In this document: piece after piece, positions 1 through 64,000 of the stretch | How positions within the stretch are numbered: position 1 is the first letter of the stretch | Layout of the letters: every line of letters begins with the position of its first letter | DNA from: Octopus vulgaris | Taxonomy: Eukaryota | Direction of reading: 5' to 3' | Assembly (NCBI GenBank): GCA_951406725.2 | Contig: OX597824.1 | Coordinates: forward strand, 57,722,001 to 57,786,000 | Length of the DNA stretch: 64,000 bases | Program-made: the position numbers and the translations under genes | Notes under the pieces: generated by a model | Database searches by the model: none | What the model saw: the letters and a program-made list of their open reading frames with translations, nothing else | Told to the model about the DNA's origin: nothing

Positions 1-222
<222 letters not shown>

Positions 223-683
223 GCTTATGGTGTGCTTTCTAAACATTCTCTCTTACTTGGTATACATGTGGAAATACGTAAATATCCGTAGAGTATAAAC
301 GATAGAAAATTCAATGCTAGAAGATTTTTTATTTGTGTGTGTGTGTGTGTATACATACATACATACATACATACACTTGCATACACAAACATACATACAC
401 ATACATACACAAACATAAAAACACACACATATACACGCACAAAGTTATTAATAATATTACACATAAACGTTCAAACACAGTATACGGACATACATATAAA
501 TATATGTGTGCGTGTCGCTGGGAATGAGTGTGCATGTATTTATATATGTTTGCACGTTCGGTCGCAGCTATTGTGTGTGCAGACTACATAATCTAATGTT
601 GTAATATTTTAAGAAAGAGAAATCGGAATGCGTAATATTCATACATACATACATACATACATACATGCATATATACTTATATA

Positions 684-729
<46 letters not shown>

Positions 730-924
730 TATATATATGCGCATGTATGTATATATATGTATGTGCATACATTGTGTATATATGTGTATTTATGTCTAAA
801 CAATTGTACAGACACGTATAATTCATATACTGTCCATTGTCATATACGCGTGTGTGTGTATTATATGTATATATACATTTACAGATATATGTATGTATAT
901 ATATATATATATGCATATATATGT

Positions 925-1036
<112 letters not shown>

Positions 1037-1274
1037 ACATAAATATAGAATGCATATTTATACACACACACACATGCAATGGTACGCGCGCGCACACAGA
1101 CACACATAGGAAGTTCGAATATTGGAAAAGCAAATGATTACGACCTCCCAGCCATATGTTTCGACAATTTTGTGGTGCTTATTTTAAATAGGAGCAGGCT
1201 CATTTTGTTATATATGTATATAGATTAACTGATAACAAAGTTTTGCTAAATATTCTTGTTCATCGTCCTTTTAC

Positions 1275-1337
<63 letters not shown>

Positions 1338-1750
1338 CACATATTCTGATAGACGCTCAGTGTAATACCATGAATTTGATGCAGATCTCAGAAAGTGCCT
1401 CTCCTTTGCCTGAACCCGCAAATATTACATCATTTTCCTCTTAAAATTTTCGCGTAAACTGGAGAGGCAAATGGAGATTGTACGGAAAAATTTGTAATTT
1501 ATAATTAAAGATGTGTTTAAGAATTTTCTTTGTTTTTTTTTCTTTTCATTGGTATATATATATATATATATATACTTACATGTACGTATGTATGTATGTA
1601 TGTATGTATGTATATATGTATGTATGTTTGGATGTATGTATGCATGTATGAATGTATCTATCTGTCTATCAATCGGACTAGCTCTCTATCTGTCCATCGA
1701 TCGATCTGTGCGTGTGTGTGTGCTTGTGTGCTTGTATGTGCGTGTGTGCT

Positions 1751-1797
<47 letters not shown>

Positions 1798-2153
1798 CGT
1801 TTACTACTTCAGTTGTTAGACTGCTGCCGTACTGGAGCATCACCTATCATTTTTTATCATTTTATCTTTTTAAGTTATTTTTGACCGCAACCCTGCTATA
1901 GCACTGCCTTACACGGTTTTAGTCGAATACATTGAAACCAGGACTTTTTATTTAGTCCATTGGTTCCTTCTGCCGAACCACTTTGTTACAGGGGTGTAAA
2001 CACACCAGTACCAGTTGTTGAGCGGTGGTGCGGAATATAAACCAAGCACTTGGTTCCGAGGTCAGTTCCACCAGATGGCACCTAGGTGAGTGTATTTGCA
2101 TCTCTGTTTGTCCAATAACTCACTTGACAACTGGTGTTGATGTGTTTACGTCG

Positions 2154-2191
<38 letters not shown>

Positions 2192-2233
2192 TATATACAT
2201 ATACATATATATATATACATATACATACATATC

Positions 2234-2265
<32 letters not shown>

Positions 2266-2299
2266 TTTATATATGTATATATGTATATATGCATATATT

Positions 2300-2530
2300 T
2301 GTGTGTATTGTTGTGTCTGTGTTTGTCCCCGCATCCATCGCTTGACAGGGGATGTTGATGTGTTTACGGCCCTGTAACCTAGCGGTTCGGCAAATCAGCC
2401 CGGTAGTATAAGTACAATGCTTACAAATGATAAGTATTAGGTTCGATTTGTTTGACTATAACACTTTAAGGCAGGGCTCCAGCATGGCCGCAGTGAAAGG
2501 AGTGAAACAAGTAAAAGAATAAAAGAATAT
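2300..2530 (+). mobile_element. tRNA-derived SINE family 1, 3' half (further minus-strand fragments at about 1800-2030)
   Basis: Shares tgtttgtcccc...cttgacaa...gcggttcggcaa...ctccagcatggccgcagt...gaaacaagtaaaaga with the full copy at 29718-30160. Confidence 0.85.
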
Positions 2531-3324
2531 TGTATATGTATATATTTATATGCGCATATATTACACGCACATACAAACGTATATAAACGATATACGAGTT
2601 TGTATATACCTACATCTATGTTTTTGCCTGTGCGTCTGTGCACACAAACATACACACTCACACACACATATATACATACACACATATAAATGTATATATG
2701 TGTGTGTGTATGTGTGTATGTGTGTATACACATGCACACTCACTATCATACACATACAAAGGCGTAAGCAAATATACATACGTACGTATATGTATTATAT
2801 GTGATGTATTGTAGATGCATGAAACAAACATGTGTAACAATGTCTGACTAATTTCTATATCTGTTTAATATATTATTCACTTTCATGTTGATATTAGCTC
2901 CCTTGTAATCTTTGGCGGCAGACGACACCAAAACACGCACACACACACACACACACACATACAAATATAAAAGTTCATATATGGGTGTACATCTGTATGT
3001 ATTGATGAGTGTATATTTATATTCATATACATATACACACAGACACACTTTTCGGGTTGTGTCATAGAACACCTTCTCGTTCAAAATCTTATCAAATATA
3101 ATATTTCGGTGAAATTATAGAAGGAATAAACGAGTAAAATAATAAAAATAAGGCAGAGGAGAGAGAGGTGGGAAGAAAAAGTGAAAACAAAAATATTTTA
3201 CCATTTCTTTGAACACGTGTAACCATGTTACAAGAAATATATAGGTATTTCAGGTTTTTGCGTCTGAGTATGGGTGCGTGTGTGAGTGTATATGCATACA
3301 TACATACATACATACATACATACA

Positions 3325-3355
<31 letters not shown>

Positions 3356-4632
3356 TCATATGCATGTGTATATGTATACATATATAACGTATAGAGATAT
3401 CCACGTATGTTAGTCTATCTTTGTGTATGTATTTATCTATCTACATACAATATATATATATATATATAATGAATATCCACACATATACATATATGTTCAT
3501 ATATAAGTATATTTATATACAAACACAGAAACGTACACACGCACACTCATATGCACACATACAAGCATATATATATATATATATAATTTATGCCTTTGTG
3601 TTTCCTTGTATGTGTGAGAATACGTTCGACCACGTAAAAGAGCTCACAAGTTCGTGTGAGAATATATCCATGTGTAAATATGTGTGTATTATGTGTGTGT
3701 GTGTATGTGTGTGTGCGTGTTTGTGTGCGTATATAGTTGATATACCGTATATCCATTTCATAATATATTTTATCACATATTTACCATGTGCACATATGCA
3801 AAATCGTTCAAAAGCTGCAACTGGGTTTCCCGTACAATCTTTTAACATATGCAATGTTTGAAAATGTAATTTTGAAAAAGAGAATTACATAAATAAGTCT
3901 ATGAATTAGCAGAAATAAGAAAAGAAACACGAGAAACAGCACCGAAGATAATGCTGATGAGAATGAACCCTTGGGCATGGCATTATATCAATATCTCACT
4001 CAAATGCAGACGTTAAAGTCTTCAACCTCTATTGCCTTATCTGATTAACGGTTTATATGTATTATCAGCTTTCCGTGTGCTCTATGTCATCTTGCATGGA
4101 TATGCAACAATCTCTGTTTTTGCAGTGTTCATCATATCTACGTGTGTAAATATGTGTATATATTCGAATATATGTGTGTTAAGTATGTACGTATGTATGT
4201 GTGTGTATATATATATATATATATATACATATATTCACATGCATTGTATATACGTATATCTATGTGAGAATTTATGTATGTATATATATGCACGTGCACG
4301 TGTGTGTACGTATATATACATATGACAAGAGATCACTATATATGCGTATGTTTGCATGTAGGCACACACACACACAAGCGCGTGCGCGCACACACACACA
4401 CACATATATATATACGTTTATATACTTATGGGTAAGAATATTTGCACATATAGAAAACCGCATAGCATATTGTTTATAAGATATTTAATAACACCATCTT
4501 ACATACGTTTCATTTATAGAAAGTGATAATAGGTTTTATAGAGCAAATTACACAATTAACTATTTACGACAAATCGTTTAATTATTAAACATGATATTGT
4601 TGGAGTGAAAAGGTGATAGCAGTCATTATATT

Positions 4633-4680
<48 letters not shown>

Positions 4681-4717
4681 AAGATGATGACTGCTATCAT
4701 ATATATATATATATATA

Positions 4718-4827
4718 TCACCGTAACTGACCAGGCTATCAGATCTTACTACACATCGCTGGTCACAATGCGCTTCGCATTGTTTTAGCCTTCAAATGAC
4801 GCCACCCCGCTGGCTAAGCGAGCAGGC
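4718..4827 (-). repeat. Short structured interspersed element embedded in (TA)n
   Basis: GC-richer 110-nt island between TA tracts; hairpins acaatgcg/cgcattgt and tgaccag/ctggtca. Strand is a guess. Confidence 0.5.
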
Positions 4828-4930
4828 AAATATATATATATATATATATCATATATCTATCTATATATATATATATATATCATATATCTATCTATATATA
4901 TATATATATATATATACATACATACATACA

Positions 4931-4963
<33 letters not shown>

Positions 4964-5122
4964 GTATATAAATATATATGGAATGTAAATAAGTAACAAG
5001 GATGTACAGGTGTGTGTGTATATATATATATATATATATGTATATCTGTATGTATATATGAGACGCCATGATAGATCGTTAGCCACTACACACATTTGTT
5101 TCTCTCCTTGTTTTTTGTGTCC

Positions 5123-5158
5123 CTTTCTGTAGAAGAGCGTAGGCTCGAAACGTAAAAG
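5123..5158 (+). ncRNA. Minimal type I hammerhead-like motif, family A (variant core CUGUAGA), in element about 5064-5215
   Basis: cttt-CTGTAGA-a-gagc(gtag)gctc-GAAA-cg-TA-aaag; second copy at 46519-46552. Confidence 0.55.
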
Positions 5159-5208
5159 ACTTTTTTTTATTCCTGTACAGCATCTGTCTTCGTCTTTTGT
5201 TTTTTTGT

Positions 5209-5284
<76 letters not shown>

Positions 5285-5647
5285 TATAAGAAATCTACTC
5301 ATGAGTAAAGATCATTTACTACCATGTTTCTATTGATGAGATTCACCTCTCTGTCTATATATCTACCCACCTTGTAATGCTGGAAAATGGAATAAGTATA
5401 AAAATGAATATTGTCAATTTAATTTTAAAAATTCCACATGTGGCTGGAGATTGCTCTACATTTTAAAAGTGATGTAATACTTACATTGTTTAATTAAATG
5501 AAGTAGCATGAAACGATTGAACTGTACTACCTTTGGATATCCTTGTTGCTTATTTTGATTATAATCACCCCATTTGATTTATATGGATAACACCATACCA
5601 AATTCTGGTGCCTTTAACTTAAGTACGATATTTATCTGAATCTAAAT

Positions 5648-5717
<70 letters not shown>

Positions 5718-5724
5718 TATATAA

Positions 5725-6215
5725 TCTGTTTTTGTCACTGGACTGCGGCCATTTGGAAGCAAGGTCTTGGACAATTTTCGACGAATCCACCGCAATACTT
5801 ATTTCTTTTAAAGCGTGGAACTTATTTGATTAGTCTCATTTGTTAAATTGCGAAATTACGGAGATGTAAACAAATGTAGACAGCACTGCTTGTGAAGTGA
5901 TTTCAGGGGACAAACATAAACTGATACACACACACACACACACACGGACGCACACACATACACTCGCACTCACGCACTCAGAGTTACATATACACACAAA
6001 TTCTGACACAGAGTGACTTATATACATATATAAACATCTCACTCTCTCTCTCTCTCTCACCCTTTATATATATACACACGGTCGGCTTCTTTCACAAATA
6101 CGGTCACAAGAGTTTGATCGGCCCGGAGCTATGCTTGCAAAAAGTGCCAGGAAGTGAGACTGAACATGAAAATGTGATTAGGAAGCAAACCTCTTCTTGC
6201 ACAGTCACGCCTGTA
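5725..6215 (-). mobile_element. SINE family 1, diverged copy with internal microsatellite
   Basis: Reverse complement matches the SINE 3' end (gactgcggcc) and 5' head (cacagtcacgcct). Confidence 0.7.
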
Positions 6216-6372
6216 ATACATATGTTTTTATGCATGTATATATATTTCCATACACATACAAACGTATGCATGTATATATATTTCCATACACATACAAACG
6301 TACATACAAGATGCTTTACCTTCCCTTCTCTCTCTCTCTCACTCTTCCTCATCTCTCTCTCAGCCGCTTGTC

Positions 6373-6409
<37 letters not shown>

Positions 6410-7313
6410 TCCTCATCTTTGTCACTGCTAGCCAAAACTACTTCCTTTTACACGCGGCCTTCAAACTGTAAAGACACACTTTTGTGTTCCCATGCGCTGC
6501 TAGAATCTCCTCCGTCTCAGCCAGAAAAAAGGCCTTTTCGTTTGTTTTCTTGTTTGTTTTCTTGTTTATTTTTATTTCTTGTATTGTATTTTCTTTTTAT
6601 TTCTCGTATTGTATTTTCTTGTACATGTATTTTTATCTTGTATTTTATTTTGTAGTTTTGTTTGTATCGTTTTTACGTCCTGTTTGTGTTACATTTTTTT
6701 CTTGTTTGTTTTTACCCCTCTGCGAGGTAATTTTATTTTAATTCTCTCGCAGGAAGGACTAGTTTGGAGAGTCGTGTTCTGTCTTGCCTTCGAAACACGC
6801 TGGAGTCGAACTAGTCACAGCTGATGAAGGGGATTTTTCCTTGTCTAGTATGTCCTGTACTCTGTTTTTCTGTTGTAAAAAAAATGTTTTTTTCCGTTTT
6901 CGTTTCTCGTTGAGTTATACGTCTAGTTGTGGTGTCCTGTACTCACGTATATATATTTATATATGCATGTATATATACATGTAGATGTAGGTACGTACAT
7001 ATATGTTTGTATGTATGCATATATTTTATTTATTACACTATATATATATGTGTGTGTGTGTGTATATATATATATGGATATATATATACATATATATATA
7101 TATACATACATACATATATATATGTATGTATATATATATGTATGTATGTATATATGTATATTCTTAAAGTAGAAATAATTGATACGGAAGATAGAGTATA
7201 CGGGGAACTTTATTTATCGCAGCGATCGTTCCGGCACCTTCTGCACCGCTCCCTCCTCGTGGGTGGGAGAACAAAATAATGAATTCCAATGCACCCCGCT
7301 GTGCAGAAGTACA

Positions 7314-7355
<42 letters not shown>

Positions 7356-7744
7356 CACACACATATATATGTATAATTATATCCATACACTATTGTGTCA
7401 GGGGAGAGTCATTCGCTTTTGGTGCCTTATAATTTAACACACTCAACTTCGTTCTTTGACAACCTAACAGCACCTGCGCTGTATCGCGTTAAGGAAACAG
7501 CCCATGTGTTCATTGCCCTGATTTTGTTTTTTCCATTGAGCCTACTTCTCATAATAAATTTGGTTCTTCTGAGAACCAAATTTATTATGGGAAAATTTTC
7601 CTCCATTTCACTTTCCTTCATTTTTTTGTATTCCAAAATCCCCAGATATTTATAGCCATTAGTTTCAATATTCTTGACTTTCTCGCTCTACATCATCAGA
7701 CGATACTACTTTGTCTTCTTCTTCTTCATCTTCTTCTTCTTCTT

Positions 7745-7821
<77 letters not shown>

Positions 7822-7822
<1 letters not shown>

Positions 7823-8040
7823 GAGTAAGAGAGCAGCGCAGGCCATCAAAATGACATTGGGGTACAAATGTACGAACCCCTCTATACCCATCATGACTAC
7901 CCATCTGAGAAGACTACGCCAGGCACATGAATCACAACCCTAACTGCGCGACATGTGAATTGATATCAAGATAAACAACGCATTACTTTGCAAGTGGGTT
8001 CCAATTAGAATTTTCTTCAGGTTGAGTAGCCTATCCCGCT
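7822..8040 (-). mobile_element. (AAT)n-associated non-coding retroelement family, 3' fragment
   Basis: Homologous to 10333-10540; abuts (TTA)n and truncates the left end of the neighbouring Tc1. Confidence 0.75.
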
Positions 8041-9210
8041 TTTATTCCGTGTTTTAGTATATTTAACCGTGAACACTAATGTTTTGAATTTGTTTACCTG
8101 ACGGTTCGTTTACTAAAGATTAGTAAGAATATCTGCAGTGTACTTTGTTAATATAATGCCACTTACTCCGTTACCAATTCGTCAGCAATTATTAAGCTTC
8201 GAAAGAAGGATAATTTAAGTATTGGGTCTATTGTAAAGATTGTTAACAAGTCAAAAAGTGTTATTCTCGGTATTCTTAAGGTCCACGATGATTGTGGTTC
8301 GTGTGAAGCAAGAAAGTCTACAGGTAGGCCAAGAAAAACGACCAAGAGAGAAGATCGTGCTATGGTAAAGTTGGCTAAAAAGGACAGATTTAAAACTGCT
8401 GCTGTTTCTCGAGAAATGAGCACTGTACTGAAGAAAACTTTATCTCGAAAAACTGTGTCTCGTCGTTTAGTTGAACATGACCTACAAGCAAGAGCACCTG
8501 CAGTGAAGCCACTGATCAGCTCCAAGAATAAAAAGTGTCGTCTTACCTTTGCAACCGAACATGTGTTGTGGTCTCAAGAAAAATGGCAAACGGTGCATTT
8601 CCGTGATGAATCTAAGTTTATGTTATTTGGCTCAGATGGGAAAAGGTACGTTCGTTGAAAAGTAGGTGAAAAATTGTCGCCTAAATGCCTTAAGACTAGT
8701 GTTAAATTCGGTGGAGGAAGTGTCATGGTTTGGGGGATTATATCTGGAGATGGTGTGGGCCCTTTGGTGCGATTACATGAAAAGTTAAATGCAGGAGTTT
8801 ATAAACAACTTGTAAAAGATCATGTCTTGCCTGTGCTAAGAAATTCAACTAAGCGACCACCCATATTCATACAGGACAATGCCCCATGTCACAAGGCTAA
8901 GGTGGTGGTGAACTTCCTCAAGGCTGAAAAGATTATTGTTATGGATTGGCCTGCTGAAAGCCCAGATCTCAGTCCTATTGAAAATGTGTGGAATATTCTA
9001 GGAGAACGTTTGAAATCCAGAAATCCTAAAACAACCGAGCAATTATGGAATAAGATCACCCAGCAAGAAATTGAAGATTTAATTTCCTCATGCAGTCGAT
9101 GTTAAAGTGTGATTGAAGCTAAAGGGCTTCACACTAAATATTAAATAATTCCAGCATTCTCTGTCATTTTGTTATTTTTTCAACCGTTCTGATCATTTTG
9201 GCCGCAACTG
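8041..9210 (+). mobile_element. Tc1-like DNA transposon (DD34E), inactive; left TIR missing
   Basis: Fragments 8362-8658 (FRDESKF) and 8674-9105 (GGGSVMVWG, QDNAPCH, SPDLSPIENVW); 34 residues between D and E; internal stop; right end ...ttttggccgcaactg followed by TA. Confidence 0.93.
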
Positions 9211-9433
9211 TATATGTATGTATGTATTTATGTATGTATGTATGTATGTATGTATGTATGTATGTATGTATGTATGTATGTATGTATGTATGTATGTATG
9301 TATGTATGTGTGTATATATATATGTATATATATATGTGTGTGTATATATATATATACATATGTATATATGTGTGTGTGTGTGTGTATACCACTTGTTTCG
9401 GTCATTGACGCGCACCTATACACACACATACAT

Positions 9434-9503
<70 letters not shown>

Positions 9504-9819
9504 CTGCAAATTAGCTGGTTAGGAAAATCTGTACAAGAAATTAAAGCAGTTTTATACTGAGGAGTAGTGTTTAACGCCAACTAAGCACGCGTGTTCCCTA
9601 GAAACCGACGACACTGCCATTTTAACCCCAGGAGAATGCCTCATGCAGTTGGTAATTACATATATATATATGATGGGCTTCTTTCAGTTTCTGTCTACCA
9701 AATCTACTCACAATGCTTTGATCGGCCAGAGACTATACTAGAAGAAACTTACCCAAGGTGTCAAGCAGTGGTATTAAACTCGGAACCACATATATACATA
9801 CATAATATATATGTATGTA

Positions 9820-9881
<62 letters not shown>

Positions 9882-9983
9882 TTAAAATTATAAATGAGGG
9901 TGAAAAATCGATATTAATTTAATAATACCGTCAATTTAACACCAAGTGGCTTAGCACAAAAAACTACGGAGAAAATACAAATT

Positions 9984-10137
9984 TATACATAAATTATTAG
10001 AGAGTTATCCACTATGTGGATAACTCTAGTGCTAAAATAGCTCGAAGCAACCACAGAAACGGTTTTTCTGTGGTTGCTTCGAGCTATTTTAGCACTAGAG
10101 TTATCCAATAGTGGATATCTCTAATAATTTATGTATA
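9984..10137. repeat. Near-perfect fold-back palindrome
   Basis: Perfect 43-bp arms 10017-10059 and 10065-10107, 5-nt loop, extending imperfectly to about 75 bp. Confidence 0.95.
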
Positions 10138-10185
10138 TATATATATATATATATTATTATTATTATTATAATATATTATATTATA

Positions 10186-10332
<147 letters not shown>

Positions 10333-10765
10333 GAGTGAGAGAGCAGTGCATGCCATCAAAGTGACACTGGGGTAAAATATACATAGCCCAGTATACCCAT
10401 CATGACTACCCGGCTGATAAGGGTATACCAGGCACATGCATCACAACCAAATGTGCGCGACATGGTGATCTCATATCAAGATAAACACCGCATTACCTTG
10501 CAGTTAGAATTTTCTTCTGGCCGAGTAGCCCATCCCGCTCAAAAGGTCCCTGAATAAGGATTGTTTAAGGATGTTGAACGAAACACCCATGTTTCCAGTG
10601 GTGAATTATCCAAACCCTAAAGAATCCCTCTCAACACATGGCTATGATCCTCCCCCACTACTTCTGCTCATGATCAGAGATTCAGATATCGTCAGCCACT
10701 AAGAGACATGCTCAACTAGTTAAGGTCAAACAACTGACAAGCAAATCTGTGGTATTGAGCAGAAT
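10333..10765 (-). mobile_element. (AAT)n-associated non-coding retroelement family (LINE 3' UTR-like or non-autonomous)
   Basis: Flanked on both sides by (TTA)n; homologues at 7822-8040, 14365-15092 and 19345-19495. Confidence 0.8.
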
Positions 10766-10786
10766 ATTATTATATTATTATTATTA

Positions 10787-10879
<93 letters not shown>

Positions 10880-10880
<1 letters not shown>

Positions 10881-12331
10881 ATAGTTTTATTTTTATAACG
10901 TACTTTCACTTCACTACCGAGCGCAGCTCTGTGTGCCTTGGGAATGTGTTGTGATTTGTTGTGATACTCTGATGGTTACTGTATTGAAAGTGCTCTGCGT
11001 AGGATGTGTGCAGTGCCTAGTAGTGCAATTTTCTGTATGTTATATGTGTTTGTAAGTCCTGGTGTTTTTGTTATGTATTTGTCTGAATATTTTTTTATCA
11101 TGCCTAATGCACCTACTATGATAGGAATTGTTTCTGCTTTTAGATTCCACATTCTAGTTACCTCTATTTCCAGGTCTTTGTATTTTGAAAGTTTCTCCAT
11201 TTCTTTTAGAGACACGTTGTCATCTGCTGGTATTGATACATCAATTAGAAAGCATTTTTTTCTTCATGATCTCTGACAACTATATCTGGTCTGTTGGCCT
11301 TAATTTCTCTATCTGTATGTATCGGCATATCCCAGACTATGGTTGCTTTCTCGTTTTCTGTGACCTTTTCTGGTGTGTGCCTATACCATCTTTTTTCTGT
11401 TGTTATTCCATAATGTTGGCATAGCTTGCAGTGTATGTAGGTCCCAACTCTGTCGTGTCTGTGAATATATTCCTTCTTAGCCAGGACTGGGCAGCCAGAG
11501 ATAATATGATTTATTGTTTCTTGTCCATCTCTACATATTCTGCAGTTACTTGTTATATTTCTTTTCATTACATGTTTTTGGTAATTTATGGTGGGGAGGC
11601 TTTGGTCTTGTGCTGCAATTAAAAATCTCTCTGTCTCTGCTTTGAGTCCTGAGCTTCTCAACCATTGCTGGGATTTTTCTTTGTCCATTTCTTTTGCATT
11701 TAGTTTAGTCCAGTACTTGCCATGAAGTGATTTTTGTTGCCATCGTTTTATCATGGTCCGTTGCTGTTCTAGTTTTAGTTTTGATTTCATTTGCTTTATA
11801 GCTTTTGTTATGTCTTCTTCTTCTTCTTCTTCTTCTTCTTCTTCTTCTTCTTCTTCTTCTTCTTCTTCTTCTTCTTCTTCTTCTTCTTCTTCTTCTTCTT
11901 CTTCTTCTTCTTCTTCTTCTTCTTCTTCTTCTTCTTCTTCTTCTTCTTCTTCTTCTTCTTCTTCTTCATATTTGTTAGGTGGTATGATTTCTTGTTTGTA
12001 TTTGTCAGCTTCCTTAAATACTGAGAACAATTTTTTCTTTTGCTCGTGTTTTGCCGCCATTTGTATCAGTTTTCCTTGCTTCTGAAGTAGGTATTTTTGC
12101 AGTTCTATGGTGGTTATTTTATAGTAGTTTTCCAGCTTTATAAGGCCTCTACTACCATCTATACGTTGTATATATAGCCTTTCTATGTAAGATTTTGGGT
12201 GATGCATCCTAGATCCTGTCATTATTTTTCTTGCTTTCCTATCCATTTTGCTTAGTTCATTTAGCGTCCAGTTAAGGATATTGTAGCTGTAACTTATAAC
12301 TGGGACGGCTAAAGTGTTAATACCTATTATC

Positions 12332-12332
<1 letters not shown>
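10880..12332 (-). mobile_element. R4/Dong-like non-LTR retrotransposon (restriction-like endonuclease type), 5'-truncated
   Basis: ORF 12246-11245 has HHPK, AAQDQSL, CCHC knuckle CRICRDGQETINHIISGC, RHD and NRPDIVV; after a frameshift it continues to LIDVSIPADD...KLSKYKDLEIE (stop 10976). Both ends lie in (TAA)n. Confidence 0.92.
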
Positions 12333-12404
<72 letters not shown>

Positions 12405-12459
12405 CATTATTATCATCATCATCAAATGGGCATATGGCGTAGTGATTAAAAGCGCGACC

Positions 12460-12740
12460 TATTTCCCTTGGAAGCTTAAAAACAATTTACGAAGGAGGGA
12501 ATAGGTTATTTCCATTGGAAGTTTAAAAATAAATACCCCGCCGTTCAACCACGCCCAAATGTTATTCCTCCGGTCGTTTACCCGGACATTTTTCGAAATC
12601 AATTTACACTTAAAACCTCCCCAAAAGCATTAGCAATGTGCGTGTGAAGTTTAAGAAAAATTGGTCGAGCCGTTTTGGCGCAAAATGAGGACATACCGAT
12701 ACACACACATACAGATATTTTCCGTTTTAATATGCAAGAT
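12460..12740 (-). mobile_element. Non-autonomous Helitron-like element, 5' portion
   Basis: Minus strand starts a|TC...tattaaaacgg...ctgtatgtgtgt...aacggctcgaccaattttt...aaactt, resembling the 5' part of 14445-14826; no CTAG end seen. Confidence 0.5.
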
Positions 12741-12751
12741 ATATAAGTATA

Positions 12752-12973
12752 GGCGCAAGCGTGGCTGTGTATTGAGAAGCTTACTTCCCGACCACATGGT
12801 TCTGGGTTCAGTCCCACTGCGTGGAACCTTTGGCAAGTGTCTTCTACTATAGCCTCAGGCCAGTCAAAGCCTTATGAGGAGATTTGGAAGACGGAAACTA
12901 AATAGAAGACTATCGCATATATATATGTGTGTGTCTGTGTATGTGTGTGTGTGTGAGAGAGAGAGAGTGTGTG

Positions 12974-13004
<31 letters not shown>

Positions 13005-13047
13005 TTGTGTGTGTGTATCCCTGTGTTTGTGTGTGTGTGTATTCCTC

Positions 13048-13090
<43 letters not shown>

Positions 13091-13258
13091 TAACTGGTGT
13101 TGGTGTGTTTACTTCCGCGTAACCTAGAGATTCGGCAAGAGAGACTGATTGGATATGCACCAGGCTTAACTAAAAATAAGTACTGGGGTCGTTTCATTCG
13201 ACTAAAAAAATTCAAGATGGCTGCAGTCTAATGACTGAAAAAAGTAAAATAAAAAAGA
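12752..13258 (+). mobile_element. SINE family 1, near-complete with expanded internal (TG)n
   Basis: ggcgcaagcgtggctgtgt...gggttcagtcccactgcgtgg head; ...atgactgaaa tail. Confidence 0.88.
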
Positions 13259-13989
13259 TACATCTGTGTTTGTATATATTTGATCTGTGAAGTTTATAGA
13301 CTTAGTAAAGTTCTGAGTCGAGACAATGTAAAACACCCCATTCATGTTTCATTGTCTCTAATTCGGATTATAGTAATGGTATTCAAACCTCTCCAAATCA
13401 TTTAAAACACTTGTACACGTTTTGTTAAACGACCATTAACACAACTTCACTGGCTACCAATTGCTCTCCAAATGAAACTGAAAAATCTGTTCTATTGAGC
13501 CTGAGTATAGTTTTGGCTCTGCACCAAATCTTTTCTAGGCCACATTTGAGCACCATTCATCCTTGCATCACAATTCTTTATCAGTCATTGTTCACATCAT
13601 TAGCTACATACCTAATGGAACTTAGGTATATATCACTTTAAGAGCCTTACGTGATTATATGGTTTATCGTCATAAATTTAAAACATCTCTTTTTTTTCTC
13701 ACCGATTAGCTTAATCCCTCTTAATCGTGTACACATATCACTTTTTTATGTTTTCTGTTATACATTTTTCTATTAAACTTTGAATATTCCTATACGTATA
13801 CATCGATGGTACGGTGTAGAAAATTAGGAGATACTTGAAATCATAATGTCAATAACAAAATGCTTCAAATTTAGCTATAAGACACAGAATTTTGTGGGGT
13901 GGAGGTAGGTTAAATTGACCCCGAAATAATGTAAGGCAGAAGGTAAAGCCTCGGAAGATTGCAAAGTATTTTGTCTGCCAACGGAATAC

Positions 13990-14364
<375 letters not shown>

Positions 14365-14365
<1 letters not shown>

Positions 14366-15092
14366 AATGCGCTGATGCAGTACCAGGCACTGGGTCTCGT
14401 GGTTTTAGATCTTCACTGATTGGACGTATTATATACATGTTTTATCTCTCTATATATAAACGGCAGTTTGTCTGTGCGTGTTTCTGTGTATCTGTTTGCT
14501 TGTACCCTCACCCTGACCACGGCTTTCAACCGATTCTGATGAAACTTGACACACACATAGCCCAATGTCATAATTCAAAACTAACGCAACGAAAATTTTG
14601 AAAAGTTCCCCCAGTTCTGAAAAAAATCGATAAATTCGACATGGGGTCGAGAATCAGAAACACAAACCGCAAACTGTCTAGGGGACGCAACTCCACCTTT
14701 TTTAACTAAAAAAAAATTTACCATTATTTTTTTCCATTTTTTTGCTATTTTTTGGCTATAACTCGCTAAAAATGCTTTATAGTTATTTCCCTTACAAACC
14801 TGAGCAACGCCGGGCGATACTGCTAGTCTTGTTATAAAAGACAGACTACAGCAAATATTCTACTCAATACCACAGATTTATCAGTTGTTTGACCATAACA
14901 ATTTGAGCATATCCCTTAGCGGCTGTCGATCTGTGCAGCTTTGATCACGAGGAGAAGTAGTTGGGGAGCATCATAGCCATATGTTGAGAGCAATGCATTG
15001 GGGTTTTAATAATTCACCTCTAGAAATGAGAGTGTTTCGTTCAACATCCTTAAACAAACCTTATTCAGGGAACTTTGAGCGGGATAGGCTAC
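14365..15092 (+). mobile_element. (AAT)n-associated retroelement family, interrupted by a Helitron
   Basis: 14850-15092 aligns to the reverse complement of 10520-10765; starts directly after (AAT)n. Confidence 0.75.
14445..14826 (+). mobile_element. Non-autonomous Helitron
   Basis: 5' TC, subterminal GC hairpin (cctg-agcaacgc-cggg), 3' CTAG, inserted between A14444 and T14827, no TSD. Confidence 0.85.
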
Positions 15093-15125
15093 TTATGTAT
15101 GTATGTATATATATATATACATATA

Positions 15126-15219
<94 letters not shown>

Positions 15220-15226
15220 CATATAT

Positions 15227-15275
<49 letters not shown>

Positions 15276-15342
15276 ATATATATATGTATATATATATATA
15301 CATGTGTGTATATATATATATGTATATATATATATACATGTG

Positions 15343-15374
<32 letters not shown>

Positions 15375-15380
15375 CATGTG

Positions 15381-15412
<32 letters not shown>

Positions 15413-15896
15413 CATGTGTATATATATATATACATGTGTATATATATATATATATATATATTCATTTGTTTATTTATATCTATTTATTTACTTGTTTATT
15501 TGCTTATTTCATTTGTTTATTTTGATTACTTATACATATGATTGCAATCAGTTAATGAACGGCTACATGCTGATGTTTGTCGATTGATTATCTTCTCCAT
15601 TTTCTTAGTTGCCTAATAAATTGTGGGTAAATTTCTGTTTTACCCTCACTCATGCCTAGTATTCAATTGCGATATTGCCCTGCAATAGTAAGCACTTAGA
15701 TATATATACGTAGGTATACATGCAGTAGTATATTGGATATTTATTATCCCTTAGATGATTGCGTAACCTCTAACTCATACAGACAGACACACGCACGCAC
15801 GTACGCGCGCGTGCACACACACACTCATATGTATATGTATATATTCATAGATAATTTTGCAAACCAGATTCAGAAACGAAGTATATTATATATATA

Positions 15897-15993
<97 letters not shown>

Positions 15994-16046
15994 ATATATA
16001 CATATACATTCATATATATATATATATACCTACATACATACATACA

Positions 16047-16104
<58 letters not shown>

Positions 16105-16109
<5 letters not shown>

Positions 16110-16605
16110 TTAAGGGTTTAGCAACAAGTTGCTTCACCACATACCGAAAATTTAGAAATAACACCCAAAAGACAGTTAATTCTTTTAACTACAAATATGA
16201 CCCCACAGACAACAATATTTGTAACTCACATAGGCAAAAAGAGCAAAAAATAACGAAATCAAACAGACTACGATTAATTATGGACTTAAATTAATTTCTG
16301 GATTAAAATTATAAAAATTAATTTCGGCATAATATTTCGAGAATTATAAATTTGAAAAAGCTAAAAACCTACCCTTTGCATCAAGGTAGTCAACATTTCC
16401 AAACTTATATAGACGAGTAATTTCACATTTTCCCTCCAAGATTACCATGTGCGTCACAAGATAGTTCCGCAGAAAAAAAACTGCAGTTTGCCATTAGGGA
16501 GTGAAATTATCATTACAGATATGGGGTAAAGAATTATAAATTTAATAATTAATAAATTTTACCAAGTAGTCTCGGTAAGGAAAAAAACCATTATCGGTAA
16601 AAACT
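16105..16605 (+). mobile_element. Unclassified AT-rich interspersed repeat, family C (second copy 47266-47755)
   Basis: Shared agggtttagcaa...ttgcttcaccacataccgaaa...ttagaaata and cgcagaaa...ctgcagttt; both copies start next to TA-rich tracts. Confidence 0.75.
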
Positions 16606-17540
16606 TGTACAAAAAGTTTTTTATATATAATTATAATTATATAAAAATAATTATATAATTATAGCGCAACAATCATTTCGGCTGCCTTCTGCACTGTTCT
16701 GTATTGGGTAGGGAATTCCATAGTGCAAGCCGCGGCAGATGACGTCATAGGCTTCAAAAGTTATAAGATTTACATTTCACTCCAAACTACATGCTGGTGG
16801 TATTATGGTGTGTTGCTAGTAATTCACACACATTGATGAAGTAAAGATACTTGTGGTCTGTATACCGTAAGTGGCTGATAAGAAATACAAAGAATATAAT
16901 GTAAAGGAGCGGGAAGTGTTAATGAAACTATACTGAACGGCCCTAAAGCGTGTGCAGACCTTTGATGGCTAGTTGTGACAGTCAAGCGTTACGGCGTGGT
17001 CAAGAATTTCGTGGGAGTGTGATTCCCGGTTGCTCAATTGCCCTGTGGCCCGTATTAATATGGGGACATACACTGATTCACACCTACTCCTATATAGACA
17101 TATACAAGTATACACGCATATAGATACGCACATATGCACGCATTTTTACGTACTTGTGCCATTCAGCGTATGTAGATAGACGCATCCATCTATTTATACA
17201 TATATACCAGCACGCACGCACGCACACACATACACACACACATACATATGTTCGCGTGCGCATGTATATATATCCATACATGCCTCCCACACACACGCAC
17301 GCACGCACGTACGCCCCCCCACACACACACATACACATTTTGGCACACATCACACATCCTGTTAAACAAAGTATAAATAAAAAGTAGATGCATATTTCAC
17401 GTTTCGTGCTTAAGTTCGTCTTCAGAAAGTTAGAAAAGGAAAAGTGGAGAAATGAATAAGCGAGAGTTACTGAAATATGCATACATGTGTATCTATCTAG
17501 AATGTATATATATGTGTCTTTGTGTCCGTGTATGTATGTG

Positions 17541-17600
<60 letters not shown>

Positions 17601-18489
17601 TGTGTACCCAATATATATATATGGTTGAAGAGAGATGATAAACAATTGGTAGAAGAATATTTAGCAAAACTTATATACCAGTTGATCTAGCAAGCGCGGC
17701 TTCATTTCCGTGAAGAGAAGGCCCCCGAAACGGCGCGCATTCTCTCCTGATGATCCTATATGTTTGCTAGTATCCGGTATACAGAGCTTTCAACTGGTGG
17801 CACTTGCATCTGCGAGTAGTTTGCAATATATGTGTGTGTGTGTATTTGTGTGTGCGCGCGCGTGCGTTCATAGTTGTGTGTGTATCTGTCTGTGTAAAAT
17901 GCTGGAGTGCATGTGAATTACATACGGAATACAAGAATGTGTGGAAGAGCGAGAGTGAGTGCGAGTTTATTAGTGTGAAAAAGTGCATCATTCTGTATTT
18001 AAGGAATTAGGTGACAGTTAGCTAACGTTACTCCCTGGGGAATTTAGAAGCAAATTATCTGGGACAGCCGCACATCCGGTACCACTACATTGCAAACACT
18101 GTCAACTCTTCAATCAGAAGTTGATCTTATAATTTTACACTACAAAATGTTTCTCTTTCCTCTATAAACTATAACTCTATCTCTGTCATTCACAAATATA
18201 TTTCTTCTCTCATTTGTGGTTCATACAAAAATTTTCTGTTTTTTTTCTCTATTGTTCCTCATTTATTATTTATCTATAGTTATGTTTTTTGTGCTTGTTT
18301 TGATTGTTGGTTATTTTATTCTGTTTCATTTGGTACAATTTCAAAAAATATGATCTCATTTTAACTGGTCTCCGGTTGAGGTTATATTCATATATGAAAT
18401 GTGTGGTATGGTTCAATTAGACGATAAAATACTAACAACTACAATGAACATATTATATTCAGAAACCAATATAATACACACACACAAAC

Positions 18490-18531
<42 letters not shown>

Positions 18532-18790
18532 TCGCTCACATGCAAATAGACACATACACATATTTGCATGTTTATTTTGAAATCAATATTATGAAAGGAA
18601 TAAATTATTTTGAATGTTTCTGAAAGCAATACAAAAACCACAAATATTATACTGTGAAGTTAAAACAATATTAAATGTTGGAACTCATTGAAATATATTT
18701 GGAGTTAGTAAGCAGTCGACTGGCATACTAGAAATAGCAGCTCAATTTCCATAAAATCACACTCCTCTCTCGTAGAACTAAAATCATACA

Positions 18791-18843
<53 letters not shown>

Positions 18844-19779
18844 CACACATGCATACACACAAACACACACATATACGCGTAATGGTGTTATTGGAATCTA
18901 ATCATAGAACTATTCGATCATAGCTGACCTGGGGCTAAACATCAGGAATATATCTGATTTATAACCAAATAAAACTAAATATTTTAAATATAATAATGAG
19001 CAAGGGAGGTATTCAGCTCCTGTTGAACTTAATCTTCAAGCTTGGTTAATTTTGCTCTCCCCTACTATGCCAATGGCCAGAAGTAGTGTATAAGTTACCA
19101 ACGTGATTTTACCTTCCTCATTATTTCAACTTAAATAATACTGCACGAGAATTTTTTTCTTTTTCTTTTTTTTTTTGTCAATAAGTGTTAATTCCTATTT
19201 ATTTCTATCTAGAAATCAAAAGGAATGACTCCTATTTCCTTCAAACTTAGCTTTTCCGGTTTGGACATACATATTTTGGAAACTGACCTATTTTCCAGAA
19301 CATTTCATATAGATTCAACAGTTGAGATTTGCTCAAGCAGAAATATCGTTCTAGCAAATATTTGGCTCAATATCACAGATTTGCTTGTTATAGTAGCTTG
19401 ACCTTAACCACTTGAGCATATCTCTTAGTGGTTGACAATATGTGCTTTACTGATCATGGGCATTTGGGGAACATCATAGCCATGTGTTGAAAAGGTTTGA
19501 ATAAATGTAATAAAAGCAAAATTTGAAGGAAATATTAGCTATTTTTCATACTTTCTAAGGGTAAGCAAATAGGAAATTACAGTTGCCACTCAAGGACAAA
19601 AATTGCGTTACACAATGTAATCTACCCTAATTACTCTAGTGTTTCCTCCATTTCCGCATGCATTATCCGCTAAATTTCCTTTCATCGTTTTACATAATGC
19701 AGTTCTATATTTGAGAGATAAGGAATTATGTACATTATTTACAATTTGACGGATATTTGTCCTCATCTTGTTTGTTGAT

Positions 19780-19825
19780 AACACAACGTTTCGGTTGACA
19801 TACGCTCCAGCCTTCTTCAGATGTC
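19780..19825 (-). ncRNA. Minimal type I hammerhead ribozyme in the PLE terminal repeat
   Basis: gacat-CTGAAGA-a-ggctg...caacc-GAAA-cg-TT-gtgtt; the mirror copy at 20391-20436 (+) has a mutated core CTGAAAA. Confidence 0.72.
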
Positions 19826-20001
19826 CTGGGAAATTTTTGAACTTGGGTTCTCATTCCTAAGGTATTTTTCGATGTTATTATTATTATTATTATTATTCAG
19901 GTCACTGCCTGGTATCGAACTCGGAATCTTTGGGTTAGTAGCCCGCGCTCTTAACCAATACGCCATATGCTCGAGGGCAGCTATGGAGTGAATTTTAGGG
20001 C

Positions 20002-20204
20002 TTATAAATCTAATATTTTTCTACCCTTCCTTAATACCGGTTCCCATATGCTACTCATATCTGCACTAGGTCTGTTTAGGAGGTTATTATGTTGTAGCAT
20101 ATGTGCTACTTCTTTTAGTTTTCGTGTTTTTCACTGGTGTTCTCTGTCGGTTATTTTAACTTCATCCCTTCGAGGGAGGTGGTTTCCATACATGATTAGC
20201 TATA
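20002..20204 (-). pseudogene. Penelope-type GIY-YIG endonuclease C-terminal remnant
   Basis: Hand translation SIANHVW/(frameshift)GNHLPRRDEVKITDREHQ*KTRKLKEVAHMLQHNNLLNRPSADMSSIWEPVLRKGRKILDL*, matching the PLE pattern S-x-A-x-H...V-K-I-x-D-x-E...R-x-x-K-E...LNR...S-x-I-W. Not in the ORF track. Confidence 0.8.
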
Positions 20205-20232
20205 CTCTAAAATTCATTCCATAATTGCCTAC

Positions 20233-20305
20233 GGGCATATGGCGTAGTGGTTAAGAGCGCGGGCTACTAACTCCGAGATTCCGAATTCAATTCCAGGCAG
20301 TGACC
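20233..20305 (+). promoter_or_regulatory. tRNA-derived module with Pol III A and B boxes (mirror copy about 19898-19972, minus)
   Basis: A box TGGCGTAGTGG, D-loop GGTTAAG, anticodon-like arm ggg-CTACTAA-ccc, B box GAGTTCGATACC in the minus copy. The acceptor stem does not close, so it is not a functional tRNA. Confidence 0.75.
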
Positions 20306-22040
20306 TGAATACTATTAATAATAATAATAATAATGATAATAACATCGACAATTCCTCAGAAATGAGAACCCAGATTCGAAATTTCCCCAGTATATCTGAA
20401 AAATGCTGAAGAGTATATCAGCCGAAACGTTGTGTTAACATCAAACAAGATGAGGACAAATATCCGTCAAATGTAAATAATGTATCGTTTTGCATGTCTG
20501 GGATTGATCTTATCTTTAACTACAGTTTTGCCTATATAAGCTTTAACGTTTTATCCCAAGATAAATCACCAATTTATGTTGAGATTAGAACCGCAGATCT
20601 TGACAATTACATAAGAATTGTCCATGTGTCATATTAATTTTGAAGAAAGCTTTTTATTCCTAATACTGAACCCAAACAACTATTCGATGAGATAGTAAAA
20701 TTGATATTGGTTTTCGAACCTGTGTACTGTCAGATTGGAAATCTCAAATACATTTGAGATTTCGTATTCCCAGAATATTCCCACTAACTTAACATTATTT
20801 ATTTATCCTAGAGTTACTAATTTATTTATTCATTTGTTTTCCCCTGATCCCCTCGATGGTTTACAGCTTGACAAAAGAGCGATGCTCTGTAGGTTTCGAA
20901 CCTGTTTGCTGTCAGGTTAAAAGCTATATAAGTCGTTGTGTTTCAATGTCTGATACAATAAATATATGAGCAAAAGCTCAGCCGAGTTATTAAGTTTGTT
21001 ATTTAATTTGATACTGATCCCATTCGTAGAATATATTCTTTCACTCTTTCTTTCTGTCGCTCACACGCACACACACAAACACAAACACACACACAGAACA
21101 ACCAGCCAGAGATTCAGAACATGTTTACAGCTATTATCACGTTCGAGATATTTACCCGGGCGCTGGGTCGGCGGCCGGCCATCATCGTCAATGACATTAA
21201 TATAATTGCTTCTTGCAAAAGACTGAAATCTGAAACTTTTCAAAGGTGGTGGGGAATGGTGGTGAAAGGGGAAGGAGAGAATAGTAACATGTGATGGTTT
21301 TTACTTCATCCTGGGGCAGGAGCTAAGGGAAATAACTCCAATCCGGTATGAAAAAACCGAGTTACGATTGCAATTGCTCTGGAACCTTGAAATTATGGCG
21401 GAGGTCGATTTCAATGTGATTGATTTTCACCATTGTCTGTACATGGTCTCGGCTTTAAGGAGATTGTGTGATGTTTATTCATTTCTCGATGGTGTGCGTG
21501 ATGGACAAATAGCTGAAAATACGAAAGGAAACTGAAATACGATCTCACTTCATCTGGTGGTCCACCTCTAGAGCATGGCGCTCGCCACGAAACACTTATA
21601 TCAGAGCTAATGCCTCTTTTCTGTTGTAACTTAAAGCAGAGATCTTGACCTAATTCATTGATACTTTAGCTGAAATAAATAAAAAAAAAACGATAATAAT
21701 AATGATAAAAATAATAATAACGATAATAATAGAAGAGAAATAACTAGGGAGAAAGTTACAAATAACCCAAGTTAGATCCTGCTCCTTGAAACCGTGAACA
21801 AGGAAAGTTTTCTCCGACGGTGACACATCTCAATCATTAGATTCTTACATAGCACCACAATTTCCAGATTAAAATAGACTTGGTCATCTGTACAGGACGG
21901 TCTGTCGTCAGAAAATCACGCTTCAAGAAATCTGATATAGCTTTACAAAGAACAACAATTTCACTTGGTAAAAAACGTTTGGAAAGAAATCACGACCAAC
22001 ACTTTTACTTTGCCAGTCCGATACAGAAGGTTATAAGTAA

Positions 22041-22101
<61 letters not shown>

Positions 22102-22215
22102 CATATATATATATCTATCTATATATATATATATATGCACATACACACGTGCGTGCATACACAAACACACCCACACACCCACACACACTTACGAACATAC
22201 ATACATACATACATA

Positions 22216-23129
22216 CAGGGTGTTCGGGATAAATTTGACGATTTTTTTTGTCTTTTGTCTTTATTTTCAGGAACAGCTTGATGCATTGGTGAACAGTCAA
22301 CGGTGTTGGAAAGCATAAATATGGAAGTTGTAGTTGACTAAAAGTTAGCTGATATAGAAGACTAGAAGCCATTTTGAATATTAGAAAACAGTTAGTTGTA
22401 TTATGATGATTCGCTCCCGGTATCAAAATACCGAGATCATGACTGCTGCTCAACGCTCTGTGAATAATATAAAGGCTCTAAGACGTGGCATGGGCAGCTG
22501 CAACGGAAACTACGAAGCTGTGGCCAACAGGAAGGGGCAGGGCAAGGTAGGCGTTCTGACAAGGTAGGCGTTCTGACAAGGTAGGCGTTCTGACAAGGTA
22601 GGCGCCGAAGTACATTCTCTTAGGCTCAATTCGCACGGTTATGTGAAGCTGCTGGGGACTGTGGTCTAACTCTGACTGGCGAAGGTTGCCATTGTAAGGC
22701 CCTATGTGTGGATGCAGGATTCAGTTCCTTGTCATACCTCCGAAAAGAGTGAGAATAAGTTAGAGAATTTCTACGATCTCTTCAGCCCCAGTGTCTGGTT
22801 TTCTAACACCTGCAATTGTTATTCTATGGATTACTATGTGTGAGACACAATTCAGAAAAATCCCAACCGCTCTGCCTGCAATACCAAAGCCGAGCTGATA
22901 GCCAAAGTTAAGGTGATGTTCAAATATCTTCCAGGGAAACAAGGAGGAACGCATGTGCCAAGTTCCGGAGCCATCCTGAGGTCGTGATGGAAGCTTAGAG
23001 CAGCTACTTCTCTCTCAGCCATTATCTTGTTGACATTTTTTTAGTTTCTAAAATTCTTTTATTTTTGAATGAGTTATTGTGTTTTCCGTTCCTTTAATGC
23101 AAACTATAAAATTTAGACCGGATACCCTA
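22216..23129 (+). mobile_element. Decayed Tc1/mariner superfamily element (maT/DD37D-like C-terminus)
   Basis: TA-flanked imperfect TIRs cagggtgttcgg / ccggataccct; remnants SMDYYV, NRSACNTKAELIAKVK, CAKFRSHPEVVMEA. Confidence 0.65.
22543..22604 (+). repeat. 17-bp tandem repeat x3.6 (caaggtaggcgttctga)
   Basis: Perfect units with no spacers. Confidence 0.95.
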
Positions 23130-23135
23130 TATGTA

Positions 23136-23346
23136 CGAAGGTGTACTGAAAAGTCATTGGCATTAAGGGTTTCGCGAAAGGTCTAGTTGGAGGCCCAAAC
23201 TTCTCAGTTCTTTTATAGGCTTAGAAAATCTGGGACTGCTGCAATAAGTGTGTAAATCTGAGAGGGGAATATGTTGAATAAAATCATAATTAACTGATCC
23301 TTTGTATTTTCTTTTACCAAAGGCCGGGAACTTTTCAGCACCCCTC

Positions 23347-23347
<1 letters not shown>
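23136..23347 (+). mobile_element. mariner-derived MITE
   Basis: TA-cgaaggtgtactgaaaagt ... acttttcagcacccctcg-TA; keeps transposase end KCVNLRGEYVE*. Confidence 0.85.
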
Positions 23348-23379
<32 letters not shown>

Positions 23380-24424
23380 TGCATGCATGCATACATACAT
23401 ACATACATACATACATACATACATACATACATACATACAATATATATATATATATACAACAACAAACGGAGTGTGTTAGTTTAACGCTCACGAAAAATGG
23501 AAGAAGTATTTAACGGTTCGTTCCTACGCTTTTCCACAGATAGGATAGATGGGGAAAGAAAAAGAAAGAGAGTAAAATAATGAGTTTGAATGAAAAAGTC
23601 AAAACATGCTCTGTGTGTGCGTGTGTTTGCTTGTATGCACACGCACTTTTCTTGAAGAACATGGATTATCTCCCGCTATTGAGTAATTCCTTCTTAAAGA
23701 TATCTTCAATATCCAAGATGATTTATCATACTACTTTTACTAATGCTACTATCAAACAATCTACCGAAACCAAATTATTAACTCTGACGAACTGTTGTTG
23801 TTAATTACTTTCACACTTTGCTTTAACTTCCAATCAAGCACATTGCTACTATTTCTTACATTCCTTCAATCATATACTTTGCTGACAGGACACTGATCTA
23901 AGAATTGCACTCCCTAACAATTTCATTCTCAAGATTGAGAACTGCACGCAAAATATGGTTTTACACACTTGGAAACGTCAACACCTTTTCAAACATTTAG
24001 TCTCGAAAATGTGTCTCGCATAATTCTTAGAAATCCTGTCACCATTTTGCGACTTAATCTAACATGATATATTTCAGACATTAAAACTTTCGATTACTTC
24101 ACTATATATAAAATAGACGTACGTGTGTGTGTATGTGTGTGTGTAGGGGTAACTAGCATTAGAAACGGCAAATCGAAATGTTTCGTGCAGACAGCTTTTT
24201 CTCGGCAGACTGTACTGGTTATGATGAGTACAGTCGACCAGACGAAGCTGACTGTATGAAACCATTAGGATTAAGATCGTAATCCTGCTTATCACGCGTA
24301 TACACATATTCCACTCTACAAGACATGTGAGGTATTATGATCACAGATATAGAACATACATACTCACCTGACATATAATATACGTGCGCGCGCGTATGTG
24401 TGTATGTGTGAGTGTGTGTGAATA

Positions 24425-25168
24425 CAAGATGGTATCAAAAGGATCCCAGACTAGCTACGATTAATAAAAAAAAAAAGTCTTTTACCTAAGTTTTAACAGC
24501 ATCTCCTTTGAAGTCATCTTGCGCAGCATTACACCGGTCCCAGCATTCCTGCCACTTTTGGAATCCGGCCTGGAAGTCGTTTTCTGTAAGCGACTCGAGG
24601 TCCTTCTGTGATTCGCTCTGGCTCTCAACAACGGTGTTAAAACGGTGACCTTTGAGCTACATTTTCATCTTGGGGATGAAACTCACGAGTGAAAAGGTTA
24701 CAGGGTGCATTGTCGTCCTGAAGAACACAGTTCTTCGCGCTCCACATATCAAGTCGCTTTCGTCGAATGTCCTCCCTCAAAGGCTTCAAAATGTCGAAGT
24801 AGATTGACGTCGATGCACAGTATCACATTTCTGCGGGTGGAGCTCGTTGCAGGTCTTCCAGATCGCTCATCGTTTTCCGCTTTTGAAGCACCGTACATTG
24901 TGTACGACCCGTTATCTCATCACCGTAAGCTTACCGAAACATGCTCAATGTTTCTGTAGCAGACTTCCCAAGTTTAACGCAAAATCTCACGTTGGCATTT
25001 TGTTCCTGTTGCAGACAAAATCACAGACTACAGCATGCATATGATCACAAAAACACAAATTTCACAACTTTTGAAGTTAACACAGCGATGTCACTCGGCA
25101 CGTAACCGTGTGTTTTCATTTGATGGCGCGCTACACAATTAGTCCGGGAACATTTTGATATCACCTCG
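24425..25168 (-). mobile_element. Internally deleted mariner element
   Basis: TA-flanked TIRs (cgaggtgatatcaaaatgttcccggacta vs caagatggtatcaaaaggatcccagacta); minus-strand remnant LTENDFQAGFQKWQECWDRCNAAQ. Confidence 0.85.
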
Positions 25169-25173
25169 TATGC

Positions 25174-25216
<43 letters not shown>

Positions 25217-25303
25217 GGAGTAAACACATAAATGTGAAACAAGGTGGAAAAAAGAGTACTCAAATACCAGTGGTAGAGTAATATGCTTTATTTTAAGCAA
25301 AAA

Positions 25304-25341
25304 CTGTCTGATGAACGGCAACGAGAAACTCAGAGTAACAG
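25304..25341 (+). ncRNA. Minimal type I hammerhead ribozyme in a (TA)n-embedded element (about 25215-25380)
   Basis: ctgt-CTGATGA-a-cg(gcaa)cg-a-GAAA-ctcagag-TA-acag; flanked by a 19-bp inverted repeat (25281-25299 / 25361-25379). Confidence 0.72.
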
Positions 25342-25374
25342 ATTTTGTTGAATTTTCTGCTGCTTAAAATAAAG

Positions 25375-25417
<43 letters not shown>

Positions 25418-25964
25418 AAGAAGAAAGAGAGACAGACTTACAGACAGAGGGAGCACACACATATGTCTCTCTGAGCAATTTATTTTTAAGGTGAGAATTT
25501 TAGATGTAGAAAATGAAGCAACAGCCAGAAGAATCATACTTGTAGATATTTCTAACTTAATGTCGCGTATTTGTGAATATTCCCCCAAAATATTTTAATA
25601 AATTTGTCAGAAAGAGAAGATTAGGAACACTGTCTATGGCATCTACAGACTTCTTCTTTGAAAAGCTATTGCTGGTGACACTGCTGTCCAGGCTAAGCCT
25701 GTGCATGTCACTTCAAGAAAACTATGACCAGGGAACGAACCAGAGATCTGATTAGAATACTTGTACATAGAGAAACGGAGGCTTTACCGATGATACTGTG
25801 TCACTGTACTTCTGGCTGGGAGCTTATCTCTTGTATTAATTTGCTTGTCCATTGAATTTTTTATTCCAAAAAGTGAAGGAAAGTAGATTCCAAAACGACA
25901 CTTCAAATTTCTTGTCTTCCTCATATAATATCTTTCCGCTCTTATATTACTTCTATTACATTTT

Positions 25965-26095
25965 TATGAGTTCCAATTCTGACGAATTCGACGTTGCCTT
26001 TCATTCTTTCGGTGTCGATAAAATGAATACCAGTCAAGTACTGGGGTCGACATCAACGACTTCCCCTTCCCCTCAAAAACTGCTAGTCCTGTGGT
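25965..26095 (+). mobile_element. SINE family 2 fragment
   Basis: ttgcctttcattctttcggtgtcgataaaa...tggggtcga domain shared with 29418-29628 and 54688-54867. Confidence 0.75.
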
Positions 26096-26569
26096 AAAAA
26101 AAATGAAGCCGTTATTTCTAATGCTTTTTAGGGAGAGAGAACATCGGATGCTACTTTGGTATGCCATCTATGTGTCAAGCAACGCTTTGATATGCGATCT
26201 ACACTTTATATTGTGATCTACAAGAAAAGTTATACTTAACAAGATAAAATTAGTAAACTTATTTCAAATTTGCTTCGTTTTAATTTCTTTTCGATAATAA
26301 ATGTATAAAACGTATAAAAATTTCAATTCTCTACTTTTTACATTTCTAGCTGATGTTCGTTCGATTCGCCCATAAAATTAGTAAACTTGTTTCAAATCTG
26401 CTTCATTTAATTTTTTTTAAATAAATGTATGAAAATGTGAGAATGTTTTATTTAAACCACAATAAATAAATGAAACATGTAAATCGCGAACTAAAGTAGA
26501 ATTTGACTCTTGTGGATCACATTTCGCATACCAAAGTAGCACCGAACGTCGCAGGTGTTATTCATCGAA

Positions 26570-29310
26570 TCCTACCGTTTTACTAGTTTATTTCCTTGGT
26601 TGGATTTCTCAGCAGCGTCACCACACTTCGGCTCACAGATCCGTGTATTCTCCCATTCAGCTGCCAGTTGCTCACCAAACAAGTCTGGTATATGTATATA
26701 AAACTCGAAGGGCAGACCATCCAATCTCCTTCGTGCAGCTAGCCAACGCGTCACGTATGTCCTCAGCTGTTATCGGCATTTCGCAGAACTCCACGTCTCT
26801 GGCCGAAAGCCGCGGCATGCCATCAAGGTAGGAAGTGAAGTTCATCTTCCGCCTCCGGTCTACCGCGCGCCTCTACTCTTGTCTTCTCTATCGCTTGTCA
26901 TCTGCTAAATTCTATAGCTTCTACTCTAATCACCCATTTTAGCACCCCCGCCACCATCGGTTGTTGACGTCTGCACCCGTCAACTTTCGATGGTCTAACT
27001 TACTAAGCCGGTCTCTGAAAGCTTGAAGCGCCGGAAATGACGTATTCAGCTTCCAGTATCCGGGACCCAGTCTGTGAAGCTTATCTAGGTCAACCGTACA
27101 GATCACAAATTTTTGATCTGTGTAGATGACGAATTTAAATTGTGGACACCCTATGCTATTCCTATATGCTGGCCTACAAAATACCCTATCAATGTAAGAT
27201 CTGGAAGACCCGACACTGTTTGCCCATATCCACACTGGAGTATTTGGGAAATCCAGTCGAAACCTGTCCGCCAACTGGAAACGACGGAGCAGGTTTGCGA
27301 GGCTTGCGCACCCCAGTTTCCTATCCGCTAGCTCCACCCACTACAAACGTGCATCCAAAATGGCGTTCCAATCGCCCACTAACACTAAAGAGCGAGACGT
27401 CCCTAGAAAGTCCTCCAGCTTCCCCTCTCCAGTCGGTGCGTATATTGCGACCAGTTTAAAAGCACTGACTTCGTTATCGTTCACGTCCAGGACCACTGAC
27501 TTACCTTCCGACTCCAGGAAGACCAACCGTATCTCGAGATCCAGGCCTTTTCTAAACACTGTCACCACCCCTCATTCCTAGTCGAGTAAGAGATGCGAAA
27601 ATCTCAAAGTCACCGCAAATGGGACCCAATCCTGGTCTCACTGATGACTATTACATCCAGACTTAGCCATCTGAGGTTTCCATGACGACCCCAGGCCACG
27701 TACATTTACACGACCTACTTTAAGAACCGCCGTGTTGGCCAGGAAGTAATCAAAGGAAAAGGGGAGTGTCACTTACCCTCCTGGTTCTGTTTGTGGTCGT
27801 GTGGTCCTCCCATCCTGTCTGTTTTGTTGGGTTCCTTTGGAAACCCCCTTAAAAGCCATCTGCTGGCTGTTACACTGAGAGATCCGATGTAATACAGGTA
27901 GCTTAATGCTCGTGTAAATCTAATGTCATTCGCAACATTAGGTTCTCTGGTACTCTAAGAGTGTTGGGGCTGCAAGTCACCCCTTCTGTTTCAATATTCT
28001 TGTTTTGTGCTATGAGAGCCATCAGCTTTCCTCACTAGCTCTCCTCACTAGCACGAAATTCCGCTGCTGCACGGATGGTTGTTGTAGTGACATTTTTCTT
28101 TTTAAAGTTTGTTGTGTTTTTGATTCTGTTATGGGTGTTGATGATTGTGGCGCTTGTAGTGTCGGTGTCGGTGTTGTCATCAGTGTGTCTGTGTTTGTCA
28201 TTTTTTGGATTTCTCCCATTTTTTGTGTCTCTTTCTTGTTTTTTTTTTTTGCCTTTTGGGCTTCCCTCGCATTATCACTTGGATTCTTCTGGTATTGTTT
28301 GTTCTGGTTCTGTTATAGTTGTTATTGTTGCTCCTGCTGCTGTAGCTTCCGCCACGGTGGTGCTACTCTCACTTCCACCTGCCTATTTTTTCTCCTTGGG
28401 TTCAATTTCTGTTTCTATGACCCTGTCTTTCTGTTGTTGCTGTTGTTTTTTATGTCGACACATGGCTTGTGGTACTTTCGTTTGGACATTTCTTTCTACC
28501 CTTCTGTTCTGGTTCTGTGGCCAGAAAAACCGTAAGTGGCCCGATGAACCACAATCGTGGCATCTCGGCCTTCTGCCCTCCACGTTCGGTTCACCCTTAG
28601 TTCTACTCCATTCGAAAGGGGAATCAGGTCTGGGACTTGCTCTAAATGCTCTGGCATTCGTGTCTTTGTATTCACGCACGTCTGACTGTTGTTTCAAGCA
28701 TGTCGCTTGTAGGCGTCAATTCTGCCCTCCTTCCATTCATTTTCATATATTTTGCTGTCTTATTTAGTTTTTTCTATTTTGTTCTCCACTGAGATGTTAA
28801 CCGATTCCTTAGCTGTCGTGATATTTGCAAATGTCTCTTTCCCGATGCTAACTCCATTTTTGCTAGTCTCTTCGTAGCAGCAGTTGCTTTCAATGTTGTT
28901 CTTCGTTCTAGTACAATTTCTATGTAGTGAAGAAGACTTTACTCCTTCCTTCCCCTCGTCTTCTTTCTGCTCTTCTTCTTCTTCTTCTTCTTCTTCTTCT
29001 TCTTCTTCTTCTTCTTCTTCTTCTTCTTCTTCTTCTTCTTCTTCTTCTTCTTCTTCTTCTTCTTCTTCTTCTTCCTGCTGTCCACTGCCAATCAGAGTGG
29101 GGAGGACGAGTACGTCCTCGTGTAAATTGCCGTACCACCTTTCTTCCTCACTTCCGTTTTTCGTCGCCATCTTCAATGTTTTCTTTCTTCGAAGCAAATT
29201 TTCGCAGGAATTTGAAAACAGAAAGGCTTGTATCATCCCCAGAATGGGGCTTTGGTTAACAAACGTCATCCCCCACCCCTCCGAAGGAAAGCTGGCTTGC
29301 AAAACGATTT
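26570..29310 (-). mobile_element. Tx1/L1-like LINE, 5' part: decayed ORF1 and APE endonuclease
   Basis: ORF1 knuckle VEGRRPRCHDCGSSGH; ORF2 motifs LKVGRVNVRGL, LVAIYAP, LVGDWNAILD, SYIDRVF, GPGYWKLNTS; many stops and frameshifts; RT absent. Confidence 0.88.
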
Positions 29311-29417
29311 AAACAACAAAATAAAGTATAGAACATTTTAAACAAGTGAATTAGTCAAACTTACAGCGTTCCAAAAGCACACCTCCAGCTATGGCGACAA
29401 AAACACTAATAATAATA

Positions 29418-29628
29418 GTTTCAAATTTTGTCACAAGGGCAGCAGTTTTGTGGGAGGGGATAAATCAGTTATAACGCCGCCAGTGTTCAACTAGTACTTA
29501 TTTTATCGACTGCGAAAGGATGAAAGGCAAAGTCGATCTCGGCGGAATTTTAACTCAGAATGTAGCAACGGGTCAAATACCGCTAACCATTTCGTCCGGT
29601 GCGCTAACGATTTTGCCAGCTGGCCACC
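29418..29628 (-). mobile_element. tRNA-derived SINE family 2
   Basis: Minus strand: ggtggccagctggcaaaatcgttagcgcaccgg...gagttaaaattccgccgagatcgactttgcctttcatcctttc...aaaatttgaaac then (ATT)n. Confidence 0.85.
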
Positions 29629-29657
29629 TTAATAATAATAATAATAATGATGATAAC

Positions 29658-29715
<58 letters not shown>

Positions 29716-29717
29716 TA

Positions 29718-29879
29718 GGCGCAGGAGTGGCTGTGTGGTAAGTAGCTTGCTAACCAACCACATGGTTCCGGGTTCAGTCCCACTGCGTGGCATCTTGGGC
29801 AAGTGTCTTCTGCTATAGCCCCGGGCCGACCAATGCCTTGTGAGTGGATTTGGTAGACGGAAACTGAAAGAAGCCCGTC

Positions 29880-29953
<74 letters not shown>

Positions 29954-30160
29954 ATGTGTGTGTGTTTGTCCCCCTAGCATTGCTTGACAACCGATGCTGG
30001 TGTGTTTACGTCCCCGTCACATAGCGGTTCGGCAAAAGAGACCGATAGAATAAGTACTGGGCTTACAAAGAATAAGTCCCGGGGTCGATTTGCTCGACTA
30101 AAGGCGGTGCTCCAGCATGGCCGCAGTCAAATGACTGAAACAAGTAAAAGAGTAAAAGAG
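29718..30160 (+). mobile_element. tRNA-derived SINE family 1, best-preserved copy
   Basis: A box tggctgtgtgg, B box gggttcagtccc, internal (TA)n(TG)n, tail (gtaaaaga)2; more than 10 homologues in the window. Confidence 0.92.
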
Positions 30161-30174
30161 TAATAATAATAATA

Positions 30175-30700
30175 ATCCCTCCATTGTTAATCGAACGAAG
30201 CCGAATACAAAATAAAAAGGTGGACACAAAAACAATGGAAGGTGGGTCTACACCAAACACACGTGCAAACAATAAAAAACAATAGTAGCAATAAAATTTA
30301 AAGAATGAAACTCCAAAAAAGGTGAGGGAGATACCCTGGGGGCAACGAAAGAACCTCACATATCTTGGTCATCCATATTGATAAGAGTATCCTGGGCAGG
30401 CCTCCCAGGAAGACACCCTAGGCAGGCACCCCAGGCAGGCGCCGCTACTCCTATTCATTCCCTTCGGCCTACAGGCGCATGCTCTAAGTAGGCTAATTCA
30501 CATGGGTTATCCTCGCCACATACACCCACCTTTCAACAAAAATACTGGGAGGGCTTGACCGAAGTGGAAAGTATCTTCTTTTTAGTCCGTTGTATCTCGT
30601 CCACCACACTACCTCTTTCGCTATAGGCACAAGGAAGGGGAAAACTGCTTGACCTTCTCTCAAAGATGGAATGATTAAATGTTGAAAGCCAGCCGTATTA
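30175..30700 (-). mobile_element. Tx1/L1-like LINE 3' end fragment
   Basis: Minus-strand remnants LVPIAKEVVWWTR and FVERWVYVARI, then a T-rich 3' UTR. Confidence 0.55.
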
Positions 30701-33136
30701 CAGGGCTGAAGTAGTAGGGTCAGTGGAGTTATGGGGAGTGTTAAGACAGAGAATTGTGAGAGGAAATAAGAGAGCTAGTTCAGGAAGAGGGTGGGGGTTA
30801 ATAATGAGGGTATTAAGGGAGGTGGTAGTAGAGGTGGAGAGTTGGGAAATGAATGGGAGGTGTAACATAGATAGTAATTGAAGGGTAGTCAGTTGTTATT
30901 AAGTTTATATGTAGGTGTCGAAGTTTAGGAATAATAGCTATAGAATTATTGGAAGTGAGAAAAGGAATGGCAATTATTTGAGGGAGAGAAAGTGTCTAAT
31001 TCAGTGGCAGAGGGATTTGGTAGACGGAAACTGAAAGAATACAGTTGCATATATATATATGTGTGTCTCTGTTTGTGTGTCTTTGAGTCTGTGTCCCCTC
31101 CCCTACTCCATTATTTGACAACTCGTGTTGATGGTTTACGTTTCCGTAAGTCCTGGGGTCGATTCGTTCGACTAAAATTCCTCAAGGTGGTACCCAGTAT
31201 GGTTACAGGCTAATATCAAATAAAAGATAAAAGATCTGTGTGTGTGTGTGTTAAAGAAAGACATTTTGAAAATGTGCTCGGCGTTTTTAAAATGATTTCT
31301 TAACATTTATTTAAAATCCTATCACAGTTGCATGATTTTCAAAAGTATTGTCAAATCGGAATATCTGGTACAGTTTGTTCAAAAATTAGATTCGTTTTGA
31401 AGAGAAATTATGACTCCAAACGCCATCATTTAAATTAAAATTTGTTTGGTTGGAGTTGGTCACTTACGAGAAGGTATTAGGTCATTGGATTTTATTTTGG
31501 TTCTTAGCGTTTTCAGCTCATCTCACGCCGTATGCACCTTTGCTTTTCATACTTTCGGAGTCAATAAAGTACCATTCAAATACATGGATCAATGATATTG
31601 ACTAATTCCCTATTCTTAAAAAATTGCTTGTAAGGTACCTTAATCTAAACCCCACCACCACCACCATATATGTATGTGTGTGTGTGTGTGTGTGTGTTTT
31701 CATATGAATCAAAATTTTATGAAACACAGAATACATAAATGTACGATAGAACACAATACTTGAACAAAATAAACACTGAAAAATAATCTGGAAACTCGTG
31801 TACATACAATGGTAGAAAACTACTGGCCAGGGCGGGTTAGAGCACGTCAAATAGTACCTACCGGCTGATACTGTATCCTCTTGCACCTATTATATTTTTT
31901 GTCACCGTTTGAAGTAGATTAATACCCACGTCTTCAAGATTATTTCAGTTCATTATAGTACATTTCTTTTATCTTTACTAACAACCTGTCGTTCGCTTGT
32001 CTTCTATATTCCAATTTCAAATGTGCCTCCGTCATTTCCGGAATATCTGCAGATACCTGATTTTGTCTACTAGCTTTCCGTTTACTATTGACGTATAGTT
32101 TACTATTGATGAAGTTGTCCCTCCTCGTTCATTGCTGTTGATTTTTTTCTTTTCCTTTTTGCTACTTCCTCTATTTTTCCTTTTGTATTTCTTTCGATAC
32201 ATTTGATAGTGTCTTCTGAAGGCTTTTTTTTCCTGTTCCTCGGCGTCCGACGATGGATTGGTACTATATGTTGCTCTTCCCACAAAAAAGGGTGCATGCT
32301 CGCTTGTTTCTTGCTACAGTGTAATCACTTCCACCTTTTCCTGAGCTAAATAACGGTGTTCCGGAAACTGGAATTTGGTGCTCTTGTTGCTGCCTTGCTG
32401 ATCTCCGATGCTTTCCTTTTTCAATTTTATACCTTCTTTTTCCTTTTTCTTAAGGCAAAAGATCTTCAAGCGGTTCTTAGTAAGTCATGTATAGCAACAA
32501 GGTATTTTGCTCTGTATTGTTAGCCTCACTTTCTTTGTCTTGGCACCCTCTAGTGGGCACAGTTCGGGTAAGGACGAGTGACCTTCGGGTCATTAATTGT
32601 TAAAATTATTCCTTAGACTATTTGAAATATTTTTCTTGTATTATTTTTTTTATCAAGATATTCATAATTTTTTCTTCCTTTGCATATTATGTGTTTTTGT
32701 GTTTTATCCTTCGTCTTGGTTGCTACCACAATATTTTGCTTTGTATGTACCTGATATTTTGATTGTGAAAAGTCGTCAATCTGTATAAGCAAACAGACAT
32801 TTCTACACTTCGATTTAAACAACAAGAACAACAACAACAACAACAATAATAAAAACAATGAATATACTGGTACGGTAGATATTAACAGAATAGAACTATA
32901 TCAGGAGTGAATCAATGATTAAACCGTAACCCATAGCCAGAAAATGTTATTAAAATATTTTATCTCAGTTGCATAGATAGGTGATAGGTAGGTAACTAGT
33001 CAGGCATACATATCCGTAGAAAGAAAGGTTGATATATTACTAATATATCAACCTTTCATTCAAAATGTTACCGCGTATGTACCGTTGGCGATTTTTTCCC
33101 TCCGTCTTCCCTTCTTTGGATCTTTCCTTTTCCTAT

Positions 33137-33171
33137 GTTTCTGGCGAAGTGCTCCGCTCGAAACGTTAAAC
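33137..33171 (+). ncRNA. Minimal hammerhead motif, family B (element about 33070-33265)
   Basis: gttt-CTGGCGA-a-gtgc(tcc)gctc-GAAA-cg-TT-aaac; this copy and the sister at 36632-36666 give consensus core CTGACGA. Confidence 0.62.
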
Positions 33172-33287
33172 CCTCCTTCTTTCCTGAGCGTCCAATAATA
33201 CTATACTTGTTCCACGTCCTCGCGTTGTTGTGTTTTCTCTTTGTGTTTTCATGTTTGGATTAACTTTATATATATATACATACATAC

Positions 33288-33356
<69 letters not shown>

Positions 33357-33759
33357 CGTGTGTGTGTTTGTGTGTAAGAATGTAGATAGGTAGGTTGGGT
33401 TTTTTTCTTTTTTGGACCTAGAAAACAGGACATTATGTTTATGGTACTCTAATCAGTTTCTAAGAATATTCTTTCTGACAAAACATGTCAAATTGTGTCT
33501 ACCCGTTGGTCTCTCATTATCTCCGGTGGCCATCTTTTTATCTGATCGATGGACATTCGGACAAACATACTAAATATATTGTTAGACAATACAGACATAG
33601 ACGAATACAGTATTGTGTCACACACAGGCGCACATAGATACGGCATATACACAGCAAGTAAAGATTTACACCATCCAATCCATTACATTTTGTTAAGAAC
33701 CTGGGAATTAAACTACCAATAATTAAATCTAGAAATATCTGAAGGTGTCCATCATCACT

Positions 33760-33808
<49 letters not shown>

Positions 33809-33918
33809 CCATCATCACCATCATCATCAGCAGCAGCAGCTATCAATCACTCTATCAAAATAAGTGAAAGGAGGTATGATATAACAGAAAACATAATGTA
33901 CAGATTGCTGTTGTCAAA

Positions 33919-33971
<53 letters not shown>

Positions 33972-34206
33972 CGATGATGATGCTAAAGAGGAGAGGAGGG
34001 GTGTTGTGGCAGAGCGAATGATGATTCAATACAGTTCGAATCCCAAAGAAGTTAACTTTGCCTTTCACATCACATGGACTTAGAAATAACATATAGTGAA
34101 ATTTTCTAATTAAGCGTGTGTATGTGTATATACATACATACACACTGAGATGAGTAAATCAATGTGAATCGAATCTTGTATGTTATATTTTATTTTTATA
34201 TTCAAT

Positions 34207-34289
34207 TCACCTGAAGAAAACGGTTTTTTCTTTAATGATGTAATTGATTTGTTCATCAATGAAATAGATGTCTGAAACAGCTGTAGTGA
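34207..34289 (+). ncRNA. Type I hammerhead ribozyme with palindromic stem III
   Basis: tcac-CTGAAGA-long imperfect stem II (...gatg/catc...)-GAAA-cagctg-TA-gtga. Confidence 0.75.
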
Positions 34290-34497
34290 GCCTCATTTAT
34301 ATTATAGGTGTGTGTGTGTTCATGTGAGCAGGTGCGTACACGCGCGTGCGCGTGAATTTCCTGAGGCAGGCTGATGCTGTTTTCAATTTCGTTGCCAACA
34401 TGAACGGTTTCTTGGTCTTACTTGGAAAATATTAGGAGCGTAGGAACAACTTGAAGCACGATGAAAAAGAAGCTGGTCATACTGAAATGCATACGTA

Positions 34498-35647
34498 CAG
34501 GAGTTGGACAAAATAATGGAAACACCTAGCATCACAGCATCATATTTTTGAGATATCTATAAAACCATCAAAAGCTTGTTTATTTTTATGTTTTTTGATT
34601 TAATATTAGTGTTGCTTAATATGTTTTGCAAACATTGCTGTTTCTTTTCAGATATTATCAGAAAAAAGTAATTAAAATTCATAAAAATGACAGATCTGTC
34701 GAACTTTCAAAGAAGTCAAATAGCTGGTAACTGTATGGCAGGCGCTAGTCTAACAAAAATAGCCGAAATGTTTGGTGTATCAATAAGTTCTGTCTTGAAA
34801 GTAATGACAGCCATTAAGAAAGAGGGAAATATTTCCGCGTCGAAGCAAAACTCCAGAAGAAAACCAAAACTTTCAGAAAAAGACCGTCGGACTCTTACGC
34901 GAATTGTTAGAAAGGATCACAAAAGTACAGCTCCCAAAATTATTGCAGAGCTTAATGACCACCTTGAGAACCCAGTTTCCACAAAAACTCTTCGCCGAGA
35001 GCTGCACAAAGCTGGAATTTCACAGGAGGGCTGCAATCAGAAAACCACTACTTTCAAAAACAAGCGTTGAAAAGAGTTTAGAGTTGAGTAAAATCCTACC
35101 TAGAGCAGTGGAAGAATGTTATTTTCTCGGACGAGTTAACCTTTACTTTATTTCCGACTACCGGCCGAGTATACGTGTGGAGACAGCCAACAGAAGCATT
35201 TGACCCATACTGCCTTCTTCCAACTGTTAAACATGAAGGAGTATCTGTGATGGGCTGGGTGGGGGGGCTATATCTTGGAAATCCGCCGGCCCAATGGTTT
35301 CCTTTCATGGCAGAATTAATAGTCAAGACTATTTAAGCATTTTATTTGATCAAATTTATCCTATGGTTGCGGAACTGTTTCCGGAGGAAAATACAATCTT
35401 TCAGGATGATAATGGATCAATTCACACAGCTAAAGTTGTTACTGAATGGCACGAGGAACATTCTAGTGAAGTTGAACATCTTATCTGGCCGCCACACTCC
35501 CCAGATCTCAATATATTTATGGTGCATTTTAGAAAACAAGTAAGGAGTCGATATCCTTCACCATCATCACTACAAGAAGGCAGTCCTACCCCATATTAGA
35601 ATTAATTTGTCTGAATTTTAAAGGTATTTCCATTATTTTGTCCAACT
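34498..35647 (+). mobile_element. Tc1-like transposon, frameshifted
   Basis: TIRs gttggacaaaataatggaaacacct / aggtatttccattattttgtccaac; ORF pieces 34687-35070 (MTDLSNFQRSQI, paired-like HTH) and 35294-35599 (FQDDNGSIHTA, WPPHSPDLN). Confidence 0.92.
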
Positions 35648-36631
35648 TAATGGGTGCATGTTTTAGCAAGGTAGAAGGAGGGACGCCATCGATCATGATT
35701 AATTCATTAGGGCTACTCTCTGACTCACTCTGTACTTAAAAAAAAATTTCGTATTATTCGGAAAAAATGAACCAGAAAGTCTGCATTAGTTACAATCAGA
35801 TAGGAATGTATAACAGTATTATAGAAAGAATTCCAGTTTTAAAATTTAGCATCAAACTTTCTTTTTTCTGTTTTTAAATTTTATTTTATCCGCAATCAGA
35901 TTGAGAGTTGTTTCTGATGACGGCCTGATACGACGAATAGCTCTCTCCACAGAGTTATCAGAAACGTTAACGCATGTCGGGTTTTGGTACTTAATGTTTG
36001 TGTATATATATTTCATTATACATATGACTAGGCGTCTATATTGCTGCGTTAAAGAGATTTTAGCATGAGATATTTTATATATACTTATGTGTTTGTGTGT
36101 GTGTGTGCATATGTTCGTGTGCAGTAGTGTATAGGTTTGTTTTCTCTAACGATGTTTTCTGTAATGTTGGCAGGACCTTATCTCAAACTCATACTTATCC
36201 TTAGCACATACAAGACTTGCACCTGGCACACGTATGTGTCTCTACTCGTGTTTGAATACGTCTGCATGTGTATATGTATATTTTTATGCACACAAACACA
36301 CACACACACACACACACAAAGTGTATTTATATATAGATCTATGTAGGATTGAGTAATGTTTATGTGTGTGTGTATGTGTGTGTGTAAATATACTGTCGTC
36401 ACTAAGCTAAGTTGTTAATCGTATATCGCGTCCAGGGCAAAACTGTGGTTGTCGTAAGCAGCAGTATCCCTTATCTTGAGTGAGTGCGTGTATACATACC
36501 TATATATATATATATATATATAAATATATAAAGTTAATCCAAACAAGAAAGCACAAAAAAAACACAACAACGCGAGGACGTGGAACAAATATAGTATTAT
36601 TGGACGCTCAGGAAAGAAGGAAAGAAGGAGG

Positions 36632-36666
36632 GTTTAACGTTTCGAGCGGAGCTCTTCGTCGGAAAC
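36632..36666 (-). ncRNA. Minimal hammerhead motif, family B (element about 36530-36712)
   Basis: gttt-CCGACGA-a-gagc(tcc)gctc-GAAA-cg-TT-aaac. Confidence 0.62.
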
Positions 36667-37134
36667 ATAGGAGAAGGAAAGATCCAGAGAAGGGAAGACA
36701 GAGGAAAATATATATGAAGGTGTGATAGGTGTTATACATACATACATACATACATACATACATACATACATACATACATACATACATACATACATACGCA
36801 CATGCCTGTATGTGTGTGTGTATATATAGGAATGCATGGATATATGTGTGCATATTCACTATACATGTGTATGATATAGGTCGTGATTTTATTTTAGTAG
36901 TTTCTAGCAATATTCATAAGTATACAAACAAAAATAACCCATCTGACAGACGTTTTGGCCACTATATTTATATATGCAGACACACATACACACACACGCA
37001 TGCGCACACATAAATATACATACACACGAGATACTATTAGAGTTTTTCCTTTGACTGTTTTAGGACGCCCGTATAGCACATCTAAGTCATCGCTTTTGAA
37101 ACTTTTGAAGTGCTTAAGGAAGGGATTGATCGTT

Positions 37135-37345
37135 TATCTTTTACTTGTTTCAGTCATTAGACTGCAGCCATACTGGGGCACCGCTTTCAAGAACTTCTAG
37201 TTGAATGTATCAACCGCAGCACTTAATTTCTTTTTTTAAGTCTGGCATTTATCCTATCGGTCTCTTTTGCCAGACCGACAAGTTACGGAAACGTAAACAC
37301 AACACCGGTAACCAAGTAGTGGTGGGAAACAAACAGATACAAAGA
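37135..37345 (-). mobile_element. SINE family 1, 3' half
   Basis: tcttttacttgtttcagtcattagactgcagcca... is the reverse complement of the SINE tail. Confidence 0.82.
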
Positions 37346-37351
37346 TACACA

Positions 37352-37406
<55 letters not shown>

Positions 37407-37570
37407 GGATGAATGAATTATCCTTTTTTTACCGTTAACATGGGAAATTCAATAAACAGTTACCAGGGTAACTACTAACGGTTTTTTAAAATACTTAATA
37501 ACGTTCTGTTTATCATTTAGGCAGTCATCGTAATTGTTATAATGTCTTGTTGTTGAGATAGGCTCTCTTT

Positions 37571-37653
37571 CTTTCCTGGTGAGAAGATTGCATTTTACAC
37601 CGTTTATTCCTTTGGAATAAAACCAATGTTGTCTTCGAAACATATGTCGAAAG
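37571..37653 (+). ncRNA. Type I hammerhead ribozyme (one core substitution) in a TA-bounded element
   Basis: ctttc-CTGGTGA-gaagattgcatt...aatgttgtcttc-GAAA-catatg-TC-gaaag: 5-bp stem I, 12-bp stem II, palindromic stem III, GUC triplet. Confidence 0.75.
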
Positions 37654-37974
37654 TAAAAGAATTTTAATAACATCTGCGTTCAACTCCATTTATTTACTTT
37701 CTCACCTATATATATATATATAAAAATGTGGATCACCGACATAAGCCCGTTTTAGATAGGGAAAACAATTGGGAATGAACTTATAATTTCATCTGATTAT
37801 CTGAAAATCTAATGCATACAATTACATGCTCTGGGTGTGGAGAGCATTACATCGGGTCAAACCAAAGGACAATATTAGTAACGTATGATATATATTATAC
37901 ATATATATTACATATTGCTATGCTTAATAAATACTATGTATTGTTGTACACTCTATAGACTACATATTGTGTGC

Positions 37975-38031
<57 letters not shown>

Positions 38032-38255
38032 TATATGCATCCATACATATACACTCACTCTCTCAAACACGCACATATATGTATAACCGTGTTGTGGAGG
38101 GAAACTCCAAAATAAGTGAATAGTGGATCACCGACATATAACGAATATTTAGGTAAGGCGAAGACATCTGGATACAAATAATTGTAATGTATAGAATTGT
38201 TAGGTAGTGTTTGAAAGGAAGAAGCGAAAGGAGGACAAGCAGAGGAGGAAGAAAA

Positions 38256-38390
38256 AGAAGAAGAAGAAGAAGAAGAAGAAGAAGAAGAAGAAGAAGAAGA
38301 AGAAGAAGAAGAAGAAGAAGAAGAAGAAGAAGAAGAAGAAGAAGAAGAAGAAGAAGAAGAAGAAGAAGAAGAAGAAGAAGAAGAAGAAGA
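38256..38390. repeat. (GAA)n microsatellite
   Basis: Direct inspection. Confidence 0.98.
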
Positions 38391-39845
38391 ACCCAGGCAA
38401 ATTCCATGGTATAATATTACGTGGACGCTGGAAGAATTTTGGTTTATTCGGTAAAAACGATGTAAGAGGCAGTGAAATTTATTTATTTCTTTATTAAGTG
38501 ATTGCCAAATAATTGATGTAATGCGATTCCTAGAGTTTTGGGGAATGTTCTGAATTTTGTAAAGGTTTGATTGGAACTCTGGTTCTGAATTTCTGAAGAA
38601 AGTATCTATTTTAAAATAGTGCTGAAGAAATTCTGAAGAGGAAATTTCTTCCCTAAAATGTGAAAGGGTAGCTATCCAATTTTTAAGTGTGAATTCTCAT
38701 ATTTACTTTTTATTTCACACCCGGAGGGATCGGATGTCAGGGAGATGGAGATGGATTTGATGTGGTGATAGTAGGTGTAGTAGCAGCAATAGTAATAGTA
38801 GCGTTGATGGCAATATTTGTAGTAATGTTATGTTGCTACCGGTTATGTATGGAACACACACACACACACACATACACACACATACACACAGACAAACATG
38901 CACACACATACACACACATACACACACATAAAATAATATATATACTCATATACACATGTATGCACATGTGTGTGTGTATAAATATATATATGGAGAGAGG
39001 GAGAGACAGACAGAGAGAAAAGAGGGGGAGCATTTTTGTTTATTACATCGACGTCAATGCTAAATTTGTCGACCTCAGAGGAAAGAAAGGCAAAGTCATT
39101 CCGGGCAGGAATTGAACACAATACAACGGGATGTATATTCTTTACTGACAGGAAACATCAGACTATACCAACCTTGCGGGCATACGATACACTTTGAACT
39201 CCTCCAATTTCAGTTCCAACACTGCTCTAGTCAGTAGATTAATATCATGAAACTGACTGTATCTGATGCTAATTGACACAGAAATGAAACGGCAATTATA
39301 GCTGTGTTAAATTGCTATCAATGTCTTTATATTTGGCTTTAAATAAAGAACTTTGAATATCAATCAAACTGGTAATTAGACGGCTATCAAGAATTTAACA
39401 CCTAAGACGCTTTTATGAACTCATAGCACATGTAAATTCTTACTTAATTACACCTCACCGTACATATCCACACCCATATAGTGTGGAGTATATATCAATG
39501 TATGTGTACATATATGTGTGTGTGTATGTTTCTGTGTGTACACAAATGGGATTGGACTGTACATAGGTTTTGTTATGTTCCAACGCATAAATCCTAATTA
39601 TATTTCTATATTATTCTGTTCAATATATTTCATTCCAGCTGTACAGTACTTAGGATATATTTCATTCATATCAGACTCGAATGAGAAAATATTTTTAATT
39701 ACATATACATATTTACGTTAATACATAAAATCTAAATACACCCAACTCTCTTTCTGTATACACACGCATATACATACATACGTGTGTGCACACACAAATT
39801 CGTACTCATACACACATATACATACAACGCACACACACATATATA

Positions 39846-40064
39846 GGGGTAGGTGTGACTGTATGGCAAGGAACTTGCTTCCTAACCACATGGTTCCGGG
39901 TTCAGTCTCACTGCGTGTCACCTTGGATAAGTGTCTTCTACTATAGTCTTCGTGCGACCAAAGTCTTCTGAGTGGATTTGGTAGACGGAAATTGAAGGTC
40001 CGTCGTATGCATATGTATATGCGTATATATATATATCGTTGCTATTATGCAAAAGTGTCGTAAG

Positions 40065-40100
<36 letters not shown>

Positions 40101-41190
40101 TGTATGTATGTATGTATGTATGTATGTATGTATGTATGTATGTATTTGTGTGTTTGTCTCCCACTATCCCTTGACAACCGGTGTTGGTGTGTTTACATAT
40201 CCGCAACTTAACAGTCCGGCAAAAGATATTGATCGAATAAGTACCAGTATATATATATATAAAGTACCGGAGTCGATTCATTCAACTAAAATTCTATAAG
40301 GCGGTGCCCCAACACCTTGAGAGTAGATTCGGTAGACGGAAACTGAAAGAAGCCCGTGATTTTACATGTGTGGGTGTGTATGGGTGCGTGTCTCTCCCAC
40401 CGGATATAATATCTATCTATCTATATAGCTATATCTATATGTATGTGTGTGTGTGTGTATAAGTGTATGTGCACAATATGGGATGGCTTAACTATGTTGT
40501 ACTTCAAGGTTCTCTTTTGTCTCCAACATTTTTTTCCTTTTTTACCTTAACAACGACATACTAGTTGCCATTTCTCACCCTACATGCAAGTGATTGTCCT
40601 CATCATTCTCCATTTTCCGCCCTTCCACAGGCATAAACGTATTCCACCAATACAGAACACCCCAGTTACTGTTACCTTCCAGGAACACAGAGCGCGAAAA
40701 TAGCTTCCAATGAACAAAGGACAAACATGGCAATTAAAAAATAAATATAGGGACATAATCAATAGATGAATAAAACGGTTTTTTAGCTCATAGTCTGTCG
40801 ATATGTGGTCACTAGTAATTCTCATCTCTCATTTTAACCACACGTATCTACTGGTTTCAGGTTCAGTTCTACTGCGTAGCACCATGGTCAAGTATCTTCT
40901 GCTATAGTCTCGGACCAACCAAATGCTTGAGAGTAGATTTGGTAGGCAGAAACTGAAAGAAGCCCGTGATTTTACATATGTGTGTGTGTGTGACCCCACC
41001 ACCGCTTGACAACTGGTATTGGCGTGTTTACGTCTCCGTAACCTGGCGGTTCGGCCACAGAACCGATAGAATAAGTAGCAGCTTAAGAAAATATAAGTAC
41101 TGGGATCGATTCATTCAACTAAAAGTTCTTCAAAGCGGCGTCCCAGCATGGCTGCAGTTTAAAGACCGAAACAAGTAAAAGACCAAAGAT
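39846..41190 (+). mobile_element. Cluster of SINE family 1 copies (about 39846-40310, 40315-40400, 40835-41190)
   Basis: Repeated gatttggtagacggaaactgaaagaagccc and SINE head/tail motifs. Confidence 0.85.
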
Positions 41191-42479
41191 ATATTTATAC
41201 ATGTATGTAAAGTTAAATGTCTGTCTCAAGGTTTTAGGTTCGTTAGGCCGGAACTTCTTTAGTGTCTGAGGACTAAAAGCAAATGAATGTACAAAAATAC
41301 CCCAACTGGTTGGGACGCCAATTCACCGAAAGAGTTCTTGCTGGCTTTTGAAATTGGGGGAAACGTGAAAGGAAGTAACTTGGTTAAAAACAAAATTTAG
41401 CGCCATGTTTGAGAAAGGAAGTTGCATCATACGTATTTTAGCCTCACACCGTCACCGTTTACTTTGGTTGTAAATTGTACTCACAGTTTTAATGTTATCA
41501 TTACTTGTTTAGCCTGAATTACTCGTAGAATGAGTAGAAGATGCCGTCGGATGTTTCTACTCCTTGCCACAGATAGATGGCTAACTTCAACAGTTATTAA
41601 TGAAGTCTGCTTCGCATTTCATTTTTCCTTTTTTTTTTTTTTCTTTTGCATCACACTCTCATAAGTCCAAGATCTCGGTATAGTCATATGAATGAATATT
41701 GCTGGACGAAACAGAATTCAGAATTCAACACGGAGTTGAACGTAATTCCGTGTTTTCACCTCAAGCAAGATTGAACGCATTCCATGTTTACGTGTGGAAA
41801 TATATAAGCATACTACGTACTTGAAATGAGCAATAACCAGCTACATTGCGATATAATTATCTTTAGTGTTATATTCATTAATTAAATATGTAACAATCTT
41901 ACCCTCAGTAATTTAATTACTGAGTGTTATTTACTAATTATGAATGACATGGTTGTACTATATAAAATGTAATTAAAAAATATATATTGCGTATTTAATT
42001 GCTATTCACTCCATTTTGTAGGTGCAAAATAAAACTCATATATGCATGACTCATTCTTTCCATATGTAAAAGAATGAGTTATGCAGTTATGAGTTCTATT
42101 CATATATAGTTTTACCTTTCTGTTATAGGTTAGACCAATAGGAAAAGTACTTCGACTGGTGAAGGGTTGCTTGAAGACACAAGGTACCTTATATAAATCT
42201 TCCGAATTTTGTTTGTGGCATGAAACAATTAGTATATATATCTATGTGTGTGTTTTTGTATCTGTGTTTGTCCCCGCCACCCCTATTACCGCTTGACAAC
42301 TGGTATTGACTTGTAAACAAGTAATCTAGCGGTTGGACACCGTAATCTACCGGTTGGACAAAAGAGACCGATAGAATAAGTACGAAATAAGTCCCGGGAT
42401 CGATTTGACCGACTAAAACTCTTGAAGGCGGTGCTCCAGCATGGTCAAATGACTGAAACAAACAAAACAATAAAAGAAT

Positions 42480-42540
<61 letters not shown>

Positions 42541-42829
42541 AGTAAATAGATGGATACGTATGTGTATAAATATACTCATTTATTGATATATTTATATATT
42601 ATTGATATACTATGAGTATTTGCTTGTGTCTGAGGGAGATCAACACTGACTAAAAGAAATAAAAATTATATACAAATTCTTCCTTCCATCAATCAGTATT
42701 ATCTTCTGATCAAATAAAATACAAAGTTATGTGAACGTGTGTTGCTTTCACTAAGTGCAAGGTTGTTTCTACACTCAATTGTTTTTTTAGCTGTAAATGT
42801 AGAAAATATCTCTTTCTTGCTCTTTTTAG

Positions 42830-44520
42830 ATTAGAACACCTCTAACGGCAGTTTTTGTCTAGTAATCGCTGCACAAGATCAGTCTCGCTTCATTAAGGAT
42901 GGACAGACCCACTCTGCAGAATTCATTGAAAATATGAAGATAATATCGACTACATTGTTTCTAGATACCTGGAAGAAACAAAGACTGAATTTATTCACAT
43001 GGCAATAGCGTACCGTCACTAGAAAATATGTAGGTCTATAAACGTGACTCCGGAGATACGGGATAGAGATTTGTCAAACATAATTACTGACAACAACGAG
43101 GTCATCATTCTTCGGGATATGACCATCCGCACTGATCACTACAGAGTAAAGGGAAGATAGTGAAAACCGGACCTGTATCCACAGAAGAGAAATATTCTAG
43201 GAGATTCTTTATACCCACTACTCTTATGATTCACTCTTACGCAATTCACAAATCTTTTGAAGGAAATCACTAATAGTTATGGAGAAATTGTTCATGAATT
43301 CACCCAAGACATAAAACCGAGACAGGAATTAGGCAATGTTTGTGAAGCTGCTAGCCTAAGAGGCACATTATATAAAACTGAGGACATCGAATTAGATAAT
43401 ACTGGCACTGAAATTAGAGAATTAAACCAAAACTACCTAAATAAATATTGAAGATAAAATGAAACTGATGAGAGAAAGAAAGGATAAATCTAGAAAAGAA
43501 GACTACAGAAGACTGAGACTAACAGTGAAAACTGAGCATATTTCTAAAAATAAGTTGGTATATATACACAAGACATCGCAGTTGTAAACTACAGCATTAA
43601 CGCAATAAATTGCAAAGTTTAGATGAAAATGTAAAATGTAACTATTATCAGGGCTTTTAAGTCACCACCCCAAGGCTGATACATAGAATATATACTGTAC
43701 CTACCCTGAAAACATGGAGGATTGAGTCTAATACAAATAAAACACAAACTAGTACGAAGTAACAATTGTAGCACTAAAAAAACTCTTAGGAGGCAAGCAA
43801 AGGAAAACTAGTTAGAATAAGGAAATAGGAAGGGAACAATAAAATACGAACTGGAAACTAGTTGCATAGAAGACAATTATTTAGATTAGAACAAAATAAA
43901 GAATTAAGAAATGAAACACAGAATTTAGAAAGAAGAAAAAGACGGAAGCAAAAACGCACACCGTAGCCAATATACTGCAAGATTCGACCAAGTAAGAGTA
44001 AGTCGTGTAGAAATCCAATAGTGACGCTAAAAGCAAGTGTCCACAATCTGATATGAGGTATATAAAACCAATGACTGGTTAGAAATCATTACAAATCTAA
44101 AGAAAGAAGACGCTGGCCACAAACGTAGTCCATGTAACCAGTATAATAAACAACTGACCACATCACTGCAGGCCTGTCCAGTCTTTGCTTAAGTTTTATT
44201 ACATTCATCGAATGAATCAGTAGTTTTGTTCACTGGGCACTTCAGCGAATAAAAAATAACAAATAAGGAGTGGAGTAGGCATGTTCGAAATACGATATAT
44301 AAGAAAACCTGACTACTGCCGTAGGCCACACTTGTCTAAAATGATACAGTGATCAAGGTAAAACTTCAGAAATAATTATCAAGGACTGGAACAAAAATAC
44401 CCATTGTTAAATAGGTGGCTGGATCCGATTTAACCAAAATATTACCCAGAAGGAGGTGAGAAAAATGTCAGAGTACAGGAATTTTAAAATTGATGTTATG
44501 CAAGAAAATTAAAATATTAG
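42830..44520 (+). pseudogene. Heavily decayed R4/Dong-like LINE fragments
   Basis: LVIAAQDQSR (about 42858), VIILRDMTIRTD (about 43101), SKNK and HPKAD (about 43540-43680) parallel motifs of the 10880-12332 ORF. Confidence 0.6.
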
Positions 44521-44546
44521 AAATAATGAAGCTCGGGCCGCTCTAC

Positions 44547-44603
<57 letters not shown>

Positions 44604-45039
44604 CATTATAGATTTTATATACAGCGTTATTAAAGCACGAGTGTACAAATGCTCTACACATCATCATTGCGCATGATATGAGTTATAACTGAGACACTAG
44701 GTGGGATAAAAAATTATGAACAAAAACAGGAAAGCTTACCTAATCATAATATATGCACAGTCCCAAAATATTCCTACTAATTACTGTGCTCGTCATTTCA
44801 GATTCAATAAGCACAACCGAAACAAGTCATTCTCTAAATACTACAAATACAGACCCTTTACAACAAATAGTAAGATTAACATAACGCACAAACTTAATAG
44901 AATAACAACTAAACGGATTGACACAGTATACAACCAGCATCCAGTAATGTAACCCAGAATACTCTACGGGATTAACACCAAAAAGTACCACACAACAAAT
45001 ACACAAGTATGCAATTATGACTCAATAAAATAATACACA

Positions 45040-45360
45040 ACAAGCCTTAATATATGTTTCAACATCAAGATTATTGAGAAGCCAGCGAAGTCCATCAGAT
45101 CATAACTATGTAGGACGTACCCCTTTGAGAATACCATATGTGCCAATGATAACTATGGTATGTAGGATTAACTGTAGAACTAGAAATGTAGTCTACAGCA
45201 TAAGATGCATAGAAGGTGCTTGTAAAGACATGAACATGACATAGGAGAGACATCTAGGAGCATTACGGAAAGACTAAATGGATATTTGAGATAATATGAC
45301 GACAAAAACAGTCCTCCATACTTTACCTATATTCCAAGGACCAACATGGAGGTAACCTGG
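45040..45360 (+). pseudogene. Decayed Penelope-like GIY-YIG endonuclease domain
   Basis: Hand translation IKIIEKPAKSIRS*LCRTYP ... INCRTRNVVYSIRCIEGACKDM (from 45167), frameshift, IGETSRSITERLNGYLR (45241-45291): the VVY...C..C...(Y)IGET.R...ER signature. Confidence 0.75.
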
Positions 45361-46289
45361 GTCAACTTGACATCCACATTTTATCCAAGCACCCAATGGA
45401 CCCAACCCTCAGACAAATACAGGAGTACGTCCTCATAAATGAAACACCTCCAGTACTAAATAGGAAATATACGTAATAGGTAATCATACCCCTATAACCA
45501 CAGTTTATATTTATATAGAGGTAGTATAGTTAGTAGGCTGTTATGTAGATGTATGTATGTGGGTGTGTGGCTGTGTATATGTATATGTATATGCACATGT
45601 ATGTAGCCAAATGGATATGAAAGTAAACAGACAGACATACAGACGCAGAGGTACATAGGTAATGTCAACAGACAAGCACACATACACACACACACACGCA
45701 AATAAAGACTGAAAAACATGAGCATATACTCACACAACTCACTTATACACGGACACATCCATACATAGAGACAGTGCATAGTCACAAAAACCCATACACA
45801 CGCAGACACACAGACATAGACATGCACACAAAAGGAGACAGAGATACATACACACACATATGCAAACATACACACATAAAAACACAAAAACGTTAACACA
45901 CAAACACGTGAATATACAGAATACATACATACAAACGTACACACATACATACAAATATAAATACCCACACACACATACATCCATGCATACACATACTTAC
46001 ATGCATGCATACAAACATACATACATACATACATACATACATACATACATACATACATACATACATGTATATGCACACACACGCTGACCCACACACATGC
46101 GCACAAGCAAACAAAAAGAACGCAACTCGGATAACGGAAAGAGTGAACAGCTACTGCAAAGGTTGCAAGACGCAATGAAAGTTTTAAGAATAATAAATAA
46201 GTAAATGAGTGGAAGCCTTATTGGTGAGTGTGCTAAATCATAATGACTCTCCCCAGACACAACAGCATGTATGTATATATGTATGTATG

Positions 46290-46412
<123 letters not shown>

Positions 46413-46518
46413 TACACACATATGTATATATATATATAGTCAGCGCCATGATAGATCGTTAGCCACTACACACATTTTTTTATCTCCTTATTTCTCTCCT
46501 TGTTTTTTTCTGTGTCCC

Positions 46519-46552
46519 TTTCTGTAGAAGAGCGTAGGCTCGAAACGTAAAA
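46519..46552 (+). ncRNA. Minimal hammerhead-like motif, family A (element about 46441-46645)
   Basis: ttt-CTGTAGA-a-gagc(gtag)gctc-GAAA-cg-TA-aaa; core identical to 5123-5158. Confidence 0.55.
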
Positions 46553-46684
46553 TACATTTTTCTATTCCTGTGCGTTATACTAATACATCTGTTTGTTTTG
46601 TACATCACCTGTCTTCGTCTTCTGTTTTTTTTCGTAAATTCTCCCTATATATATATTATTTAAGGTCACAATGCATGTATTAAA

Positions 46685-46740
46685 GCGCTACTATTAATGG
46701 TTTCATATGTTGAGAGAACACAAACATATTCTTCAGGCAC
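46685..46740 (-). ncRNA. Type I hammerhead ribozyme with intact core
   Basis: gtgc-CTGAAGA-atatgtt(11 nt)aacatat-GAAA-ccattaatag-TA-gcgc; perfect 7-bp stem II, near-palindromic stem III. Confidence 0.8.
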
Positions 46741-46890
46741 AAACCACATATAACGAACTAAAGAGTAATAGAAGAAACGCGAAATAAACTGAAAAGGTAG
46801 CATATAGAAAACACAGACAGTAAACAACGGAAAACGGAAAACGAAAACGATGGAGTACTTTTATTTGTTGAGTTTTCTTTACGGATCAGT

Positions 46891-46958
<68 letters not shown>

Positions 46959-47078
46959 GGTCCCGGGTTGAGTCGGGGTTAACCACAGTAAATAAGGTAC
47001 TCATCTGAATGAAACAGTTCTAGTCCTGTAGAAGCTCCTTCTATAAAATATATATATATATATATATATATGTGTGTA

Positions 47079-47118
<40 letters not shown>

Positions 47119-47154
47119 TATGTATATATATATATGTATGTATATGTATATATA

Positions 47155-47211
<57 letters not shown>

Positions 47212-48157
47212 AAATGTATATATTCATATATATATACAAAAATTTTATAATTATAAACATAATTATAATTAGGGTTTAGCAAAATTGCTTCACCACATAC
47301 CGAAATTTAGAAATAGCAGTTAAATACTATTCTGCTACCATTACATATCTCCCAGACAGGAACACTCTCATCCAAGCAAAGAGAAAAAAATAACGAATCC
47401 ACCCGGTTATATACGTGTTTTAAATATACACGTGTTTCCGGATTAAAGATATGTAAAAATTAATCATACCTGATTTCCATCGTCAGTATAGTATTTCAAT
47501 TGTAAATTAGAGATCTCTAACAATTAAGATATCTATTCGACCAAGCGCCATCGAACAAAATTAATATCCAGAAACCAGTACTTCCGAATTCATACAGACA
47601 AGTTAAGGCTCGCACCTTCTCCCTAATCACCCATGCGCATTACGAGTAATCCCGCAGAAACTGCAGTTTACTAACCGATAATGGTTCTTTTAACATACCG
47701 AACTACTAGGTAAAATTATTAATTATAAATTGATTAATTAATTTTACCCTTTATTATTATTTATATATATATAAGTATACGTGTGTATTTATATATGTGC
47801 GTGTGTGTATATTGTAAATGTAAAGGTTTTTTCTTTTTTTAAAATACACTCATTTTGCACGCAGCTTAAATAAGCGGTCCACCCGAAAATGCAGAAATAA
47901 ACTTATATATATCAATGAAAGATATTCCAATACCACCTAAAAAGAAATACATAAAAAGTCGGAATAAATTCTCCATTCGAGAGAAGTGAAAAAATAGTAG
48001 TCAAATATGCCCAGAAGGGACCACTGTTTTATAACATCATAATGCACTTTAAATGTGCAAATATGGACAATAACAATTGCCCGAAACGTTAAGTAGGCGA
48101 AAAAAATGAAAAAAAACTCTTTAAACTATCATATATATATATATATACCAGATGGCC

Positions 48158-48218
48158 AGATAACTGAAGAGATGGTGTTGTGGATTTCCACCTCGGCATC
48201 CGAAACTCAATTTTATCT
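48158..48218 (+). ncRNA. Type I hammerhead motif, partly decayed, in a TA-bounded element (48148-48320)
   Basis: agataa-CTGAAGA-gatg...gtgga/tccac...catcc-GAAA-ctcaa-TT-ttatct. Confidence 0.65.
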
Positions 48219-48316
48219 TGGCTATTGAATAATTGTCACATTATTTTACAGATAAATTTCCTCTATTTACATAATATTGAGGTCTCTTTCTTTCTTTTGT
48301 TATCTTACCGTTTTCA

Positions 48317-48369
<53 letters not shown>

Positions 48370-48372
<3 letters not shown>

Positions 48373-48952
48373 GGTCATCCAATATGTAATGTCCGGACTT
48401 CTATGTTTTCAATTTGTAAATGCTTTAACATAATTTTAGAATGTCTAATGGCGTCAAGTAATATTTATATGTATTTGGGCATATTTAAACTAAATCCGCT
48501 GGCAGCACCTAAAGCGTTTGAATGCTGCTTTGAAGGGAAAATGCCTGCTTTAGTGAATCGGAAGGGAGTGGTGTTTCATCAGGACAATGCAAGACACCAC
48601 ACTGCAAAGATCACGTCACAGAAGATCGAGAAACTTGGTTAGTAGAAAATTATACATTCACCTTAATCCCCAGACCTGACTCTTTCAGATTACCATTTGT
48701 TCCGTAGTTTACAGAATTTGGATAGATTAACTCTCGAAACTACTGAGGAGGTCGAAACTGACCTTTCAAAGTTCTTCTCATCGAAATCAAATGAGTTTTT
48801 CACTAATGGGATTAAAAAGCATAAGAGTAGATGGAAAGATGTCAGAGATAATTATGAAAACTATATTGACGTTTTAAGTTTTATTAGAATGTAAGATTTG
48901 ATTACTTGTTTCACTTATTTAAAATCAGGACACCACTTATGGGATGACCTGA
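48370..48952 (+). mobile_element. Internally deleted mariner element
   Basis: TIRs tcaggtcatcc...gtcc / ggac...ggatgacctga; NRKGVVFHQDNARHHTAK and SPDLTLSDYHLFRSLQN with stops. Confidence 0.92.
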
Positions 48953-49750
48953 TATATTTCTTTATGTATATATATAAACATAGAGCGAGTGAGAGAAACA
49001 GAGAGAGAGAGAGAGAGAAAGAGAGAGAATGGTATCTGTGTGTGTGTATATATATATATATATATAGAGAGAGAGGGGGGTTCTGTGTGTGTATACGTAT
49101 GTATGTATCTATGCATACGCACATATATGTGTATACACACACTCACACACACACACACAATAATATTCTGAAAGGCCGCAACCAAATGTATTCCTCTGCA
49201 CCAAATTGTTTATTATTTCTCTCATTTCCAACGTTCGAAAAACCATTTCCTGGATTGTTGCTATTTTCACATGTTCATGCACCAATGCATCATTCCTCAA
49301 TGTGTCCCGACATGTACGCGTTAGCTGAGACTTTAGGGTTGCGATCTCTGATACAGCTCTGATGGAATATGTCAGAGGGATTGAAGAGAAGTGCATGAAA
49401 TATGTGATATATGTTTTAGAGGGAGATCGAGTACGTGTGTTCATGTGTGCAAATTCATATACATATATAAATATACATTTTTAAAAACAACTAAAAGCAC
49501 AAGCGCATACACATACATATACATATGTATAAATGTGTGTGTATGTGTGTGTCAGTATGAATGAGAATGTATATAAGTGAACACGGTGAAGCTCCAAAAA
49601 TGTACATCCTGAAGACAAGGATTTGATTTACTAAATGCGCGTCCCGACGACACGATATTTGCTTATAATTAAATAAAAAATTTAACTTACTACGAGAAAT
49701 AACTCAACATTTAGATCGACAAATTCACCACTCTGTATCTGTCTCCATAA

Positions 49751-49807
<57 letters not shown>

Positions 49808-50606
49808 GTTTTTCCTCTCTCTATATATTTTTACCACACTCTTTATTACTCTCTGTCTGTATACGTATATGTCTCTCGCATTTTCAATCCCCGCTCTCTC
49901 TCTTGATATGACACGTAATTACTCTCATTTTGTGTAAAATTTGTCGTAATGTTTAATTTCATTTTATGATAGAGGGCTATCACACAGAAAGTGCTAGCGT
50001 CCAAATCCTCTTTTCGAAATTTAAATTTCTATAACATGTTTCAGAAAGCTCTATAATTTTTTTCTAGAATATATGAATCACAAACTAGAATTCAGCTTGA
50101 AAAAGTACAATATAACAAAGTAGAACATTTTTACTTAATTTTAAAATTACAAAATCGGACAACAACAGATTCTCTATGTCTCTCTCTGTGTCTGTCTGAT
50201 GCCATCTCTCAGTCTCTCTCTCTTTCTCTCTCTTTCTCTCTCTCTCTCTCTCTGTCACTTTCTTTCTTTCCTTCTTTCTCTATTTATTATTTCACTTCCG
50301 CTTTTTTCATTGTCAACTTTCCGCATCGCTTTCTCACTCTCGGCACATTTAAAACGCCCGCGCTAATCTGCGTGTGTGTGCGTGTGTGTGTGCATGCGTG
50401 AATCTGTGCGTGCACGCGCGCGTTGGTTAAAATTTTCATTAGAGCGACAGAGTCGAAATATCTCACAAAACTAGTAACTGGAAAAACACAAAGTTAGGTT
50501 ATCGATACATTGGCCCATATAATGCAGAAGTCTGTTCTGATGAAGAGGCCAGTCCACGGAGAAGGCACGGTCTGACATGGATATAGCGGCATTCTATTGT
50601 CAAATA

Positions 50607-50675
<69 letters not shown>

Positions 50676-51277
50676 CATATATATATGCTTATATATATCT
50701 ATATCCATATATATATACAGCTTACTATGCCAGCAACGTCGGGAAAGTAAGCTAGCAGTATATGTGTGCGCGCGTATGTGTATGTGTGAGTATGTGCGTG
50801 TGTGTGTAGAAATGAATGTATAAAAGAATGTATATTAGTGCAAGCATGCAATTATAAATTCTCCGAGTAGGAATCCTGATTATATGTGACAGGCAAGAAA
50901 AATAACGCAGTCGCAGGCAAAGACAATGGGAAATATATATATATATATATATATGTACAAACGTATATATATATACATATATCTGGTGGAGTATAAGTAT
51001 ATATGCTTACAACTTTATCTACATGAATATTCCAGAAAAATATTTGATCTGTATCTCTCTCTTCCTCGCTCTCTCTCTCTCACTCTCTCTCTCTATCTAT
51101 CTATCTATCTATCCGTGTATGCGAATGTAGATTTTTTACATGTATCTCTTTTGGTAAATATAAGTATCACTGTGTATACATGGAAATCTCTTATAGGTAT
51201 ATATGTATATACATGTGTACATACACACACACACACACACTCACATACATATATATACAAATATATATGAGCGCGCG

Positions 51278-51314
<37 letters not shown>

Positions 51315-51434
51315 ATACATAGACACGTGCGTTGACGAATAAGTGCACATGACAAAATATGCATATATAAACATACCAACATCGACCCAGCCAAAATTTC
51401 GAATAATTCAATATATGGATATATACAAACATAA

Positions 51435-51545
<111 letters not shown>

Positions 51546-51565
51546 GAGAGAGAGATATAGACAGG

Positions 51566-51647
<82 letters not shown>

Positions 51648-51657
51648 TATAGATAGA
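51566..51657. repeat. (GATA)n microsatellite
   Basis: Direct inspection. Confidence 0.97.
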
Positions 51658-51774
51658 GGTTTGGTGATGCTAATGAACGAAGCTCTCCGCTCTTGAGTCA
51701 TTTTATAACCTGCTAATTATTAATAGTAATTTACATATACGATAAATATATATGTATATATGTATATATATATG

Positions 51775-51815
<41 letters not shown>

Positions 51816-52078
51816 ATATATAATATAGTATATGCATACAATGCAAAGTGTCTATAATGCATACACATACTCACATGTACACACTCAGTCACACACACAC
51901 ACACACACAAACATATATATGTATGTAGGTATGTATAAAGTAATATTATATCATGTGTATAACACATTCCGCTGTGTATTTGTGTATAGGCAAGTATACT
52001 ACTGTATATATGTTTGCGCATTTAGTGAGGTGTATCTTACTGTCAGTCTCCTAGTCACTATTAAAAATTCCAGAGGTG

Positions 52079-52153
<75 letters not shown>

Positions 52154-52163
52154 GTACATATAT

Positions 52164-52253
<90 letters not shown>

Positions 52254-52501
52254 GTATGTATGTATATGTACAAAAATACACACAATACAAATTTCAACTC
52301 ATGTATATATAGGCATAGGGCATATGGCGCTTATATTTAAACGCATAAAAGTGGATACAGCAAGGAGTTGTCACTTAGTCAAACTGATGCATATTTAACA
52401 ATACGTTGAAATCAAAGAAACGAATGCGCTTATATGAAGGCAAACAGGTATCACTCTGTGTTCGAATGTATTTGGGAATTTTATATAGCAATCAATGTGT
52501 G

Positions 52502-52554
<53 letters not shown>

Positions 52555-52588
52555 CACATGTATAAACAAATATAAGTGGATATATGTG

Positions 52589-52653
<65 letters not shown>

Positions 52654-52942
52654 ATATATAAATATATATATACATGTATAATATACATATATAACATAGA
52701 TATTTATACAAACACATACAGAAAAATAGAGAGAAACTGATACATAGATACTTCTTGTAGATATATATAAATGTATATATATGAATATATATATATATGT
52801 TAATTATATAAGATTATCGGTATAAATATATGCGTGTGCGTATATATGTGTGTGTGTGTGTGTTGTGTGTGTGTGTGTGTGTCTATGTATGTGAGTGTGT
52901 GCATGTATATATGTGTGTGTGTAACTGTGTTTATTTATATAT

Positions 52943-52980
<38 letters not shown>

Positions 52981-53284
52981 TCATATATATGTGTGTATAT
53001 GTGAGTACACTCACACACACACACATATATACACACACATACATATACATGTACGTGTATGGATATGCACAAAAGTTTCCTTCGTAATCGTGGCACATCA
53101 TATATGTATACTCGTATACCTAAATATATATGTATATATGTATATATATGTGTGTGTGTGTGTGTACGCGCGCGCGTATATATATATATATATATAACGA
53201 GAGAGAGAGAGAGAGATGCTTAGACACACAGACACGCACACACACTGTAACTTTGTATGCATGCGAGTGTGTCTGGGTGTGTGA

Positions 53285-53434
53285 ATGCATGCGTAGCTTT
53301 GTGGTAAGAAGTTTGTTTCTAAATCACGTGTTTTCGTGTTCAGTTCCATTCATGTAGAAGATGTCTTCTACTGTATCCTGTTGTGTGTTTTTTTCCCTTG
53401 TGAGTGGATTCGGATGTCGGAAACTGAAAGAAAC

Positions 53435-53514
<80 letters not shown>

Positions 53515-53745
53515 TATACATACATACACACACACATATATATACATACATACACACACACATATATATACCATCGCTTGACCACCGATGTTGGTGTGTT
53601 TACGTCTCCGTAACTTAGCGGCTCGGCAAAAGAGACCAATAGGCTAAGTACTAGGCTTACAACGAATAAGTCCTGGTGTCAATTTCTTCGACTAAAGGCG
53701 GTGCTCCAGCACTGCCGGAGTCAAATGACTGAAAGAAGCAAATGA
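53285..53745 (+). mobile_element. SINE family 1
   Basis: Diverged head, internal (TA)n, conserved 3' half. Confidence 0.85.
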
Positions 53746-54568
53746 ATATAAGGATATATGTTTGCTTGTGTGTGTGTGTGTGTGTGCGCGCGCGCGTGCG
53801 TGTGAGTGTGTGTATTTGCGTGGCTCAGTGGTTAGAGAGTCAGTAGCTTGACAGTTGCTGTTTGTTATAATCCGTAACATAGCGGTCGGGCATAGGGACC
53901 ACCGATCTATTTGACTAAAGTCATTCAGCCCGTGCGGCAGCATGGCCGTCGTATAACTGAAATAAGCAACAGATAGAAATATATACCTACATGCTAAAAA
54001 TATTGTCTATATGTTCTTCTATCCAACGAATATTGATGGAATGAAATGTTTTTAATTCATGTTTTCTTCTGTCAACAGTGCATTCAAAACTTCACTGGTC
54101 CAAATTTGTTGAGTTTCCAGAAACAAAGACAGGTAAAACCTGGAAATTCTTTGTTGATAAATATCTAAGTGCGTGTATATTTGTGTTTGTGTGTGTGCTC
54201 ACTTGGATATAAACATATACACGTACATATATGTATACACGTATGCATTTATAATGCACAATATTTTGTGCATATATGTTTGCGTGTGGTGTATACCTAT
54301 ATATGATATATATGTTCACCTGTCTGCTTATGTGTATGTGTATGTGTGTATATATATATATATGTGTGTGTGTGCACGCGCGCGCGTAAATATGATATTA
54401 GATATACATATATCACTTGCATATTATGTATGTACAAAACATAAATATTCACATATTTGTGTCCGTATATAGGCTTGCGTATGTATATATATAAACATGA
54501 TTATATATATATATATGTATTTATATGTATATGTATGTGTATGTATATGTATATATATATATATTTAT

Positions 54569-54612
<44 letters not shown>

Positions 54613-54687
54613 CCACACACACACATATATATATATATACATATATATATATATGCATATACATTTACTTATGTATACACACATAGA

Positions 54688-54867
54688 GGCGGCAAGCTGG
54701 CTGATTCGCTAGTATACCGAGGAAAATGCTTAGCTGCATTTCGCCCGTCTTTACGATGAGTTCCTATTCCGTCGAGGTCGAATTTGCCTTTCATCGATAA
54801 GTACCAATTGAGCTTTGGGGTCGATGTAATCGCTTAACCCTTCCCTCTTGCAGCAAAATTTGAAACC
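54688..54867 (+). mobile_element. SINE family 2
   Basis: ggcggcaagctggc...gtcgaggtcgaatttgcctttcatcgataagtacc...aaaatttgaaacc. Confidence 0.8.
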
Positions 54868-54937
54868 AATATATATTCACACATAAGCATAGGTATATGA
54901 ATGTGTGTATGTGTGTGTGTACACAGTATGTATACAG

Positions 54938-55043
<106 letters not shown>

Positions 55044-55097
55044 TATATATGTTTATATATAATTACATGTATATATATATATATACATATATATATA

Positions 55098-55800
55098 CGT
55101 CTGCTGCTGGAGAGGACCGATCAGGTAAAGGACCTGGGTATCTTGGTGGATTCCTCCTTTTCACCTTCGGCCCAGTGCGTCCATGCTCCCAACAAAGCAC
55201 GCGGAATTCTGTTCTTGATTCGACGGTCATTCGGAATGCTCACAGCAGCCATATTCCTACCACTCTATGTCACGCTGGTGAGACCCATATTGGAGTACGG
55301 GATTCAAGACTCTTCTCCTTATCTCCTCAAAGACATACAGCATCTCGAAAGAGTCCAGAAGCTGGATACCCGCATGATTCATGGTCTCAAAAATTTGTCC
55401 TATGAAGAAAGGCTGAAGACGCTCGACCTTTATTCTCTAGAAAAACGCCGCCGCCGTGGTGATCTCATTCTCGCCCACAACATCATAAGCGGAAAGCGTA
55501 ACCTCTCGAAAGAGCTGTTCTTCACTCCTGCTCCAGAGCGTCGGCTGCGGGGTCATTCCGAAAAGCTCTACCTGCGACGATTTCATCTCAATCGAAGGAG
55601 AGAAGCTTTCTCCGACCGGGTTGCGGATCCGTGGAACAAGCTGCCAGACGAGATGGTGAAGATGCCGACGACCGCTTTGTTCAAAGCCTCCCTTGACCTT
55701 AAGTGTCCTGAACTCTTTACATGAACACCACCCTGTACTTAACTCCATGTCCCCCTACATGGCCTTGCTATTTACTTTTGAGCCAAATTAACTAACTAAC
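55098..55800 (+). mobile_element. CR1-like LINE 3' fragment (RT C-terminal/thumb region), 5'-truncated in (TA)n
   Basis: [57 protein letters not shown]; stop at 55724; (taac)n tail. Confidence 0.93.
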
Positions 55801-56019
55801 ATACTATATATCAACTATACATGAACTCTAAGATGTCTGACTCCGTTGTGTATTATAAATGAATTTCTTGTGTTTGACGGCATGAGCTGACTTTTTTTAT
55901 ATATAACTTTTTTTTGATAAGGTTCATTTCAGGAACAGAAACATGTTATAATGTATATATAAAAATTAAAAATTGTATAATACAGCAGCATTTCCGAACT
56001 TCATTTTTTACAAATATAT

Positions 56020-56053
<34 letters not shown>

Positions 56054-56072
56054 ACATGTAATTATATATAAA

Positions 56073-57607
56073 CACTTCGTCCCACGTTATTAGGCAAATC
56101 AACCATCTCAATAAATAAATGTATATTCGTTCAAAATCAGTTGTTCTCCCACATTCTGTTTAAATAAATCTGATCTGCGCAGACCAAAACAAACGGCAGC
56201 CATTATCGTGTAGCAGAAGCATTTCTGCTATCCTAAATTATTAGGCAGGTGTCCAATTTAAGTGTCATTGTGGGTCAGAAAAGTGATCTTACCTAGAATG
56301 AGAAGTCTAACATCATGTCAGAGCTTGGAAAAGGAAGAACAACCAGAGAAATATCCAAAATACTGGGAAGAAATCACCGAATAGTGAAGAAATTTGAGCA
56401 GTCTCCTATTTCTGTTCGGTCGAGGGCAGATAAAGGTAAGCCGAGGCTTCCTTCGAATCGTATTTTGTCGCATGTGAAAAAGGAAGTCGTGTGGAACTGA
56501 TGTCTGACAAGTAAGGTCTTCAAACGTTGTGGCAGGGAAAAGATATCGAAAACTACCAAGTGTTGCCTCTTGAAGCAGGTAGCCAGGAATGTTAAACCGT
56601 TACAAGGCTCCTCTGAAGGCTGTTCATAAGCAGAAGAGAATGAAATGGGCAGAACAATACATGAAGATAGATTTTTTAACAGTTCTGTTTACTGACGAAT
56701 GCCGTGCTATCTTTGACGGACCAGATGGCTGGAGTAAAAGTTGGGTATCAATCAGCGGGGACTATCACCATCACTTGAGACGCCAATAGGGGGAGGTGGG
56801 TCAAGTGTTGGGTTGGCGTCGTTGGTGGTATGATGGTGGGACCATGGAAAGTACCAGATGACATTAAGATGATATGTTACCTTCTTAAAGGGCAATTTCT
56901 CACCGTGCAAAAACTTGCATTCAAGAGAAAACTAGTTTTTATGCAAGATAATGTCCGGTCTCGTGCAGCGAAGAATTCTAATACATGCAGCAAATAGGCT
57001 TCTCTGGAGGTTTGATGGAGTGGCCACCTTGTTTTCCTGACTTAAACCTGATCGAGAACCTGTGGAGTGTCCTGAAGAGGTGCGTTTACCAAGATGGACG
57101 GCAGTTTTTAAGTAAAGTTGCCCCCTGGAATGCTATTTGTAGATGTTACTCAAAGCATGACACAAGAGAATATCATCACCTTGACAAATTCATTGGATCA
57201 GTGCGTAAGGAAGATTATTGCATGTGGAGGATCATACATCAAACATTAGGAGCTGTATGCCATTATAATCCCATGATTATTTTCATTCGAACGTATTATT
57301 ATATTTACCATTAAGTCCTTTAAGAATTTTTTTTCGTTAAACCTTTACTGTTGAATTAAATAAATGTTTGTTCTGACACAGTTCTCATTTTTAATTTATA
57401 TTTGACTAATAATGTGTGACTGCGAAAATGTTGCCCAATCACAAAAATGGCCGCTATTTATTGGCATCTGCACAGATCCGATTTATTTTAACAGAATGTG
57501 CGCAGATAGGTGTTGCCAAGAGTCAGTGAGAAAACAACTGGTTTTGAACGAATACACATTTATTTATTGAGAGAAGGTTGATTTGCCTAATAATGTGGGA
57601 GGCAATG
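56073..57607 (+). mobile_element. Tc1-like transposon with long IR-DR termini, TRT/DD37E-like, decayed
   Basis: Long inverted ends (about 56073-56250 and 57400-57607) with internal direct repeat ttattaggca; LFTDECRAIFDGPDGW, FMQDN, LMEWPPCFPDLNLIENLWS. Confidence 0.88.
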
Positions 57608-58630
57608 TATATGTGTGTGTGTGTGTGTTTGTATGTGTGTGTGTGTTTGTATGTGTGTGTGCGTGTGTGTGTGTTTATGTGCGTGCATGTCATTTATATA
57701 CATGCCAAAGACATATATGTGTATAAGCGTATATGTATGCATTTGCACACATACACATATAAGCACATATATACACACACATCCGTGGAACTGTGTCTGT
57801 GTAAGTGTGCGCTCGCACGCTCGCATGTACAATGCATATGTTTGTGTGTGATGTTTGTATATAATTGAATATCCTTGAATCAATACCGTCATCATCACTG
57901 TCCTCGTCGTTTTGGCGTCCACTGTCCTTTGTTTGCATGGATAAGAGGGAATTCGCTGGGGCAGATTTCCACGGCCTTCTCCATATATTAAAAAGGAAAA
58001 TTAGATTTTATGATTATTTATTAAAAAATCTCTCTCTATCTAAATTATGAACACCAAGTAAAGAGCAAAATGTAAGCATTAAGACATCAAACCATAAAGT
58101 TATGAAAACCATTTCCGAAAAAGAAAAAAAAAAAAAATTTCATTCCAATCCTAATTACCGAATGTTCTAGTTTATGTATATCTATATTCCTCTTTTTGAT
58201 TGGTTTCTCTTCGCCTTGGACAAATTTTTACTTGGGTGCAATACAATCATTATTCTCTTGGAACGAATTAAAATTATTTTGACATCCAAGTTATTTTCAT
58301 TGGAAAACCCAATTACTATATTTCCGAAAGTACAGCGTTCATGTTGTTCCGTTATTTACTAAAGAAAATCCCCGCAAAATCCTCGGAAAACCAGGCGAAG
58401 CCATTGTTCAACACATACACGACTCCCTGAGTTTAGAAAGCATTGATTTCTAAAACAAATTGAAAAATAAGTGGGTAAGAATCTGAGATGGATGGCGACG
58501 ACAAAGTGACCAGAAAAAAATTGCCCCAGCGCCTAATGTAATTTGTGTGTGTGCGTGCACATATGTATGCATATGTACACATACATATAACATATACACA
58601 CACATATAGCATATACATACATATAGTATA

Positions 58631-58681
<51 letters not shown>

Positions 58682-59029
58682 GCATATGCTATATGTGCGC
58701 GTACATATGCATACATAAACACATGTATACATACTCATGCATACATATAAACGTATACATACATCAATACACACACATATTTATCTAGAAGTCTTTGGTG
58801 CAAAAATATTTACCGCTTCTGTTAGTTTGAACTTAATGCTTAGTTTGGAATAAACTTTTATTTTGCTATCTTTATTTTAATACATCACTTGGAATTACAA
58901 GTTATTCCAATAGTTTCTTTCATTGTCCTTTATTTGCCTCTGTTATATTAGAAATAAAAGAAAACCCAAATTCAAAGAATTTTAGAGTATAAGATTTTAG
59001 TGGATAATGTGTAACGCAATACATTGTAA

Positions 59030-59520
59030 CCAAGTTCCAACATTATTCAAATAACTTGAGGGGTTAAGAACGACCTAAACGTTGAACGAAAACTCAATTG
59101 TTTGAGAGACGGGAGGCGAACGCGCAAAACGAAAACAAAAAGATGGATCGCCGTTACGGCATCTGTCCTAACTTTCATTTTCAGTTGTGACAAATATGAA
59201 TTCTCTGCGGCAACCACCACAGTCCTGCGCAGTAGCTGAACAAATATGAACCACCGAAATATTTTCTTCGGCAGAAGATGCATCATAAATTGGTTATGGT
59301 CATTATTTAGTGGTTGTTAATCGAAAGTTACCTTCTATATTTTAATTCTGGTGAAAGCATCACAATGAAGGCCCATTGCCAAAACTATATTACCACTTTC
59401 GACAAACTGTGCAGACATTACGTCCATCGTTGTTCAGTCCAAACGGATCAATTCTTTTTCACGACAGCACCAAATCACGTGATTCACAAATGACTGCTAA
59501 ACAAACTGGACTACAAAATT
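59030..59520 (+). pseudogene. Decayed mariner transposase fragments
   Basis: IFSCDK (cf. IVTCDEK) and NGSILFHDSTKSRDSQMT (cf. GPILLHDNARPHVSQMT). Confidence 0.55.
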
Positions 59521-59764
59521 CTATTTCAGTTAGTATATTGTATTGTAATATTTATGTATATTTGTATTTATGTATATTTGTATATTTGTATTTCTGTAAG
59601 TTGTATTTCTGACAGAAGTCGGTGGATCCTACTTTGAAGGACGTTAGAGTTCTGTACTTGTTTGAAATTGATGTCTCCTGAAAAAGTCGCATAACTTCTG
59701 GAATGTATCTCACATGTATGTGTATGCGTGTGCGTGTATGTATGTATGTATGTATGTATGTATG

Positions 59765-59852
<88 letters not shown>

Positions 59853-59912
59853 TATATAGTGAATTGAAGAAATGGAGTTGAACGAAGATTGAACAGAAAT
59901 CGTTTTATTGCA

Positions 59913-59992
59913 TTCTACACGTGTTTCGAAAGGCACAATTTACCAAATTCCGATTGAATAAGGAGACCATATTGTGTCTTTCTCTTCAGGAA
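59913..59992 (-). ncRNA. Type I hammerhead ribozyme, inverted copy
   Basis: Exact reverse complement of 60239-60318. Confidence 0.82.
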
Positions 59993-60238
59993 GAAATAGG
60001 AAATCCGTTGGAAAAAACAAAAACAGAACAGAGACGGAGCAAAACAAATCGAACGAGGCTCCTAAGAGCCCATGGCCAAACTGTTTATCAATGTATGTTG
60101 AAAACGGGTGGTGGGTGCGTTGAAGATTTTAACGGGTCAGGCAGCGGTCATTCCGGTGGGTGAGAGCACGGGGTGCTTAGATATTCTTTGTGACCGAGAC
60201 TGTTCTGTTTTTGTTTTTTCCAACGGATTTCCTATTTC

Positions 60239-60318
60239 TTCCTGAAGAGAAAGACACAATATGGTCTCCTTATTCAATCGGAATTTGGTAAATTGTGCCT
60301 TTCGAAACACGTGTAGAA
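60239..60318 (+). ncRNA. Type I hammerhead ribozyme with intact core
   Basis: ttc-CTGAAGA-gaaagacacaat...attgtgcctttc-GAAA-cacgtg-TA-gaa; stem II 11/12 paired; palindromic stem III. Confidence 0.82.
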
Positions 60319-60533
60319 TGCAATAAAACGATTTCTGTTCAATCTTCGTTCAACTCCATTTCTTCAATTCACTAATAATATTAAAATTCAATTATCCGCA
60401 CCAACGCACGGTTGCAACACCATAGGGTTGTACCTCCAACCGTGCTGTCTTCTGCTGTGATTTTTGCTACCAAGGTATCGGTTAAACTTTTGATTAATCT
60501 GCAACAAGATTATTCATCTTTCTATTTCACAAA

Positions 60534-60570
<37 letters not shown>

Positions 60571-60855
60571 CACACACACACACGTATATAAGAGGATAAT
60601 TTTATGACTTTGTTAAACCGAAGAGCAAAAAATAAAAATAAAAATAGCTGGAAGTGCTCAGGTGACACTGATGCGAAAGGGAAAATAAATTGAAAAGTAT
60701 AATCAATAAACGCTCTAATGAGTTTTACCGCCCAATTGTTTTAATATATATTTATATTCAACTTTTGATAATTTCGGAATGATATAAAGTTGTTTTGATT
60801 GATTGGTGAGTTTAATCATTATACCTTTCAATTTATATTTATATATATATTTATA

Positions 60856-61033
60856 GGCGCAGGAGTGGTTGTATGGCAAGTAGCTTACTTACCAACAACA
60901 TGTTTCCTGGTTAAGTCCCGCTGCGTGATACTTTCGGCAAGTGCCTTTCTACTGTAGCCTCGAGCCGACCAAAGCCTTGTGAGTGATTTTTTAGACGGAA
61001 AACTGAAAGAAGCCCGTCGTATATATGTATGTG

Positions 61034-61064
<31 letters not shown>

Positions 61065-61270
61065 TTGTGTGTGTCTGTGTTCGTCTCCCAACATCGCTTG
61101 ACAACCAATGCTGGTGTATTTACGTCCCGTAACATAGCGGTTCGGCAAAATAGACCGATAGAATAAGTACTAGGCTTACAAAGAATAAGTCGTGGGGTCG
61201 ATTTGCTTGAAAAAAGGCGGTGCTCCAGCATGGCCGCAGTCAAATGACTGAAACAATTAAAAGCGTAAAA
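60856..61270 (+). mobile_element. SINE family 1, near-complete
   Basis: Colinear with 29718-30160. Confidence 0.9.
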
Positions 61271-61316
61271 TAGTGTATATATATATATGTGTGTGTATGT
61301 ATAGAAATATATATAT

Positions 61317-61628
61317 ATATTGTTATATTTCGGAATGGTCATATTGCCAGTTTAGCCAATAAAAACACACGCACTATATATTTGGTGTTATTTTGCTTCA
61401 GTGATATTTATTTTTTACATTAATCTTAATCTTATTTCGGCCAAAGTTCTTTCGTCACACTCCTGTGAATAGAAAACTAGAATGGAGCAATAGCGCACAC
61501 CACAACATATGACGATAGTGGATCCTGCAAACATAATAAATACACAGATAATTAAAGAAATAGAAATGAATAACTATATATATGTATATGTGTATGTATA
61601 TGTGTATATGTGTGTGTATATGTGTATA

Positions 61629-61673
<45 letters not shown>

Positions 61674-61674
61674 G

Positions 61675-61706
<32 letters not shown>

Positions 61707-62238
61707 TTTTTTTTCAATTAGATTTATTATTATTATTACTAATATTGTTGTTATACATACATACAAGCATATGTAATGATAATAATGGGTGGATGTAAAC
61801 ATGAACAAAATTAGAACAAAAGCAACAACAAAAACAAAATACAAATTACAAGAATGTATATAACCAGAAGATACAAATATTACAGGCATCCCCCCACACA
61901 CACACTAAATAAACATAGACGCACATAGAGATATAAGCATGCGCAGATGAAGACATACAATAGAAATACAAAATGGCTGACGGTTAGTAAGGAGAGACAC
62001 AAGTAAGTGAGAAGAAAACAAAGGACCACTGATGCGGTCACAGGAGTGTGACGAAAGAACTTTGGCCGAAATAAGATTAAGATTAATGTAAAAAATAAAT
62101 ATCACTGAAGCAAAATAACACCAAATATATAGTGCGTGTGTTTTTATTGGCTAAACTGGCAATATGACCATTCCGAAATATAACAATATCTGTTTCAACA
62201 CACGACTTCACATAAAAAATCTTGCACACAACATATAT

Positions 62239-62240
<2 letters not shown>
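61317..62240 (+). mobile_element. Hammerhead-bearing element with 152-bp inverted terminal segment
   Basis: Arms 61317-61468 and 62038-62189; hammerhead-like 62026-62065 (cca-CTGATGC-g-gtcaca(ggag)tgtgac-GAAA-gaac-TT-tgg); TA tracts on both sides. Confidence 0.82.
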
Positions 62241-62290
<50 letters not shown>

Positions 62291-62640
62291 ATTCCCTAGT
62301 TTTGTCGGGACGTTCGGAGTCTGCGCAGTGATATGATTAGTTAGGGAGAGTAAATCATTAGAAGCACATGCTTCTAGTGAGTTAGGATTTCAGAAAAACA
62401 GGGTCTCACTGAAGAATTCTCCCTGAGCAAATAAATTATCTTTATTGCTGAAAAGAAAGAAACTGCAGTCTGAGAATTACCGGTTCAGTAAATGTTTTTA
62501 TCTTCATTTCACTTAATTTATCAAGCTTCTGTATTCCTAGCACATATTTCGCCTTAATGTACTGATATATGAAAAATATATGGCTTGTGTTAGTAATACC
62601 AGCGATTATAATTATTTTTATTTTATCGCAATTTGATGTG

Positions 62641-62677
<37 letters not shown>

Positions 62678-62719
62678 GTACATATACATTTATATATATC
62701 CAGTGACAGGTCCCCTTCA

Positions 62720-62835
62720 CTTTTGTGCTCTTTATTAGCTGTGTGAATTGGTGCATTATCATCCTGGACTACCATCAGGGAACAATGTTTGTATCGATGG
62801 AATATTATAATCCTTGTAGAACACCCAAAGGGCAA
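62720..62835 (-). pseudogene. Tc1 transposase fragment
   Basis: VVQDDNAPIHTANK motif. Confidence 0.6.
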
Positions 62836-63518
62836 AAAAATTCCAAATCCTCCTAGACCGATCTCCGTTCCTCAAGGCTGGATGCTTCCTCGGGCTGACT
62901 TCGAACATAAACTCGCTCCGAAGTGGGGTAAAAGATTAATGATGAATCATTAGCGAAGGTAACGTTGTTCCATTGAGACATCGACAACTTTTGGCAGCCT
63001 CGATATCAATTTTCCTCAGCAATGTTGATGGAAGACGGAGAGGTTCAGCAGTTGTGACCTTGATTTAGGTTTGCTATCACTTAATCTGCCGCTGTTCGAA
63101 AGTTTCCAGATACAATATGTCTCATTTTTTTTTTTTTTTTTGTGTGTGGTTCCTTTCAGTGAGTTTTGCCTTTCAATTCGAATTCTACTTAAAAGAACTG
63201 GTTTTATTTTGATACTGGAAAGCTGACATGATTTTAGAGACTGCAGCTCTCAAAATATTAAGCAATTCAGCAGTTTTAGTTAAGCTCCGACCATCCGCAT
63301 TCCAACAGCTTATCCTCTCTGGACATCCGATGGTTGACGAATTTTAACATATATAAATTTAAATAACAACAAAAGATAAAAAGAAAACAGGTATATATCA
63401 TAAAGAACACACGATATAAACTGCATCTGAAAACATTCAGACTAGAAGAGTTTTGAATTAGTCATTATGCCAATAGAATAGATAAATCAAAGCGGTGTTT
63501 CCATTATATGTGTACATA

Positions 63519-63595
<77 letters not shown>

Positions 63596-63597
63596 TG

Positions 63598-63864
63598 TTG
63601 TGTCTGGGGAGAGTCATTTTCTTTTTATGCCTTATAATATAAAAAACTCACCGGTAAAATTTCCACTTTTTTCTTATTTTAATTTTCCTAAAATTTTTGT
63701 TGCGTCTTGCAACCTTTTCAATAGTTTTGACTCTCAAAACTATTGGAAAGGTTGCAAGACGCAACGTAAAGTTTTGGAAAATAAAAATAAGAAAAAGTGG
63801 AAATTTTACCGGTGAGTGTTTTATATTATAAGGCACAAAAGAAAATGACTCTCTCCAGACACAA
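63598..63864. repeat. 267-bp fold-back element (about 132-bp arms, 3-nt loop)
   Basis: ttgtgtctggggagagtcattttc...gttttga-ctc-tcaaaac...gaaaatgactctctccagacacaa; single-arm relatives at 7393-7445 and about 46160-46262. Confidence 0.92.
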
Positions 63865-64000
63865 AAGAAAATGCTTCAACACACGAACTCATATAAAGAA
63901 TCTTGCAAACCAAATCCAAAAACGAAATATATATATACACGTAAGTATTTAGGTGTATATATATAATATATATATATATATGTATATACGCATGTGCATG

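Follow-up and report, generated by a model that had tools for sequence, protein, structure and literature searches.

Retrotransposons that encode proteins are assumed to depend on Pol II, and to our knowledge PLE transcription is known from one fly element. Poseidon/Penelope PLEs, e.g., Anolis PAc, schistosome Cercyon, and D. virilis Penelope, possess a single ORF made up of a reverse transcriptase (RT) plus a C-terminal GIY-YIG domain. They share a partial-tandem pLTR, a minimal hammerhead over the ORF start, two tail ends, and inverted truncated copies. In PAc, the uncleaved RNA is the template, 172 nt are needed in that template, and ribozyme mutants leave insertion unaffected (Frangieh 2024, PMC11167929). 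The promoter of D. virilis Penelope, the only tested PLE promoter found, is described in PMC2377424 as LINE-like, TATA-less, internal, and located in the pLTR.

Parts of the architecture described below are known separately: hammerheads in PLEs, tRNA-plus-hammerhead repeats in schistosomes, and tRNA sequences in the LTRs of TRIMs. Schistosoma SMalpha and the metazoan non-LTR retrozymes combine, within one short repeat, a tRNA sequence with a type I hammerhead; PMC4918200 and PMC8490949 describe these repeats as non-coding, tandem, and processed to circles. Retrozymes have been proposed to be non-autonomous PLE derivatives (bioRxiv 10.64898/2026.07.22.740005). The TRIMp3 elements Helenus (tRNA in the LTR), Cassandra, and Ajax (both 5S in the LTR) have a small-RNA Pol III promoter in a terminal repeat, possibly by SINE insertion. 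According to PMC10886601, they are non-autonomous LTR elements with a PBS and PPT, and their autonomous partners are argued to require Pol II. tRNA-derived SINEs, such as the octopus OR1/OR2 CORE-SINEs and OK, have an A/B-box head, a 3' part in common with an autonomous element, and TSDs.

The locus studied here lies on contig OX597824.1 of Octopus vulgaris, in an analysed stretch of 64,000 nt (the window). An abundant PLE of the Poseidon/Penelope clade has left a dead, 5'-truncated copy here, 8-9% diverged from the family consensus (Table 1). An initial annotation had listed a GIY-YIG end, a tRNA module, (AAT)n, a hammerhead, an inverted arm, and a TSD, all of which are present where it placed them. 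Its 12-bp TSD with one mismatch is confirmed, and 12 bp is the family mode. It had also ended the element at the hammerhead; instead, 84 nt of PLE tail, the start of the ORF, continue beyond. Family 3' ends project to 19731 (short) and 19700 (long), and the left arm uses the long one.

Table 1. Features of the octopus PLE insertion, in window coordinates.
Feature	Position	Strand	Basis
TSD, left copy, 12 bp	19684..19695	+	sequence; 1 mismatch vs 20484-20495
PLE tail (first ORF codons 3' of the hammerhead)	19696..19779	-	mapped family ends
Minimal type I hammerhead	19780..19825	-	sequence; family column counts
ATG of the 835-aa family ORF, 5' of the hammerhead, +128 from head start	19852..19854	-	in-script consensus ORF
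(AAT)n tract, length variable	19876..19897	-	sequence, family copies
tRNA-like head (A box 19965-19955, B box 19921-19911)	19899..19972	-	A/B-box score, tRNA comparison
Lead separating ORF stop from head	19973..20001	-	5'-end pile-up
Broken GIY-YIG C-terminal 65 codons and stop TAA (20004-20002)	20002..20204	-	alignment
Inverted 5' arm: lead, head, (AAT)n, ATG, dead hammerhead, short tail	20205..20483	+	alignment
Head of inverted arm	20233-20306	+	
ATG of inverted arm	20362-20364	+	
Dead hammerhead of inverted arm	20391-20436	+	
TSD, right copy	20484..20495	+	sequence

The two arms are 83% identical, and the inverted arm is 8.9% from the consensus. G15>T is present in the left A box, and the B box of the right arm has mutated. 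The intact hammerhead core that had been noted applies to the left arm, where CUGAAGA/GAAA is preserved with one helix II mismatch and a predicted cut after GUU (19785/19784). The right hammerhead is dead, with CUGAAAA and a broken helix I. Between the arms, positions 20202-20005 (minus strand) encode the GIY-YIG C-terminus in frame, although a single in-frame TGA and a deletion of 8 nt disrupt it. This peptide aligns to PLE GIY-YIG domains, as had been proposed, at 77% to the C-terminus of another copy and 44-59% to seven other PLE proteins. In longer copies, that other C-terminus sits after an RT (PF00078).

The family unit is 2,667 nt long and is ordered head, (AAT)n, ATG, hammerhead, 835-aa RT/GIY-YIG ORF, stop, and next head. 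The single ORF encodes a PLE-type RT, with a PF00078 match in copy L025, and, C-terminally, a GIY-YIG domain. No Pfam match to GIY-YIG was obtained in the octopus family or in P0018, so the domain was assigned by alignment and motif. Over 808 aa, the 835-aa in-script consensus is 37% identical to P0018 (Anolis, 836 aa), which we take to be the PAc relative; identity to P0002-P0010 is 57-75%. A search of viral contigs for the DNA of these nearest relatives gave no match. Using the Anolis protein as query retrieved 30 loci, every one of which belongs to the same octopus family, with no second PLE family among them, and one 42-mer of the family has 1,877 exact matches.

The tRNA module is a fixed pLTR component of this family, as the initial annotation had it. 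The head follows the stop in 28 of 29 loci anchored by GIY-YIG only at a score of at least 40 (the 29th scores 34; random 99th percentile, 22), in 13/14 RT-anchored loci, and in 19/19 protein-anchored loci that reach the stop (13/13 of those scored). A one-off SINE insertion as the source of the module is ruled out by this position across copies. A partial-tandem pLTR is present in L253, L256, L285, L276, and L289, and the head lies between ORFs in tandem and full-length copies. Of three distant PLEs from genome contigs, the two with downstream sequence have no head by eye.

The A/B-box score of the head is 12.6 at the locus (P 0.01) and 21.9 for the consensus, above all 100 shuffles. Among the seven amino-acid types sampled, the closest tRNA is tRNA-Arg(TCT), with 48-49 identities of about 73 (~65%). 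ARAGORN found no tRNA in the window and none in the consensus head even when its threshold was relaxed to 80, and Rfam did not call the head a tRNA. A functional tRNA gene at the head is thus excluded, and the head is a promoter-like relic rather than a cloverleaf.

Copies across the genome begin at this head, so their RNA is likely made by Pol III. Among insertions reaching +20, 47/58 stop between -17 and +20, at 0.04-0.09 ends per nt, compared with 0.0023 within the ORF and 0.0014-0.0025 for the adjacent non-repeat bins (21-74, 111-210). The pile-up places the inferred family start site ~7 nt before the head. The (AAT)n tract is another frequent 5' junction and is also an insertion target of other elements. 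The family's most frequent product is a short, SINE-like copy with its 5' end at the head. No copy spanning the head start through the entire ORF was found among the loci examined, where the longest starts at +37 (L276). Flanking repeats of at least 10 bp (mode 12) are observed in 31/90 insertions versus 2.7% of 447 shuffled pairs.

C56 of the B box is retained in 66/77 head-start versus 42/75 ORF-linked copies (P 7e-5), and in 50/59 versus 32/59 at matched divergence. The nine other CpG cytosines have no comparable gap. Position 64 differs as well, and the C56 gap could therefore reflect subfamily structure. The 2,667-nt unit has no T4 terminator versus 2.9-4.8 expected (P 0.005-0.03). By comparison, 0/22 control PLE ORFs, a set that includes repeated families, are without T4 (pooled, 165 vs 155 expected), and in 23/29 host tRNA genes a T4 or a longer T run occurs within 20 nt. 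T4 is also depleted in two controls without a detected A/B box, L341 (3 vs 6.9) and L345 (2 vs 6.9), and its absence is modest support taken alone. The three genome-wide signs, i.e., the 5'-end pile-up, C56 retention, and T4 absence, favour Pol III.

One of 46 controls has the same layout of A/B module, AAT, and hammerhead. This is L323, an unrelated intact metagenome PLE with its own module. L323 has two T4, both in its ORF, versus 7.0 expected. The RT tree leaves it unplaced (weak support), and independent tRNA capture in L323 is argued from the unlike heads rather than from the tree.

The hammerhead sits within the first codons of the ORF, 3' of the ATG, and matches the min-HHR layout in PMC4209133 section 5. 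A similar ribozyme-coded peptide is found at the N-terminus of the relative P0008. Rfam did not detect the hammerhead at locus or family level; core and helices were assessed by hand and by column counts in 311 copies. Copies have two 3' ends, +250 (54/90) and +281 (36/90), which are 123 and 154 nt into the ORF. These agree with the optional 30-40-nt tail of PLEs that arises from two RT start sites. None of 100 copy ends is within 4 nt of the predicted cut; the ends lie 53 or 84 nt past it, and ribozyme-trimmed RNA as the template was rejected on this basis. Ends beyond the cut fit PAc, with its uncleaved RNA template (PMC11167929).

Unlike other Poseidon/Penelope PLEs, the octopus family opens its pLTR with a tRNA-like A/B-box head followed by (AAT)n, contains no T4 in its unit, and has copies whose 5' ends gather at the head. 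The tested promoter of D. virilis Penelope is LINE-like and TATA-less. Unlike in SMalpha and the retrozymes, the head is in the pLTR of a coding element and copies run past the cut site. Sampled loci are dispersed or inverted, without tandem head-ribozyme arrays, and none of 100 copies ends at the cut; this class, with its tandem hammerhead-bearing monomers cut at both ends, was rejected. The Helenus class, defined by non-autonomous LTR elements with two direct LTRs, a PBS, a PPT, and a 4-5-bp TSD, was also rejected: the octopus element is a coding PLE with ~12-bp TSDs, and the head is on the autonomous unit itself. The short copies resemble tRNA-derived SINEs as described, with an A/B-box head, a discrete 5' end at the head, and TSDs. 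Their partner is a PLE, not a LINE, and carries the head too. The architecture had been considered undescribed. That holds for an autonomous PLE with a tRNA-like head, of which no example was found in the papers searched, but not for tRNA plus hammerhead (SMalpha) or tRNA in an LTR (Helenus), both in non-autonomous elements.

The locus is best read as a dead truncated PLE insertion whose pLTR head probably serves as an internal promoter for Pol III and determines the 5' ends of the family's template RNAs. Pol III would start ~7 nt before the head and, without T4, could continue past the ribozyme and into the ORF. On uncleaved RNA, reverse transcription would be primed by the PLE protein within the ORF start, in the way demonstrated for Anolis PAc. 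With priming at the first junction, the outcome would be short SINE-like copies of the "pLTR plus tail" type, which are probably dead on arrival; with priming at the downstream junction, it would be ORF-bearing copies like the octopus locus. cDNA fold-back would produce the inverted arm. The hammerhead is more likely an mRNA off-switch than a template trimmer because cleavage would remove the start codon. From the sequence, the chance that the full-length RNA is also made by Pol III is somewhat short of even. Uncapped Pol III RNA is hard to translate, which counts against the Pol III reading. The complete proposal is more tentative still: an autonomous coding PLE whose full 2.7-kb RNA Pol III would transcribe starting at a captured tRNA promoter, with Pol III terminators purged throughout the ORF, SINE-like by-products, and PLE capture of a tRNA promoter at least twice (the octopus family and L323).

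The head may alternatively be a passive remnant, left by an ancient insertion of a SINE or tRNA, with an ordinary Pol II internal promoter whose start coincides with the head edge by chance. Two host SINE heads are as close to it (45-48 identities) as tRNA-Arg, the tRNA fold is lost, and the Penelope promoter (PMC2377424) offers a precedent. This is unlikely, as it leaves unexplained the B-box bias in head-start copies, the absence of T4, a start where pre-tRNAs start, and the same layout in L323. Could the pile-up be mechanical, with cDNA fold-back or template jumps at the head edge regardless of the RNA start? The 5' edge of the head is a small palindrome that could promote fold-back there, the lead-head edge folds as a hairpin, and the inverted arm, present in 57/90 sampled insertions, has many junctions on the palindrome. 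Nevertheless, non-inverted copies end at the head edge too (6/11, P 3e-5), and a hairpin predicts neither the B-box bias nor the lack of T4, making this very unlikely.

The short copies could also be a true self-propagating SINE with a borrowed PLE 3' end, sharing its head with a Pol II-driven autonomous element. Only 1/29 head-anchored copies has the ORF in cis, and short copies are slightly less diverged than ORF-linked ones (0.068 vs 0.080) with frequency shifts at 3/248 positions. Against this distinctly improbable reading, the majority base is identical at 247/248 positions, and short copies stop before the 172 nt that PAc requires (PMC11167929). L271 and L272 start at the head and extend 0.6 and 1.2 kb into the unit, and the ORF lacks T4 as well. 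The initial annotation had suggested that a self-cleaved Pol III transcript is itself a mobilised SINE, a primer, or a regulatory RNA. Short head-start copies and the signs of Pol III uphold part of this, the consensus core is intact and kept in 105/311 sampled copies, and tRNA-plus-hammerhead repeats exist in schistosomes (PMC4918200, PMC8490949). Against the trimming stand the copy ends, the unaffected insertion of PAc ribozyme mutants with uncleaved RNA as substrate (PMC11167929), and the lack of retrozyme-like arrays among the sampled loci. No evidence of a primer or regulatory role was found, and this explanation is extremely unlikely.

A tRNA promoter within the terminal repeat of a PLE family would open a direct path by which an autonomous element yields SINE-like repeats. 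The octopus family also connects PLEs with the unexplained schistosome repeats that combine tRNA and hammerhead. Many of its short copies are likely filed as unclassified SINEs though they are PLE terminal repeats. If Pol III does make the full-length RNA, the family would stand as a living intermediate that joins autonomous elements to SINEs, and tRNA-plus-hammerhead repeats such as SMalpha might have arisen in this way.

The tRNA-like head, which carries A and B boxes, belongs to the pLTR of this octopus Penelope-like element (PLE) family and is a real, family-wide feature. The genome assembly searched comprises 2.8 Gb in 227 contigs. A query limited to the GIY-YIG region found the head after the stop (score of at least 40) in 28 of 29 other loci, and the 29th scored 34, the random 99th percentile being 22. 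From 2,328 candidates, the sample takes the first 30 entries in the list of the 40 top scorers; two of these duplicate earlier loci. With an RT query, the head was present in 13 of 14 loci reaching the stop; in the remaining one the head is deleted after four bases. Of 30 loci obtained with a protein query, 19 extend as far as the stop and all of these run on into the pLTR; the 13 caught by an anchor pattern all score as heads. Tandem and full-length copies share the order stop, head, (AAT)n, ribozyme, ORF. The module thus holds the pLTR position that the initial annotation gave it, and a one-off SINE insertion at the locus is ruled out.

At the locus itself, every part listed in that annotation is present, including the inverted arm and the 12-bp flanking repeat (see table). 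The peptide at 20002-20204 aligns to the GIY-YIG domains of seven other PLE proteins at 44-59% identity and shares 77% identity with the corresponding stretch of another copy; its direct alignment to P0018, an 836-aa Anolis protein taken as a PAc relative, is weak (25%, E 0.011). This C-terminus carries a single in-frame stop codon as well as a deletion of 8 nt. The arms are 83% identical, and their divergence from the family consensus is 8.2% and 8.9%; the ribozyme core is broken in the right arm. Neither the head nor the ribozyme was called by ARAGORN or Rfam. The 12-bp repeat agrees with the family pattern, in which repeats of at least 10 bp (mode 12) flank 31 of 90 insertions versus 2.7% of 447 shuffled pairs. 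The right junction also occurs in three contigs from other runs, with three organism codes and fewer than 31 bases inside the element; one contig from other runs bridges the left junction. Because ORF sequence lies upstream of its head, this copy derives from a long template.

Features of the locus, of the surrounding window and of a second PLE
Feature	Position	Strand	Basis
PLE GIY-YIG C-terminus	20202-20005	minus	reading frame
Stop TAA of GIY-YIG frame	20004-20002	minus	sequence
Lead, 29 nt	between stop and head	minus	sequence
tRNA-like head	19972-19899	minus	sequence
(AAT)n tract	between head and hammerhead	minus	sequence
Hammerhead	19825-19780	minus	sequence
84 further bases	past hammerhead	minus	sequence
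Non-LTR element C-terminus, R4/Dong-like by eye	11245-12486	minus	Pfam zf-RVT below cut-off
Tc1/mariner transposase fragment	8152-8658	plus	PF01498
Open frame, CR1/Jockey-type LINE C-terminus by eye	55200-55724	plus	no Pfam match
L323 tandem PLE: tRNA-like A/B module, short AAT, hammerhead at ORF start	metagenome contig JGI1357J11328_10009043, 2754-3030		

One tail 42-mer matches the genome exactly at 1,877 places, which at ~7% divergence roughly suggests tens of thousands of family arms. RT is present in longer copies. The consensus, computed from the 110 longest fragments, has an open ORF of 835 codons that is 37% identical to P0018 over 808 residues, and the 30 loci obtained with the Anolis protein are all members of this family. 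In an RT tree of 47 rows, from which two short ones were dropped, the family groups with PLE proteins P0002-P0010 in a supported clade. With numbering from the first base of the head, the ATG lies at +128, 5' of the ribozyme, and 70 nt of ORF precede the cut site; the relative P0008 begins with a similar ribozyme-coded peptide. A 9-nt unit of the tail (19731-19745) is often tandemly duplicated with the frame preserved, consistent with a coding tail. The best match of the head is tRNA-Arg(TCT), with 48-49 identities among seven amino-acid types sampled. Two other host SINE heads are nearly as close (45 and 48), so the head may have been captured through a SINE.

Three indirect tests, on start sites, box integrity and terminators, address whether the head works as a Pol III promoter. 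Start sites were scored in 90 of the first 100 exact tail matches listed, all on one contig (C1), each by its farther-reaching arm; the ten left out include duplicates and paired arms. Among insertions reaching +20, 47 of 58 have 5' ends between -17 and +20; 39 of 53 lie between -10 and +10. Per base, ends occur at a rate of 0.04-0.09 at the head edge; the ORF has 0.0023, and the adjacent bins outside repeats (21-74, 111-210) have 0.0014-0.0025. Just 8 of 90 insertions extend beyond 100 nt upstream of the head. When the 33 insertions without inversion are taken alone, 6 of 11 likewise stop at the head edge (P = 3e-5), and 10 of 15 joints among those listed in contigs from other runs fall at -8 to +4. 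A head-only query found the ORF in cis in 1 of 29 loci and the ribozyme tail in 25.

Box integrity was compared after removal of the sets picked with head-containing queries. Among head-start copies, 66 of 77 retain B-box C56 and 58 of 77 have the full set of six B-box invariants; the ORF-linked figures are 42 of 75 (P = 7e-5) and 28 of 70. The A box (54/69 versus 50/70) and nine other CpG cytosines hardly differ. Such a bias would follow if a template needed a functional B box to begin at the head; it could also stem from subfamily structure.

The 2,667-nt consensus unit has no sense-strand run of four T (T4), with 2.9-4.8 expected under three nulls (P = 0.026, codon shuffle; 0.005, third-position resampling; 0.009, base shuffle), and has 30 runs of at least four A. 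Each base adjoining any of the 13 TTT is other than T in at least 90% of copies. T5 is absent from seven long real copies, which contain 0-4 T4 each. Controls were 79 metagenome PLE loci, 22 with an open frame of at least 400 codons; all 22 ORFs contain T4 (165 observed versus 155 expected, pooled), and depletion is seen in three, of which two have no detected head. Five metagenome PLEs (L341, L344, L345, L355, and L361, the last without downstream sequence) have ORFs with no T5, few T4, and no A/B box detected; they are either a counter-example or users of another Pol III promoter type. In host tRNA genes, T4 or longer follows within 20 nt in 23 of 29, and exactly T4 comes first in nine.

The consensus hammerhead fits the minimal PLE hammerhead described in PMC4209133 (section 5), and the core is kept in 105 of 311 copies. 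The initial annotation envisaged a Pol III transcript trimmed by self-cleavage and mobilised as a SINE. None of 100 copy ends lies within 4 nt of the predicted cut; ends cluster at 123 and 154 nt into the ORF. For Anolis PAc, PMC11167929 reports that reverse transcription begins 111-118 nt within the ORF, that the first 172 nt of the ORF are required in the template, and that uncleaved RNA is the substrate used. The short copies are therefore most plausibly pLTR-plus-tail by-products, probably immobile thereafter, rather than SINEs trimmed by the ribozyme.

The element's anatomy, its copy ends and TSDs, the box bias and the missing T4 are shown by the sequences. In the proposed mechanism, Pol III would initiate near -7 and read through, RT would be primed at the first or the downstream junction, and fold-back would make the inverted arms seen in 57 of 90 insertions. 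Pol III use is likely for head-start templates. Two copies begin at the head and extend to +624 and +1191; therefore, some long templates share the head start. No copy running from head to stop was found among those examined, and Pol III use for full-length RNA is a tentative proposal, put at slightly under an even chance. Such RNA would be uncapped, and the PLE protein could come from Pol II read-through of tandem copies. Many ORF-start copies (L275, L282, L283, L284, L286-L288, L290) are chimeras in which a partial ORF is followed directly by another partial pLTR, several beginning at -10 to -1, the pattern predicted if RT switches templates on reaching the 5' end of the RNA.

Elsewhere in the window, the R4/Dong-like C-terminus (also 12329-12456) lies against an (ATT)n tract and against 29 nt of the family's tRNA-like head (12428-12456). 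In L099, L101, L109, L238, and other loci, another abundant (AAT)n-ended repeat is often joined to the (AAT)n tract of this family, having either inserted into it or been linked through microhomology at the 5' junction. PLE contigs within three bacterial MAGs (L430, L431, L432) are probably host eukaryote contamination.

No autonomous PLE with a tRNA head was found in the literature searched, which left out most subscription papers and Repbase; a prior database note is possible. Related works describe a full tRNA within schistosome hammerhead repeats (PMC4918200), the SMalpha hammerhead (PMC8490949), Helenus and TRIMp3 elements (PMC10886601), and the Penelope internal promoter (PMC2377424); further related works are PMC8557442, PMC4758252, PMC4824008, and PMC7229834. 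In the available portion of an octopus repeat study, 893 of 900 recently active SINE families are unclassified and neither hammerhead nor ribozyme is mentioned (PMC13282606). The term 'tRNA' is absent from the main text of bioRxiv 10.64898/2026.07.22.740005.

A strong A/B pair occurs in one of 46 control loci with downstream sequence, the metagenome locus L323, which scores 20.1, compared with 21.9 for the octopus family and 10.6 for the next-best control. L323 is an intact, perfectly tandem 2,791-bp PLE, and its protein is 38% identical to that of the octopus family; the RT tree does not resolve its position. Its order is stop, tRNA-like module, short AAT, ATG, hammerhead, and each unit has two T4 versus 7.0 expected. 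The head does not align with the octopus head and may resemble an intron-bearing tRNA-Tyr. L323 is a young second example of a tRNA-like module in a PLE.
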